The translations under genes were made by a program, and so were the position numbers. A DNA stretch of 64,000 bases from assembly GCA_963675745.2 (NCBI GenBank), contig CAXXWX010000005.1, positions 1 to 64,000 on the forward strand. The letters run 5' to 3'. Shown here one piece after another: positions 1 to 64,000 of the stretch. This DNA is from Phycisphaerae bacterium (GTDB taxonomy: Bacteria > Planctomycetota > Phycisphaerae > UBA1845 > Fen-1342). The notes under the pieces were generated by a model. The model was given only the letters and a program-made list of their open reading frames with translations. It was not told where the DNA came from and ran no database searches. How positions within the stretch are numbered: the first letter of the stretch is position 1; each line of letters starts with the position of its first letter.

Positions 1-388
1 CGTCAATGATTCCGATGCGCTGCGCGGCGGCATTCGGAACCTGGCCGTATGCACGCTCCACGACCCGGCCCGGCCCCAGCCATACCTTCAGGCAGGTCAC
101 CAGCCACGAAACCGACAACCAGCCACCTGCGCCAGGCGTACTGCACGTGAACTAGAATCTGCGAACATGAGACACCCTCGTCGTTAGAGAATCCAGGAAA
201 GCGCGCGATAGACACTCAGACGGCTTCAATCTCGCCGTTGCGACGTTGCCGACCAACGCCCGCGGTCGAAGTCGTTCGCGCGCAATCTTATCGAAACGCC
301 CAATCCGCCAGCCAGATTGAAAACCACACGCCACCTGGGACGCATGTGCCGGCGGTCAGGGAGACGTCGGCGGCCGGCGCGCCTGGGC

Positions 389-797
389 TTCGCGTCGACG
401 TACGCCGTGTCATCCATCAGCGTGGTCTCATCGGTGTAGTCGCCGTCGTCGTCGGCCTGCCCCTTGACGCCGCTCAAGGTGTCAAGGGTGTCGACCCAGA
501 AGCGCAGGCGTTGCAACGCCGCGTTGTTGGGGTCGTCGTCGACCACGACCTTGGCGGTGTACCAGTTGCCGCTGGCGAGGCTGACGGTCGAGCCGGACTG
601 GAGCACCCACTCGGTCTCCGCCCGGCTGGTCGTTTGCCGCCCCAGCCAGACCGAGCCGTCATAGCCTTGTCGAGATCGAGCACCAGCCACTCGCGCGGGC
701 TCAACCAGCGAACGACAAAGCCGCGGACACGTATCGTCGTTCCACCTCAGCGTCCACGTCGCCACTCGATGATCGGCAAACGTCGCCGTACTTGTCA
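389..797 (-). pseudogene. Degenerate Rhs N-proximal (lectin-like) fragment E; no Rhs core or toxin tip
   Basis: Translates to WNDDTCP..YDGSVWLGR..QSGSTVSL.SGNWYTAKVVVDDDPNNA.LQRLRFW.DT..DDDGDY.DETTL..DTAY.DA, homologous to ~6283-6633; carries compensating frameshifts and a 33-bp insertion. Confidence 0.85.
454..486. repeat. 33-bp in-frame palindromic (REP-like) insertion in Rhs fragment E
   Basis: Absent from the paralogous copy (~6345-6360); stem CCCTTGACGCC (461-471) / GGTGTCAAGGG (478-488). Confidence 0.75.
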
Positions 798-1355
798 GTC
801 GGTATCGCCGCTGCCTGCCGTGCGCCACGTGCATATGAGCAGCCCGAATCCTGCCACGCTCAGCAGTACCGATAAGCCATACGCCAATACCCAGGTGAGC
901 GCTGCTAGCCCATAAAGGGGATGTAGCTGGTGAAGCAAGGCGAACACAGCTCCCCAAACACCTGCGCTAATCAGGAATGCACTGGCAACACTCGGTGCCG
1001 ACGTACACGGGAGTGCAGCGCCCATGCCATTCAAGATCGCGATGCGCGTGACCGAGTACGCACCACAAAACACATTGCCGTAACACAGCTCATGCCACGC
1101 ATCCCCTCCGCGCACCAGTACTGACCGGATCTCGTAGATCAGGAGGACCAGCAGCACAAGCGCCAGCGCGCCAAGACATGAAGCTGTCAGGCGCGCCGCT
1201 ATGCCGGGGCCCGCAATGCACACGACACATAGCACCATTGCTGCCATGGACAAAACGGTGGCAGCAGCGCAGTGGATGAGGCTGCCGTAGGCATGCCAGT
1301 CCCCTGGACTGAGCACGAAGAGGAGCCTAGGAATTCCGTCTGCGCCCATGCGCAA
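795..1355 (-). CDS. Multi-pass membrane protein, candidate orphan immunity/partner (5' end probably lost)
   Basis: 186-aa ORF with several hydrophobic segments, atypical codon use, and the same position as the other partner genes. Confidence 0.5.
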   Translation of the reverse strand: MRMGADGIPRLLFVLSPGDWHAYGSLIHCAAATVLSMAAMVLCVVCIAGPGIAARLTASCLGALALVLLVLLIYEIRSVLVRGGDAWHELCYGNVFCGAYSVTRIAILNGMGAALPCTSAPSVASAFLISAGVWGAVFALLHQLHPLYGLAALTWVLAYGLSVLLSVAGFGLLICTWRTAGSGDTD

Positions 1356-1403
1356 CTGCAGGTCAGTGCAACTGCCCGTGGTAGCGACAAGCCAGACATA
1401 ATA

Positions 1404-1616
1404 GGGACAGTCACCGGTTTACACCTTCATTTCGCGTCCTTTCGCTTCGCCTTCCGCGGTCGGTCGATCGGCAGCGGGCGTAATCACCCGCGGAGCCTGC
1501 GCTGCAGCTTACAGAGAAAGCTGTCCGAGGCCAATAGCCGCCGGGTGCGTGGCCCCCCGTAGCCGATACATTTCCGAATCGCCCTGCAACATGCATGAGA
1601 AATAGGTGACTGTCCC
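1404..1616 (-). mobile_element. Remnant of a REP-associated (RAYT/IS200-like Y1) transposase C-terminus between inverted REP-like cores
   Basis: GGGACAGTCACC (1404-1415) and GGTGACTGTCCC (1605-1616) are exact inverted copies; the interior reads, with a frameshift and a stop, RLRGATH-GRLLASDSFLCKLQRRLRG*LRPLPIDRPRK, resembling the TGRPLGSxxFxxxLExxLGRxLxPxxxGRPxK tail I recall for this family. Confidence 0.6.
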
Positions 1617-1619
1617 GGG

Positions 1620-1763
1620 TTACCGAGAAGTTCTCGTCATCGACGTAGCCGAAGACCAGCCCGACCTCGTCGCAGCCGCTGTCGAGCGTGGCGGTGCACT
1701 TGAGCACCACGTTCTTGTAGTGCGTGTCGGAGACCAGGAAGATCGAGCCGGTGCTGACCGGCC
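1620..1763 (-). pseudogene. Rhs N-proximal fragment D
   Basis: PVSTGSIFLVSDTHYKNVVLKCTATLDSGCDEVGLVFGYVDDENF is near-identical to ~7000-7140. Confidence 0.85.
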
Positions 1764-1771
1764 CAAGAGCA

Positions 1772-2488
1772 TCATCGTGACGTCTCTTTTTGCCGACGCA
1801 CCCGATTTCCGCATTCTGGACAGACACCGGAGACATTTCCGGTTAGGCTGTAGCCACACCCTGCGCACAGCCCTTTTCGGCGGCGCATGTGTCGACGTCG
1901 TGGACCGCAGATCAACGACAAGACAGGGTAGCCAGAGAACAGGATTGCGAGAATCCAAAGCCCCAAGGTCAACTTGAGTGTCTGCCGCTGAGCCTCAACC
2001 AGCCCAGTCATCATAAGCGACACGTGCGCGCCTGCAGCCTCGTTCGTGCTGCAAGACGTGCGGTACGATGTCGAACGGCCGCGATACCACGAGAACCCCG
2101 TCAAGCGCGCTAGCTGCCTTGACCAGGATTGCGGTACATCGCGCGCTATCCGGATGTCGCGTCCATCGGCAAGCATCGTTGCTGGATCCGATGAGCAGGT
2201 CGAGAATCCGATAGGTACATGCGAGGGTTGCGCGCGTGACGGCTTCCATGGGGACCTGTGCGCGATCAAGATCTCAATCCTACCGCTGCCTAGCCCCAAC
2301 CGTGCGCAGAAACGCCCGGTTCGAAGGTCACCCTTCCCGTACGCCCAGACCGCAGGTAGGAAATAAGGAGCGTCACCGCAGGCACCACCGAGACATTGGA
2401 CGCCCCAGATCACGGCAGTGGTGATACCAAGACAGGTAAGTGCCACTAGTGTCGCTGAGTGAAAAGCATCTATCCAACGCCGACGCAT
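1772..2488 (-). CDS. Two-TM membrane protein with C-terminal zinc ribbon; putative immunity/partner of cassette C
   Basis: N-terminal TM, loop, second TM, basic stretch RRRHMRRRKGL, then CAGCGYSLTGNVSGVCPECG. Confidence 0.7.
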   Translation of the reverse strand: MRRRWIDAFHSATLVALTCLGITTAVIWGVQCLGGACGDAPYFLPAVWAYGKGDLRTGRFCARLGLGSGRIEILIAHRSPWKPSRAQPSHVPIGFSTCSSDPATMLADGRDIRIARDVPQSWSRQLARLTGFSWYRGRSTSYRTSCSTNEAAGAHVSLMMTGLVEAQRQTLKLTLGLWILAILFSGYPVLSLICGPRRRHMRRRKGLCAGCGYSLTGNVSGVCPECGNRVRRQKETSR

Positions 2489-2736
2489 ATGAATGTCCCA
2501 GCAGAATCGTGTAGACTGTCACGATCGGATCACTTGCAGTGCTGGACCGGAGCACGCCAATACTAGTATTCCGCACCTCACCACCCACCTGCCGGCTCTG
2601 ATGGCAATATACACTCTCTATCTAGTGCGCACCGACTTCAGCCGTGGAACTTTGTTACTGATCGCCAGCCGCCTCACACCGGCTATATTGCTGTTTCGAC
2701 GGGAGACGAACACGCTAGGCTACAGAAGACATCCTC

Positions 2737-4281
2737 CTATTCTTCCCCTGGGGGCTCGGGACAACTCGGGTATCTATCATGAACGAGGCCCTGACATGCT
2801 CTGAGCACGGATTTCGCTGGCATCTGCTGGTTGCAGGTGACCTGCTGAAGGCATCTAACAAGCTCGGTTTGACAGCTCGTCATCCCGTCTTGTGGACAGG
2901 CCGTGTTATTCTCGAGACAGTCAAGGTGCGCGGTGTAAGCCTCGCAGTCTCGTTGCGCCTCGTTCGGATCGTTGAGATCCCGCCGGCACCTAGGCCCCGT
3001 ACAGGGAGGATAGACCCGAGTGCAGGTAAATTGCCCCTGCCGCACGCCCTCATGAACTTCCAGACATACTCTTCTGCACGAACCCTCGGGAAGACCAGGA
3101 TCATAACACGTCATTGTACGACATCCGTCGTCGCCCTCCGGGAGGGGCCCCATCGTCTCGAGGCAGCAAAACGTCGCAGCCCCAGCACCGGCACCAGCCC
3201 CTCCCTCGGCCCAATGACCCATAGCCTCTAGTTCTTGACAGGCCTTATCACAGTCTGCATCAAACTCCTCTAGGCCGAGTGGATCTACGTATTCCGGGGG
3301 ACTGTTGCCAAATGCCCTGTAATGAGTGGCGCCAATGAATGGGCGCCGTGGATCACGTTGCACATATGAGATCAGGGTGCTGGAGTAGTCTCTCCACCGA
3401 TTCTGATAGCAGAGTTTCTCGGCGTCGAATGGCAATCCCTGATGGGTGAAGACGTTGCCGATGATTGAGGTTAGTCGGGCGTCGGCTTCGTTGTTGCCGC
3501 TGGCGGCGCCTTTGAGGACGGTGAAGGTGCCGTAGGGGGTGTAGGTGTAGCGTTCGACGACCTGGCCGTTGGTGGGCGTGTTGGGGTCGTTCGGGTCAGG
3601 GGAATACGCCGTCAGGGCCTGGACGTTCCAGTTGCGGTCCTGGTGGACGAAGTAGCGCGCGTCGTCATCGGTGTCGTTCGGGTCGGCCACGTCGGGGTCG
3701 CAGTCGTTGCCGTTGGCGGCGTCGCCGTTGATGTCGATGCAGATCAACTCGTCGGTGTAACGCGTGCCCCAGACGTATTGACGGACCGCCTCATTCGAGC
3801 CGTTGCGTTCCTCGATGATCCGCCAGCGGTTGTCGTAGTAATAATGCAGCGTGGTGTTTCCGCCGTCGTTGGGGACGTCCTCGACGCCGGAGTTGGTGAC
3901 CACCTTCTGCGTCCGGCGGTTCTTCCCGTCGTATTCGTACTCGGCGATAGTCGTCGCATCGTTGGGGTCGTCGGCGTCGTAACGTTGCACCTGGCGCAAG
4001 CGGTTCCAGGCGTCGTAGACGTAGTTGAAGACGCCGTCGCGAGCGAGATTTCCGTTGTCGTCGTACACCAGCGTCACGTTGCTCGAGTTGAAGTCGTCGC
4101 GGGACTGGATAGCGTCACCCGCGTCGAGGTAATCCCCATCACTATTATTATCCAACCCGATCACCACGTCGTCACATTCCTGCGTCAAAGCTGTGTCCCA
4201 CCACCAGGCGTAGAGGCCGACGTAGCCGGCCGACCAGTTCGCATCGATATACGCAACATCGTCGATCAGCGTGGTTTCGTC
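2737..4281 (-). pseudogene. Orphan Rhs cassette C: 5'-truncated Rhs core plus Cys-rich C-terminal tip (degenerate zincin-like)
   Basis: YD/Rhs-core motifs YDDNGNL, YDAWNRL, VVERYTYTPYG, YQNRWRDY, PPEYVDPLGL; frame open from ~4281 with no proper start; tip has 19 Cys, HEGVR and DCEAY. Confidence 0.85.
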
Positions 4282-4838
4282 GACATCGTGATCGACGTCT
4301 GCTGGTCATACGGTGTACCACATTCAGAGCATCGCTCGTCGACGCATCCCCGCAGATCGTAGCCACAGGTTCGACATAGCATCATCAACTTGCGCCGCCA
4401 CCCCCAGTAGAGGAAGGTCAGCGAAAGCACCGCCACGAGGACACACGCGAGAGCGGGTAGCCACACGGGAACAAACATAAACGAAAAGGAAACACCCGGC
4501 ATCACGGAGCGCGAGTCATACCAGGGTATGTCATGCGCGGGGCTGGATCGCGCCGTTCTGCAGATCGCGTCCTCGCGCACAACGTCTATGTACGTTCGTA
4601 TCAACTGTGATTCTCACTGACCAACTCGCGTCGGCCACACAGCCCAAGCAATGGCGATGCTGTGATGGCACACGTCAATCGCGAGCCATGCATTCTCACG
4701 CACATGTAGTTCATACGGGCCGTGGAAACACAGATCGGCGACCAAGAGGCATAGCGTGCTGAGGAGTGCCAATCCGGATACCACCACAAGAAAACGGTTG
4801 TAGCGCGCCATGGCTCTGAGCATAGCAACAGTGCTCAT
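4266..4838 (-). pseudogene. Two-TM zinc-ribbon partner of cassette B, interrupted by an in-frame TGA (4614-4616)
   Basis: ATG 4838 overlaps the toxin stop (ATGA); ORFs 4614..4871 and 4266..4604 are in one frame; ends ..VPVWLP..TM..CRTCGYDLRGCVDERCSECG. Confidence 0.75.
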
Positions 4839-7305
4839 TCTGTGCTCGGGAGTGCGGGACACGCCGGACACTGGCGTTCATCTACTGCCAACACGGCGCA
4901 AAAGGTTGCGATAAGAGCCGGATTCGGATGCCCAGCAGGGCAGTTGGCGGCCGCGGTCACGAGCTTGCAGTCGCACTCGGCGTGCGCGTCAGTGTAACCA
5001 GGGGTACCCGGCTGCTGAATGTCGATGTCGTTGTAGTCATAACACTGATCGTGGTCGCCACAAGCCGCATCGCCACAGTCAGCAGCCGGCCCACGGCCGG
5101 TCGAAGGAACGTTGCACCCACTCGCTGCGCAGTCCTTCTTTGGGCCGCAGCAGTTGCCGTACAAATCCCGAGGATCGCCGGAGAATCTGCAGTTGCCCGT
5201 ACTGCAGTCAAGGTAGAACAAGGGACCGCAGAACGGCGGATCGTCCGGAATGTCATCCCATGGCACACAACGACATCCACCATCGAATATGTAGGTTCCG
5301 CCGAAGCAAGGGCCGTATATCTCGTAGCAGTCCTTCGGTGTACAGGGCTTGTCGCGCGGAGTGGGTTGTGTCGCCGGCGGCCCAGGCTGTGTTGTCGGTG
5401 GCGGCGGTGGTTGCGACGAGGCCGGCGGCAGCGGTGTGGTCGGCTGAGTTGCCGGCGAGCCGGTTGGATCGCGCTGCGCCAGGCGTCCGCCGTACATGAA
5501 GGGGTTGCCGACGTTAGATGACAAGCGCGCGTCGCCCTCGTTCGAGGTTGCGCCGCCGTTCGCCGCGCCTTTGAGCACGAGCGTCTTGCCGGTCGGCGAG
5601 TAGCAGTAGCGCTCGACAATGGCCCCATTCGTCGGCGCGTTGGGATCATTGGGATCAGGGCTGTACGCCGACAGTGCGGCGATGCCTTGGCGGTTGTGGT
5701 GATAGAAGTATCGCGCATCGTCGTCGGCATCGTTGGGATCGGAGGTGTCCGGATCACAGTCGTTGCCGTTTACGGGATCGCCGTTGACATCCATGAGCAC
5801 CAGCCGGTGGTCCGATCCCCAAACATACTGCCTGACGGCTTCATTCGATCCATTCCGCTCTTCGATTAGTGGTGTCGCCCGTAATAGTAGTGCAGCGTGG
5901 TGTTGCCGCCGTCGTTGGGGGCGGCTTCGACGCCGGAGTTGGTTACGGTTTTCTGCGTTCGGCGGTTCTTGCCGTCGTATTCGTACTCGGCGATGGTCGT
6001 GACGTCGTTCGGGTCGTCGGCATCGTAACGCTGCACCTCGCGCAAGCGGTTCCAGGCGTCGTAGACGTAGTTGAAGACGCCGTCGCGCGTCAGGTTGCCG
6101 TTGTCGTCGTACACCAGCGTCACGCTGCTCGAGTTGAAGTCGTCGCGGGATTGGATCGCGTCACCCGCATCGACGTAGTCCCCATCACTATTATTATCCA
6201 ACCCGATGACCACGTCGTCAAATTCCTGTGTCAAAGCCGTGTCCCACCACCAGGCGTAGAGACCGACGTAGCCGGCCGACCAGTTAGCGTCGATGTAGGC
6301 CGTGTCGCTGATCAGCGTGGTTTCATCCGAATAATCGCCGTCGTCATCGGTGTCGATCCAGAAGCGCAGGCGTTGGAGCGTGGCGTTGTTGGGATCGTCA
6401 TCCACGACGACCTTGGCGGTGTACCAGTTGCCGCTGGTCAGGCTGACCGTCGAGCCGGACTGGTAGACCCATTCGGTATCCGCCCGGCTGTTCGTTCGCC
6501 GACCCAGCCAGACCGAGCCGTCATAGCTGTCGAGGTCCACGACCAGCCACTCGCGCGGGCTCAGCCAGCGAACGACGAAGCCCGGGCAGGTATCGTCGTT
6601 CCATTTGAACTTGAACGTGGCGACGTACTTGTCCACGCGCACGCCACGGCGGATCACGCAGTTCTCCAGCACCGTGCCGGCGGGCATCTTCAACGCGTTG
6701 TTATCGGAGTCATCAACCGTCACGCCGCCCTGCTGGCTGAAGTACGTGGCGCTGACGGTGTACGGGCCGGCGACGTCGATGACCTGGAAGTCGTCGAACT
6801 CGTTGTCGGTCCCGTCCGAGACCCACACGCCAACCCGCCCCGGACCGGCCGTGTAGCTGCCGGCGCCGTAGGCCGAGGCTTCCATGTCGATCGGCACGCC
6901 GTCGGTGATGGTGACGCCGTCGATGTCGCGGCTGATCCACGAACCGCTGGTGACCTGGTAGGTGTAGGCGTAGTTGGCCGACTCGCGGTAGATTTTTACC
7001 CAGAAGTTCTGGTCATCGATATAACCGAAGACCAGCCCGACCTCGTCGCAGCCGTTGTCGAGCGTGGCGGTGCACTTGAGCACCACGTTCTTGTAGTGCG
7101 TGTCCGAGATCAGGAAGATCGACCCGGTACCGACCGGCGGGCCGAGGCCGGTGGCGACGCTCGAGCAGCTCAGCTTGCCGGACGAGGCGCTCCAGGTACC
7201 GTCGGTGGTGTTGGGATCGCCGTCCAACTCGCCAATCTCCCAGCCGACGGTATCGTTGTGGGCGAAGTCGTCATCGACCCAGTAACGGATCGCTTCGCCG
7301 GTTAC
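4835..7305 (-). pseudogene. Orphan Rhs cassette B: lectin-like beta-sandwich region, Rhs core (frameshift at ~5870) and PLA2-like Cys-rich tip
   Basis: ORF 5866..7227 (open upstream to ~7305, no start) ends HYYYGRHH*; the adjacent frame continues LIEERNGSNEAVRQYVWG into ORF 4835..5800; tip has YGNCCGP..D..C..HDQCY..CDCKL. Confidence 0.85.
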
Positions 7306-7347
7306 GGATGAAGAAGGCCGCGAAGTGGAAGCGACAAACGGCGGCTA

Positions 7348-7446
7348 TGGGGCTGTTGAAAAACTGCCGCACGGAGGAGTAGACCCCGGTTTGTGGCGCA
7401 GCAGGCCAGTTGGGTGTTGCGTAGGGACACTTGTTCAACAGCCCCA
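7348..7446. mobile_element. 99-bp MITE with TGGGGCTGTTGAA terminal inverted repeats
   Basis: 7348 TGGGGCTGTTGAAAAA ... TTGTTCAACAGCCCCA 7446 (13-bp perfect IR, 15/16 extended); GGCTGTTGAAAAA-type ends resemble IS5/IS1182 IRs; no clear TSD. Confidence 0.65.
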
Positions 7447-7459
7447 CTGTCCCTTGCGC

Positions 7460-7525
7460 CTACTTGAATTCGTACGTGGCGACGTACTTGAACAGGCCGC
7501 CGTTGGTGAGGTATCTACTATCGTC
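7460..7525 (-). pseudogene. Chimeric Rhs micro-fragment
   Basis: Reads DDSRYLTNGGLFKYVATYEFK*, joining a DDNGNLTRDGVFNYV-like piece to a KYVATFKFKW-like piece at a shared AAxTACGTC. Confidence 0.5.
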
Positions 7526-7550
7526 CGTCGCCTTTAGTCGCGTACACAGG

Positions 7551-8126
7551 TTAATCATAGAACCATAGCACATAGGTTACACCGAGCCAGCAGTATCCGA
7601 GCATGCTAGCACACAACAGATATCGACTTCGTCTGCTCACAGGGAGTCTGGCCCGGAATGACAGATACTCGCTGGACAGTACACAGAACCAGCTAACACA
7701 AGCCAACACAGCTGGTGTTCCTATACACCATGTAATATACATGCGCCCCGCGTCACCAAAGGGACTGTCATGTCCGTACGGTGAACCCGCTGGGAAGACG
7801 ATGTAGCTTGCGTGCGTAATGACGAATGCTAGGTGGATCAGGCACGCTGCGCTTAGGAGCAATGTGGCGATGGCCAATATACGGCGCACCGATAGGACAT
7901 AACGGTTTCGTACTACTTGTGATTCGCATGTATCCATCCCGCATTCAGGACACAAGCCGGAGGTGTTTCCGGTTAGGTTGTAGCCGCAGTTGACGCAAAC
8001 ACCATCCCCACATCCGCGCCGCGGTAGACACATGATGGGCGTGGTTAGCAGCATGCCCAGCGAACCGATGATCCAGCCGTCCAGCAGCATCCTCCTCCTG
8101 ACCAGCTTCTCACGCACACCGGCCAC
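7551..8126 (-). CDS. Membrane protein with internal zinc ribbon; putative immunity/partner of cassette A
   Basis: TM, CVNCGYNLTGNTSGLCPECG, then about three further TMs; start uncertain. Confidence 0.65.
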   Translation of the reverse strand: MAGVREKLVRRRMLLDGWIIGSLGMLLTTPIMCLPRRGCGDGVCVNCGYNLTGNTSGLCPECGMDTCESQVVRNRYVLSVRRILAIATLLLSAACLIHLAFVITHASYIVFPAGSPYGHDSPFGDAGRMYITWCIGTPAVLACVSWFCVLSSEYLSFRARLPVSRRSRYLLCASMLGYCWLGVTYVLWFYD

Positions 8127-8333
8127 GGCGCAAACACGTGCTCAGAGGCGCTTTGTGGCACGCCGCCATGTGGCGCCGTGCCACGGTCCCAACGGACCGT
8201 GGGTCGCATTTGGCGTGAATTGGCACCGAGATTCGGGTTGTCGTGAGTTCGCTAGCGTCCTTCCAACGCTGTGAATATGAGCAGTCGGCAGCACGGTTTC
8301 GCGCAGAATGAGCGGGCACATGTTCTCTTAGAT

Positions 8334-9476
8334 TCATGTGCCCTGCCCCGGACCTAGGCCGAGGCCAGGCAGGTAGTCAGGTGGCAAGGCCGGCGGCCAT
8401 CCACCGGCGCCCGGCCCGCCGCCAGGCGTCAAGCTAATTGGCGTACACCAGTAACACAAGAGCGTAACAAACCAGTTGCAGTCGCAGTCCGCGCGCCTAG
8501 GCCCCGTACTGTTACAGATAATCGTCAGAGTACATCCATTGGGCACCTTGTAGAAACTATCAAGCGTGCCACCACCGATGTATACGCCATCGATGTGCGA
8601 ATTCTCTGGGCTCATACACCAAAACCACGTATTCGAGTCCTCGCTCAGACAGACCGCCGGCAGGCCACCTAGAGTTCCCGGCATCGTGAATCCCGAACAG
8701 CTGGTGTGAAAGATAACTGTGCCCAGGCCGCTCCAGTCAGTCGTGGCAGTAGGTGAGTCATGCAGGTATGCATACAGGTTGGTACCGTCCCTATAACCAA
8801 GTGGATCAGGCTGATCAAAGCGTTGTACCGGTGCGTGATATTCCCTCCACCGATTCTGATAGCCGCCCTTCTCCGCGTCGAACGGCAGCCCCTGATGCGC
8901 GAAGACGTTGCCGATCAGTGATGTCAGTCGCGCGTCGGCTTCGTTGTCTCCGCTGGCGGCGCCTTTGAGGACGGTGAAGGTGCCGTAGGGGGCGATCGTG
9001 TAGCGCTCTACTACCTGGCCGTTGGTTGGCGTGTTGGGGTCGTTGGGGTCGGGGCTGTAGGCCGTCAGGGCCTGGACGTTCCAGTTGCGGTCCTGGTGGA
9101 CGAAGTAGCGGGCGTCGGCTTCGACGTCGTTCGGATCCGCCACGTCGGGGTCGCAGTCGTTGCCGTTGGAGGCGTCGCCGTTGATGTCGATGCAGATCAG
9201 CTCGTCGGTGTAGCGCGTGCCCCAGACGTATTGACGGACGGTTTCGCTCGAGCCGTTGCGTTCCTCGATGATCCGCCAGCGGTTGTCGTAGTAATAATGC
9301 AGCGTGGTGTTGCCGCCGTCGTTGGGGACGTCCTCGACGCCGGAGTTGGTGACCACCTTCTGCGTCCGGCGGTTCTTGCCGTCGTATTCGTAGTCGGCGA
9401 TGGTGGTCGCGTCGTTCGGGTCGGACGCATCGTAGCGCTGCACCTGGCGCAAGCGGTTTTCCTTGCCACGCGGCAT
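8334..9476 (-). CDS. Orphan Rhs cassette A: Rhs-associated core plus unknown Cys-rich tip
   Basis: Homology to the other copies starts at 9458 (NRLRQVQRYD); core ends RFDQPDPLGYRDGTNLYAYLHDSPTATTDWSGL; tip has 9 Cys; possible ATG at 9476. The upstream part of ORF 8334..9815 runs through a repeat and is not credible protein. Confidence 0.8.
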   Translation of the reverse strand: MPRGKENRLRQVQRYDASDPNDATTIADYEYDGKNRRTQKVVTNSGVEDVPNDGGNTTLHYYYDNRWRIIEERNGSSETVRQYVWGTRYTDELICIDINGDASNGNDCDPDVADPNDVEADARYFVHQDRNWNVQALTAYSPDPNDPNTPTNGQVVERYTIAPYGTFTVLKGAASGDNEADARLTSLIGNVFAHQGLPFDAEKGGYQNRWREYHAPVQRFDQPDPLGYRDGTNLYAYLHDSPTATTDWSGLGTVIFHTSCSGFTMPGTLGGLPAVCLSEDSNTWFWCMSPENSHIDGVYIGGGTLDSFYKVPNGCTLTIICNSTGPRRADCDCNWFVTLLCYWCTPISLTPGGGPGAGGWPPALPPDYLPGLGLGPGQGT

Positions 9477-9627
9477 CGTTCGTGCCCTCATCTCGGACGA
9501 CATGCCTGGATACGTGTACATTCTAGCCTGCGCCGACCGCCATCGCCACGAATGCTGCACGAATGCCGCGTTGCGGGGTCCGTGACACTTGCGGCGGGAA
9601 TTTCGCGCCGGTGGTTTCCGAGTTGTT

Positions 9628-9811
9628 CGCCCCGCAGGGGCATCTGAACATAGCCCAGCACGCAGTGCTGGGTTTGCATCGCGCACCCGGTCGCCAAATC
9701 CCGTACGGGACGACTGAAAGCTCAGCCGTCCCGGTGGGACTGGGTCTTCACGTAGCCACGATTGCCCCAGTACTTCGTACTGGGCTAAGTTCATTGCGTC
9801 CCTGTGGGACG
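9628..9811. repeat. REPIN-like nested inverted repeat (about 184 bp)
   Basis: Left arm CGCCCCGCAGGGGCATCTGAACATAGCCCAGCACGCAGTGCTGGG pairs with right arm CCCAGTACTTCGTACTGGGCTAAGTTCATTGCGTCCCTGTGGGACG; inner pair TCCCGTACGGGACGACTGA / TCAGCCGTCCCGGTGGGA. Confidence 0.8.
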
Positions 9812-9974
9812 GCACCGCTACCGTCCGCCGATTGTGTCACGGGCCCCGCGTTGCGTTGGCAACCGCCAGGGTTCATTAGCCGAATGTTCGACATTCACTG
9901 CGAACCGTTTAGAATGTCGCCGCGCGGCGGGTTCGCCGCGGTTTTGAAGCGGATTTGTGGAAGGATGGTGCCTG

Positions 9975-12794
9975 ATGCTGACCGGCGCTGAAGTTCGTCG
10001 CGGTTTTATCGAGTTTTTCGAGGGCAAAAGCCACAAATTCGTGCCCAGCTCGCCGGTGGTTCCCCACGCCGACCCGACGCTGCTTTTTACCAACGCCGGC
10101 ATGAACCAATTCAAGCCCTACTTCCTCGGTACCGAGCACCCGAAGCACAAGCGCGCGGCCAACACGCAGAAGTGCATTCGGGCCGGCGGCAAACACAACG
10201 ATCTCGATGACGTCGGCCATGATACATACCACCACACCTTCTTCGAGATGCTCGGCAACTGGTCGTTCGGCGACTATTTCAAGAAGGAGGCCATCAACTG
10301 GGCCTGGGAGCTGCTGGTCGATGTCTGGGGTGTCGCGCCTGAGCGCCTGCACGCCACCTATTTCGAAGGCGATGACGCCGACGGCATCGAGCCGGACATG
10401 GAAGCGATGGAGCTGTGGGCCCATCTGCTGCCCGCCGGCCGCATTCATCCCGGTAACAAGAAAGACAACTTCTGGGAGATGGGCGACACCGGGCCGTGCG
10501 GGCCGTGCAGCGAAATCCACGTCGATCTGACGCCAGACAAGAGCGGGGCCGAGCTGGTCAACGCCGGCGACCCGCGCGTGATCGAGATCTGGAACCTGGT
10601 GTTCATCCAGTTCAACCGCGGCCCCGACGGTAAGCTGACCCCCCTGCCGGCCAAGCACGTTGACACGGGCATGGGCTTTGAACGCATTACCGCCTTGCTA
10701 CAGGGCAAGGACAGTAACTACGACACCGACATTTTCACGCCGCTATTCGAGGCGATCCGCGGCGTCACCGGGGCCCGTGCGTACCAGGGTCTGGTGCCGG
10801 GCGCGATTGAAGGCCAGGACGAGATTCTGATCGACACGGCCTATCGCGTCATCACCGACCACGTCCGCTGCCTGACGTTCGCGCTCACCGACGGGGCCGT
10901 GCCCGACAAGGACGGCCGCGGCTATGTCCTGCGGCGGATTCTACGCCGGGCCGTGCGTTACGGCTGGCAGCACTTCAACATGCACGAGCCGTTTCTGCAC
11001 AAGCTGGTGCCGACGGTCGTTGACACAATGGGCGAGGCGTTTCCGGAGCTGACGAAGAACCCGCAGCACGTAATCGACATCGTCCACGAAGAGGAGCAGT
11101 CATTCGGCCGCACGCTGGATCGCGGCATCGCGCTCTTCGAGGACGCCGCCGAAGCCGCCCGCAAGGGTCATCACCACGAAATCAACGGCGAAGACGCCTT
11201 CAAACTGCACGACACGTACGGCTTCCCGATCGACCTGACGCAGATCATGGCGGACGAAAAAGGCCTGCGCGTCGATATCGGCGAATACGAGCGTTTGATG
11301 GAGGAAGCACGCGAGCGGGCGCGGGGGACCGGCAGAGCCGAAGATGACGAGGAAGCACAACTAATACACGACGTGGCCGAGAAGGGTGAGCAGACGGACG
11401 ATGCCGGCAAGTATGACCGCTCACTCGAGTGCGATACCCGGCTGACGTCGCTCGCGTACGAAAAGAGACCCGGCGACACTGACTCCGCGAAAGAGGGGCA
11501 AACCGTCGCATTCACCACTGCTGAGACCTGTTTCTATGTCGAGGCCGGCGGGCAGGTTTCTGACACGGGACTCGCGACAACCGCCTCTGGTGAGATAGAA
11601 GTCTCGCGTGTCGAGCAACATGGGGCGGTAATCGTGCATTCAGGCAGGGTCGTGCGCGGCGAGATACAGCCTGGCGCCAAGTGCCACATGCGCGTGTCGC
11701 CGCGGCGGCTGTCAATCATGCAAAACCACACCGCCACGCACGTGCTCAACTGGGCCTTGCGCGAAGTGCTTGGCGACGGCGTGCAGCAGAAGGGGTCGCT
11801 GGTCGATGATGAGAAGACTCGGTTTGACTTCTCGCATTCGAGGGCCCTGACCGACGACGAGATTTCGCGCATCGAGGATCTCGTCAACGAGAAGATCGCG
11901 CAGAAGCTCGCCGTCCACGACGAGTACGTGCCGCAGGAGCAGGCCTTGAAGATCAAAGGTCTGCGGGCCGTCTTTGGCGAGAAATATCCTGAAACTGTCC
12001 GCGTGATGTCCATCGGCGTGCCGATCAAGGATCTGCTCGCCAGCCCCGACAGCGACGAGTGGCGTGACGTCTCGATCGAGTTCTGCGGCGGCACACATTG
12101 TGCCAACACCAGCGAGATTGAGCAGTTTGCGCTGACGACCGAGGAAGCCGTCGCCAAGGGCATCCGCCGCGTGGTGGGCGTGACCGGTGGCGCCGCCCGG
12201 CAAGCCCACAAGGCCGGCCAGGCGCTGGTTGACAAGGCCAAGGCGCTCCAGCAGACGTCCGGCGACACGTTGCCGCGCGGCATCGGCGAACTGCAACAAG
12301 CTCTCGCCGGCGCGACGATCACGCTGCGCCAACGCCACCAACTGCGCGACATGATCGCCGAGCTTCAGAAAGCCGCCAAAAAGCAGCAGAAGGAAGCGGC
12401 CAGCGACGCGGCTGAGGTCGTCAAGCAGAAGTGCAAAGAGCTGATCGCCGCCGCCGAGCACGTTGATGGCCATGCGCTCGTTGTCGGCGAAATGCCGGAT
12501 GTGCCGGTCGAGCAACTCAAGCACGGCGCCGACATGATCAAGCAGAAATGCCGATCGGCGGTGATCCTCTTTGGTGTCAAGGCCGGCGCCAAAGCCATGT
12601 TGCTCGCCGCGGTTACCGACGATCTCATCAAGCGCGGCATCAAGGCCGGCGACCTGGTAAAGGAAGCGGCCAAACACGTCAACGGCGGCGGCGGCGGCCC
12701 GCCCACGATGGCTCAAGCCGGCGGCAAGAATCCCGAGAAGCTCAACGAAGCCCTCGACGCCGGCCGCGCGTGGATCAAGGCCAAGCTGACGTAG
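9975..12794 (+). CDS. alaS: Alanine--tRNA ligase
   Basis: DPTLLFTNAGMNQFK, HHTFFEMLGNWSFGDYFK, NHTATH and EFCGGTH editing motifs, GGGGG DHHA1 tail; AAGGA before ATG 9975. Confidence 0.98.
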   Translation: MLTGAEVRRGFIEFFEGKSHKFVPSSPVVPHADPTLLFTNAGMNQFKPYFLGTEHPKHKRAANTQKCIRAGGKHNDLDDVGHDTYHHTFFEMLGNWSFGDYFKKEAINWAWELLVDVWGVAPERLHATYFEGDDADGIEPDMEAMELWAHLLPAGRIHPGNKKDNFWEMGDTGPCGPCSEIHVDLTPDKSGAELVNAGDPRVIEIWNLVFIQFNRGPDGKLTPLPAKHVDTGMGFERITALLQGKDSNYDTDIFTPLFEAIRGVTGARAYQGLVPGAIEGQDEILIDTAYRVITDHVRCLTFALTDGAVPDKDGRGYVLRRILRRAVRYGWQHFNMHEPFLHKLVPTVVDTMGEAFPELTKNPQHVIDIVHEEEQSFGRTLDRGIALFEDAAEAARKGHHHEINGEDAFKLHDTYGFPIDLTQIMADEKGLRVDIGEYERLMEEARERARGTGRAEDDEEAQLIHDVAEKGEQTDDAGKYDRSLECDTRLTSLAYEKRPGDTDSAKEGQTVAFTTAETCFYVEAGGQVSDTGLATTASGEIEVSRVEQHGAVIVHSGRVVRGEIQPGAKCHMRVSPRRLSIMQNHTATHVLNWALREVLGDGVQQKGSLVDDEKTRFDFSHSRALTDDEISRIEDLVNEKIAQKLAVHDEYVPQEQALKIKGLRAVFGEKYPETVRVMSIGVPIKDLLASPDSDEWRDVSIEFCGGTHCANTSEIEQFALTTEEAVAKGIRRVVGVTGGAARQAHKAGQALVDKAKALQQTSGDTLPRGIGELQQALAGATITLRQRHQLRDMIAELQKAAKKQQKEAASDAAEVVKQKCKELIAAAEHVDGHALVVGEMPDVPVEQLKHGADMIKQKCRSAVILFGVKAGAKAMLLAAVTDDLIKRGIKAGDLVKEAAKHVNGGGGGPPTMAQAGGKNPEKLNEALDAGRAWIKAKLT

Positions 12795-12846
12795 TCTGAC
12801 GCTCTGCCAGCGCGAGCCTGATCGGCTGCGCATCGACTGGAATGTG

Positions 12847-12908
12847 TGCTCTTGAGCAGTGCCGAGCCTTGGAGAAGACCCGGGACAAACTGCTCAAGTG
12901 CAGTGGCA
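12847..12908. repeat. REP-like doublet, TGCCACTGCTCTTGAGCAGTG family
   Basis: Inverted pair at 12847-12862 and 12889-12908; third copy at 31651-31672. Confidence 0.65.
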
Positions 12909-12943
12909 CCAGCATGTCAGTTCATTACCCTCGGGAGTGATCC

Positions 12944-15277
12944 ATGCACGCCTTCGTAGTTCTTGTGATCGTCGCCGCGATTCAAGACGCTCCGCCGCCG
13001 TTTCTGGGCGTTCAGACTGGTCTTTACAACGAGACCGTCGATGCTGACGGTACGGAGTACGCCGGCGGGTTGCTCATCATTGGCGTGGTGGCCGACAGCG
13101 CCGCCGAGGAGGCAGGTTTGTTGTCCGGCGACGCGCTGCTCGCGATCGACGGCACGCGTCTCGATGTCCCGGCCGATGAGCGTCAGGCGCTGTTTCAGAA
13201 GCTGATCCGCGCCAAGAGTGTCGGCGACACGCTCGAAATGCTCATCTTCCGTGACACGGTCATTACCAAGGCCATGCTCGACGGTGAACCGACTACGGCG
13301 CGCGAGGCGTGGGACAATCCGCGTGCCCTGATCGAGCCGCGCGACCCCGGCGCCAAACTCGAACTCTCGGCCGAACGCGTACGGGCCGTGCTGACTCTGA
13401 CGGCCACGCTGCGTGAGCGTCCCGAGCTTTCCGAATCAGCCCGGCCCATGCCCGCTAGCGCCGACATTTTCGCCGAGCCGGTGCCACTGCCCGCTGAGGC
13501 CGCGCTGGCCGACGAATTAACCGCGGAGTACGACGTCGCCGAAGCATACACAGACCTGCGAAACCGACTAGCGCAGCTCGTCGAAGCCGGCGACCAGTTT
13601 CGGCTGTCGCGGGTTGCCTACGCGATGCGTGAGCCCTTCGCGATGCCGGCGCTCTCTCAGCGCATCGCCGAGATGCCGTCAGATTTACCCGGCGCATTGC
13701 GCCACGCCGCCGAGTGGACCGACAGCGACCCCGGCCGCGGCCGACCGCGCCCGCTGCGCACCGGCCTGAGTCCGGAGGAGCACACGCAGCAGATTGCCCG
13801 CGTGCTCAAGAATGCGGATCGGCAACTGCAAAAGGCCTTCGAAGCGCTGACCGCCGATGACCGTGAGTTTCTCGCCGAAGAGCTGGACGAGTTTGGCGAC
13901 GCGTTTCGCGACGACATCATGATCTTGCGCGACACCGATCGCGAGCGCGTCGAGCGGTTGAAGCGGTTCGTCGAGTTGTCGCAGCGCGTTGACCGCGCCA
14001 GTCTCACGAAGGCCGCGCTATACCTGGCCACGCTGCTAGATAGCGAATACCTCGACGCATTGCAGCGCGATCTCGTGGTCGACGGCAAATCGTGGACCGG
14101 CACGACCGAGTCGGAATTCGGCCCGATTGTCATCGCCGGTCCGGGTGATGACTGGCACCAGAACTCCGCCGCGGTCCTCATCGACCTTGGCGGCGACGAC
14201 TGGTACACCTGCGCGGCGGCGCGGCCGTTCTCGGTGATTATCGACGTCGCGGGCAATGACAGCTATCAGGCGACGTTCCCGGTCGCGCACGGCGCCGGCA
14301 CGCTGGGTGTGGCGCTGCTGCTCGATCGCGGAGGCGATGATCGGTACATCACGCGCCGCTGGTCGCTCGGCTGCGGCGTGCTGGGTGTTGGCGTGTTGAT
14401 CGATGATGCGGGTGACGACATTTACCGCGGGGCCGCCTACTCGCAAGCCATGGCGTATTGCGGCACCGGCCTGCTCATCGACCGCCGCGGCAATGACCGC
14501 TACGACGCGCCGCGCTTTGCACAAGCCCTCGCCTTGCCCGGCGGTTTTGCGGCTCTGCTCGATGAGAGCGGCGACGATGAGTATTACTGCAAAGGGCGCG
14601 ACCTGGGTGCCTACGGCACGCCGGGCGTGTTTGCCGGCTGGGGTCAGGGCTGCGCATCGGGCCTGCGCGGGTTGGCCTCGGGCGGCATCGCCCTCCTGCG
14701 TGACGACGCCGGCGACGACGTTTACGAAGCCGGCAACTTCTCGCAAGGCGGCGGCTACTATTTCGGTTGGGGCTGCCTCGTCGATCGTGACGGCACCGAC
14801 ACGTATCTGGGCGAGCGCTACGCCCAGGCCTTCGCGGCCCACCAGGCCATCGGCTTTCTCGACGATGCCGCCGGCGATGACCGCTATTACGTCAGCCGGG
14901 GCGTGGGCCAGTCCTGCTCGTGGGATCAGACCATCACCGCCCTGCTCGATCACGCCGGCGACGATGTCTATTCCGGCGGCGGCTTCGGCCTGTGCGCGAG
15001 CGCGCACAACGGCTTTGCACTGATGATCGACTACGCCGGCCGCGATACATACCGTCAACACAACGGCAGCGTCCGCGCCGGCGGCAATGATTACCACGGC
15101 GGCGCGAGTCTCTCTCTTATGCTCGACCTTGGCGGCGACACGGACGACTACGCCGGTGATACTTCCCACAACAATCTCACCAGCCACGCCGGCGAGCATG
15201 GCTTCTTCATCGACTCCCCCGGCGACATGGCGCGCACCGCCGCCGGGTTTCGGGAGTGGAAACGCACCGAGAAATGA
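12944..15277 (+). CDS. Secreted PDZ-domain protein with many DxxGxDxY (putative Ca-binding) repeats
   Basis: Hydrophobic N-terminus; FLGV..V..DSAAEEAGLLSGD.L..IDG PDZ motif; more than 10 LxDxxGxDxY repeats. Confidence 0.8.
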   Translation: MHAFVVLVIVAAIQDAPPPFLGVQTGLYNETVDADGTEYAGGLLIIGVVADSAAEEAGLLSGDALLAIDGTRLDVPADERQALFQKLIRAKSVGDTLEMLIFRDTVITKAMLDGEPTTAREAWDNPRALIEPRDPGAKLELSAERVRAVLTLTATLRERPELSESARPMPASADIFAEPVPLPAEAALADELTAEYDVAEAYTDLRNRLAQLVEAGDQFRLSRVAYAMREPFAMPALSQRIAEMPSDLPGALRHAAEWTDSDPGRGRPRPLRTGLSPEEHTQQIARVLKNADRQLQKAFEALTADDREFLAEELDEFGDAFRDDIMILRDTDRERVERLKRFVELSQRVDRASLTKAALYLATLLDSEYLDALQRDLVVDGKSWTGTTESEFGPIVIAGPGDDWHQNSAAVLIDLGGDDWYTCAAARPFSVIIDVAGNDSYQATFPVAHGAGTLGVALLLDRGGDDRYITRRWSLGCGVLGVGVLIDDAGDDIYRGAAYSQAMAYCGTGLLIDRRGNDRYDAPRFAQALALPGGFAALLDESGDDEYYCKGRDLGAYGTPGVFAGWGQGCASGLRGLASGGIALLRDDAGDDVYEAGNFSQGGGYYFGWGCLVDRDGTDTYLGERYAQAFAAHQAIGFLDDAAGDDRYYVSRGVGQSCSWDQTITALLDHAGDDVYSGGGFGLCASAHNGFALMIDYAGRDTYRQHNGSVRAGGNDYHGGASLSLMLDLGGDTDDYAGDTSHNNLTSHAGEHGFFIDSPGDMARTAAGFREWKRTEK

Positions 15278-15652
15278 CACGGTGGACATGAATTGTGCAA
15301 ATCAACCGATCCGTCGGCCTGCGGCGCGCGTACCCATTACATTAGAGGCGCTCTTTTGTAGTTGATCGCGCCGCCACGATGCGTTTCAATGAGTGCGTGG
15401 GCTAACGGGTGGATGCAAACGCTGGAACGGGATTGAAGCCGACAGTGCGTGTCTGGATTTGCGCGCTGTGCCGCTGTTGTGGGAACAAAACATAGACGCG
15501 TGTAGTCAAAGTCTGTGCGACATTGGACGGGTACGTGAGTACAAGAGGTAACGCACAACCTGCTGTGTCGCGCAGCATTGGTGCCGGCGATGTGCGAGTC
15601 TTGATCGACGGCGTGGCGTTTGTTGGTCTGACAGCCCCTGGGAGGGAACGAT

Positions 15653-16261
15653 ATGCACGCTACCGCCATCTTCAAGCACGCCGTGATGGCCGGCCTGATC
15701 CCTGTCATTGCCTGTTTACTGGTCGGATGTCCGGCCGACACCTCCGGTTCCGACGACGCCGGCACGGTCCTTGACACCGCAGATCTCGCGAGCATGGGGG
15801 ATTCGTCGGTGCGCCTGCCGGTGAGCCACGGCGTGTTTGTGGGGACCGCCAACGGAACCGAACGGCTCATGGACACACGCACACGCTGCACGGTCTCGGA
15901 AGAGCCGATCGTGATTGAGTATAAGCTGCAACACACCGCTGAAGAGCGCTTCCTGGTGAATGGATACGAGGTTGGTCCGCGGCGGATCGTATCGGTCCCC
16001 GGCACGTGCGGCTTGCCCACCACCGATTTTGAATACTCCTCGCTGAGCATTGTTGCCAATGAAGTGCGACTGGTCGGAAATCTCACCTGCACTCACGACG
16101 ACGGCAACAGTTGGACCGGGCCCTTTGTCCTGTCCTTCTCGTGGATTGATGAAGACCACGTAGACTTCTACTACGAGATGCGCACGACCTGGGTGCAGGA
16201 CCCGGCGTATGAGAAGCTCGAAACCGGCAACGCCAGGCTGGCGCGCGTAGCGACGGACTAG
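15653..16261 (+). CDS. Hypothetical lipoprotein
   Basis: GGAGG RBS; signal peptide ending LLVGC. Confidence 0.65.
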   Translation: MHATAIFKHAVMAGLIPVIACLLVGCPADTSGSDDAGTVLDTADLASMGDSSVRLPVSHGVFVGTANGTERLMDTRTRCTVSEEPIVIEYKLQHTAEERFLVNGYEVGPRRIVSVPGTCGLPTTDFEYSSLSIVANEVRLVGNLTCTHDDGNSWTGPFVLSFSWIDEDHVDFYYEMRTTWVQDPAYEKLETGNARLARVATD

Positions 16262-16368
16262 TGCGGTTTCAGGCCGAGGGGGTCCGCGTCTCGCGCCGCG
16301 GCCCGCCAGGGAGTGTAACGGCCGGCGCCTCGCCGGCCGCCGGCCGCCGGAAACGTTGTTTCACATCG

Positions 16369-16395
16369 ACGGCCTGCGAGGCGCAGGCCGCTACA
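16369..16395. repeat. REP-like palindrome ACGGCCTGCGAGGCGCAGGCCGCTACA
   Basis: Identical 27-mer at 31693-31719; both copies lie between convergent genes. Confidence 0.75.
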
Positions 16396-16411
16396 ATGAT
16401 GTACGCGCTCA

Positions 16412-16456
16412 GGTGCCCCATGGCCTGCCAGGGTGCCCCATGGCTTGCCGTGGGGG
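16412..16456. repeat. REP-like palindrome GGGTGCCCCATGGCTTGCCGTGGGGG preceded by a partial copy
   Basis: Same unit at 19352-19378. Confidence 0.75.
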
Positions 16457-16489
16457 ACTGATTGTCTCTCTACAAGGCCAACCCGCCAC

Positions 16490-17812
16490 CTACAACGTAA
16501 ACGTGAAATCCTCGATCAACGCACCGGGTAACCGCGAGCTGGCCGTCGAGCGCGCGAAGTAGGTCTCCGCGTCAAGAAGGAACTCGCGCTCCGCGGTCAG
16601 CGCCTGCAAGTTTTCGCCCAGCGCGCGGTAGATCGTCTCGTCAAAACGCATCACGTTAAGCGGCCCCTTGATCACGCCGTTCTCAACCCAGAACGTGGCG
16701 AAACGCGTCATCCCGGTGGTGCGACAGGCATTGCGGTCGGAGTAGTTCAGATACCACAGGTTGCTGACATACACCCCGGTGCCGAGCTTGGACAACACGT
16801 CATCGACCGGCAGGTCACCGGCCGCGAGGTCCACTGACTCCGGCATTTCCCAGGCCGACGCGCCGTTGGTCTGAACGCCGTACTCTTTGGCCGAGCGTGG
16901 CGACACCAGACAGTCGCGATAGGCGCCGCGCTCGATCAGCGTGACCTGGTCGGGCCTGAGGAAGCCGGCGTCCTGGAAGTTCGGCGCGACGCCGCCCCGC
17001 GTGTTTTCCGCCAGCGTCACCGACGGGTGCAAACGCGCGTCGGCCTCGATCATCTTGATCAGCGTGGTCTGCTTGGTGCGGTGCATCTTTAATCCGAAGC
17101 CGGCCCACGCCAGCAGGCTGACCAGCTCGGCCAGCGCCGTCGGCGTCAGGTAGACGCGATAGCGCCCGGGTTTGATCGTCTCGGCCGCGTGGTCAAGCAC
17201 GCCAAGTTGCTGTTTGGCGCCGTTTACCTTGCGGTCAAACTCCGCCGGTTGCCACTCGAAGCCGGCATAGGCGGTTTTCACGGCCTTGTCGGCCTGTTTG
17301 TAAAAACTCCAATCAAAGTTGAAGCTGTGAGTAGTCTGCCAGTTGCGTTGGCCCAGCGAATTGGCAAAGCCCGAGTGGATGCCGCCGCCCGCATAAATAC
17401 CAACAAGGTCGCGTCCGCTGCCGGCCTGCTGAATCGCGTTAACCGCGTCCTCTGCCGGCGGCAGCTTGTTTTCGGCGATCCGCTCGGTCGACTGCACCTC
17501 GGTCGCGTACAGCAGGTGCGGGTCATCCGCCAGTTGGCCGCGCTTGTCACGCAGATCCTTGACCAGCGCGGCGATGCGCGGCCGGTCAAGCTCGAGATCG
17601 CCCGCCAGCGTCAAGTCGCCGGCCGCATGCCGTTGTCCGTCAATCAGGTCAACCGTGATCTTGCGCTGCACGACATTGCCGGCCTGACGCACCTGGTTCT
17701 TGTTGAACCGAACAAAGTCCGACGCTTCGCCGGAGAATGCGCACGTATAAATCTCGCTGCCGTGTAGCTGGTCACGCAGATAATCGGCGATCTGGTTGAA
17801 GTAATCCTGCAT
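16490..17812 (-). CDS. tldE: TldE/PmbA-family protein
   Basis: RFN.N.V.Q N-terminus, PGRYRVYLTP, LWYLNYSDR..TGMTR; translationally coupled to tldD. Confidence 0.85.
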   Translation of the reverse strand: MQDYFNQIADYLRDQLHGSEIYTCAFSGEASDFVRFNKNQVRQAGNVVQRKITVDLIDGQRHAAGDLTLAGDLELDRPRIAALVKDLRDKRGQLADDPHLLYATEVQSTERIAENKLPPAEDAVNAIQQAGSGRDLVGIYAGGGIHSGFANSLGQRNWQTTHSFNFDWSFYKQADKAVKTAYAGFEWQPAEFDRKVNGAKQQLGVLDHAAETIKPGRYRVYLTPTALAELVSLLAWAGFGLKMHRTKQTTLIKMIEADARLHPSVTLAENTRGGVAPNFQDAGFLRPDQVTLIERGAYRDCLVSPRSAKEYGVQTNGASAWEMPESVDLAAGDLPVDDVLSKLGTGVYVSNLWYLNYSDRNACRTTGMTRFATFWVENGVIKGPLNVMRFDETIYRALGENLQALTAEREFLLDAETYFARSTASSRLPGALIEDFTFTL

Positions 17813-19248
17813 CACGATTCACCTCCGAATACGGCGACGTCCGCAAACACACACGGCGGCGACGCGTGCCCCACGCGAACAGCCTGGTTGGGCTCACCTT
17901 TCCCGCAATAAGGCGTTCCCATCAACTCAAACTCGGCGCGGTTGCCGACCATCTTCAGGTTGCGCCAGAAAGTTGCGGAGATGCCGCGGTAGTTCGGGTT
18001 CTTCACGACACCATCCAGCTTTCCATTCTTGATTAACTGCCCCCATTCACAGCCGAACTGAAACTTGTTCCGTGAATCATCGATCGACCACGAGTTGTTC
18101 GTCTCCATGTACACGCCGTTTTCGATCGCGGCGATCATCTCCTCGGATGTGGAGTCAGCCGGTTCGAGGTTCAGATTCGCCATGCGATCGATCGGCGGTC
18201 GATTCCACGAACAGGCCCGCGAGTTGGCCACCCCGGGAACGCCGCTGCGTGCCTGAGAGATGGCGCCGCCCAGCGTACGCAGGAGAATGCCATCCTTGAT
18301 GATGTACTCACGCTTGGCCGGCGTGCCGTCATCGTCAAACGCATAGCTCGCCATCTCACCGGCAACAGTCGGGTCAAACGTGATGTTGAGCAGCTTTGAT
18401 CCATACTGGTACGAGCCGACCATGTCGGGTGTGACGAAACTCGTACCGGCGTAATTGCGTTCATCGCCCAGAATCCGATCGAGCTCGAGCGGGTGTCCGA
18501 TGGACTCGTGGATCTGGAGATACATCTGGTCGGGCGCCAGCATCAGATCCATCTGGCCCGACGGGCAATTGGGCGCGGTCAGCAGTTGCAGTGCCTGCTC
18601 GGCAAGCTGCGGCGCAACGGTTAAGAAGCCGATCTTATCGAGGTGCTCCAGGCCGCCCTGCCCGCACGGGGCCATGCCGCCCAACGTGCGCGACTGGCTC
18701 TCACCATCCGCAAAAGCCGTCACGTTCATTTGCGGGGCCTGCCAGCGCTGCACCTGGTGTACGCGACCGCCGGTGGATGTCAGATACAGGCTCTCCGTCT
18801 CGCCATACCATAACCCGGCCGACCAATCGGCGATGCGATCATCGGTCTTGAGACGCTCACACTCGCGCTTGAGCAGATCGACCTTCTCGGCGAGCGTCAG
18901 CGAATTCCACGGCTTCTGCGCCGGCGTTTCAAACTCGCCCTGCGGGGCCGCCATGCTCACGCGCGAGAGATCGACCACGCACTTGCCGGCCGTTTGACGA
19001 GCCCAGTCATGTGCCGCGGCAACGGCGCGTTTGAGTCCGCCCGTAGTCAGATCGCTGGTAGCGGCATATCCCAGACCGCCGCGATCGATGACCGTCACCA
19101 TCGCGCCGCAGTCGTCGGTGGTTGCCACCGGTTGCAACACGCCCTGCCGGACCTCGATCTGCTCCTGGCGTTCATGCACGAATCGCAGCGAGCAGAAATC
19201 GGCTTTGGGCGTAACCTCCGCGAAACGCTTCTCGATTTGCTCAAGCAT
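17812..19248 (-). CDS. tldD: TldD-family metalloprotease
   Basis: IHESIGHPLE (HExxxH), PIDRMAN, CGKGEP; AGGAGG RBS. Confidence 0.92.
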   Translation of the reverse strand: MLEQIEKRFAEVTPKADFCSLRFVHERQEQIEVRQGVLQPVATTDDCGAMVTVIDRGGLGYAATSDLTTGGLKRAVAAAHDWARQTAGKCVVDLSRVSMAAPQGEFETPAQKPWNSLTLAEKVDLLKRECERLKTDDRIADWSAGLWYGETESLYLTSTGGRVHQVQRWQAPQMNVTAFADGESQSRTLGGMAPCGQGGLEHLDKIGFLTVAPQLAEQALQLLTAPNCPSGQMDLMLAPDQMYLQIHESIGHPLELDRILGDERNYAGTSFVTPDMVGSYQYGSKLLNITFDPTVAGEMASYAFDDDGTPAKREYIIKDGILLRTLGGAISQARSGVPGVANSRACSWNRPPIDRMANLNLEPADSTSEEMIAAIENGVYMETNNSWSIDDSRNKFQFGCEWGQLIKNGKLDGVVKNPNYRGISATFWRNLKMVGNRAEFELMGTPYCGKGEPNQAVRVGHASPPCVFADVAVFGGES

Positions 19249-19351
19249 ATGATGCCTCCTTCGATTGAGTCGGCGATCATAACCGCGGCCCGGTGCCGTA
19301 ACAAATGCCGGCGCACACGTACGGCGGGCGCGGGTATCCCACGGATTGCGC

Positions 19352-19378
19352 GGGTGCCCCATGGCTTGCCGTGGGGGG
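19352..19378. repeat. Second copy of the GGGTGCCCCATGGCTTGCCGTGGGGG REP-like unit
   Basis: Direct copy of 16431-16456, also preceded by a degenerate partial copy. Confidence 0.75.
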
Positions 19379-19408
19379 ACGGACGCCGGTCAATCGCTCA
19401 GCCGTCCG

Positions 19409-20293
19409 TCAATTCTCCGGCCGGCCTGATCCGCGCGCCACCAGCCACACCCCGCCCAAAACGACCACCCCGCCGGCGAGCGCGTTGGGCATAATCGGTT
19501 CGCGCAAAATGACCGCCGCGGCCAGCAACGTGACGAATGGTTCGATATACAGAAAGGCCGCAACGCGCGACGGGCCGTGCTCGCGTGTCGCCGAGAACCA
19601 GAGCGCGTACGCCAGCCCGCTGCAAATGAGCCCGAGGAACATAACCGCCAATACGCCGGATACAGTGAGCGGACCGCGGAGCACACCGGTGGCGGTGGTG
19701 GCAAGCGCGCAAATCACAGCCGCCACGCCCATGGCCAGTGCCGTCACGCGCAACGCCCCGCTTCGCGCGATCGCCCGCGCACCGGCCAGTGTGTAAACCG
19801 TCCAGGTCAGACACGAGGCGACCTGGAGCAGGTCCCCCCACCGCGCTCTTTCAAACTCGGGCGCCGCGCGTAGCGTGACCAGGAGTACGCCGCCCATGCC
19901 CACCAGCACGCCCGCCCAGCCCGTGGGCGTGAGGCGCTGTTGCCGGAGCATCTGCGCGCCGACGGCGATGCACACGGGAATGAATCCGATGATCCACCCG
20001 GTGTTGATCGCCGACGTGTATTGCAGCCCCATCGACTGCATCAGCAGATGTAACGCCAGCACACCGCCGAGTGCTGCGCACACCGGCATGTCCCGGCTTT
20101 GCGGCAGCATCGACCCGCCGCGCAGCTTAATCAGGATCGCCAGTAACGCTGTTCCCATCGAAAAACGCAGCGCGACCAACCCGACCGGCGTGACTGTCTC
20201 TAGCGCGATCCGGGTTGCAACGAACGAAGCCCCCCACACCGCGACACAGCTCAGAGCCTTGAGCGAGACGACTCGCGTTACCCGCCGTGCCAT
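19409..20293 (-). CDS. DMT/EamA-family transporter
   Basis: VWGASFVATR..L, about 10 TMs, FLYIEP. Confidence 0.9.
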   Translation of the reverse strand: MARRVTRVVSLKALSCVAVWGASFVATRIALETVTPVGLVALRFSMGTALLAILIKLRGGSMLPQSRDMPVCAALGGVLALHLLMQSMGLQYTSAINTGWIIGFIPVCIAVGAQMLRQQRLTPTGWAGVLVGMGGVLLVTLRAAPEFERARWGDLLQVASCLTWTVYTLAGARAIARSGALRVTALAMGVAAVICALATTATGVLRGPLTVSGVLAVMFLGLICSGLAYALWFSATREHGPSRVAAFLYIEPFVTLLAAAVILREPIMPNALAGGVVVLGGVWLVARGSGRPEN

Positions 20294-20457
20294 CTGTGCC
20301 GCATCACGTGTCAAGCCACTTCTCCGACGAATATCACAGTCGACAGCCACAGATCATACGCCTGGCAGTCGGCCGCAGTCAGCCATCGCCAGGTGACCAG
20401 TCGCTTGTCTCTGCGCCACCGATCCGGCTAAGCTACGTCCAACCTGGGGAGATCGGC

Positions 20458-22185
20458 GTGTCAACCAGTTCGCATGACAACGCACAGAACACCGTTGTGC
20501 AACGCGTGGGCTTCTGGCTCGGCTTGGCGTTGTTTGCGGGGCTACTGCTGGCACCGCCGCCGGCCAGTATGCGCGACGCGGCCAGAGAGCACTACGCCGA
20601 CCGGTTGCCGGCAGACACCGCCGCCATCCTGGCAACGCTCGGGCAGCCCGATGCCCCGGTCGACTCGACTGCGTATCGCGACGCCGAGGAACGCGCGGTA
20701 ACTGGCCGGGCGCGCATCATGATGGGGGCCGCCGCCGTCGCCGCGCTGACCGCCTGCTGGTGGATCACGGTCGCAATCCCGATTCCGGCGACGTCGCTGC
20801 TGCCGCTGCTGCTGTTTCCACTGGTCGGCGTGCTGCCGATCCGGCAGGCCGCCGTGCCCTATGCCGACCCGAACGTGTTCCTGTTCATGGGCGGTTTCAT
20901 GATCGCGCTCGGCGTGGAACGTTGGGGGCTGCACCGGCGCATCGCACTGCACATCGTGCGCATTGTCGGCACCGGCCAGGCGACGATCGTGCTGGGCTTC
21001 ATGATCGCCAGCGCGTTCCTCAGTATGTGGATCAGCAACACCGCGACCACGATGATGATGCTGCCCATCGGGCTGGCCGTCGTCGCCGCGCTACCGGCTC
21101 TGGATGCGGACCGGCAATCGGCGGGGTCGGGTAACTTCGCCGCCGCCCTGATGCTCGGCGTTGCCTACGCGGCGAGTGTGGGCGGCATCGCCACCCCCAT
21201 CGGTACTCCTCCAAACATCTCGTTTCGCGGCCAGTTCGCACGGCTGTACCCCGAGGCCCCGGAGATCAGCTTCGGTCAGTGGCTGATGCTGTTTATCCCG
21301 CTTGTCTGCGTGTTTCTGCCGTTGGTATGGTTTGTGCTCGTCCGGGTTACATGCCGGGTCAGCGCCACAGGGTCATCCGCCGGCCGGAACGTTGTACGAA
21401 AGGAATTGGCCCGGCTGGGCCCGCTGCGCGGCCCCGAGATCAGCATGCTGATCGTTTTCTCCGCGACCGCCCTGCTGTGGATGACGCGCAGCATCCCGAT
21501 CAGCAGCGACTTTAACTACGGTTGGTCGGCCCTCCTGGAGACTTGGCTCACACCCACCGATGGAAGCCCCGCGCGTTTTCACGCGCGCTTTGTCAACGAT
21601 GCCACCGTTGCACTGCTGATGGCCGTGGCGCTCTTCGCGATTCCCGCGGGTCGCGACGAGTCCGGCCGCCGCCAGTTCCTGATGAACTGGGAGACGACAC
21701 GGCGTTTACCCTGGGGGATTCTGCTGCTCTTCGGCGGCGGCTTTGCCATCGCCGCTGGCCTGCGCGGCAGTGGCCTGAGTCTCTGGTGCGGCCACGCTTT
21801 CGCCGGCCTCGGCATACAAAACCCTCTGTCGCTGGTGATTTGCACCTGCCTGCTGATGACGTTTCTCACCGAGATCACCAGCAATACGGCGACGACCGAA
21901 GTCATGCTCCCGATCGTCGCCAGCGTTGCGGGTGTGCTCGGCTTCAACCCACTGCTGCTAATGCTGCCGGCGACAATCTCCGCCTCCTGTGCGTTCATGC
22001 TCCCGGTTGCCACGCCGCCCAACGCGATCGTGTTCGGGTCGGGCCAGGTTGAGATGGGACGCATGGTGCGCACCGGGGTTATCCTGAACCTCATCGGCGT
22101 GGTCCTGATTACGGCGGTGATCTACCTGCTGGCCCGCCCAATGCTGGGGATCGATATAAGCACCCTGCCGGACTGGGCGAATTGA
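20458..22185 (+). CDS. SLC13/DASS-family sodium:dicarboxylate/sulfate symporter
   Basis: LSMWISNTAT, IGTPPN, TEITSNTAT, FMLPVATPPNAIVF. Confidence 0.93.
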   Translation: MSTSSHDNAQNTVVQRVGFWLGLALFAGLLLAPPPASMRDAAREHYADRLPADTAAILATLGQPDAPVDSTAYRDAEERAVTGRARIMMGAAAVAALTACWWITVAIPIPATSLLPLLLFPLVGVLPIRQAAVPYADPNVFLFMGGFMIALGVERWGLHRRIALHIVRIVGTGQATIVLGFMIASAFLSMWISNTATTMMMLPIGLAVVAALPALDADRQSAGSGNFAAALMLGVAYAASVGGIATPIGTPPNISFRGQFARLYPEAPEISFGQWLMLFIPLVCVFLPLVWFVLVRVTCRVSATGSSAGRNVVRKELARLGPLRGPEISMLIVFSATALLWMTRSIPISSDFNYGWSALLETWLTPTDGSPARFHARFVNDATVALLMAVALFAIPAGRDESGRRQFLMNWETTRRLPWGILLLFGGGFAIAAGLRGSGLSLWCGHAFAGLGIQNPLSLVICTCLLMTFLTEITSNTATTEVMLPIVASVAGVLGFNPLLLMLPATISASCAFMLPVATPPNAIVFGSGQVEMGRMVRTGVILNLIGVVLITAVIYLLARPMLGIDISTLPDWAN

Positions 22186-22442
22186 TCGAGCTACACCCCC
22201 CAGCCCATCGCCATGACCGCGGATCGCCCTATGCCAGCGGAACGCACGTGGTACGCCCATCCTGGCCGGCCATACGCCTCCGCCGATTGACGGAGGCGCT
22301 CGCGTGCGACATCGGGGCAACGCTGGTACAATCACGGGACTATCGCAGCGCCCGGGAGACGGGCGTTGTGTGTGCGCGTAATATGTCGCTGCGCACGTGC
22401 GCAGAGCGCGCGCAAAAACTGCTATACGGGAAAGTGACGGTT

Positions 22443-24329
22443 ATGAGCAAGAGCAGTGCCGGGGATTGGCGCGAGCGTTACGCCGACAAGATTGAGACCG
22501 CGACGCAGGCTGTTCATCGGATACACCACGGGCAACGAGTATTCGTGGGCTCCGGGGCGGGCGAGCCGCAATCGCTGACGGACGCACTCGCCGCGCATGA
22601 CAAGCTCGACGACACCGAGATCGTCCACATCATGACGCTGGGCGTTGCCCCGTATGCCCAGCCGAAGTTCGGCCAGCGATTTCGCCACAACGCGTTCTTC
22701 ATTGGCGCCAATGTGCGCGAAGCCGTCCGCCAGGGCCGGGCCGACTACACGCCCATTTTCCTGTCGGAAATCCCGCGCCTGTTCCACACCGGACGCATCG
22801 TGTTGGACGTTGCGCTGATCCAGGTCAGTGAACCCGATGAGCATGGCTATTGCTCGTACGGCGTTTCGACGGATATCGTAAAAGCGGCCGCCGAGAACGC
22901 CCGCTGCGTGGTCGCCGAAGTGAATTCGAACACCCCGCGCGCCCTGGGTGACTGCTTCATCAACGTGCGGGACATCAACGCACTGGTGCCGTGCGACACT
23001 CCGATTCTGGAGGCTCCGCAAGGCGCGCCCGACGAGTTGTCGCGCCGCATTGCCCGGCACATCGCGGATCTGGTTGAAGACGGCGCCACGCTGCAACTCG
23101 GCATCGGCACCATTCCCGATGCGGTGTTGCACTTCCTCGGCGATCGGCGCGATCTAGGTGTTCACACCGAGATGTTCTCCGACGGCGTCATCGCGCTGGT
23201 CGAGAAGGGTGTTATCACCAACAAGCGCAAGACCTTCCATCGCGGCAAGATGATCGCCAGTTTCGTGCTCGGCTCACGCAAGCTGTACGACTTCATCGAC
23301 AACAACCCGCTGATCGCGTTTTATCCCACCGAGTACACCAACGACCCGTTCAACGTCGCCCGCAACGACAAGATGATCTCGATCAACTCGGCGATCGAGG
23401 TGGATCTGACAGGGCAGGTTTGTGCCGATTCGCTCGGCGAGATGTTCTACAGCGGCATCGGTGGACAGGTCGATTTCGTCCGCGGCGCCTCGCGCTCCAA
23501 CGGCGGGAAAGCGATCATCGCCCTGCCGTCCACCGCCAAGAATGAGAGCATCTCGCGCATCGTTCCCACGCTCAAACCCGGTGCCGGCGTGGTCACATCC
23601 CGCGGCGACGTGCAGTATGTCGCCACCGAATACGGGGCCGCCTACCTGCACGGCAAGACCATCCGCGAACGGGCCTTGTCGCTAATTCAGATCGCCCATC
23701 CCAAGTTCCGCCCGTGGTTGTTCTCCGAAGCCAAGCAACGCAACCTGGTCTATGCGGATCAGATCGAGCTGCCCGTCTCGACGCCGGTTTACCCGGAGGA
23801 GCTGGAGCGTTGGCTGGAGCTCAAGGACGGCATGCGCGCCTTCCTGCGCCCCCTGCGTCTCACCGACGAGGCGCGCCTGCGCGACCTGTTCTACAAGCTT
23901 TCGGAGACGGCCGTCTACCAGCGTTTCTTCCGGCAGATCAAGTCGATGCCGCACGAGCGCTTGCAGGAGTTCATGCGCGTCGACTACGAACGCGACATGG
24001 TGCTGGTGGCCGCGACCGGCAAGTCTGAGGATGACAACATCATTGCGCTTGGTCGCTACAACCTCGACCCGCAGACGAACATGGCCGAGGCGGCGTTCAT
24101 GGTGCGCGACGACTGGCAGAGCCGCGGACTCGGGACACAAATGCTCGCTACGTTGATCCAACTCGCGCGCACCAAGGGTATCCACGGATTTGTCGCGGAA
24201 GTCCTGGCCGACAACCACGCCATGCTGCGCGTCTTCCATAACTCCGGGTTGTCGATCGAGAGCCGCCTGGAAGAGGGCGTGTACTTCCTGACGATGCCGT
24301 TCGCCGAGCCGGACCGAACCGAGAATTGA
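22443..24329 (+). CDS. Acetyl-CoA hydrolase/transferase fused to a C-terminal GNAT domain
   Basis: TLQLGIGTIP, GVHTEMFSDG, SGIGGQVDF; C-terminal AEAAF.VRDDWQSRGLGT..VLADNHAM. Confidence 0.92.
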   Translation: MSKSSAGDWRERYADKIETATQAVHRIHHGQRVFVGSGAGEPQSLTDALAAHDKLDDTEIVHIMTLGVAPYAQPKFGQRFRHNAFFIGANVREAVRQGRADYTPIFLSEIPRLFHTGRIVLDVALIQVSEPDEHGYCSYGVSTDIVKAAAENARCVVAEVNSNTPRALGDCFINVRDINALVPCDTPILEAPQGAPDELSRRIARHIADLVEDGATLQLGIGTIPDAVLHFLGDRRDLGVHTEMFSDGVIALVEKGVITNKRKTFHRGKMIASFVLGSRKLYDFIDNNPLIAFYPTEYTNDPFNVARNDKMISINSAIEVDLTGQVCADSLGEMFYSGIGGQVDFVRGASRSNGGKAIIALPSTAKNESISRIVPTLKPGAGVVTSRGDVQYVATEYGAAYLHGKTIRERALSLIQIAHPKFRPWLFSEAKQRNLVYADQIELPVSTPVYPEELERWLELKDGMRAFLRPLRLTDEARLRDLFYKLSETAVYQRFFRQIKSMPHERLQEFMRVDYERDMVLVAATGKSEDDNIIALGRYNLDPQTNMAEAAFMVRDDWQSRGLGTQMLATLIQLARTKGIHGFVAEVLADNHAMLRVFHNSGLSIESRLEEGVYFLTMPFAEPDRTEN

Positions 24330-24336
24330 CGCCCGC

Positions 24337-25551
24337 TCAGACCCGCGCGGCGGCCTGGTACATCGCGATGATCTTGTCTGGCGCCGTTTCCGCCAGCAGA
24401 TTGTGAATGCTGTTGAAGACGTATCCGCCGCCAGCGCCCAGGCACCGGACCACGCGCGCCACCTCGTCCTCAACATCTCGCACCGATCCGTGCGGCAGCG
24501 TCTCTTGTGAGTTGACTCCGCCGCCCCACAGCGCAATCCGGCCGTGCGTCTTGTCTTTCCACTCGGCGAATGAGTGCCCTCCCGCCGGCCACTGGACCGG
24601 GTTCAGAATGTCGAATCCGCACTCGATCATGTCGTCGATCAGATCGTATATGGCTCCGCAGGAATGCAGAAACAGCCGCACTTCGGGCGCCAGCGCGTGG
24701 CAGGTGTCGTTCATCCGTCGCAGATATGGCTGATACAGACTCCGGAAGATCTTGGGCGACGCAATCAGCGAGTTTTGCGTGCCCCAGTCGTCGGCGGCCA
24801 TCATGAGGATGTCGATATACGGGCTGATCTCCGGCAGCACCGCATGGATGTTTTTCAGCGCGTATTCGGTGGTGAGTTCGTGCAGATCCGCAACATAGGC
24901 GGGCTCGGCCAGACACAGGACGGGGTGGATTCCGATGCCGCTGCGTCCGCCGATGCCGATTACCACGTTTATCGGACCGGCGTAGAGAATGGCCCGGTCC
25001 GTTGCCTCGCGCGCGCGCCGGCAGTGGTCTACGATCTCCGCGATCTGCTCATCACGCAGCAAGGCCTCCTCAAGCTCGCGGCGCACCTGGTCGAGCGGGT
25101 CCATCGGCAAAGCGTCCCAAGTGATGGGCTGACCGCCATGAGCGGCGTCGAAAACGTAAGACGACGGCGGCATTCTGAAGTTCTGTTTTGGCTGCACGAT
25201 CGTGCCGTCGTCAAGCGTGCGGAAGTCGGACGGATTCTGCACGCGCGCGGGCAGCCGACCGTCGAAGTCATACTCGTGCCATTTCTCCGATTCCTCCAGC
25301 GCGTTGGTGACGCCGTAATGCACGGCCACCACGTCGCAGCCGAGCGCATCGAGCACGTCGAGGTCTGGCAATGCGAGCATCTGCGCCGTATCGTGAACGC
25401 GCGGCAGTCGTGCCGGCAGGTCGAGCGCCTCGACCAGCCGCGGGTAGGCAAATGCACTGATCCCCGTCGACGCCATGCCTCCCAGGTCCTTCGGCAGTCG
25501 ATCGGGGATCTCAAAGGCCAGTGTTTTCATCACTCGTTCGCGCGGAGTCAT
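24337..25551 (-). CDS. Uroporphyrinogen decarboxylase-family (MtaA/CmuA-like) protein
   Basis: MTPRERV, DDWGTQ, FLHSCGAI, LWGGGV, GGYVF..IHN. Confidence 0.88.
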   Translation of the reverse strand: MTPRERVMKTLAFEIPDRLPKDLGGMASTGISAFAYPRLVEALDLPARLPRVHDTAQMLALPDLDVLDALGCDVVAVHYGVTNALEESEKWHEYDFDGRLPARVQNPSDFRTLDDGTIVQPKQNFRMPPSSYVFDAAHGGQPITWDALPMDPLDQVRRELEEALLRDEQIAEIVDHCRRAREATDRAILYAGPINVVIGIGGRSGIGIHPVLCLAEPAYVADLHELTTEYALKNIHAVLPEISPYIDILMMAADDWGTQNSLIASPKIFRSLYQPYLRRMNDTCHALAPEVRLFLHSCGAIYDLIDDMIECGFDILNPVQWPAGGHSFAEWKDKTHGRIALWGGGVNSQETLPHGSVRDVEDEVARVVRCLGAGGGYVFNSIHNLLAETAPDKIIAMYQAAARV

Positions 25552-25640
25552 CGGATTGATCCAGTTGCGTCAGGTGTCATTTCCCGGCCGCTGTTGAGGC
25601 GGCACGATGTTCGAGCCTGACATGGTAGCGGAGACCGATC

Positions 25641-27644
25641 ATGCGGGGCAGCCAGTTTTTTGTCGAGATCGCCAAGCGCCCCCCCTTCACCAAGCTGCAT
25701 CCGGAAGTGGCCGCCTTCTTCAAGCAGTACTTCGCCCACGAGAAGATTGTGCGCTTCGGCGAGCAGGTGGTGGTAAACACACATTTCCCGCCCTACCCCA
25801 GCCGCGCGTTCGACAGCCTGGTTGATGGCTTTGGCCAGCTCGGCGATGCCGCTCAACGCCGGCTTTACTCGGTGACCTGGGCGGTCACCAATCGCTGTCC
25901 ATTTGACTGCTGGCACTGCTACAACGCCGGGCGCTGCCAGGTGGATCTCCCGATCGGGCGCATCAGGCCGTTGATCGCCGAGCTACAGGACATGCGCGCC
26001 GTGATGGTAACGCTGACGGGCGGCGAACCGCTGCTGCGAACCGACCTGGAGGAGATTGCCGGGTTGTTCGATGAACGCTCGTGTCTGATCATCGGGACAA
26101 CCGGGGCGGGCCTGACACGCCAGCGCGCGAGAAACCTGCGCGCCATTGGCGTTTTCGGCATTGGAATAAGTCTCGATTCCAGCGATAGAGATGAGCATGA
26201 TCGCCTGCGCGGGCGCAACGGGGCATTTGACATCGCGCTTGATGCCCTCCGCACCGCGCGCGAAGAGGGGCTCTATCCGTACGTCGTTTCTGTCGCCACG
26301 CGCGAGTTTCTGCGGCCCGAGCGGTTCATGTCGTTCATGCGTTTCGCCGCCGATGCCGGGGCGCTCGAGGTGCATTTGCTCGAGCCGAGCGCTACCGGCA
26401 AGCTGGCCGGCCAGGCGGACGTCCTGCTCACCGGCGCGGAGCGTGAACGTCTGCTCGCGTACCAGGAGCAGGTGGCCGGTGACGACGACCTGCCGATTCT
26501 CTCGTCGTACGCCTACCTGGAGTCAGCCGAGGCGTTTGGCTGCGGCGCCGGCCTGACGCACGTGTACATAGACGGCAGTGGCGAGATGTGCCCGTGCCAA
26601 TTGGTACCGCTATCCTTCGGAAACGTCACCGACAAGCCGGTGACCGAGATCCTCGGGCGCATGGGCCGCAGCTTTCAACGTCCGCGCGTCGGCTGTGTCG
26701 GCTGCGTCCTGGCGCCGCACGTCGCTGATCACGACGTGCCGACACCCCTGGAAACCTCACAACAGCTCTGCGATCGGCACCTGCCGCGGACGCACGACGT
26801 GCCCCGCTTCTTCGAAGTGTTGTCCCGGGCACGCGACGAGGTTGGCGGCGCCGAGCTGAGGTCCGCCTATGATCGCGTCCACGACGACTACGACGCCTAC
26901 TGGCTCACCGAGGCCGCCCGTCCCATCGAGGAACTGGCGCGCCGCCTGCAATTGGGCGGCGCGCAGCGTGTTTTCGAGGCCGGTTGTGGCACTGGTTACG
27001 CGACCGCCCTGCTGGCCCAGCGTGCCGGCAGCATTCTCGCCGCGGACCTTTCCGAGGGCATGCTTCAACAGGCGCGCGATCGCCTGCGCGCCGCTGGCGC
27101 GGGGAACGTGGAGTTCATGGTCGGTGACGCACTCGAAATCCTGAACTCCGCCGGGACCTTCGACGTCGTGTTTTCGAGTTGGGTGCTGGGATATATCCCG
27201 CTCAAGCCGTTCTTTATGGCGGCCGGGCGCGCGCTGGCCGCTGGTGGCCGCCTGGCATTCGTCGTCCACAAGGAAGACTCGCCACGCGAACCTCTGGAGA
27301 TATTCGCCGAACTTATCGCCCGCGATCCGTCAGCACTGCAAAAACGGGTGGCGTTCGATTTCCCGCATGATTTGGCACATATTCAGGAAGAAATCGCCGA
27401 GGCTGCTCTCGATGTCGAACAGGCCTGGGAAGGCGCGGCCGTGTTTCGCTACGCCGCACCCGAAGACGTCTTCGAGCATCTGCTGAAGTCGGGGGCGGGG
27501 ACGGCGTTCCACGACGCCCTTGATCCGAACCGACGTGCCGCCTTGACCCGCGACTTCATCGACCTGCTTGCCGCGCGCCATCGTCCGGGATCGGAATACG
27601 AGGTCAGCCACGAATACGTGGCCTGCATTGCGCGAAAGCCGTAG
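25641..27644 (+). CDS. Radical SAM (SPASM/twitch-like) protein fused to a class I SAM-dependent methyltransferase
   Basis: CPFDCWHC, TGGEPL, CGAG..YID.SG...PC; C-terminal VFEAGCGTG..DLSEGML. Confidence 0.88.
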   Translation: MRGSQFFVEIAKRPPFTKLHPEVAAFFKQYFAHEKIVRFGEQVVVNTHFPPYPSRAFDSLVDGFGQLGDAAQRRLYSVTWAVTNRCPFDCWHCYNAGRCQVDLPIGRIRPLIAELQDMRAVMVTLTGGEPLLRTDLEEIAGLFDERSCLIIGTTGAGLTRQRARNLRAIGVFGIGISLDSSDRDEHDRLRGRNGAFDIALDALRTAREEGLYPYVVSVATREFLRPERFMSFMRFAADAGALEVHLLEPSATGKLAGQADVLLTGAERERLLAYQEQVAGDDDLPILSSYAYLESAEAFGCGAGLTHVYIDGSGEMCPCQLVPLSFGNVTDKPVTEILGRMGRSFQRPRVGCVGCVLAPHVADHDVPTPLETSQQLCDRHLPRTHDVPRFFEVLSRARDEVGGAELRSAYDRVHDDYDAYWLTEAARPIEELARRLQLGGAQRVFEAGCGTGYATALLAQRAGSILAADLSEGMLQQARDRLRAAGAGNVEFMVGDALEILNSAGTFDVVFSSWVLGYIPLKPFFMAAGRALAAGGRLAFVVHKEDSPREPLEIFAELIARDPSALQKRVAFDFPHDLAHIQEEIAEAALDVEQAWEGAAVFRYAAPEDVFEHLLKSGAGTAFHDALDPNRRAALTRDFIDLLAARHRPGSEYEVSHEYVACIARKP

Positions 27645-27677
27645 CCTCGCCGTTGGTCACAACTGAGTCTCGGACCG

Positions 27678-28853
27678 TCAGCCCGACCAGCCGGCAATCC
27701 GCGCCATCATCCACCAGAAGGCCTGCCCCTTGCGGTAGCAATTGAAGCACACCGAATGCTGGCAGTCCTCGTCGTCGACGCAGCCGTGATTTTCGCAGCC
27801 GTGTGTCGCACACCACGTCTCACACCATTCGCACCAATCGCTGGCGTCCGGGTAGTAAGTGCCGTCCGGGTCATAGCTCTCGATGTCCGCGAAGTCGAAC
27901 AGGATCTTGCCGTGGGCCGTGCAGTAGTCGCGAATCTGGTTGTTTCGCGCGCGCAGATTGCCACCCTCGCCGCTGCCGTCCAGGTGCCCGGTCATGTAGA
28001 CAAACGTGACGCCGGCGTAGTCCTGTTCCAATTGCTCCATCGCACCCAGGTAGGCGTTGATTCCCGCGGCGGTGTTATCGCTGACCCCGCCACACCATGA
28101 CCACATGACCACGTTGATGCCATGCTGGGGCTCACTCAAGCGCTCGCGCGTGATATCCACCCAACCCAGATCCCCTTCGTGCCCCAGGTCGACGCCGCCG
28201 TCTTCTTCGATAAACCCACCCGCCCCCAGCGCGTACGCGAATCTACCGTCACCAGACGCCAGCATATCCATGCCGGCCAGAATCTGGCTTCCATGAGATG
28301 TGTGGCCGTAGAAAATCCGAAAGTTGGCTCTGGCGGAGTCGATGAAGGTCGCCGGAATGCTCGCGAAAGCGGCGGTCGCGTCGTGATCGGCCACGAAGCC
28401 CGCGTCACCGGTCGCGGGCGTTGCATCATCAGATGGCGTTTCATCGTCGTTCGGCGGTGTGGACTCTCCATCGTCACCGGTCGCGGGTGTTGCTCCATCG
28501 TCTGGCGTCTCGCCGTCGCCCGAGGGTGTTGGCTCTCCATCGTCACCGGTCGCGGGCGTTGCGTCATCAGATGGCGTTTCATCGTCACCAGGCGGAGTGG
28601 ACTCTCCATCGCCACCGGCCGCGGGCGACGCTCCATCATTGGGTGTGCCATCGTCATCCGGGGGGGCCGACGCTCCACCGTCAGTTGCCGCAGCTCCATC
28701 GGCAGTGGATGCGGGTTCGGCGCCACCGGGTGTCAAAGTGTCGCCCGCCGTGTTCGGCGCCGGTTCGGACGAGCCCGGCCAGCATCCGAGCACGGCAACC
28801 AGTGCACACGCAACCACAACCAGGACAGACGCTGTTGCTCTATTGCCAGGCAT
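27678..28853 (-). CDS. Lipoprotein with an acidic 23-aa tandem-repeat linker and a conserved C-terminal domain
   Basis: GGAGG RBS, VLGC lipobox; YGHTSHGSQ, VMWSWCG, LFDFADIES. Confidence 0.75.
   Translation of the reverse strand: MPGNRATASVLVVVACALVAVLGCWPGSSEPAPNTAGDTLTPGGAEPASTADGAAATDGGASAPPDDDGTPNDGASPAAGGDGESTPPGDDETPSDDATPATGDDGEPTPSGDGETPDDGATPATGDDGESTPPNDDETPSDDATPATGDAGFVADHDATAAFASIPATFIDSARANFRIFYGHTSHGSQILAGMDMLASGDGRFAYALGAGGFIEEDGGVDLGHEGDLGWVDITRERLSEPQHGINVVMWSWCGGVSDNTAAGINAYLGAMEQLEQDYAGVTFVYMTGHLDGSGEGGNLRARNNQIRDYCTAHGKILFDFADIESYDPDGTYYPDASDWCEWCETWCATHGCENHGCVDDEDCQHSVCFNCYRKGQAFWWMMARIAGWSG
28405..28660. repeat. 69-bp coding tandem repeat (about 3.5 units)
   Basis: TCACCGGTCGCGGG at 28405, 28474 and 28543. 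Confidence 0.85.
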
Positions 28854-29170
28854 GGTGAATACCTCCATCCGTGAGCTGGCTCGGCTCGGCGGATGCCCCG
28901 CGTGGCAGTGGTCCGGGTACGCCCCGAATGGCCCCCGCGCTTCGCTTCTATGCCGAACCCGCGCAGTCTAGCACACCATCCAAGACATGCGAACGCCATG
29001 CCCGCAGCACATGCCGTATCGCGGAATGGTTGCCGCGGGCCTCCTGCCGGCTGGATCATCCGGTGGCCGAATACGTGGTCTTGACTGGTGCTCCCGTCGC
29101 GGGCGGGTTAGCATACTCGTGTGGGGGTCAGCAGTAGGTGTTTTGCGCAAATTCGCAAGGAGTATCGAAA

Positions 29171-30286
29171 ATGAACCGTTACAGGGTCGTCTGCCTCGTT
29201 GCTCTCTCCACCATCTTGGCCGCCTCAGCCGCGGCCGCCGCCCGAGACCGCATAATCCTGCCGCAGTCACAGTTGCCGACTGTCAAAGCCCCGAAGTCAG
29301 TCGCGCAAGACGGCGACGTGATTCACGTCCGCGTGCTCGCCATCGAGTTCAACCCCGTTATTCCAGCCGCCATACACGCTCCTGATGACACCGACGCCAA
29401 GCCGATCACCGTGCGCGAACTCGGGCACTGGAACGACCCGCTTAAGCTCGCCGCCGGATACATGCAGGACCTCTGTGATGCGAGCGGCGGCATTCTCCAG
29501 TACGAGATTGTCGAATGGATCGTCGCGCGCGAGTTTCAGAAGAAGACAGACGGTTTCGTCTACTCGCCACAGCAGTATGTCGACTGCTTCCATAAGCGCG
29601 AGAAGTGGCACCAGCCCGACGGCATCGACTATCCCCACTTCGTGGCCGACTTCGGCATTGTGCCGCGCGTCGTAGCCGGCGAGATTGACGAGGTTTGGAT
29701 GTTCGGAGCCCCCTACTTCGGCTACTACGAGTCCGCCATGGCCGGCAAGAACGCGTTTTACATCAACGGCGGCGTCTTCGGCGCTGACCAGGTCAAGTGC
29801 AAACGCGCCTTCGCCATCATGGGCTTCAATTACGAGCGTGGCGTCGCCGAGATGCTGCACGATCTCTGTCACCGAACCGAGAGCACCATGAGCCGCGTGT
29901 ATGGCGGATGGAAAGCGGACGAGCTGGTATCCAACTGGGCACGCTTCGCCGCCAACCACGACCAATCCAACGGCGTTGCGGCCGTGGGGACGTGCCACTG
30001 GCCGCCTAACGGGCAGAAGGATTACGATTACGCCAACCCGCGCAAGGTTGCCAGCAGTGCCGACGATTGGCTGAGCTACCCGAAACTGACCGGCCAGACG
30101 CGCGAAGTTTCCTGCGAAACATGGGGCGGCCCCGATTACCACCGCAATTACATGAAGTGGTGGTTCTCGCACGTGCCCAAGGCCGCCGGCAAAAATCAGG
30201 ATGGCCGATTGAACAAGTGGTGGCAGTACATCTTCAAGTTCAACGATTACGACGAGCGCGGCCGGCCGATTAAGATGGGCAAGTAG
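29171..30286 (+). CDS. Secreted hypothetical protein, possibly metal-binding
   Basis: AAGGAG RBS, signal peptide, genome-like codon use; EMLHDLCHRTE, GTCHWPPN. Confidence 0.75.
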   Translation: MNRYRVVCLVALSTILAASAAAAARDRIILPQSQLPTVKAPKSVAQDGDVIHVRVLAIEFNPVIPAAIHAPDDTDAKPITVRELGHWNDPLKLAAGYMQDLCDASGGILQYEIVEWIVAREFQKKTDGFVYSPQQYVDCFHKREKWHQPDGIDYPHFVADFGIVPRVVAGEIDEVWMFGAPYFGYYESAMAGKNAFYINGGVFGADQVKCKRAFAIMGFNYERGVAEMLHDLCHRTESTMSRVYGGWKADELVSNWARFAANHDQSNGVAAVGTCHWPPNGQKDYDYANPRKVASSADDWLSYPKLTGQTREVSCETWGGPDYHRNYMKWWFSHVPKAAGKNQDGRLNKWWQYIFKFNDYDERGRPIKMGK

Positions 30287-30644
30287 GAAGTCGCAATCAT
30301 CGGTTACTGGGATTGCCGGCACGACAAAGGCGACGACCGGCGACTCGCGGGCCGTGGAAGCCATGACGCTCAGCGCCACTTCCACGACCGACGAGGCGCC
30401 GGTCGCGTGCAAAACTCACCCTTCGCATTCGCCACGGCGGCACTTGACCGCGCCAAAAAACGCGACGCGAGGTTCGCGACTCGCACGCCCCCCAGCAGTT
30501 TCGGTGTTGTCGCTCGGCCCGGCACGGTCACCTGTCCACCGCGAGACACTACCTCCGACCGTGCCCTCACCTCGCGTGGCGCCGTAAAATAAACATAGCC
30601 GCGTTATCGCCCTCAGGCAAAGCGAATCTGGCTGGGCGAGACTG

Positions 30645-30659
30645 TTGACAGGCTGTCAA
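30645..30659. promoter_or_regulatory. Palindrome TTGACA-GGC-TGTCAA, candidate operator/-35 element upstream of surE
   Basis: Perfect 6-3-6 inverted repeat in an AT-enriched intergenic patch. Confidence 0.35.
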
Positions 30660-30792
30660 TATTCATGCGGCGGGTGACACGCGACACTAAGCGCTGGCGG
30701 CAGCGGCATTACCAACATGCCGTCGCGCAAGCGCGGGCTCTCAAAAAAAGCTGCTATTCACACCTTATGCACCGGCGATCCAGCGCGCGCCA

Positions 30793-30829
30793 CCCTCAAT
30801 CCCTGAATCCCTGAATCCCTGAATCCCTC
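30793..30829. repeat. Octamer tandem repeat (AATCCCTG)x4
   Basis: Read directly; ends about 30 bp before the surE start. Confidence 0.85.
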
Positions 30830-30858
30830 ATTCCCGAAACCCCCGCTATACTCCCCAC

Positions 30859-31626
30859 ATGCGAATTCTACTGGTCAACGACGACGGCATTCTCGCGCCC
30901 GGGCTCGCGGCTCTCTATACGGCGGTGGAGCAATTCGGGCACGTGGACGTGGTGGCTCCCGAAACAACCCAGTCGGCCATGGGGCACGCCATCACGGTCC
31001 GAGCGCCCATGACGGTCAGCCGTGTACACGTCAACAACATCTTCCACGGCTGGAGCGTTGATGGCAGCCCGGCCGACTGCGTCAAGCTTGCGATGATCGA
31101 GTTGCTCGACCGGCGGCCGGATCTCGTGCTCAGCGGCATAAACGCGGGCGCCAACACCGGCGTCAACGTGCTATACAGCGGCACGGTCGCCGGCGCGATC
31201 GAAGGCGCGTTTTTCGGCGTGCCATCGGTTGCCATCTCGCTTCAGGTTTCCGATGAGCTCGATTTCACCGCCGCCGGGCGCATCGCCGGGCAACTGGTTG
31301 AGCGCATTATTGCGAGCGCCCCCGAGCCGGGGATGTGTTTGAACATAAACATCCCGGCCTTGGATCGCGGCATGCCGCGCGGCGTTCGTTGCTGCCCCCA
31401 GGCGATTGTGCCCATGGAGGAGCACTATCGTAAGCAGCAAGGCGCCGACGGCCAGCGAGTCTTCTGGCTCGACGGAAGATTCCCAGACCCCGCCCAGTGT
31501 CCTGACAGCGACCATGCGGCCCTGCACGAGCGTTTGGTCACCGTCACGCCGTTGCGATTCGACCTGACGGATCACGGCGCGCTGGAACACGTGGCGCAGA
31601 CCAACTGGCCGTCAAAGTTCGACTAG
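30859..31626 (+). CDS. surE: 5'/3'-nucleotidase SurE
   Basis: MRILLVNDDG, GSPADCV, SGINAGAN.G..VLYSGTV. Confidence 0.97.
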   Translation: MRILLVNDDGILAPGLAALYTAVEQFGHVDVVAPETTQSAMGHAITVRAPMTVSRVHVNNIFHGWSVDGSPADCVKLAMIELLDRRPDLVLSGINAGANTGVNVLYSGTVAGAIEGAFFGVPSVAISLQVSDELDFTAAGRIAGQLVERIIASAPEPGMCLNINIPALDRGMPRGVRCCPQAIVPMEEHYRKQQGADGQRVFWLDGRFPDPAQCPDSDHAALHERLVTVTPLRFDLTDHGALEHVAQTNWPSKFD

Positions 31627-31650
31627 GGTGTTTTCGGAAGCGCTCTGGCG

Positions 31651-31719
31651 TGCCACTGCTCTTGAGCAGTGCGGATTCGACGCCTGACGACTACGGCCTG
31701 CGAGGCGCAGGCCGCTACA
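31651..31719. repeat. Cluster of two REP-like units between surE and rpmA
   Basis: 31651-31672 matches the 12847-12908 family; 31693-31719 matches 16369-16395. Confidence 0.7.
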
Positions 31720-31756
31720 CTGCCATGCGCGTGAGACGGCGGTGTTGGCAACTGCT

Positions 31757-32014
31757 CTAGTTGACGCCCGCGTCAGCGTCAGCGTCGACGAACACCTTGC
31801 GGCCGCGAAAACGCACCGTTCCATCGATCAGTGAGAAGAGCGTATCGTCCTTCGCACGCGCAACGTTATGGCCCGGCAAGAATGGCGTGCCGCACTGCCT
31901 GATGATTATCGAGCCCACCTTGGCCCGCTCCCCGGCATAGAGCTTCACACCACGGTACTGCGCATTGCTGTCGCGGCCGTTGCGTGTTGAACCTTGTCCC
32001 TTCTTATGCGCCAT
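31757..32014 (-). CDS. rpmA: 50S ribosomal protein L27
   Basis: [16 protein letters not shown]. Confidence 0.98.
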
Positions 32015-32139
32015 GGCGTTAAGCTACCTTTCCGTCGAAGTTACTCGCACGATTCAGAGCCCTATAGGATAGTGACGGGATGCCCTTTTGGCAAGCACAC
32101 ACCGGGCGTGTTATCGGACAGTGACGCGGGGGAACGCAA

Positions 32140-32835
32140 TCAGCGCATGATCCAACGGCGGGTCAGGAACACCGGCTTTACCGACCCACGGGCACGCTCT
32201 GACCCGGGAAGCGCATAACACAGTTCCAGCGTCTTACGCAACGTGAAGTGCTGCGGGTTGACATCAATTTCACGCCCGCGACCGTCTTTGCCGACCACCG
32301 TGGCTGTCTGCGGACGATCCGGGTCATACTCAGGATTGGCGATGAACCGCGTCTCGCCGCTCAGGCCGGCCACGAAAACCGTGAAGCTGTTGACGTTCAG
32401 CTCACCGGCCCGCCAGATCGCAACTGACTGGCGCGCATGGTCGTCGCCGGTTTTCAGATCGCCGATTACCTTCGTCGGGTGCATCAGGTAGCGGTGTGTC
32501 AGTCTGTGGCGTTCCTTGATCGCCTGAAACACCAGCGGACTGATACCCATATCCGTGTCGATCACCCGCAGATCTTCAGTCACAAGCTGAAACAACGGGA
32601 AAAACGGCTGCGTGCGATGGCCGGGGTTCGTCACGGTGTAGACCATATACCAATACACAGTGGGGCTGGTGTGCCCGGGAAGCTGCACGGCGATCCGCTG
32701 CGGATGCGTGAACTCGAACTCGAATTCCCAGGCAACTGGTGTCGGCGACGGTTCAGGACCACTGCCTACGCGCGCGTCATCCGCCGTCGGTGCCGCCGTC
32801 GTGGAAAAGAGCACAGCCAGAACCAATGAGAACAT
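32140..32835 (-). CDS. Secreted hypothetical protein
   Basis: AGGAG RBS, signal peptide, YWYMVYTVTN. Confidence 0.7.
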   Translation of the reverse strand: MFSLVLAVLFSTTAAPTADDARVGSGPEPSPTPVAWEFEFEFTHPQRIAVQLPGHTSPTVYWYMVYTVTNPGHRTQPFFPLFQLVTEDLRVIDTDMGISPLVFQAIKERHRLTHRYLMHPTKVIGDLKTGDDHARQSVAIWRAGELNVNSFTVFVAGLSGETRFIANPEYDPDRPQTATVVGKDGRGREIDVNPQHFTLRKTLELCYALPGSERARGSVKPVFLTRRWIMR

Positions 32836-32844
32836 CTGTCGCTC

Positions 32845-35301
32845 CTAGCCGCCGTACGTGTTGCGGATGATCTGACTGGCCGGGTTCCCAGGCAGATTGA
32901 GCGCCCCGAGCGCCTGCGAGGCCGCCGTCCGGATCACCATATTCTCATCGCTTTCGGCGATCTTGATCAGCGCGTCCACGTGCGCCGGATCGAGCAACGC
33001 GCCGTTTCGCTTCGCCGCCTCGGCCAAGGCGCCGAACATGGCGACACGCATCGGTTCGGCCGTTTCCGTATCGAGGGCGATCAAGGCAACGGCATTCTGA
33101 GCACCGCCTGAGTGAATGTGCGCCAGTACGTTCGCGACCGCGATGCGCAGCTCGTCATCTTCGGTGGACAGCGCATTCAACAGCGCGACTTCCAACTCCG
33201 CCGGCGAGAACAGGGGGTTGTTGCCAGCCGCGAACAGCCGCAGAACTTCGACCGCCTCCTTGGCCAGCGCCACACCGCGATCGGCCGTGATCGACTCCGC
33301 GCCGACCGCGCCGGACACTTGCGCCACGACCTCGTTGATCTCCTCGGCTTCGTCGCCAGGATGAGTCTCACCCAGCCGATGATCAGCGCGTACCAGATCG
33401 CGCACGCGCCCCTGTTGGGCCTCCTTGGTGATGATCACCACCGGCGTCGCAGCGAAGCGGAATTCACCACGCAGAGACTCGAGTGCCCCGGCCAGGTCGG
33501 GATTCGACACATCTGACGCCAGGAAAATGACGTCGATGCCCGGCGTCTGTTCACGGGCCTGCTGCAAACCGGACAGCAGCTCGTTTGTGACGATCACCGC
33601 GTAACCCTCGTCGCGCAACGCCCCCGCAATCACATTCGCTGAACCGCTGTCCGGGTCCACGATCAGGGCGTCGCGCATGCCCGCGTGCAGGTTCAGCGTT
33701 TCTCCCAACACCGGCATCAGGTTCTGGTAGTCCTTGAATATCTCCGCCGGCTGAGCGAAACCCAACGCCAGCGCCGCCTGAATGCGTACCATTCGGTTGG
33801 GGAACGACAGTGCCTGAGCCAACGGTGGTGCGGCGTGTTCGCCGCTGAACAGGCTCGCCGGTCCGGCCGTCTTGCGCAGGGCCGCAATTGCGCCGAGTGC
33901 CACTGCGGGGTCGCCGTCCTTCAGCGCACGCGCCAAGGCGCGCTGGCAATACTCAGCGCCGGCGGACTGGGCGAAGTAGACTCCCGTGGGGAACACATCA
34001 GGGCGTGTGTTGTCGGTCCGGTCACCCAGTTGTGCTTCGCGCCGCAAATTAGCCGCCAGCCAGAGCGACAGGGCCTCTGTATGGTCCGGATTGAGCAGCA
34101 GTGCCTTTTCGCACAGCCGCATGGCCATCACTTCGTTGAAGATATCCGTCGGCACTTCGACATTCTGGAGAATGTCGTCACGCCAATACCACACGTTGGC
34201 CCACTCCAACAGCGGGTCGGCGGCCACCGTGCGATGGTCGTCGTAGTACATTTCCGCCAGACCCAGCATCGCATCGGCGGCGTCCTTGACCGCGTCACCC
34301 TGGGTACCGCTCACCGCGAGCTCGTCAAGCGCTGCGCGCGCCGCGGTGCGCACCTGGGGGGCGGTCTCATCCTCGGCAAGCAGTTGCAGCAAATACGGTG
34401 CCGCCTGAATGTAGCCGATTTGCCCCAGAGCCTTGATGATGTACAGCTTGACCGTGTCATCATCCAGCTCGAGCGCCGCCACCAGCGGATTCAACGCCGG
34501 GCGATCAATCTGCGGCAGGCAGCGCAAGATCGGCAAAAGCAACTCCTGCCGATCCGGGTCACGCAGGGCTTCAATCAAAAACGGTGGGGCGTACTCACCA
34601 GAGTCCTTCAGCAGGGCAACGCCGTTCTCGAAGGCGCGCGGCGGCCCGCCGAGGCGCTCGATATTGCGTTTGATGCGCACCGGGTCGGATTTGACAATGC
34701 GCTCCCCCTCGCGCAGTGCCGCCAGCACGTTGCGCACCGGTTCGCCCATGACGGGATGACCGGCGAGCTGCACCAGGATGGCGTGTCGCCGCGGCAGGCG
34801 ATCGGCGAATTCCAGCAATGCGACCGGATCAACCTCGCTTTTGAACAGCTCGCGGAAGTTCGCGGCCGCAACATCGAACCGTCCGATTGACGCGAAGTAC
34901 CAGCCGTCGTCGGCCTGGTTCATCTGTTCGCGCCCGGCGCGCAGCAACTCGACGACCCGGCCCGCGTTTTCACCCAGCTCTTCCTGGTCGTAATCCTGTT
35001 CGAGCAGCAGCACCGCCCCACCGCTTGCCGCGCGCTGAGTGGTGTGTTCTTCGAGCAGCGCCATGCGCAGTGGCGAAGGATCCGTCTCCAGGAGTTCGCC
35101 AAATGCGGCTTCAACAGGTTCCTGGTCCTGGGCCAGCACTGCCTTGAGCGCGGCTTGCCAGCGCTCCCACGCCTGAGCCGCACGCCCGGTCACGAATTCG
35201 TCGGTCTGCGTCTGGGCCACTGCCGGAGTGGCTGCCATCGCGATTGCCGATATGACCAGGACTGAGCTCAGGGGACGAACGACGCGCGTCAAAACACCCA
35301 T
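32845..35301 (-). CDS. Secreted HEAT-repeat protein with a degenerate receiver-like domain
   Basis: GGAGGT RBS before ATG 35301; HEAT-like repeats (IIKALGQIGY, VRIQAALAL); ALIVDPD..IDVIFL..TPVVIIT. Confidence 0.75.
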   Translation of the reverse strand: MGVLTRVVRPLSSVLVISAIAMAATPAVAQTQTDEFVTGRAAQAWERWQAALKAVLAQDQEPVEAAFGELLETDPSPLRMALLEEHTTQRAASGGAVLLLEQDYDQEELGENAGRVVELLRAGREQMNQADDGWYFASIGRFDVAAANFRELFKSEVDPVALLEFADRLPRRHAILVQLAGHPVMGEPVRNVLAALREGERIVKSDPVRIKRNIERLGGPPRAFENGVALLKDSGEYAPPFLIEALRDPDRQELLLPILRCLPQIDRPALNPLVAALELDDDTVKLYIIKALGQIGYIQAAPYLLQLLAEDETAPQVRTAARAALDELAVSGTQGDAVKDAADAMLGLAEMYYDDHRTVAADPLLEWANVWYWRDDILQNVEVPTDIFNEVMAMRLCEKALLLNPDHTEALSLWLAANLRREAQLGDRTDNTRPDVFPTGVYFAQSAGAEYCQRALARALKDGDPAVALGAIAALRKTAGPASLFSGEHAAPPLAQALSFPNRMVRIQAALALGFAQPAEIFKDYQNLMPVLGETLNLHAGMRDALIVDPDSGSANVIAGALRDEGYAVIVTNELLSGLQQAREQTPGIDVIFLASDVSNPDLAGALESLRGEFRFAATPVVIITKEAQQGRVRDLVRADHRLGETHPGDEAEEINEVVAQVSGAVGAESITADRGVALAKEAVEVLRLFAAGNNPLFSPAELEVALLNALSTEDDELRIAVANVLAHIHSGGAQNAVALIALDTETAEPMRVAMFGALAEAAKRNGALLDPAHVDALIKIAESDENMVIRTAASQALGALNLPGNPASQIIRNTYGG

Positions 35302-35522
35302 TAGCCACCTCCACGCGGCGCTGTGGTTGGGAGGGCAACGCGCCGCCGAGTGCATGCTGATAACCGTTGCGGATTATAAATCGGGGGCCGACCCTGTCAA
35401 ACCGACCCGGCGCCGTGGTACGCCCTGGAGTCTCACGGTATGGGGACCCGTTTGGCCAGTGGCATGCCGTCCCGGGCACACGGCTGGCGCTGACCAGCGG
35501 TGTGCCCGGCGGCATGCGCTTG

Positions 35523-36578
35523 TCAGATCGGCTGGTAGTTTATCCAATCCCGCACGAGGAACTCGAAACGTCCCACGAGCAGCGCGATACGGCCCATGAC
35601 CGTGAAACCGAAGCCGGCGCCGAACGTGACCATCAATACCCAGACGCCTATGCGCGAGATCCTCCCGACCACCCCTTTGTGCTCCAGTGAGAAGAAGAAA
35701 TACACCAGTGTCGCGAAGAGCCCGAGCAGCAACACGACGTTCTTCAGCGAGAAGTAAAACGCCAATCCGAAATCATAGGGTTGCCCGGCATCAATGCCAT
35801 CCCGCGTGACGACCAAGGGTGCGGTCGCGGCGCTAATCTGCGCTACAAAGTCCGCCTGGAGGTACGCCACCATGCGGAGGCCGGCGGTGCCACCGATCAC
35901 GAACGCCAGCGGCCAGCGCGAGATCCACTGCCCCGACGGGGCCAGCCGCCAAAGCAGCATGACACCCAGCACCATTGGAATCCAATACCACCAGTTCATC
36001 AGCAGATACCACGGGGCATTGAGTCCCTGACCCACCGCCGCGCCGTAGTCCACTATTCCCCACTGGCTCAACCAGTTTTCCGCCGCCAGCTTCTCGACCC
36101 ACTCATCGAGTGGATGTCCGGGGGCGAGGTTGAATTTCACGAATCGCGGGAACAAGCGCCCGATGCCGATCGGCACCGCCATGTTCCAGAAGGTGACGAC
36201 CATCCAGTACGCCGCCGACGCCCCGACAAAGATACTCTCGGCCAGGCGGTAGAAGGGACTGTCCTTGTACAGGAAGGAGAGGATGCACAGCGTGAAGAAC
36301 GCCGCCAGCCAGACGCCGATCGTGCGGACCGGGCTGAACTGGACGTTCTTCTCCAGCTCGGCAAGCTGCGTCTGCCTGTCGGCGTCAGTGAGCGACTCAT
36401 CGTGCATGATCTGTGTACGCCGCTGCTCCAGGTCGCCGGTCGTAACGGTGGTGCGCTTGATGGTCTTGCCCTCACCGATGACCTCGTACTGGCCAGTGCC
36501 CATGCCGCCCAACAGGGCCCTGACCAGGATCAGGATCACACCGGCTGCGATAATGAAAACGCCGATCTTGCGTCCCAT
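35523..36578 (-). CDS. Uncharacterised multi-pass membrane protein (gene 4 of cluster)
   Basis: TLCILSFLYKDSPFYRLAESIFVG, LMVTFGAGFG.TVMGRIALL. Confidence 0.85.
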   Translation of the reverse strand: MGRKIGVFIIAAGVILILVRALLGGMGTGQYEVIGEGKTIKRTTVTTGDLEQRRTQIMHDESLTDADRQTQLAELEKNVQFSPVRTIGVWLAAFFTLCILSFLYKDSPFYRLAESIFVGASAAYWMVVTFWNMAVPIGIGRLFPRFVKFNLAPGHPLDEWVEKLAAENWLSQWGIVDYGAAVGQGLNAPWYLLMNWWYWIPMVLGVMLLWRLAPSGQWISRWPLAFVIGGTAGLRMVAYLQADFVAQISAATAPLVVTRDGIDAGQPYDFGLAFYFSLKNVVLLLGLFATLVYFFFSLEHKGVVGRISRIGVWVLMVTFGAGFGFTVMGRIALLVGRFEFLVRDWINYQPI

Positions 36579-36579
36579 G

Positions 36580-37488
36580 TTATTGAACCTCGCGTGCGCT
36601 GCGTTGCATGGCCAGGATGATGTTGCCGACAATGATCAGCACGAGAATCAGGCAGTGGGCGATGAGCTGTGGGCCCATGCGATTTATGCCCTGCGTGAAC
36701 TCGATGCGCGGCTTGAGCTTGTCCGCCGCCGTCGTGCTGTACGTCGGCCCGTACGTGTACTCGGGGTACTTCTTGCCGAGAAGAAACTCGTATTCGGCGG
36801 CACTTTTGATCGCCCCCAAAAGGCCTTTCATCTGTCCCGGGTAGTACGGATATAGCAGCGGAGCCTGCACTCCCGTGCAACCGCCGATCACGTCGATGTT
36901 GTAGGGCGTGCCGGCGTATTGGACCCACTCCTTGGTGCCGGGGTAGCCGGCGCTGACGCTGATGATCAGGTCCATGTCCTGGACGCTGGTGATCTTCTTC
37001 GTCATGGGGATATCGTTGAGGCTCTTGCCGCGCCGGTCGGTGTTGAAGAGGTTCTTCAGGTTCGTGACGATGACCTTGATGACCCCTTCGTTTCCGGTGC
37101 GGAACGTGAGATTGACGTAATCTTCGCCCTCAACCAGGTCGGGGAAATCCTTGTGAAGCACCTGGCTGACGGTGTCCTGCACCATGTTCACCCCCAGCGG
37201 CCACAGCGCCATGAAGTACATCTTGTGGCCCTTCTGGGCACAGTGCCAGGTGAACGATGTGGCCATCGGCTGCAACTCCGGGGCGCTGCCCGGGTCATAG
37301 TCGAAAGCCAGCAGAATCTTCGATCCCGATGGAAGCTCTTCCACCGCATCAAAGGCATCCTGCACCAGCAGCGATGGAATCTGCCATGACTGCATCGGGA
37401 ACAGCACCGGGATGATGACGGCGATTCCCATCAGCAGGAAAACCCAGCGGCGATCCAGGCTAATCAGGTGTTGAACCAACGAGGCCAC
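36580..37488 (-). CDS. Uncharacterised membrane-anchored protein (gene 3 of cluster)
   Basis: LDRRWVFL TM, FDYDPGSAPELQPM, GLLGAIKSAAEYE, C-terminal TM. Confidence 0.85.
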   Translation of the reverse strand: MASLVQHLISLDRRWVFLLMGIAVIIPVLFPMQSWQIPSLLVQDAFDAVEELPSGSKILLAFDYDPGSAPELQPMATSFTWHCAQKGHKMYFMALWPLGVNMVQDTVSQVLHKDFPDLVEGEDYVNLTFRTGNEGVIKVIVTNLKNLFNTDRRGKSLNDIPMTKKITSVQDMDLIISVSAGYPGTKEWVQYAGTPYNIDVIGGCTGVQAPLLYPYYPGQMKGLLGAIKSAAEYEFLLGKKYPEYTYGPTYSTTAADKLKPRIEFTQGINRMGPQLIAHCLILVLIIVGNIILAMQRSAREVQ

Positions 37489-37491
37489 GGC

Positions 37492-38532
37492 TTACCCCTT
37501 GTCTGAGCCAAGATATGACCGGTCGATTCCCAGTAGCACCTTCAGCGATGTCGCCACGATGCCCAGCGCAATCCCGATCATGATCGCGCGGTTGCCGGCC
37601 GTGTTGAATGTGAGCATGATCCAGTCCGCCAGATTCTCGATGCGGAAAAACGACAGGAAACCTGTCTTCGGCAGGGGATACGTGATGGCCGCGCCGGCAG
37701 CCGTCCGCCCCAGCAGAATGATGAACGCCGTGCCCAGCAGCATCACTGACTCGGCGTTGCGCGCCCGGAATGCACGGAACGCCGCCGACGCCACGTAGAA
37801 CGCCAGCATGGCGAACATCGTTGCCTGCAACGGGCGATAGACGCTGGAATAGATAAACCAGAACGCCGACCCGTCGTAGATATGATCGCCGGTCATCCAG
37901 CCATAAGGCTGCAATTCAGCCGACAGTGAGCCGATTTTGACGCTGATCGGCTCGTACACGGGCACGTCCGCCGGGTCCTGCCCCGGCCGGGCGATGACCT
38001 CGGGAATGTAATACTCCGCGAGGAAGGCGTTTTCGGGCTGTTCATCATCGCTCGCCCACGCCAACGTCATGTCGGCGTTGCCTTTCGCGTCCGTCTCGAT
38101 TTCGGCACGCCGCACACCGGCGATTTCGATCGGCAGCGTCGCGTCTGCTTCCGCCCCGCGCAGGCTGATGGTCAACTCGCGCGCTTCCGATGTTCCATCA
38201 AACGTGATGAGCGCGATTTGCCTGTCCTGTTGCGGGATGGCGTGCAATCCGGTCTGTGGCGGCACACCTACTTTGCCGATACCGACGATCAACGTCACCG
38301 CAAAGGCCGTCACGGTGACGGCGCTATAGCCCCAGCCCTCGGTCTTCTTGTAGATCTTCTCACCGTGCGAGCGGAGCAGGTTTCCGCCGCCGAGGATGAA
38401 GGCGAAGGCTGCGATGATGTCGAAGTAGACCGCGGTTTCTTCCGACAGCTTTCGGATGTTCGGGATGAACGCCGAGAGTATCAGAATGAAGCCGACAGCC
38501 GCCGTGATTAGCAGAGGTACGTTTCTTTTCAC
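37492..38532 (-). CDS. Uncharacterised multi-pass membrane protein (gene 2 of cluster)
   Basis: ATMFAMLAFYVASAAFRAFRAR, AGNRAIMIGIALG; AGGAG RBS. Confidence 0.85.
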   Translation of the reverse strand: MKRNVPLLITAAVGFILILSAFIPNIRKLSEETAVYFDIIAAFAFILGGGNLLRSHGEKIYKKTEGWGYSAVTVTAFAVTLIVGIGKVGVPPQTGLHAIPQQDRQIALITFDGTSEARELTISLRGAEADATLPIEIAGVRRAEIETDAKGNADMTLAWASDDEQPENAFLAEYYIPEVIARPGQDPADVPVYEPISVKIGSLSAELQPYGWMTGDHIYDGSAFWFIYSSVYRPLQATMFAMLAFYVASAAFRAFRARNAESVMLLGTAFIILLGRTAAGAAITYPLPKTGFLSFFRIENLADWIMLTFNTAGNRAIMIGIALGIVATSLKVLLGIDRSYLGSDKG

Positions 38533-38551
38533 GTCAGTGCGCTCCTGGTCG

Positions 38552-40090
38552 TCACTCGGCCACTTCGAGCAGGTTGTTGCGGACAAAATCGAGCACAGCG
38601 CCCACCCAGCTATACTTGGCCTCCCCCAGCATCACCATCGTCGAGAGCAAGACGCCGACCACAATGAACAGCGCGACGATGATCTTGCCAATGTCCTGGC
38701 CCTTCAGGCTGCCGAGCTGGTGGGGTTCGCCGGACAGGTAAGCCGACGCCGCGAAGAACTCCTCGCCGATCAGCGTATAGTCACACGCCGCGACAAAGAA
38801 CGGGAGCTGTGCGGGCATGGCCGTGCCGGCGATCTGAATGGCACCGGTTTCGTTGGCGGTCTCGGCCAGAATCAGCGACTCGGCGTAAAAGGCCCCCATG
38901 TAGAAGCAGGTGGCCGGCCGCTTGCGGACCATGGCCCCCGTCACCGCCGCCACGTAGCCAAACTGCTCGTCCGTAGTGTAGTAGATCTGCTTGTCGCTAT
39001 ATGCGTCGGGACGGCCCGCGTTGTCATAGCTGGTCTTGACGATCTCACGCGCCGTCGTCATCACAAGTGAGCGGCTCGTGGGCACCTCCAGCATCGCGTC
39101 GTGCTCCGCCGCCGTCTTGGCGACCCGGCCGAGGATGATCAGGCCGGCGATCGTCTGGATGTCGGTGATGTCCTGGATGCCCGGCACGAACATGATCGGC
39201 CGGCCCATCTCAGTGGCGCGCCCGACGGCCTCATCGACGGCTTCCAGACCCGCGATCTTGCGGATGTAGATGTCCTTGCCGCTTCTGACCTGCTCGATGT
39301 AGAAAACCACCGCCCCGCAGATCACCAGCATGAAAACAAAGAACGGGATTTTGCGCGAGTGGAACCAGCCGCCGCGCGTCTGCGTCACGTTGGTTGTCAA
39401 CGTGGCCAACGGCCCGGCATCCGCCGGCGTCTCGCCATCCGCGGCCGGCAGCACCGTGACCCGATACCGGTAGCGCTTGCCGATGCGGAGGTTTTTGTCA
39501 TCCTCCAATCGGCGGTCGGCGGCGGGCGCCACGGCCAGCGTCTCCCACTCGCCGGCCTCTTCGTCAGCCTCGCCCATGACCTGCTGCCGTTCGACCTTGT
39601 ACGACCCGGCCCGCTGATCCTGTTTCCACACCACAATCAGCTTGAGTCCGTCATCATCGGGATAGTCGAACGCGGCGGCCCGCGGTACGACCATCAGCAA
39701 CCGGCTTTGAATGGTATCAAGCGCTGACGCCACGTCCCCTTCAGCCAACCCGAACTCTGTGTCATCGAGCCGGTGGTCGGGATAATCAAAATTGTGCAGC
39801 GCGTCATAGGTGTCCTGCCAGACGTCATCCGGCAGGTCGGCATCAGCCTCCTGCAACAGGCCGCGCGCCGAGCGCAGGGCAAGAAACATGCGATCGCGAT
39901 CCGCCAGGCTTTCGTATACATCCCAGACGTCGCGAATCTTGCCCTCATCCTCGAAGACCCGGGCGCTTGCCCCGGCAGCCATGCGCACGTCCGTTGCGTC
40001 CGGAGCCTCCTCCTGGGCCGCTGCCAGCAGCGGTATGGTCAGCATCACCGCGCAGCCGGCCAGCAGCCGGCACTTTCGTCTCCAGGTCAT
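38552..40090 (-). CDS. Fibronectin-III-like plus DUF6754-like membrane protein (gene 1 of cluster)
   Basis: Signal peptide, FN3-like W..Y.V.R..YRYRV; IAGLEAVDEAVGRATEMGRP, LPFFVAACDYTLIGEE; family name is from recall. Confidence 0.75.
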   Translation of the reverse strand: MTWRRKCRLLAGCAVMLTIPLLAAAQEEAPDATDVRMAAGASARVFEDEGKIRDVWDVYESLADRDRMFLALRSARGLLQEADADLPDDVWQDTYDALHNFDYPDHRLDDTEFGLAEGDVASALDTIQSRLLMVVPRAAAFDYPDDDGLKLIVVWKQDQRAGSYKVERQQVMGEADEEAGEWETLAVAPAADRRLEDDKNLRIGKRYRYRVTVLPAADGETPADAGPLATLTTNVTQTRGGWFHSRKIPFFVFMLVICGAVVFYIEQVRSGKDIYIRKIAGLEAVDEAVGRATEMGRPIMFVPGIQDITDIQTIAGLIILGRVAKTAAEHDAMLEVPTSRSLVMTTAREIVKTSYDNAGRPDAYSDKQIYYTTDEQFGYVAAVTGAMVRKRPATCFYMGAFYAESLILAETANETGAIQIAGTAMPAQLPFFVAACDYTLIGEEFFAASAYLSGEPHQLGSLKGQDIGKIIVALFIVVGVLLSTMVMLGEAKYSWVGAVLDFVRNNLLEVAE

Positions 40091-40150
40091 TTCGCTTCCT
40101 CGAAGAGGCTGCGCCTTGGGCCCGCGCCTACCATGTTCGCGCACCGTTCG

Positions 40151-40603
40151 TCAGCTTTCGCGCTCCTCAGCAGTGGACACGCCACCCGACGTTTCCCGCT
40201 GCCCGCGCACCTTGGGTTCGTCCGCAAGCTCCTCGATCCGGCGGCAAAGCGTCTCGATGCTGCCGCGTTTCTCGAGAAACCCAGTCAGTGTCTTATACTG
40301 TTCGGGGTCGAATACAAGCCGGGCCAGCGGGGCGATGAACACCAGAAACTGGCTGGCCACGTAATTGAGTGGGCGACTGCACTCCAGGAACATCAGCGCC
40401 GGCGGCGCCATGCCGCGCCGGACGACAGCCTCCGCCAGCCGGTCCACCAGCAGTTGCTCAGATTCGGTCGGTTTGACGGGCCCGGGGGGATCGACCGCGA
40501 ACGCGTGCTTGAGCCGGCCCAGCAGGCTCCCGTCGCGCTGAGCCTCGACACTGCCGCGAGATGCCGCGCTGCCCGGTCTTGTGGTCGTTGGCGAATCGTC
40601 CAT
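40151..40603 (-). CDS. Hypothetical protein
   Basis: VVRRGM..PALMFLE..RPLNY; co-oriented upstream of the cluster. Confidence 0.7.
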   Translation of the reverse strand: MDDSPTTTRPGSAASRGSVEAQRDGSLLGRLKHAFAVDPPGPVKPTESEQLLVDRLAEAVVRRGMAPPALMFLECSRPLNYVASQFLVFIAPLARLVFDPEQYKTLTGFLEKRGSIETLCRRIEELADEPKVRGQRETSGGVSTAEERES

Positions 40604-40746
40604 TACCGCCCGCTGTCACTTCAAACCCCCGGGTCAATTTCTCAACCAGAACGCGGAATGTTACCCGCAGCGCCGAGGCCTGTCACGTGTCGAGGCGCGA
40701 GATTCTTCGTCCGGCGTGGCCGGCGATCCTTACACGTCTCTAACTT

Positions 40747-41235
40747 TCAGTCCGCCGCCTCTTCGGCGCGGGCAACCACGCCCTCCGGGAGACACTCGCG
40801 TATGCGGCGCAGGACGGCATCGCGCTGCCTGCCAAACAGAATGTGGATGCCGCGTCGCCCTTCGCGCCACGAACGCCGGCTCAACGGTGATAGCCAGGCT
40901 CCGCGCGAGCCAAAGGCGCACAGCCGCACCTCAGACCAGCTCAACCGCCGACTGCCAAAAAGCGTGTTGACCACTATCTGTTCGCGGCTTATCTCGTAGC
41001 CCGTCGCAAAAAAGAACCTGTGCAGTACCAGGCACAGCAACACCGCCGCACCGATTCCCGCCGCTCGTGCCTCCGCGAGCTGGCTCACCAGCACCGCCAG
41101 CGCGCCGATCACAATCAGAGCGGCCACGGTCGCCAGCGGACGCTCACGCGCCGGATGTGACTGCCAGCTAAGAATCGCCACATCGTCGGTCGAACCGGCG
41201 TCCTGCGATTGATCTGTCGGCGCTGCCCCGTTCAT
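40747..41235 (-). CDS. Small membrane protein (2 TMs plus a PH-like soluble domain)
   Basis: LSWQSHPARERP, two TMs, LSWSEVR, WLSPL. Confidence 0.65.
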   Translation of the reverse strand: MNGAAPTDQSQDAGSTDDVAILSWQSHPARERPLATVAALIVIGALAVLVSQLAEARAAGIGAAVLLCLVLHRFFFATGYEISREQIVVNTLFGSRRLSWSEVRLCAFGSRGAWLSPLSRRSWREGRRGIHILFGRQRDAVLRRIRECLPEGVVARAEEAAD

Positions 41236-41359
41236 GCCACACATCATAACGCAATGGGCCGTGTGTGGCCGCAGGCGCTGCGGCAAAGACCGTGTGGCAA
41301 CCAGATGCCGGGTCTTGCTTGAGTTGACCGCCTGCGACCACCTGTGCTAGCCTTACGGA

Positions 41360-42259
41360 ATGGAAAGCAACTCACAAGCCGCACGCGCGCACGCAAACCC
41401 GGAGTGGGTGCACAGTCTGAGACTGCTCCTGGCGATTGGCGTGGTCTGGGCTTTGCTACATTTCCTGGTAACCGGGTTGGTGTTGCCACGCGGGCTTGAC
41501 CGGCCGCCGGTCATCGCCGCCAGTGGCGGATTGGCCGCCCCCGCACTGGTCATCGCGCTCCTGCTCGGAACGACTATCGGTGTCTTCATCGCCGGACGCG
41601 CCAACGTACGTGGCGCACTGCTGGTCTCCATTCCGGCCCTGGTTATTTGGGCATCGTTCGGCGGCACGATGGACAAGTGGCTGACGATGTGCAACGTCGA
41701 GGCCGGCCCACCAGTTGGGGCGCCCTATTGGCCGTTGATGGCTGATTATCTGGTCTTGTTTATCGCGGTGGCGGGCGTGATAGCGATCGGCGCCGTGTCC
41801 GAACGCCGAGGCTCGATATCGCGCGTGCTGCGCCTGAAAGACGCGCGACGCGACCTGGCCGGCGGGCTCGCGACGCTGGCGCTCGTTGTTATCGTGGCCA
41901 CGGTGGTCATGGGCGTGCTGATGGGACCGGCGGTGAGCCAGACGCACCGCGGGCAAGTGTACTTCGCCGTGCTGGTGGCGTTTTTTGCAGGCGCGTTCAC
42001 AGCGCGCTCGGTTCTCGGACAACAACACCAGATCTGGTACTGGTTGGCGCCATTTGTCGTCGGTCTGGCCGGATTGATCGTGGCGGCAGCCTGGCCGGCC
42101 CTGATGATCCCGGACACATACCGCAAATTGAACCTGCTGCCAGCCTGGTGGCTGGCTCGACCTCTGCCGGTCGAGATGGTCGGCGTGGGCCTGCTTGCTA
42201 TTATCTGGTCAGTGGGCGGCCACACACCGCGCGACCAGCACCGATCCGCGCGTGATTGA
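41360..42259 (+). CDS. Hypothetical multi-pass membrane protein
   Basis: About 8 hydrophobic segments. Confidence 0.7.
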   Translation: MESNSQAARAHANPEWVHSLRLLLAIGVVWALLHFLVTGLVLPRGLDRPPVIAASGGLAAPALVIALLLGTTIGVFIAGRANVRGALLVSIPALVIWASFGGTMDKWLTMCNVEAGPPVGAPYWPLMADYLVLFIAVAGVIAIGAVSERRGSISRVLRLKDARRDLAGGLATLALVVIVATVVMGVLMGPAVSQTHRGQVYFAVLVAFFAGAFTARSVLGQQHQIWYWLAPFVVGLAGLIVAAAWPALMIPDTYRKLNLLPAWWLARPLPVEMVGVGLLAIIWSVGGHTPRDQHRSARD

Positions 42260-42345
42260 GTATCGCTCCGCCAGACAGCGCCGGCGCCGGCGCCGGTCAC
42301 CAGTTTCCCGCGGGCTCCAGGGGGCACGGATTCCGGAGCGGCACA

Positions 42346-42546
42346 ATGTCCAGGCGCCGACCGCCCGACAAAGACGAAACCAGAGAGGAGATGCAGCGGC
42401 GCCTGGTCGCCGAAACGTCCGTTTATCTGACCGAGTGCCTCAGGCACCCCGAGCTGGCGACACGCATCCCCATCATCCAGGCCGGGACCGGTCATTTCCC
42501 ACCGTCACTCACTCCGGCCTTCTGGAATGCGATCCTGTACGAGTAG
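42346..42546 (+). CDS. Small hypothetical protein
   Basis: GGAG before ATG 42346 within ORF 42256..42546; fills the gap in a co-oriented run. Confidence 0.45.
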   Translation: MSRRRPPDKDETREEMQRRLVAETSVYLTECLRHPELATRIPIIQAGTGHFPPSLTPAFWNAILYE

Positions 42547-42591
42547 GCCACGCCGCGACATTGCCGCGACGCGGTATGATATGAACGGCCC

Positions 42592-43950
42592 ATGCGGATA
42601 CTTGCGATACAGTTTGCCTCCAGCGTGACCGGTCGTCCGGTTCCGCGTTTTGACGCGCACCTCGGCACGTTGCTGGCGCTGCTCGGCAGTCGTGGGCACG
42701 AGATCGCGCTTCTCGGCCTGGCGCGTTTCGACATACCGCTGATCAAGGCCGCCATGGCCCGCAGCTTGCCGCAGTTGATCTATGCGGATATCAGCGGCGT
42801 GTGCGTTGATCTGGCCCGGCGGACATTCGAGCACATCCGCCAGCATGAATCGCTGTCGATTGTCGCCGGCGGCGTGTATCCAACCGTGGACCCCGCCGGA
42901 AGCCTGAGCCTGCCGGGTGTACAAGCCGTCGCCATCGGCGAGCCCGACGCCAGCCTGGTTACATATCTCGAACGCATGAAGGACCCCGCGATTGCTCAGG
43001 TGGTCCTCGGCGTGTGGTTGCGGGACGAGCGCGGCGTGGCACTGCCCAAGATGCCGTCGCTGGTCGAGGATCTCGACTCACTGCCCCACCCCGAGCGCGA
43101 CCTGTTTGGCTATGCGGCGCATGTGCAACGCACCAACGAGATCGAGATCGCCACGGGACGGGGCTGCCCGCAACGCTGCGCCTACTGCGTCAATGAACAC
43201 TTCCGCAGCCGCTACAGCGACGACGATGAGTGGGTGCGACACCGTTCACCAGATGACATACTCGACGAGATCGACCAGCTCAGGGCGCGGTGCCAGCCGG
43301 TGCGCCTGGTGCGCTTCCTCGACCATGCCTTCGCTCTCGATACCGAATGGCTCGACGCCTTTCTGGATCGCTACGTATTCCGCTGCGCCTTGCCGTTCCG
43401 TTGTCACTTGCGGCTCAACCGGGCGACCGAGGATATCATTGGCATGCTCGACAGCGCGGGTTGCCATCTGGTGGACGTCGAGCTGATCAGCGGCAGCGAT
43501 TTCATCCGCAACGAGATCTTCCACATGGATCTGTCGGCCGAGCAGATAGAGGCGGCTTTTGCGCGTCTGCACCGCACGAACATCCGCACACGCGCGATCG
43601 TGTATCTCGGCGCGCCGTATGAAAGCGAAGCGTCGCTCGCCGACACACGCACACTGCTGCGTCATCTGAAACCCACAGTCGTTGACGCCCGGCCCTATTA
43701 CCCGTTTCCCGGCACGCTTGCCGCAGAAACCTGTAGCGAAAACGGCTGGGTCCATGCGCGCGGCGTGGACCAGTATCACAGTGATCGCAACGGCATCGAC
43801 ATGCCCGCGTGCCGCCCCGACCTGGTCGCCGCCCAGATCCGCCGGCTGCGCGCCGAATTCCCCGGCGCGCTCGATGAGCCGTGGTGGCGCCGCTGGTCCC
43901 AGGCCTCACGCGTCGCGCTGGGGCAGCTATTCGACAAGCGGCGAGCCTGA
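42592..43950 (+). CDS. Cobalamin-binding-domain (class B-like) radical SAM protein, divergent
   Basis: IVAGGVYPT, LDSLPHPERDL, GRGCPQRCAYC, YYPFPGT. Confidence 0.85.
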   Translation: MRILAIQFASSVTGRPVPRFDAHLGTLLALLGSRGHEIALLGLARFDIPLIKAAMARSLPQLIYADISGVCVDLARRTFEHIRQHESLSIVAGGVYPTVDPAGSLSLPGVQAVAIGEPDASLVTYLERMKDPAIAQVVLGVWLRDERGVALPKMPSLVEDLDSLPHPERDLFGYAAHVQRTNEIEIATGRGCPQRCAYCVNEHFRSRYSDDDEWVRHRSPDDILDEIDQLRARCQPVRLVRFLDHAFALDTEWLDAFLDRYVFRCALPFRCHLRLNRATEDIIGMLDSAGCHLVDVELISGSDFIRNEIFHMDLSAEQIEAAFARLHRTNIRTRAIVYLGAPYESEASLADTRTLLRHLKPTVVDARPYYPFPGTLAAETCSENGWVHARGVDQYHSDRNGIDMPACRPDLVAAQIRRLRAEFPGALDEPWWRRWSQASRVALGQLFDKRRA

Positions 43951-43989
43951 TTCACCACTTTGGCCCCCGCCGATCATCGCACTTCGAGC

Positions 43990-44763
43990 CTACTCGCTTC
44001 GGCAGTACGGGCACCATCGCTCCCAACCCAGCAGCGTGCCGATACCCGCCGCGGTCACGCCGAAGATCAGGTAGGCCCTGCCGTACTTCTGAATCCAGCT
44101 CCAGATTCGATCGAACGTGCCGTTAACCAGCGTTGTGCCCGTGACGATGATCACGCTGGATTGGCGAACCAGTTCCTCCGTCTGTGTCTTCCCGTCCCAG
44201 ACCGTCACGCCGAATCTGCTGGCTCCGACGTTCTTCTGGTTCAGATCGGTGATGCGTACGTTCTCTGAACCCAGCGCGCCGACGAGCGCCTCGGCGATCG
44301 CCGGATTCAATCCGATGAGCCCGGCGGTGGCTCGCGACCATCTCTCGCTGACGTGGCCGGCAAGTTCCGTCGCGCATTTCTCCGGATCGTCGTCCCGGCA
44401 GTGCAGGCTGGCTTCGAGCGTCCCGAGCGACCGCAGCGTGGCGTTGAGCGCGGCGATGAAGATAGCGCGATCCTGATTCGATGTGAGCGGCAACGCCATC
44501 ACGTCGCGCAGCGTGCCGCCGAAAGCGCGCGGCGAGTCGGTGAAGGCGTGGCCCTTGGCGCCGTTGACCATGGCCTCGACCAGCCGCTCCTTGCCTTCGA
44601 TGATGGGGAAGTCGCGCCGCGTGGGGTTTCCGATCGCCTCCTCGGCACTCAGTGCCGATACGGCGACCGCGACGTCGGCGTCCAGCAGTACGTTCTCTTC
44701 AACGATCCGCGCAAACTTGAGCTTGGCCGCTGCCAGCGCACAAGTCGAATTCTCCACGCTCAT
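43990..44763 (-). CDS. DUF364-like Rossmann-domain protein
   Basis: IIVTGTTLVNGT, FGVTAAG, WCP; ATGA-coupled to the upstream TauE gene. Confidence 0.7.
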   Translation of the reverse strand: MSVENSTCALAAAKLKFARIVEENVLLDADVAVAVSALSAEEAIGNPTRRDFPIIEGKERLVEAMVNGAKGHAFTDSPRAFGGTLRDVMALPLTSNQDRAIFIAALNATLRSLGTLEASLHCRDDDPEKCATELAGHVSERWSRATAGLIGLNPAIAEALVGALGSENVRITDLNQKNVGASRFGVTVWDGKTQTEELVRQSSVIIVTGTTLVNGTFDRIWSWIQKYGRAYLIFGVTAAGIGTLLGWERWCPYCRSE

Positions 44764-45551
44764 ATTCCAACTCCAAAAAACGACAGTAAGAACTTCATCG
44801 AGACATAAGCAAAGACGGCGCCGAACACAACTTTCAATCCGGCCGACGGAGACTTGCGGTTCAACGTTGCCCCCAGGTATGCCCCCGCCAGCGTCCCGAT
44901 GCAAGCCGGACCGGCGATGGCCAGGTCAACATAGCCCTGAGCGTACTTGAACGCCGCGCTGATCAGCGCATTAGCGGCGAAGCAGGTCAGGGAGCAGCCG
45001 ATGGCGATCTTGATCGGCGTCCGTAAGACCAGCGCGAACGCCGGCACCATGATCCCGCCTGTGCCAATGCCCAGCAGCCCGGGCAGCACGCCGCCGGCCG
45101 TGCCGATCGCCAGCTTGTAACCAAGTAACCCGCGCATCTGGCTTGCACCGGCCGGTGGGGCCGCCCGGCCGCCGCGAGACTCGCAAAGCCCCTCGATGAC
45201 CATGCGTACCGAGATCATCGTGAACACCAGCCCTGTTCCGAGATCCAGCCATCTACCGCGTTGGGCGATCCACAGAAAAGCGAACGAGAAGATGGTCGTG
45301 GCAACGACGCCGGCAATGATCACCGGAAAAATCAAGCGGATATCGACATGTCCAAGCCGGTGATGCCGAAAGCTCCCGGAAACTGTCGTGCAGAACACGG
45401 CCGCGGCACACGTGCCGGCCGCATACGCCGGGGACATACCGACACCGAAGCGGAGAAAGGGGATCAGAACGATTCCACCGCCGATGCCGAGCAGGCCGCC
45501 GAGCGTGCCGGCTACCAACCCAATAACCAGAACTCCCAGCGTCTCAGCCAA
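44760..45551 (-). CDS. Sulfite exporter TauE/SafE-family protein
   Basis: GLLGIGGG..IP and GLLGIGTGGIMVP repeats, about 8 TMs. Confidence 0.9.
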   Translation of the reverse strand: MAETLGVLVIGLVAGTLGGLLGIGGGIVLIPFLRFGVGMSPAYAAGTCAAAVFCTTVSGSFRHHRLGHVDIRLIFPVIIAGVVATTIFSFAFLWIAQRGRWLDLGTGLVFTMISVRMVIEGLCESRGGRAAPPAGASQMRGLLGYKLAIGTAGGVLPGLLGIGTGGIMVPAFALVLRTPIKIAIGCSLTCFAANALISAAFKYAQGYVDLAIAGPACIGTLAGAYLGATLNRKSPSAGLKVVFGAVFAYVSMKFLLSFFGVGI

Positions 45552-45803
45552 CTGTCATACCTGGACTTCCCTGATTCCGCTCCCGGTGGTGCGGGCACGA
45601 TGCGTTCCCCGCGGGCGCCGTGCAGCGGCTCAATATACTTCAGCGTACGTTATCCCGATCCGACAAGTGTACCAAACCGTGTTTCAGCTTCCCCCAGGTC
45701 ATGAGGACCATTCGACCACGACCAGCTTGGTCAAGCGTGGCGGCCGGCGTTACAATCCGCTCTGCTGTTCGCTTCCGTTTCACGCGGCCATGAGGTCCCA
45801 TGC

Positions 45804-47063
45804 ATGAACGTGATGGTTGTCGGCTCTGGCGGACGTGAGCATGCGCTGTGCCACGCACTCGCGCGCTCGCGGCTGCTCGACAAGCTCTTCATCTTGCCCG
45901 GAAACGCCGGGACCGCGGAGCTCGGCACTAATGTGCCTGGCGATGCCACGGATATCAAGCTGGCCGTCGAAGTGGCGCGGCGCGAGCAAATCGACCTGAC
46001 CATCATCGGTCCGGAAGCACCACTCGCGGCTGGCATCACCGACGCCTTTGCCGAGGCCGGTCTGCGCGTCTTCGGCCCAACGGCCGCCGCGGCGCGCCTC
46101 GAGGCCGACAAGGCCTTTGCCAAACAACTCATGCGCCAGCACGCCATTCCGACCGCCGAGGCGCGCGTCTTTGATGATTTCAGGCACGCCAGGGAATACA
46201 TCGCCACGCGCGACGACGCGCTGGTGGTGAAAGCCACGGGGTTGGCCCAGGGTAAGGGGGTCGTTGTCTGCGAAGACCCCGCCGACGGCATCAATGTCGC
46301 CGAGCAGATGCTCGTGAGCGGCAGGTTCGGCGAGGCCGGCCGGCAGATCATTGTCGAGGAACGCCTCGAAGGCCCGGAGGTATCGCTGCTGGCCATCGTT
46401 GACGGTCGCACGGCGTACATTCTCGAACCGGCCAAGGATCACAAACGCCTAGAAGATAATGACGAAGGCCCCAACACGGGTGGCATGGGAGCTTGTAGTC
46501 CAGCGGCTTCGCTTAACGCGGACACCTTGCACCAGATCGAGCAACGTGTCTTTGTGCCGGTGCTCGATGCGCTCGTGCGCCGGGAGATTCACTACCGTGG
46601 CGTGTTGTACGCCGGCTTGATGCTCACGCACGCCGGCCCGAAAGTGCTGGAGTTTAACTGCCGGTTCGGTGACCCTGAGATTCAGGCGGTGCTGCCACGG
46701 ATGCGCTCGGACCTGCTCGAAGTGCTTGATCTGGTCACACGCGGCAAGCTCGACCAGGCTGATATCCAATGGGATCCACGCCACGCGTTGTGCGTCGTGA
46801 TGGCGTCGGGCGGGTACCCCGGATCATATTCAACGGGCCTGCCGATCGCCGGATTGCCCGATACGCGCGACCGCGATGACCTCATCGTCTATCACGCCGG
46901 CACCCGGCGCTCTGGCGGTCAGCTACTGACTGACGGCGGCCGTGTGCTCGGCGTAACGGCGCTGGCGGATACACTCGCCGCCGCGCGCGCCAAAGCCTAT
47001 GAGACCGTTGACGGGATCAGTTTCGACGGCGCGTGTTACCGCCGCGACCTCGGATTGTCCTGA
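45804..47063 (+). CDS. purD: Phosphoribosylamine--glycine ligase
   Basis: GSGGREHAL, GPNTGGMG, LEFNCRFGDPE, GGRVL. Confidence 0.98.
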   Translation: MNVMVVGSGGREHALCHALARSRLLDKLFILPGNAGTAELGTNVPGDATDIKLAVEVARREQIDLTIIGPEAPLAAGITDAFAEAGLRVFGPTAAAARLEADKAFAKQLMRQHAIPTAEARVFDDFRHAREYIATRDDALVVKATGLAQGKGVVVCEDPADGINVAEQMLVSGRFGEAGRQIIVEERLEGPEVSLLAIVDGRTAYILEPAKDHKRLEDNDEGPNTGGMGACSPAASLNADTLHQIEQRVFVPVLDALVRREIHYRGVLYAGLMLTHAGPKVLEFNCRFGDPEIQAVLPRMRSDLLEVLDLVTRGKLDQADIQWDPRHALCVVMASGGYPGSYSTGLPIAGLPDTRDRDDLIVYHAGTRRSGGQLLTDGGRVLGVTALADTLAAARAKAYETVDGISFDGACYRRDLGLS

Positions 47064-47098
47064 CGCGTTCAGTGCCGGGCACCACAGGAGGCGTACTC

Positions 47099-47494
47099 AT
47101 GCTCGAACCGGGCGACATTCACATCTACGTAACCGACGTAGCCCGCGCCGTACGCTTCTGGGCCGACGGCATGCAGCTCGAAATCGCCGAGAAAGAGATT
47201 ACCGCGCACAGCGGCTTTGCGCGTCTGGATTTCCCCGGCGGGTTGATGTCACTGCATCTGGTCGGCCCCGTGGATCCCTGGATCGCCGACCAGCGGCCCG
47301 AGCACGGTACGCGCCCGTCCATCAGCTTTGATGTGGCGACGGACGACTTCGATGCGACGCTTGTCCGTCTGATCGAGAACGGCGGCACACAGCTCGGCGA
47401 AATCGAGACATACAACGCGCTGCGCGTCGTATCCATCGCCGACCCGGACGGCAATATCTTCGAGCTGCTCGAAATACCGCCCGACGAAGAGTAG
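47099..47494 (+). CDS. VOC/glyoxalase-family protein
   Basis: HIYVTDVARAVRFW, DPDGNIFEL; AGGAGG RBS. Confidence 0.88.
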   Translation: MLEPGDIHIYVTDVARAVRFWADGMQLEIAEKEITAHSGFARLDFPGGLMSLHLVGPVDPWIADQRPEHGTRPSISFDVATDDFDATLVRLIENGGTQLGEIETYNALRVVSIADPDGNIFELLEIPPDEE

Positions 47495-47630
47495 TCGGCG
47501 CATCATGAGCCCGCTGGCGCGGTTTCAGAGTGGCGCCAATCTGCGAGGCGCCTCCTCGATCATGTGACACACGCCCGGCGCGTTGCTACACTCTCGGCAT
47601 TCCACATCATGCTCGCTGGAGTTGGGCCAC

Positions 47631-49092
47631 ATGCGCGGCAGACTGCATTACTCTGATCTTCATCGGCATGGCCATCGGCGCGGCCGTCGGAACCGGACTC
47701 TGGCTGGTGAAACGCGGGGCCGCCGCCGGCGACGTGCCACTGCCGGCCTATTGGGTGCCGACCGTCTGGACGCTCGAGCTGATCGGCCGGCATATGTTCA
47801 TCTCGGCACTCAAGATGATCATCGCCCCGTTGATCTTCGCCAGCATTGTCGCCGGCGTTACCAGCTTGCCCAACATGCGCGAGGTCGGCGCCATCGGCTG
47901 GAAAACTCTGGTCTACTACGCACTAACCACCACCGTCGCCGTGACCATTGGCCTGATCTGCGTGCTCACCATACAGCCGGGCAAGAAAGCCGCGCCGCTC
48001 AACGAGCGCAAAGTGCGCGTCGCGCAACTCGCGGCGCGCCAGGTGGAATATCGCGAAAAAACCGGCGTTGAGCCGATGGACCGTGACGGAGAGCCGACGC
48101 ACGACTACCTGCGCTGGCTCACGCAAAAAGAGTCGGCGGCCTTCGCCGGCACCGGCCAGCAGGCCCTCTTCGAAAAACTGGTGCGCGCCCGGGAGCGCAC
48201 GCCCGCCGACATGTTCGTCCAGGACATCATAAAGCCGATTCTGATGAATCCTTTTCAGGCCCTGGCCAAGGACCCGCCCAACGCGCTGGGCATCATATTC
48301 TTCGCACTGTTGTTCGGCATCGGCTGCACTTTTGTCGGCGACGTCGCGGCCCCCGTGGTCGGTTTCTTCAAGGCCCTTAACTCGATCATCATGCAGATCA
48401 CCCACTGGATCATGTCGGTTTCGCCCTTTGCCATCGCGTGCATAGTGGCGTGGCTCGTGGCGGAAAAGGGGCTCGAGGTCTTCGTTACCCTGGGTTGGTA
48501 TTGCGGCACCGTCATCGGCGGCATCGGCATCCATATCTGTATGTTGCTGGCGATCGCATGGCTGGTTGGTGGCAAGACCCCGCTGGCGATCTGGACCGGC
48601 ATCCGCGAAGCCTGGCTGATAGCGTTCAGCACGCGCTCCAGCGCGGCAACATTGCCCATCACCATGTCGTGCGCAACCGAAAAACTCCAAGTCTCCCCCA
48701 AGGTCGCCGGCTTTTCCCTGCCGCTCGGCGCGACGATGAACATGGATGGAACCGCGCTCTACGAGGGCGTCGCTGTCATCTTCCTCATCCAGATCTACGG
48801 CGGCCTGACGGATGTGCCTATCGCCGAGATGACCATGGTCGCGACATTCCTGATTTTCATCACGGCTGTGCTGGCTTCGGTCGGAGCGGCCGCGGTGCCC
48901 GATGCGGGCCTGGTGACCATGGTGCTGGTGGCCAGCGCCGTGGGCTTGCCGATTTACTACCTGCCGCTGATCTTTGCCGTTGACGCGTTTCTCGATATGT
49001 TCCGCACATCGACGAATGTGCTGGGTGATGTTGTGGGCGCGGTGGTGGTAAACCGGCTCGAGCGCAGCCGACTCGGGGACCCGCCTCCATAG
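47631..49092 (+). CDS. Dicarboxylate/amino acid:cation symporter (DAACS); possible 1-nt indel near the start
   Basis: FSTRSSAATLP, GATMNMDGTALY, DMFRTSTNV.GD; alternative in-frame start at ATG 47668. Confidence 0.9.
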
Positions 49093-49094
49093 CC

Positions 49095-49114
49095 GCCGAC
49101 GTCCTCGTCGGCCG
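49095..49114. repeat. REP-like palindrome GCCGACGTCCTCGTCGGCCG
   Basis: Identical direct copy at 50468-50487. Confidence 0.7.
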
Positions 49115-49229
49115 TCGCATGCCAGACAATCGTTGTTGGGTACAGAAGGCCCAACGTTACCGACGGTGGCCGCCGTCATCATTCAACTTGCGGCCGGAGA
49201 GAGTCAAACCCAACGCGCGGAGGAAACCA

Positions 49230-50432
49230 ATGAGCGCGATTCGACAGCTTGCCATCAAGACCCCCAACCAACCTTCCCTGCACGCGATTCCCGTCATCGG
49301 CACAGTGTTGCTTGCCCTGCTGGTCGCGCTGGCCGGGTGTGATAGAAAATCCTCGAGCAGCTCATCCGCGCCGTCGGACGAATCCTCCACCGCCGCGCGG
49401 CAGTCATCGAGCCCCGCACCAGCCGCCGCGAAGAGCGACGCGGCGTCGCGCCGTCCGGCCGCGGCCCCGGCCCCGGCCGCCAAGCCGTTCATCGAACGCG
49501 AGGACGCCAACGACCTGCGCATCGTCGTTTTCAACATCGACAGCGTCTACCCCGAGCGCAAGTACCTCATGAACCGCGCGTTCAAACGCGTGGTCAAGGC
49601 GCTCGATCCCGACATTCTCGCACTTCAGGAGATCGGCGGCATGCACTCGGCCGAGTTCGTAGCCGAGATGCTCGACGAGATTATGCCCTTGGCGGATGGG
49701 GCCAAGTGGCACGCGTACAAGGGTACCTCCAATCACATGGCGAACCTGATTGCCGCGAGATTCCCGTTGTCGATGACCGGTGATGTCACCGTGCCACCGG
49801 CACGCGAGGAAGGCGACCGCCAGGCCCGTGTCGCGTTTGCCCTGATCGACTTGCCGGATGACCGCTTTGCCACCGACCTGTATCTCACCAACCACCATTT
49901 CAAGAGTAGCGGCGGAGAAGCCAACGACGAGCTGCGCCAGGAAGAAGCCGATGCGCTGGTGAACTGGCTGCGCGATGCCCGCACGCCCGGCGACAGCGTG
50001 GACCTGCCGGAGAACACGCCCATCGTCGTTGTCGGTGACCTCAATACGGTCGGCGGACCCCAGATCATCAAGACCGTGCTCACCGGTGACATCCAGGATG
50101 AGCAGCGCTTCGGTGCCGATGCCGCCCCGGATTGGGATGACTCCCCAATGACCGACGCCAAGCCCAAGCACAATGCCGTCGGGCCGGATGTCTACACGTG
50201 GCGCAATGACCGCAGCGAATTCGACCCCGGTCGGCTGGACTACGTCATTTACAGCGACAGCGTGATGGAGGTGGCCCACTCATTCGTACTCAATACCACG
50301 ACCATGTCGGAGAAGCTCCTCGCCGACGCCGGACTTGAGACCTACGACGTGTGCGACGATGGTGTCGGTGTTGTCTTCGATCACTTGCCCCTGGTCGTGG
50401 ACTTCAGGTTGCCGGCGCCATCCGGCGAATAG
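49230..50432 (+). CDS. Endonuclease/exonuclease/phosphatase-family lipoprotein
   Basis: LAGC lipobox; DILALQEI, VGDLN, RLDYV, DHLP. Confidence 0.88.
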   Translation: MSAIRQLAIKTPNQPSLHAIPVIGTVLLALLVALAGCDRKSSSSSSAPSDESSTAARQSSSPAPAAAKSDAASRRPAAAPAPAAKPFIEREDANDLRIVVFNIDSVYPERKYLMNRAFKRVVKALDPDILALQEIGGMHSAEFVAEMLDEIMPLADGAKWHAYKGTSNHMANLIAARFPLSMTGDVTVPPAREEGDRQARVAFALIDLPDDRFATDLYLTNHHFKSSGGEANDELRQEEADALVNWLRDARTPGDSVDLPENTPIVVVGDLNTVGGPQIIKTVLTGDIQDEQRFGADAAPDWDDSPMTDAKPKHNAVGPDVYTWRNDRSEFDPGRLDYVIYSDSVMEVAHSFVLNTTTMSEKLLADAGLETYDVCDDGVGVVFDHLPLVVDFRLPAPSGE

Positions 50433-50541
50433 ACGACCGGCGTGCAGTACGCGGAACCAGCGTGGCGGCCGACGTCCTCGTCGGCCGCTGCGTCGGGTTG
50501 ACGCGACACTCGACGGGCTGGGCGAGAACGGGCCACTGTCG

Positions 50542-50946
50542 ATGATCAAGCGAATCAGCATACAGTCGCGCGGACTCGGCCTGCACGAGATTACCGGCGA
50601 CGTGCAGGCGGTCGTGAGCGCCGCCGGCTGTACCGAGGGGCTCTGCACCATTCTGATTCAACACACGTCGGCCAGCCTGACGATTCAGGAAAACGCCGAC
50701 CCCAGCGCCCGGCATGATCTGGAGCGTTGGCTCGACCGCCTCGTGCCCGAAGCTGATCCCCACTATACCCACACACACGAAGGCCCCGACGACATGCCGG
50801 CCCACATCAAAGCAGCCCTCACCGCGACGTCACTGGCGATTCCCGTGCTTGACGGGCGCCTGGCGTTGGGCACCTGGCAGGGTGTTTATATCTGGGAGCA
50901 CCGCCGCCGCGGCGGCACGCGCCGCTGCGTCATTCACGTCGCATAA
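50542..50946 (+). CDS. yjbQ: YjbQ/UPF0047-family protein
   Basis: HTSASLTIQENADP, EGPDDMPAHIK, LGTWQG. Confidence 0.92.
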   Translation: MIKRISIQSRGLGLHEITGDVQAVVSAAGCTEGLCTILIQHTSASLTIQENADPSARHDLERWLDRLVPEADPHYTHTHEGPDDMPAHIKAALTATSLAIPVLDGRLALGTWQGVYIWEHRRRGGTRRCVIHVA

Positions 50947-50990
50947 CACAGCCGCTCGAACGCCGCGCCCTGAACGGGCGCCCGTCGTGT

Positions 50991-52061
50991 TCACGCTCGC
51001 CGTAGAGGCCGGCGACCCGCCATTACTCCGACCAACAGCAGGATCAACGAAGACGGCTCCGGTGTCTGCGGATCTTCATGAGGCAGATTCGGATCGCTTC
51101 CCGGCGGTAGTGGTTCATCGTCTGGTACGTACGGCGCTGGCTCGTCGTACGGCGGGTCCACGAAAACGAGTTCGTCTCCACCACCCGTGCCACGCGGCTC
51201 ACCCGGCAATGGCGGGTCGAGCCAGTCCAATGGCGGTGTGTACGCCGGCGGTGAATCCCACATATCCGGCACAGTTATGATCTGGCCGATTCCTCCACCC
51301 AGCGCCGAGCCGCCCCCACTGGCTCCGCTGCCACCACCGCCACCACCACTCAGCGCGCGCTCGCCCCAATTCACCGAGGTTAGCAGCGCGATGGGCAGCC
51401 CGCCCACTTCCACTGTCGAGAACAGCTCGGTCTCCGGCTTGATCGCAAGCACGGACGTGCGGAAGACCACGCAGGCACACGTCGGATCGGCACCGGCCTG
51501 TTGGACAATGTCTGCCGGCTCGTGACTGGCCCACATCCAACGTGCCTGGGGTTTGATCTCCGGTATCACGCCATGACTTTCGCCGTCATTGCGGCCGCCG
51601 ACGTAGGTTTCGTCCCAGGTATTGCCAACGTTGGCAGCCCGAATGATGGCCCGCAGCTCTTCCGGATCGGGCGCCGGATCACTGGCGTCACGCCGTAGTC
51701 CGGTGCGCACGACGCGCCAGGTTGCGTCACCACTCGTCAATGTCAACCCGTCAGTATCGAACTGCGCCAGCACGCCGGTGCTGTTCACCGCTGCGCCCCA
51801 GACAACCATGTACACCTGATTCTCGCCGTCAACGCGGAACGAGTGTTCCTCGGGCAACGCCCATGCGGCGGGAGTTGGCGGCGCCATCGGTCGCGGTGTG
51901 CAGTTACCCCCGATCAACGTCAGGCCTTCGCCCGTCGCCGCACCGATGTAGAGCGCGTAGCAATCTCGTGTTGAGACCACGGCATCCACGTCAGCGGCCT
52001 GGGTCACTGATGCCCAAACGCACAGCGGCAATACAAGCGCGAGGAGATACCAACGTCGCAT
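50991..52061 (-). CDS. PEP-CTERM-type secreted protein
   Basis: Signal peptide; C-terminal TPEPSSLILLLVG..RR. Confidence 0.75.
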   Translation of the reverse strand: MRRWYLLALVLPLCVWASVTQAADVDAVVSTRDCYALYIGAATGEGLTLIGGNCTPRPMAPPTPAAWALPEEHSFRVDGENQVYMVVWGAAVNSTGVLAQFDTDGLTLTSGDATWRVVRTGLRRDASDPAPDPEELRAIIRAANVGNTWDETYVGGRNDGESHGVIPEIKPQARWMWASHEPADIVQQAGADPTCACVVFRTSVLAIKPETELFSTVEVGGLPIALLTSVNWGERALSGGGGGGSGASGGGSALGGGIGQIITVPDMWDSPPAYTPPLDWLDPPLPGEPRGTGGGDELVFVDPPYDEPAPYVPDDEPLPPGSDPNLPHEDPQTPEPSSLILLLVGVMAGRRPLRRA

Positions 52062-52386
52062 GATCACGCCCTCGAAAAGGCCCGGCGATGGTTCTCGGTT
52101 ACCCGCGCCGCTTGGTGGGTCAGACCGGTCAGCGCGCGTCGGTGGGAGATTACGTCCGCATCCTGTGCGGCCCTGGTGCTCTGACCAATACTAGGATCGC
52201 ACGCCGCGCACGATCCACCGGGTCTGCGGTGTGAAAAAAAAACGCGTTTTGCGCACCCACCCGGATACGCCCATCGACCGCATCGTTTATTGGACACCCC
52301 CCCGACCGCCCCCACTCACGCAACAATAAAACCCGCGCCTACTCAGACCTTGCCGATAAGCCCGTTACGCCCCCGCCGCGAAACCC

Positions 52387-52421
52387 GTTCCCCGTTCCCT
52401 GTTCCCTGTTCCCAGTTCCCT
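52387..52421. repeat. Heptamer tandem repeat (GTTCCCN)x5
   Basis: Read directly in the divergent intergenic region. Confidence 0.8.
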
Positions 52422-52512
52422 GCCTTCCTGTACCATCGCCCCTGTACCGACTAGGATACCCCATCAAGTCGCACGCCCGTGCGGCGGCCCGACCTGATGG
52501 AGAATCACCCGC

Positions 52513-53307
52513 GTGAATACCGGCAAAGGCACCCCCGGCGACGCCGAAACCGTCGCTTCGGCTGATCTGTTCAAGGAAGTCGGGGCCATTGCGCGCCGCC
52601 TGGGGCCGGCCAGCGTTCTGGCCGTGATCGCCGCCGCCCTGCCCGCCCTCGGCGGATTCGCGCTCCTGTATTTCATTGATACCGCGTCGACCGCGCTACG
52701 CGAACACCAGAATGCGGGCCTGGCTATCTATACGCTGGTCTTCGCTCTCACGTCGGGTCTCGCCCTGCTGCCAACCTACGCCCAGGCTCTGCTCGGCGGG
52801 TGGGCGTTCGGCGTCTGGATCGGCGTGCCCGCCGCACTTGTCGGGTTCACCGGCGGGGCACTCATCGGCTACGCCGTTGCCCGTCGCGCTTCGGGCGAGC
52901 GCGTAACACAGCTCATCAACGAGAAGCCGAAGTGGCGTGCCGTGTACGAGGCGTTGCTGGGCGGCGGTTTCTGGCGCACCCTGGGGCTGATCACGCTCCT
53001 GCGCATTCCACCCAACTCCCCGTTTGCGATCACCAATCTGGTTATGGCCGCCACGCGCGTGCCGCTTGTGCCATACATCATTGGCACGATTGTCGGCATG
53101 GCGCCGCGCACCGCCGTCGCGGTCTACTTCGGCAGCCGGCTTGAAGGTGATTTCTCAATGGGGCGCCCCTGGTGGATGATTCTCGCCAGCATAATCTGCG
53201 CGATCATCATCCTTGCGGTCATCGGACACATCGGCAACCGCGCCATCGCCCGCGTGACCGGCGCAACCACCGCCGATCCCGAAGACACGCCAACTCCCGC
53301 AGACTAG
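52513..53307 (+). CDS. VTT-domain (TVP38/YdjX) membrane protein
   Basis: GWAFG..G, LLRIPP.SPFAITN. Confidence 0.85.
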   Translation: MNTGKGTPGDAETVASADLFKEVGAIARRLGPASVLAVIAAALPALGGFALLYFIDTASTALREHQNAGLAIYTLVFALTSGLALLPTYAQALLGGWAFGVWIGVPAALVGFTGGALIGYAVARRASGERVTQLINEKPKWRAVYEALLGGGFWRTLGLITLLRIPPNSPFAITNLVMAATRVPLVPYIIGTIVGMAPRTAVAVYFGSRLEGDFSMGRPWWMILASIICAIIILAVIGHIGNRAIARVTGATTADPEDTPTPAD

Positions 53308-53378
53308 CGCATCTTAAGAAACGGCGTCAGTGTGCCACGGCTCGTGGCGGTGAGGTGCCGCCGCTCTGGAGACAGGTC

Positions 53379-56250
53379 CTATTCCTCCGCCGGCAGCTTG
53401 CCGCGCCACTCGGCTGCGGCGTCCGGCTGGCCCCACATATCGTACAGGTCGACCAGTGCCTCGACCGCATCGACCGTCCGCATGTTGCCCGGCCCGGCTG
53501 CGTTGAGAAATCCCTCGTAGCACTCGAGGAAAATCTCCTCCGCCTCTTCATATCGCTGCTGACCGCGATAACAGCGCCCCAGTGACATCCGAGCCGTCAG
53601 GCGAAACCAGTGTCCCGGCGGTGCGGTTGCATCGACTTTCTCCACCAGGTCCGCCAGCAATGCCTCCGCCTCCTCAAACTCACCCATCGCGACAAGCAGC
53701 AGTCCGAGGTTGTTGGTGAACATCAGCGTGCGAATTCCGGTCGGACCATACGCCTCATGGCAGGCTTTCACCACCTGCCGCATGATTTCCTCAGTCTCCG
53801 CCAGCTTACCCTGGCCGTGTAACACGCCGGCATAGCCGTTCAGGCAGTCGATGGTCACCGGGTGATTCTCGCCGTGTATCTGGCGCGCGAGCGCGACGGC
53901 GTCGGCGAGGTACCCCTCGGCCTCCTCCAGCTTGCCGCGCAGCCGCAACGCGATCCCGAGGTTGAGCAGTGATTTGAGCGTGTCCGGATGGCGCGCCCCG
54001 AGGATTTCGGGCGCCTGGGCGGCGACCTCGCGCGAGAGAGACTCTGCTTCCTCAAGCGCACCGGACTCGGTCAGGTGTCCAATCAGGTTCAGCTTGGCCT
54101 GCACGGTACTGCGGTGGTCCTCGCCATACAGCTCGCGCGCCAGCCTCAACACCTCGCGCTTCAACGCTCCGGCTTCCTCCAGGCGACCGCGGTCGCCAAC
54201 CACCGACGCAAGATTCTGCAGCGCGACCAACCGTTGGGGCGAATCCTCACCGTGCCGCTCCGCCCAGAGCTGTTCAATCCCGCGCAGCAGCTCCTCGGCC
54301 TCCTCCAACCGCCCGCGCTCGCGCAGCAGAACCGCCAGCCCGTTTGTAGCTTCGAGCGTGGCGTTCGCGTCGTCGCCGAACGCGGCACGCATCACGGTGA
54401 GCACGTCGCTCAGCTCCACCTCCGCCTCGTCGATCCGGCCCTGCTCCCTCAGTACGCCGGCGAGTTGAAAGCGCAGGTCGAGCGTGTCCGCGTGGTTTTC
54501 CCCCCAATTCGGCGGCGTAGCGCGCGATCAGGTAGCGGTACAGCGTCTCCGCCACCTCCAGGCGGCCCTGTTGCCAGCGCAGCTCAGCCAGGCAGCCAAG
54601 CGACGCCCACGTGTCAGGATGATCCGGCCCCAAGTGGGCCAGCCGCAAATCACGCGCCGTCTCCAGATGCCGCTCAGCATCCGGATAATCACTGATATTG
54701 CAGTAGACCATGCCGATCGTGTTGTGGATCTCAGCTTGAATGGTCGGGAAACCCGCAAGCTCGGTGTCGATCCGTTCGGCGGCGTCGTCGAGAATCTCCC
54801 GCAGCAGACTGACGTCGCGGCCCAGCGCCTCCTGTGGATTAACGTGCCGCAACATGTCCATCAAGAACGCGCTGATCGTTTCCGCCTTGGCGGCGGCGGC
54901 CTCCGCGTCAGCTTGCGCGGCCAGTGCATCGTCGAGTCGCGTCGACGCCAACGCCTCGGCCCGCGTCGCGCGCAGCCACTGCACCGTGCTGATCACCGTG
55001 CCGGCCACCAGCGCCAAGACCACCACCAACATCGCGCCCACCAGCGTCCGATGCCGCCGCGCAAACTTGCGCATCTGGTATAGCGCGCTTGCCGGTCGCG
55101 CCGCGATCGGCTCGTCATTCAGAAAACGCCGAATGTCAGCGGCCATCTCGGCTGCGGATTGGTAACGGCGTCCGCGGTCCTTCTCGAGCGCCGTCGCGAC
55201 AATCGTCTCAAGGTCGCCGCGCAGCGAACGATTCGCCGTGCTCAAACGGGCGGCGGTCTCCTCGCGAATGACGCGCACCGCCTCCGGCACATTCTTGCCG
55301 CGCACTTCGTAGGGCAGTTGACCCGTGAGCGCTTGATACGCGACTACGCCCAGCGCGTAGACATCCGAGCGCGTGTCCAGTTGACTCGAATCACCCTCGA
55401 CCTGCTCCGGGCTCATGTAGGGCAACGTGCCGATCAATTGCCCGAGATCGGTGTGCATGGTCGTCACGCTCACGTCGGCATCGGTCATGCGCGCCACGCC
55501 GAAATCGAGTATCTTCGGCTGTCCGGATTCGGTGATCCGGATGTTGCCAGGCTTGAGGTCGCGGTGAATCACGCCCTTCTGATGGGCGGCGTGAACCGCA
55601 TCGCAGATTCTGGCCAGCAATTCAAGGCGGCGACGCAGCGAGATGCCGGCCCGCTCGACGTAGCGGCCCAGCGCTTCGCCGCGTACCAGTTCCATGGCGA
55701 GGAATGGCTGCTCGACCGTCACGCCGCCGGCCCGCGTGACGGTGGCGGTGCCGGCTTCGTATATCTGCGCGATTCCCGGGTCCTGAAGCTGTCCGAGCAC
55801 ATGTGCCTCGAACTGAAATCGACGCATCACGTCTCGCGACGCCAACCCCGGGCGGATGATCTTCAGGGCGACGGTGCGGCGCGGGATATCCTGCTCCGCT
55901 TCATACACCACCCCCATCCCGCCGGCCCCGATTCTGCTGATGACCCGGTAGCGACCGATCTGGGCCGGCATCTCCTCATCGGCCTCGGGCCACGGATCGA
56001 GACCGGATGAGGGCTCGTCCTTGGCGGCACCCGGCGCAAACGCGCGCAACGCCTCCGCAGCTTCAACCGGTCGGCGAATCGGCAACGTCTGCTGATCGTG
56101 AGCCAGCAGCGATTCAACTTCCGAGCGCAGCTCGGCATCCGTCGCACCCAGGCGGTCGAGGTACACGCGGCGCTCTGCCGCCTCCAGGACGCAGGCCTCG
56201 CCATACGCGCTCTTGATTTGCTGATATCGTTCCGGTGTCACCGGTACCAC
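53379..56250 (-). pseudogene. Hanks-type Ser/Thr kinase-TM-TPR protein split by a +1 indel in a G6 run (54500-54505)
   Basis: IGAGGMGVVY, HRDLKP, DFG, YMSPEQ; removing one G gives LGENHADTLDLRFQLA.. in frame with TPR ORF 53379..54419. Confidence 0.88.
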
Positions 56251-56403
56251 CTGCCCACGGAGTGCGTGCTCCGGGTCGTGCGCACGTGTTAACAGGGTCT
56301 CGGCCGCAACTCATGCGGCTGCCAACCCCAGCGCTGCCCCCGGCAGATCGCGATTATAACCGAACGCACCGCCGAGTGACGCGACTTATATCTGGTCGCG
56401 GCG

Positions 56404-58050
56404 TCAGTTCGGGCAAACCGCCACAACCCACACCGTTTCGTAGCGGCCCTTAACGTAGTTGAAACCTGTCACGCCGTTCCAACCCGCCGCTTCCGTCCCG
56501 GATGCCAGGCCCGCGCGATCGAGCAACTCGCCGGCCACGATCACTACCCTGGACTGCCCTGTGCATGTCAGTTCCTGCGCGATTTCCCCGCGCGGCACGA
56601 TGCGCGCCTGACGCTTTAGGTAGTAGTAGATCGTGGGCTCCTCGTCGGTGGTCGCGACCAGCTCGACGTCGGGCGTCATAAGCGCATTCGCCCGCTTTGC
56701 TACGTTCACGCTCAGCCGATGCGCTTCGAGGCTTGGCAGCAAGCACAGTCCGACCATGACGTGGAACACGCCTGTCACGCCGGCGGCAGTGGCCCAGGTG
56801 ACAATCAGGCGGCGCCGCGCGGCAAACCACGCGACCAGCACGAACCCACCCACCAGCGCGCCGCCGCACACCAGCGCCGCGCTACCCCACGTTTGCCCGC
56901 TGCCGAAATATCCGGCACCTGCCAGCGCGCCACCACAAGCCGCCGCCAGCGCGATCCAGACGAACAGCACGACCCGCTGCCCGGCGGTGATGGTCGCGTC
57001 CACACCGCGGTCCCACATTCGCCCGAACATGATTGCCAGGGGCACGAAACAGGGCAGCACATAGTGCGGCAGCTTGCCCGGAATGAGCTCCAGCAGCAGC
57101 CACGGCACCACGAACCAGATCACCAGCAACATGGCACGCCGGTCATCCCGCCGCGCGCGCCATGCTTCGAACAGCGCCCCCGGCACGAGCACGCTCCACG
57201 GCATCCAGCCGGCCAGCCCGACTACTGCGTAATAGCCCGGCGGCCCGACGTGCCCGTGTGGCGGCTCGGTGAAGCGCGAGATGATCTCGTACCCGAGGAA
57301 CTGCTCGGCCAGCGCCCCACCCCCGTGTCGGCCGATGTACCAGTACCAGGGTGCCGCGATCATGATCGCCACCGGGCACGGCAACCACAGCCGCCATGAC
57401 GCCAGCCAGCGGCGCGAGCGCGCCGATTTGAGCAGCGCCAACCCGAACCCCGCCAGGAACAGGGCCACCACCGGCCCCTTTGTCAGCACCGCCAGGCCGA
57501 CGTAGAGCCAGAATACCATGCCGCCGCACAGCGTCGCGCCGCGCTCGGATGTCCGCCAGAGCGCGCACATCGCCGCCAGCATCCACAAGAGCAGCAACGC
57601 ATCGGTGATCATCAGACGCCCGAGAATCACCGGCATCCCCGCAGTCACAAACGAAACGGCCGCAATCCACGCCACCCGTCGGCCGTACAGCGCGGCGGCT
57701 AGCGCTGCCAGTAGCTGCACCACCGCCGCCATCGCGATCACGGACACAAGCCGGCCCGCCCATTCCTGCTGACCGAACACACGCCAAAGACCGCCCACAC
57801 ACCAGTACAGAAGCGGCGGCTTGCCGATCCACGGCTGCCCCAGATAACGCGGGACCAGCCAATCTCCGCTATCGAGCATCTCGCGCGTCACCTCGGCGTA
57901 CCAGCCCTCATCCCGATCGGTGAAGCTCACGCCGAATGTGCCCGGCAGGAAAATCGCCAGCGAGATCAGCAGGAGTGCCACCCGATCGCCGATCGGGAGC
58001 GAGCCGCCTGTCCCGGGCGCCACGTGGTGTTGAACGGGGTCGTTGGACAT
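56404..58050 (-). CDS. ArnT/GT83-family (PMT-like) glycosyltransferase
   Basis: DRDEGWYA..REML, KPPLLYW, LTKGP, KLPHYVLP. Confidence 0.9.
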   Translation of the reverse strand: MSNDPVQHHVAPGTGGSLPIGDRVALLLISLAIFLPGTFGVSFTDRDEGWYAEVTREMLDSGDWLVPRYLGQPWIGKPPLLYWCVGGLWRVFGQQEWAGRLVSVIAMAAVVQLLAALAAALYGRRVAWIAAVSFVTAGMPVILGRLMITDALLLLWMLAAMCALWRTSERGATLCGGMVFWLYVGLAVLTKGPVVALFLAGFGLALLKSARSRRWLASWRLWLPCPVAIMIAAPWYWYIGRHGGGALAEQFLGYEIISRFTEPPHGHVGPPGYYAVVGLAGWMPWSVLVPGALFEAWRARRDDRRAMLLVIWFVVPWLLLELIPGKLPHYVLPCFVPLAIMFGRMWDRGVDATITAGQRVVLFVWIALAAACGGALAGAGYFGSGQTWGSAALVCGGALVGGFVLVAWFAARRRLIVTWATAAGVTGVFHVMVGLCLLPSLEAHRLSVNVAKRANALMTPDVELVATTDEEPTIYYYLKRQARIVPRGEIAQELTCTGQSRVVIVAGELLDRAGLASGTEAAGWNGVTGFNYVKGRYETVWVVAVCPN

Positions 58051-58115
58051 GTGCCTGGCATGCTACTCGCCGCGCCGGGCTTGCGAAACACGCGCCCAGC
58101 CGTTTCACTTCCCGG

Positions 58116-58949
58116 ATGTCGCGCGATCCGACCATCCGCCTGCCCTGGTACCCGCTGGTCATCGGCGCCGGCCTGTCCCTGCTTGCGGTCTTTATCGACC
58201 AGCCGGTCGTGGCCGCCCTGAGCCAGGGAGGCGCCGCGCATAACAACGTCTGGCTCGTCATCAAGCTGCTCGAGCCGATCGCCGCCCTGTGCCTGTTGCT
58301 GGTGTTCATGGTGACATTGTGGCGGCGGCAGCGCCTGGCGCGCGCCCTGATGTTCCTGGTGGCCGCTATCGCCGTGAATATCACGCTGGAGCTGCTTCGC
58401 CTCAGGATCGCGCCGGATTCTCCTGGGGCCGCAGCGCTTCAGTCGCTGCAGTCCGGCGTCGGATGGGCGTTGGTGCTCGCGCTGCTGAGTCTTTACGCGA
58501 ATGGCCAGCGTCTGTGCGCCGGCTTCCTGACGGCGGTTGTGGCGTCAACCACGCTCACGCACTTGCTCAAGTGGCTCATCGGACGTGCGCGACCACACAC
58601 CGATCTGGGCCTGTTCCACTTCAATCCGCTGCATGGTGGCCAGGGCGACTTTGAGTCGTTCCCTTCCGGCCATGCCAGCGCGGCCGCCACGCTCGCGCTG
58701 CTGCTCAGCCTTTACTTCCCGCGTGCCCGGCTGCTGTTTCTTGCCACCGCCATCCTGACGGGATTGGAACGGATCGCCGCGGACAAGCACTTTCCGTCTG
58801 ACGTGCTGGCGGGCTACGTGCTGGGTTTGACAACGGTATACGTGGTGGTACGGATTCTGGGCAGCGACTATTACCGCCTGGAACTCCCCGCGCCCCCACT
58901 CACCGATGCCACGCCGCCATCGGCTACGGGCTCACAATCTTCTCTCTGA
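58116..58949 (+). CDS. PAP2-family phosphatase
   Basis: K..IGRARP, SFPSGH, R....HFPSDV. Confidence 0.9.
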   Translation: MSRDPTIRLPWYPLVIGAGLSLLAVFIDQPVVAALSQGGAAHNNVWLVIKLLEPIAALCLLLVFMVTLWRRQRLARALMFLVAAIAVNITLELLRLRIAPDSPGAAALQSLQSGVGWALVLALLSLYANGQRLCAGFLTAVVASTTLTHLLKWLIGRARPHTDLGLFHFNPLHGGQGDFESFPSGHASAAATLALLLSLYFPRARLLFLATAILTGLERIAADKHFPSDVLAGYVLGLTTVYVVVRILGSDYYRLELPAPPLTDATPPSATGSQSSL

Positions 58950-59559
58950 TCGCGTATCGCGCCAGATCGACGCGGTCGCGCAGCCCCAGCTTGCGTAAGA
59001 GGCTCGTGCGGTAAGAATCAGCCGTTTTGTAGGCGATGGCCATCTTTGCCGCCGCGTCGCGCAGTGTCATCCCCATCGCCAGCAGCGGGAGCAGCTCGGC
59101 TTCGCGCCGCGACAACGCCGGTTTGCCGTTATTGCCGCGTCCCCCGAACAGAATCCTCGCCACCGAATCGCTGAAGTGACGTCTGCCGGCGAGCAGCGTA
59201 TCGACTGCGATCGCCAACTCGCTCACGTTGGCCTGCTTTGTTACGAAGCCGTCCAGCGAACACCCGCGCCACGGCAGCAGCGAGGCTTCGTCCGTCGCCC
59301 CGGACAGAACCAGAATGCGCGCGCGCGGCTGAAGTCGTGGAACCATCTGAACCGCGTCCGACACTTCCGGGGTCGGATGATCGCAGTCGATGACAACCAG
59401 ATCGGGCTTTTCGCGCAACGCCGTCCACACCGCGGTGGCTTCGAACCCCGTGTCCTTCGCAATCGGACAAGCCAGGTCGTGTTCGAACAGGCGGCGCATG
59501 GACTGCCGCACAAGCGTGTACGGCGCCATCAGGTAAACCAGCGCGTCTGAGCGATGCAT
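58924..59559 (-). CDS. LuxR/NarL-family response regulator with an atypical receiver domain
   Basis: LSRREAELL..KTADSYRTSLLRKL HTH; receiver lacks the N-terminal acidic pair. Confidence 0.85.
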   Translation of the reverse strand: MHRSDALVYLMAPYTLVRQSMRRLFEHDLACPIAKDTGFEATAVWTALREKPDLVVIDCDHPTPEVSDAVQMVPRLQPRARILVLSGATDEASLLPWRGCSLDGFVTKQANVSELAIAVDTLLAGRRHFSDSVARILFGGRGNNGKPALSRREAELLPLLAMGMTLRDAAAKMAIAYKTADSYRTSLLRKLGLRDRVDLARYAIREKIVSP

Positions 59560-59729
59560 GACCAGTGACTTGCCGGGCCGCCGCACGTCGCAGCGCGTGT
59601 CGGCGGGTTGGGTTGCACTACGTTGACCCAGGCGAACACCCCACACCCGTCGGGCGAACGCCCCAACCGCATTGCCCTAGCCTAACCGCTAACGGCTCAG
59701 GTGAATGCCTGTATTATCAGAACTTTTGC

Positions 59730-60665
59730 CTAACTTCTGGACCCGCCTGGAACTGCGATCCCCATGAACCTCATAACCTGCTGCAAGTCTTCCCACGTCT
59801 TGCCCTTCTCACCCGGACTGCGCAGCAGATACGCCGGATGAAACGTCGGCATCAGTTTGACGCTCGGAAGCCCGAAGCTCGCCAGCTCGGGCGGCGGAAA
59901 TTCGTGGAACGAACCCCGCAGTCGCCCTATCGGCGTGCGCGTCAGCAGCAGAGCCTGCGACGACGGACGTCCCAACGTCACAATCACCTTTGGTCGCAAC
60001 ACCGCCAATTGCCGGAACAGATACGGCGCGCACGTGGCCATTTCCTCGTCGGTCGGCGTGCGATTTCCCGGCGGACGGCACTTCACGATGTTGCTTATGT
60101 AGACCTGCTCGCGCGTCAGCGTCATCGCCGCCAGCATCCGCGTCAGCAGTTGGCCCGCCCGCCCCACAAACGGCACGCCCTGACGATCCTCTTCGGCCCC
60201 AGGCCCTTCACCGACGAACACCAGCTCCGGCCTCGGGTTACCAGCGCCAAATACCGTCCGCGTACGGCCCTGGCACAGCCCGCAGCGCGTGCAGGTCTCC
60301 ACGTGTTCCCGGTTGAGCTGATCCAAAGCCGCCTGGGCTTCATCCGGCGACAGCTCCCGCTCGTTCGCCTCCGGGAGCTCTTTCGGCATCTTGATATTGC
60401 GGAGCGGAGCCTGTCCCGCCAGCGGCTGGAGAGGTTCACGCGGCGGGGCCGGCGCGCGATCATCCGACCACAACGAAGAAGATCGCGTCGGCGTGGCGGG
60501 CTCGGGTGATGCCGGGCTGAGCTCCACGTCGGGCATCTGTTGAGGGCCCCCCCTTCCGATTGACCGTTCGGGTGAGACCGCCACGTGGCGAATGCCGAGC
60601 CGCCGCTCGCCGCGCAGCCACTCCCGCAAACTGCCAGTAATCTGATCGCCTTTCCCAGCACTCAC
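59730..60665 (-). CDS. Family-4 uracil-DNA glycosylase
   Basis: CTRCGLC, FVGEGPG, NIVKCRPP.NR.P, TFHPAYLLR. Confidence 0.95.
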   Translation of the reverse strand: MSAGKGDQITGSLREWLRGERRLGIRHVAVSPERSIGRGGPQQMPDVELSPASPEPATPTRSSSLWSDDRAPAPPREPLQPLAGQAPLRNIKMPKELPEANERELSPDEAQAALDQLNREHVETCTRCGLCQGRTRTVFGAGNPRPELVFVGEGPGAEEDRQGVPFVGRAGQLLTRMLAAMTLTREQVYISNIVKCRPPGNRTPTDEEMATCAPYLFRQLAVLRPKVIVTLGRPSSQALLLTRTPIGRLRGSFHEFPPPELASFGLPSVKLMPTFHPAYLLRSPGEKGKTWEDLQQVMRFMGIAVPGGSRS

Positions 60666-61052
60666 GCCAACAGGATATAGACGCGCCGCGCAACGTACAA
60701 GGTCAGGGCGAGCCAGCGCCGCAGCCCGGAGTAGCGGCCCGCGGGCTCACGCACTGACGGTGATCACGAAAACACCCGCCGACAACTCGTGAATTCCATG
60801 ATGATACGATTCACTAATATGGCAACGGCGCGGCGGGCTCTGGCGTAACCGCATCAACTACAACCGGTTACGTCCCAGTGGCCGGGGAGCCGTGACCGTT
60901 TGAGGTTCTGTCTGCGGCCGGTCGGTTTTTGGTTGATAACGCCCCCGCGTTCCAGTAACATTGGGGTGGATGAGGAGAAAGGCTGTCCCCAGCCTTAGTT
61001 TGTGCAACGTACTAATAGCATGTCTATTCTGACCATGCAGGAGGAGGATGGT

Positions 61053-61739
61053 ATGAAACTCAAGTTCAGCATTGCGGTAATCGCCGCGCTGGGCATGTTT
61101 GCGAGTGGTGCGGGGGCCGACACGATCGGCTACTGCGACTCAGTGGTGTTCACCAGCGATACTCAAGCCGATCAGAGCATTGTCTTGCCGGCGTTTGATA
61201 CAGCCGGTGGCACGCTGACGTTGACGGGTGTTTCTGTCTCGGTGACCCACGACGGATCATGCGACATTCGCGGCGACAACGATGACCCGTTCAAGACGGC
61301 GGACGTTCAAGCGCGGATTATTCGTCAGGCTATGGTCATTGGACCGGGCGTCTCCGCGTTTGCCTCCAAGACGATTACGAGCGATGTGGAGCATCTGCTG
61401 GCGGACGACGGTGACCTCACGGTCTTCGACCCCACCCCGCCGGACGGCCATGATTTCGGCTTGCTTACCTATGTTGATGAACCTGCGTTTGGCTCACCGT
61501 TCAGCCCCTCGCCGGCGCTGTATGCCGACGTGGGCACCGTCACGTTTACGGTTGGAAACGGGCAGCTACTGATGGTGAACGACCAGCAGTTCATCGGTAC
61601 GGCGCCGGATTCCTGGCAGTTGGAAGTTGAGAATCCGCTCTTCGAGATCGAGGTCTGCGTAGAGTACACGTACATCCCAGAGCCGGCGTCGTTGTCGCTG
61701 TTGTCGCTGGCCGGCCTTGCACTCCTGCGCCGCCGCTAG
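61053..61739 (+). CDS. PEP-CTERM protein (choice-of-anchor E-like)
   Basis: GGAGGAGG RBS, signal peptide, LPAFD..LTGV, YTYIPEPASLSLL..LLRRR. Confidence 0.88.
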   Translation: MKLKFSIAVIAALGMFASGAGADTIGYCDSVVFTSDTQADQSIVLPAFDTAGGTLTLTGVSVSVTHDGSCDIRGDNDDPFKTADVQARIIRQAMVIGPGVSAFASKTITSDVEHLLADDGDLTVFDPTPPDGHDFGLLTYVDEPAFGSPFSPSPALYADVGTVTFTVGNGQLLMVNDQQFIGTAPDSWQLEVENPLFEIEVCVEYTYIPEPASLSLLSLAGLALLRRR

Positions 61740-61779
61740 CCGGGTCGGTGTCAGGGGGAGTTGAAGATTCGGGAAACAG

Positions 61780-61810
61780 CGGGGTCGCGTGGTAGCGCGA
61801 CCCCGTTTTT
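61780..61810 (+). terminator. Rho-independent terminator
   Basis: CGGGGTCGCG-TGGTAG-CGCGACCCCG-TTTTT. Confidence 0.85.
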
Positions 61811-61900
61811 GTTGCTGCTGCCGGAACTCAATCAGCACGAATCCTGCCCGCGTGTTTCGTGGGCGTGTTACCCGATAGTCGGGAAGAGAGATTCTTGTCT

Positions 61901-63688
61901 ATGTGTGCGCTGCATTCTCCCCCAAAGGCGGCCATTGCGGCGACGCTCCTGTTGCTGCTGGCCGGGGCGCCGGTGATTGCCCAGACGGCCATATACGTCG
62001 ACGCGGAGAACCCGCCGGGTGACGGAACAACTTGGCAGCAAGCCCACAACGACCTGCAAGTCGCCCTGTCATATGCACCGGCCGGAACGATCATCCGTGT
62101 TGCGGCGGGCACCTACTACCCCGACGGCCTGAGTGGAGATCGCACCGCCACCTTCAACCTCCCGCTCGACGTGACGATTATGGGGGGCTACGCTGGCTAC
62201 GGCGAGACCGACCCGAATGCGCGCAACCCGGAGATATATCGCACAACCCTGAGTGGCGATATCGGGGTTGCCGGCGACGCTGCCGACAACTCGTATCACG
62301 TTGTCACGATTCGCAACACGGGCAGCTCGACGCAGCTAGACGGCGTATCAATCACGGGGGGTAACGCCAGCGGTAGTTCCCCTCACAACATTGGTGCGGC
62401 CCTCTATGTCGACAATGCGCAGCCCAGCCTGCACGATTGCATCCTCAAACAGAACCAGGCCGAATCGGGCGCAGCCGTCTTCGCGGTAAACTGGAGCTCG
62501 CCGACCTTCGTTGACTGCGTCTTCGCCGAAAACACCTGCCAAGGCAACGGCGGCGCATTCTTCGGCATCACCGGTGCGCCATGGTTCTCCAACTGCACGT
62601 TTCAGGACAACTACGCGCTGGTTAAAGGTGGCGCCATTTGCACTATCATCTGTGACATTCAACTCGATGGATGCACGTTCGGAGACAACTACACCGAGAC
62701 CCGCGGCGGCGCGATCTGTCTGGCCGGGGGAACTCCAGCACTGACCGAATGCACATTCATCGACAACTCCGTGTTAAACCAGGGCTTCACCACCGACAGC
62801 AGCGGCGGTGCGATCGTGGTCGAATCGGGCAATCCGCAAATCGTCGAATGCGTGCTCTATGATAACCTGACGATTGATAATGGCGGCGCGCTGGCAATAC
62901 TGGATGGCGATGCACAAATCGTCAACTGCGCATTCATAGACAACCTGGCAACTGGAAGCGGCGGTGGCGTGTACAGCGAAACCGGGACGGCTGTGCTCAC
63001 AAGCTGTGAGTTCATCAGCAACACTGCCTTTATCAGCGGTGGCGGCCTGGCCAACAAATACGCCACCGTTGCGGCAAATGGCGTTACGTTTCAAGGAAAC
63101 GTGTCACACGGGATGGCCGGCGGCATCTATGTCGAGAATGGATCCGCCTCACTCGTAAGTTGCGTCCTCTGGGAGAACCGCGGCGATGGCGGCAACGATG
63201 AGCCCGGCCAGATCACCCGCGTCGGCGGAAGTCTGTTCGTTGACTTCTCATGTATTCAGGGACTGACCGGCGCCCTCGGCGGTCAAGGCAACATCGGCGT
63301 GGACCCGCTGTTTGTGGACCCCGATGGGGCCGACAACATCGCCGGGACGCTCGACGATGACCTGCGCCTGCAAGTCTCGTCCCCCTGTATCGACGGTGGC
63401 GATCCAGCATATGTGCCAGCGCAGGATGAGACCGACCGGGGCGGCGACGCGCGCGTGATCTGCGACGTGATTGATGCCGGCGCGTACGAATTCCCCCGAG
63501 TCATCGCCGACCTTGACTGCGATCGAGATATCGATCACGACGACCTGCAACTCTGGTTGGGCTGCGCGGCAGGACCTGGAATGATCGTTCCAGGCGATTG
63601 TGATGATGGTGATCTCGACGCCGACACCTTCATTGACATGACTGATTTTGCTGAACTCCAGGCGCGAGCCACCGGCTCTGGCGTCTAG
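61901..63688 (+). CDS. Secreted right-handed beta-helix (GGA/FxxN repeat) protein with a dockerin-like tail
   Basis: IYVDA..GDGTTW, repeated F..N....GGA, ADLDCDRDID..D. Confidence 0.85.
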   Translation: MCALHSPPKAAIAATLLLLLAGAPVIAQTAIYVDAENPPGDGTTWQQAHNDLQVALSYAPAGTIIRVAAGTYYPDGLSGDRTATFNLPLDVTIMGGYAGYGETDPNARNPEIYRTTLSGDIGVAGDAADNSYHVVTIRNTGSSTQLDGVSITGGNASGSSPHNIGAALYVDNAQPSLHDCILKQNQAESGAAVFAVNWSSPTFVDCVFAENTCQGNGGAFFGITGAPWFSNCTFQDNYALVKGGAICTIICDIQLDGCTFGDNYTETRGGAICLAGGTPALTECTFIDNSVLNQGFTTDSSGGAIVVESGNPQIVECVLYDNLTIDNGGALAILDGDAQIVNCAFIDNLATGSGGGVYSETGTAVLTSCEFISNTAFISGGGLANKYATVAANGVTFQGNVSHGMAGGIYVENGSASLVSCVLWENRGDGGNDEPGQITRVGGSLFVDFSCIQGLTGALGGQGNIGVDPLFVDPDGADNIAGTLDDDLRLQVSSPCIDGGDPAYVPAQDETDRGGDARVICDVIDAGAYEFPRVIADLDCDRDIDHDDLQLWLGCAAGPGMIVPGDCDDGDLDADTFIDMTDFAELQARATGSGV

Positions 63689-63733
63689 CCCGGGACCTCC
63701 CGCGCCGCCCACCGCAGTGATGCCAGCTACCGC

Positions 63734-64000
63734 TTATCTCCCCGCCGCCTGTGCCAGCAGTCGTCGGATGCGCTCTTCAGTCTTGGGGTGCGTGCTGAAC
63801 AGCGTCGCGCCGATGTCCCGGGCCGACAACGGTTCCATGATAAACATCTGGTTGAACGCCGGGTTCGCGCCCATCGGAATACGCTCGTTGCCCGCCTGAA
63901 GACGCCGCAGCGCGTTGGCTAGCTTGCGCGGATCGCCGCACAGTTCGCCGCCGTAGCTGTCCGCGGCGTACTCCCGCTGCCGCGAGATGGCCATTTGAAT
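63734..64000 (-). CDS. htpX: HtpX-family (M48) zinc protease, C-terminal part; runs off the window edge
   Basis: MAISRQREYAAD, LA.AL..L, LFSTHP.TEERI. Confidence 0.9.
   Translation of the reverse strand: MQMAISRQREYAADSYGGELCGDPRKLANALRRLQAGNERIPMGANPAFNQMFIMEPLSARDIGATLFSTHPKTEERIRRLLAQAAGR

Follow-up and report, generated by a model that had tools for sequence, protein, structure and literature searches.

In Rhs systems, a cassette comes into use when homologous recombination joins it to the 3' end of a full-length gene. A row of Rhs pieces with cysteine-rich tips, the larger of them followed by membrane genes with a zinc ribbon (ZnR), was noticed in a Phycisphaerae genome, at one end of the 64,000-nucleotide stretch of a contig that we analysed (the window). 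This locus raises the question of whether the row is a store of toxin tips and whether the ZnR membrane proteins are their immunity partners. To our knowledge, antagonism in planctomycetes is almost unstudied.

Organization of the array

The array is a real archive of orphan Rhs tips and partners. As the original prediction had it, five Rhs pieces (A to E) lie co-oriented on the minus strand at the positions claimed, and they are 5'-truncated homologous segments that end in unrelated tips. Their overlaps had been described as near-identical, which overstates the actual identity of 72-92% (A/C 89.8%, B/C 78.2%, A/B 72.3%, D/B 92.3%, E/B 87.5%). The TIGR03696 core scores 48.9 bits in segment A and 32.1-36.9 bits in segment C against a cut-off of 32.5, and segment B, with a single DPxG, gives no match to this model. 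Packing is such that an Rhs piece starts where the partner before it stops; the Rhs homology of segment C begins within the last codons of partner B. The start codon of partner B overlaps the stop of tip B (ATGA), and partner A starts about 210 nt past the stop of tip A. The frames of segments A and C and of both their partners run without interruption to their ends. In segment B the frame breaks near 5869, and a TGA in frame at 4614-4616 divides partner B. TGA read-through was weighed as a feature of partner genes and rejected, there being no TM segment in the frame upstream of partner A. The 186-aa multi-TM reading frame is probably an orphaned partner whose tip has been lost.

Table 1 Features of the Rhs array in the window
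Feature	Position	Strand	Content
Rhs orphan segment A	8334..9458	-	Last YD repeats, core 8724-8915, tip 8337-8723
Partner A	7551..8126	-	ZnR close to N-terminus, then 3-4 TM segments; N-type architecture
Rhs orphan segment B	4835..7305	-	ConA/lectin-like insert region, YD repeats, shortened core, Pro/Thr linker, tip 4838-5440
Partner B	4266..4838	-	TM, beta loop, TM, ZnR
Rhs orphan segment C	2737..4281	-	YD repeats, core 3271-3543, tip 2740-3270
Partner C	1772..2488	-	Intact; TM, 147-aa loop, TM, Arg-rich linker, ZnR; type I
Rhs remnant D	1620..1762	-	Begins at stop of partner C; interrupted by transposon remnant
Y1 (PF01797-type) transposon remnant	1395..1624	-	Internal deletion; short terminal inverted repeats
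186-aa multi-TM ORF without ZnR	795..1355	-	No family match
Rhs remnant E	389..797	-	Frameshifted; 80-88% identity to B

Read assemblies of two runs were compared with the array. One 1927-nt contig of run X1 equals 7179-9105 with zero differences and links core A and tip A to partner A and the beginning of B. In run X2, a contig shows a one-base indel at the break in segment B, so this break may be a consensus error, and indels of an X1 contig at 1-429 allow the same explanation for some of the breaks close to the contig end. No X1 or X2 piece covers the entire array, and the two runs possibly derive from the source sample and therefore do not count as independent support. The array lies at a contig end, and Rhs pieces stand at contig ends in the assembly. 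A tblastn search of the assembly (91% complete) with two full-length relatives as queries did not find the full-length parent of this Rhs subfamily.

Association of zinc-ribbon membrane genes with Rhs cores

Analysis of 120 Rhs cores of the order, chosen by TIGR03696, bore out the proposed enrichment. A ZnR membrane gene follows 15/120 cores on the same strand and 0/120 on the opposite strand, the 15 positives being spread over 11 genomes and five families; the control rate of 1.2% (30/2493 genes) is that of a single genome, and relatives are not independent observations. The source genome has such a gene at 5 of its 17 cores, and within the Rhs clade of the array it stands directly downstream in 19/31. 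Placing the ZnR label on the chassis tree requires 23 changes. This layout is found again elsewhere in the order, and a ZnR membrane gene also follows a full-length relative of 2543 aa. Co-orientation is strict (0/196 opposite), the median distance from tip stop to partner start is 9 nt (n=41), and tips before ZnR partners are richer in cysteine (median 13 vs 7). The further suggestion of a function shared by ZnR membrane proteins throughout the lineage is not supported: about 59 of the 65 in the source genome are not Rhs-linked, and in other orders 26 of the 27 top ZnR loci do not adjoin an Rhs core (one has a core). The wider ZnR family is thus left unexplained by this association.

Partner proteins

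Each of segments A, B and C is followed, as predicted, by a gene with the CxxCGYxLxG..CxECG motif, which in partner B reads CSECG. The accompanying idea of one common scaffold (TM, variable loop, cytoplasmic ZnR) survives in part. With its ZnR near the N-terminus and several TM segments thereafter, partner A departs from it, so only B and C fit the TM-loop-TM-ZnR order. More widely, partners comprise 28 of type I, 8 of N-type and 9 of other architecture. A structure model of the partner (pLDDT 73.9) has the order TM-beta sheet-TM-ZnR and no significant match in the PDB. The net charge of 28 partners (+1.8 before TM1, 0.0 after TM1, +0.75 before TM2 and +3.1 after TM2) follows the positive-inside pattern. 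Comparison of 25 type I partners with the curated immunity families of Pfam and NCBIfam gave sub-threshold or generic zinc-ribbon matches only, and the two-TM, ZnR-tailed partner has more than 1000 unnamed relatives.

The partners of the homologous tips L042 and L053 are homologous to each other (E 8e-6), as are those of L052 and L217 (E 2e-4), and in each pair one partner has the ZnR and the other lacks it. Among 54 homologous tip pairs only 8 have partners similar at E<0.01, the partners often being unrelated. Loop co-conservation was looked for and not found: the loops of window B and its counterpart in genome G084, and of window C and its counterpart in G268, lie outside each other's top six.

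Tips A, B and C

The predicted cysteine counts of 9, 21 and 19 for tips A, B and C were confirmed, and no tip matches another among the three. None matched Pfam or PDB sequences. Tip A (129 aa, 9 Cys) has no homolog at E<=0.001 in any of 278 other genomes. The 90% database, searched at near lengths only, returned for tips A and C solely the window's own proteins, and the A4 profile matched nothing but Rhs cores, because two of its rows were full length.

Tip B looks PLA2-like. A C-x-x-H-D-x-C-Y motif is invariant across five homologs and fits the CxxHxxxY His-Asp motif of Tox-PLA2 and secreted PLA2, as defined for Tox-PLA2 in PMC3482391. A low-confidence model (pLDDT 41) would place the motif on a helix within an all-alpha core (helices 242-256, 271-285 and 294-306). 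The resemblance to PLA2 is weak (Atlas 0.80; hhalign P=0.031 vs 0.31-0.41 for cross-controls), and Foldseek placed a rice PLA2 at rank 2 of the matches to the model with E=2.8. Fold searches with the tip-B and partner models gave nothing significant, the best Z values of 6.6 and 6.9 being generic helical matches.

Tip C (177 aa, 19 Cys) looks zincin-like. It lacks the second histidine, having HExxR rather than HExxH, and HExxR is also present in its G268 homolog. An initial HMM comparison was weak (E=0.21); hhalign relates tip C to HExxH tips (P=1.7e-4, probability 49%), and Atlas scores it as SprT-like at 0.90 and as Tox-MPTase4 at 0.84. An intact HExxH occurs in six ZnR-linked tips (L024, L027, L069, L172, L217 and L245). 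L249 also matched tip C and was rejected as a relative, being in no Rhs frame.

A TM-loop-TM-ZnR gene comes after both the tip-B homolog in G084 (49%) and the tip-C homolog in G268 (32%, another family); homologs of these two tips in other genera retain a ZnR membrane partner. Behind L243, a distant homolog of tip B, the partner lacks a ZnR. ZnR-linked tips matched PLA2G12 and DUF6973 over the Pfam cut-off, and 0/40 matched a Pfam nuclease family. Nuclease types are rare among non-ZnR tips too (1 GH-E and 1 RES among 148), so their absence from the ZnR-linked set says little.

Export, pairing and odd cysteines

Signal-peptide-like N-termini and the charge pattern of the partners agree with the earlier proposal that the system acts outside the cytoplasm. 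A hydrophobic stretch lies within the first 160 aa of 23/31 full-length Rhs proteins, and two full-length relatives (L046 and L030) have signal-peptide-like N-termini instead of a PAAR domain. The source genome encodes T6SS parts, so export by a T6SS is also conceivable. Co-folding of the tip and partner of G084, homologs of the window's own, scored 0.44 against 0.01 for the best control, the controls being unrelated proteins and not non-cognate family members; contacts agreed to at least 61%, and the partner had a pLDDT of 71 or more. The mark used was attained by 116/157 solved pairs and 2/215 mismatched pairs, and at 0.60 or below by only 18 of the 157 solved pairs plus both mismatches, so that the result supports pairing weakly.

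The number of cysteines is odd in 138/196 tips. This bias is specific to cysteine and has a sharp boundary at the cleavage site, and many YD shells contain a CC/CxC loop, which together suggest a possible disulfide tether. In out-of-sample data the relation between shell loop and tip parity was not significant (odd tips 92/129 vs 6/10), and by parity the spare cysteine pairs neither with the final 200 aa of the chassis nor with the partner loop (10/10 split). We put forward only as a doubtful idea a latch in which one spare tip cysteine would bond the shell loop, all others being in disulfides, such that the self-cleaved tip is held until thiol exchange at the target and is caught by a putative periplasm-facing, polymorphic TM-beta-TM-ZnR immunity protein. 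The bias itself points to a disulfide between chains, and thereby to the way in which Rhs shells exported by Sec retain cargo and let it go.

Interpretation

We favour, with a probability of roughly 65%, the explanation that the array is a store of orphan cassettes for an Rhs polymorphic toxin that is exported through Sec, with disulfide-bonded envelope toxins and periplasm-facing membrane immunity. A cassette would become active by homologous recombination onto the 3' end of the full-length gene. The full-length protein would be exported by Sec, and its tip would therefore be oxidised and disulfide-bonded. Autocleavage at the DPxG site of the core would then leave the tip to attack the target envelope, where tip B may hydrolyse lipid and tip C may adopt a zincin-like fold of uncertain activity. 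The partner would reside in the inner membrane and bind its cognate tip through a periplasmic four-stranded beta platform with a hypervariable insert, the cytoplasmic ZnR being a dispensable lineage-wide tail rather than a specificity element.

The same layout could be that of a receptor: the disulfide-rich tips would be identity ligands in kin signalling, the partner their receptor and the ZnR a cytoplasmic relay, with no killing. The modelled TM-sensor-TM-cytoplasmic-tail order would suit this reading, as would the HExxR of tip C conserved in G268, the missing enzyme family match for most tips and the mainly free-standing ZnR membrane genes. We nevertheless consider it unlikely, given that enzyme motifs persist in several ZnR-linked tips (PLA2G12 above the cut-off, and HExxH in intact form), that partners of homologous tips can be without a ZnR and that the arrays examined showed no signalling genes. 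The abundance of about 65 ZnR ORFs per genome, mainly elsewhere, and the single core at the 27 top loci of other orders could instead mean that the partners are small membrane genes of a generic, lineage-specific kind that accumulate in variable Rhs islands or protect membranes non-specifically, with no cognate pairing; the lack of loop co-conservation for tips B and C and the three partner architectures agree with this. Strict co-orientation, the 9-nt median spacing, stop/start overlaps, the partners retained behind tip-B and tip-C homologs and the homologous partners of some homologous tips make it improbable.

Finally, the cassettes might be real and out of service, their parent gene lost from the source genome. 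The undetected N-terminus of the subfamily's parent, the stop in partner B, the shortened core of B, the transposon in D and the frameshifts in E would fit such relics. We think this very unlikely, since A, C and their partners are open, the assembly is incomplete with Rhs pieces at contig ends, and some breaks are possibly consensus errors; it would moreover bear on the copy in the source genome only and not on the system.

Comparison with known systems

The closest known loci are the Rhs polymorphic toxins with orphan cassettes (Zhang et al. 2012, PMC3482391), which share with the array YD repeats, the TIGR03696 core, a variable tip, a downstream partner and standalone cassettes. That survey lists Tox-PLA2 and Tox-MPTase tips for planctomycetes, the T2SS/Sec route included. 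The array differs from those systems in its highly cysteine-rich tips and ZnR-tailed membrane partners; nearly all immunity proteins are there called cytoplasmic. Imm17 and Imm-CdiI of the same survey resemble type I partners in having two TM helices and a proposed membrane action, but they belong to other phyla, have no ZnR and, in the part of the survey covered, are not described with a large beta loop; none of the 25 type I partners matched either family in Pfam or NCBIfam. Within the covered part of the literature, which includes PMC3482391 without its main supplement, where a listing is possible, we found no description of an Rhs tip paired with a ZnR membrane partner.

The original prediction took a shared immunity scaffold to be unusual, a premise at odds with SUKH (PMC3113570) and the BamE-like immunity proteins (PMC12419801), in each of which one fast-evolving scaffold likewise serves unrelated tips. 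The latter, which act against Lipocone and other lipid-targeting toxins, are membrane-anchored and periplasmic; the modelled TM-beta sheet-TM-ZnR fold of the partner differs from both. Bacterial teneurin-like proteins (PMC13018210) also have signal-peptide-bearing YD shells, a variable tip and an adjacent immunity gene, and one of their tips is toxic only with a signal peptide; the portion of that report covered does not mention ZnR partners or odd-cysteine tips. The array would be a weapon store of a known kind whose putative shield, the ZnR partner family, and recurring odd tip cysteines appear undescribed. The partner provides a directly testable candidate immunity scaffold for envelope-acting tips, including the PLA2- and zincin-type Rhs tips (Tox-PLA2 and Tox-MPTase1-5) for which the covered part of PMC3482391 names no immunity family.

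Structure of the Rhs array

The window lies at the start of contig C5 in a 5.2 Mb assembly of 28 contigs that is 91% complete, and its Rhs array is on the minus strand and points to the end of the contig. The five Rhs pieces were located where they had been predicted, although their pairwise identities of 72-92% fall short of the near-identity originally described. Upstream of the array stand a 280-nt repeat, which contains an Rfam Acido-Lenti-1 match (40.1 bits), and a divergently oriented housekeeping gene, which we take from its sequence to be alanyl-tRNA synthetase; the parent Rhs gene is not there. The start codon of partner B, a gene with an in-frame stop, sits on the stop codon of segment B, the Rhs homology of segment C begins within the last codons of partner B, and segment D begins at the stop of partner C. 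Such junctions between partners and the next Rhs piece are the pattern expected under cassette displacement. A contig from sequencing run X1 matches window 7179-9105 exactly and one from run X2 differs by a one-base indel at the frame break of segment B, both from runs that may be the source sample of the assembly. The lectin-like insert region, which this Rhs subfamily carries, gave weak TSP_C and GH43_C2 matches.

Copies of a Y1 transposase element (two full, the others deleted) lie in or beside Rhs DNA at 4 of the 4 loci found, which suggests that the element prefers such targets or takes part in the turnover of cassettes. At three sampled loci (L029, L042 and L190), transposase-like ORFs stand directly behind tips, where a partner gene would stand.

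Features of the window, of other contigs (C) of the same genome and of related sequences
Feature	Location	Strand	Remarks
Segment A	residues 2095-2340 of 2543-aa full-length G011 relative	minus	mapping
Segment B	residues 1668-2291 of same	minus	mapping
Segment C	residues 1999-2340 of same	minus	mapping
Segment D	residues 1727-1768 of same	minus	mapping
Y1 (PF01797) transposase element	window 1395-1624; C28:1478-2410; C15:66685-67812; C4:110.8-112.2 kb		short terminal inverted repeats
ConA/lectin-like domains	window 6200-7305; sampled locus L046, residues ~1900-2030		between YD repeats, just before core
280-nt repeat	window 9566-9850		28 genome copies over 180 nt; adjoins start of segment A
777-aa ORF	window 12944-15277		PDZ-like N-terminal domain, Asp/Gly-rich repeats
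Further Rhs loci	C17:83174-87995; C15:32762-36593; C4:111111-113112		
Rhs N-terminal part	C27:1190-4075		signal peptide; several broken frames; runs off contig start
4887-aa open frame	C13:160681-175344		terminal Rhs core, Cys-free tip; different subfamily

Zinc-ribbon genes behind Rhs cores

The zinc-ribbon (ZnR) motif CxxCGYxLxG..CxECG occurs in 65 ORFs of the window's genome (68 raw matches). Of the 17 cores of this genome (16 from a profile search plus the short core of segment B, added by hand), 5 have such an ORF in the same orientation no more than 1.5 kb downstream, at three separate loci. For the order at large, 60 genomes were searched with TIGR03696 and 80 regions were fetched around matches among the first 150 or so listed of 478, a set that leaves out several cores at contig ends. 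Filtering removed duplicates, tips below 40 aa and cores with less than 900 nt of sequence behind them, which took the rows of all sets together from 227 to 196. In the order set so filtered, 15/120 cores had a ZnR ORF on the same strand no farther than 1.3 kb from the tip stop and 0/120 had one on the opposite strand, compared with 30 same-strand and 22 opposite-strand cases among 2493 long host-like control ORFs of the window's genome. The enrichment downstream of TIGR03696 cores anticipated by the original prediction is thus about tenfold over the control in this sample, a figure resting on one control genome and related samples. ZnR genes followed 16 of 47 loci fetched with an alignment of the window's own subfamily and 10 of 29 fetched with segment C. 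In a tree of 156 chassis, 19 of the 31 members of the window's clade have a ZnR partner, and such partners also recur in other clades.

The broader proposal, a function for the ZnR membrane proteins of the lineage at large, was not supported: about 59 of the 65 ZnR ORFs in this genome have no adjacent Rhs core, nor do 26 of 27 top-scoring ZnR loci from the other orders of this class. At each of the three further Rhs loci in the table, two membrane genes follow tips or remnants, and one of the two has a ZnR.

Partner proteins

A single partner scaffold had been proposed for all three tips. Partners B and C do share the type I order (TM-loop-TM-ZnR), whereas partner A has the ribbon first and then several TMs. 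Type I accounts for 28 of 45 classified partners; 8 more are ZnR-first and 9 fit neither order. In the phylum, 15/301 genomes contain a match to the type I profile at E<=1e-8 (12 in the same class among the matches listed). When 8000 candidates were scored with a 25-row type I alignment, it recovered 1064 relatives, nearly all without a name, and no curated family match was found with this alignment set. A type I partner is retained behind the homologs of tip B (in genome G084) and tip C (in G268). The predicted structure of the G084 partner runs from a TM helix (11-36) through three strands and a variable insert of low confidence to a fourth strand, a second TM helix (118-137) and the ribbon; charge bias would put both partner termini in the cytoplasm.

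At L042/L053 and at L052/L217, the two tips are homologous and so are their partners, one of which has the ribbon while the other lacks it, and a third homologous tip (L175) has a different, lipoprotein-like partner, which indicates that the ribbon is dispensable and that partners are swapped. The loops of the two partners showed no likeness within the tip-B pair, nor did those within the tip-C pair, which counts against strict co-evolution. Co-folding of the G084 tip and partner gave weak support for pairing (0.44 against 0.01 for the best control, the controls being unrelated proteins). Homologous lipoprotein-like partners, presumably formylglycine-generating-enzyme-like, stand behind unrelated tips at L017, L175 and L116 and form a second shared partner scaffold.

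Tips and export route

Tip B retains an invariant C-x-x-H-D-x-C-Y across five homologs and has a predicted three-helix core. Profile searches returned no significant match, and its neighbors in the Atlas comparison resource are PLA2 proteins (0.80); tip B is probably PLA2-like. Tip C shows homology to a local family of HExxH tips (P=1.7e-4) and is SprT-like in the Atlas (0.90); its activity is uncertain because both it and its G268 homolog carry HExxR in place of HExxH. Tip A was assigned no family. ZnR-linked tips contain a median of 13 Cys versus 7 in others (p=2e-6 on Cys fraction).

In the order, a hydrophobic stretch near the N-terminus is encoded by 23 of the 31 full-length Rhs genes, and no PAAR was found in the two closest full-length relatives; both observations favor Sec export of the full-length proteins. 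T6SS parts are encoded in the window's genome. The Rhs N-terminus on contig C27 may belong to the parent gene of an array in this genome; it was not matched to the array of the window.

Odd cysteine counts of the tips

Recounting reproduced the 9, 21 and 19 Cys reported for tips A, B and C; all three numbers are odd, a feature absent from the original prediction. Over all filtered sets, the count was odd in 138 of 196 tips (p=1e-8), including 60/77 with at least 11 Cys and 31/41 ZnR-linked, as well as in 108/153 sequence clusters and 24/33 tips nearest to the G011 chassis. This odd-Cys bias is firm. Tips showed no parity bias for Trp, His, Met, Tyr or Phe, nor did partners for Cys (96/201 odd), and the signal fades once the boundary is shifted into the tip or into the core. 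The five tip-B homologs have 21, 21, 23, 23 and 13 Cys; exceptions are the G268 tip-C homolog (20 Cys) and the other Rhs tips of the window's genome, which are mixed.

A disulfide may tether the tip to its shell. A CC or CxC turn is present in many full-length shells, and among full-length genes whose tips have at least 2 Cys, a fixed 1400-aa rule gave odd tips in 10 of 11 with the shell loop versus 2 of 9 without it (p=0.005). Counting two insert-bearing subfamily relatives as loop-bearing, a choice made after the data were seen, gave 12/13 versus 0/7. Out of sample, orphan tips gave an underpowered test that did not reach significance. A spare tip cysteine may instead serve a tip homodimer or a bond to another protein.

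Comparison with known systems

The array is real, with a narrower reach than first proposed, and its tips follow the odd-cysteine rule. The literature searched, comprising few subscription papers and PMC3482391 without its main supplement, held no published account of the ZnR partner or the odd-Cys bias; the ZnR partners are probably an undescribed membrane immunity family. The array itself belongs with the Rhs orphan cassettes and works as they do. Imm17 and Imm-CdiI provide a precedent for membrane immunity (PMC3482391), the shared SUKH immunity scaffold one for a single scaffold serving several tips (PMC3113570), and membrane-anchored BamE-like immunity one for both a shared scaffold and periplasmic membrane immunity (PMC12419801). 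Teneurin-like proteins are experimentally tested signal-peptide YD shells with immunity genes (PMC13018210).
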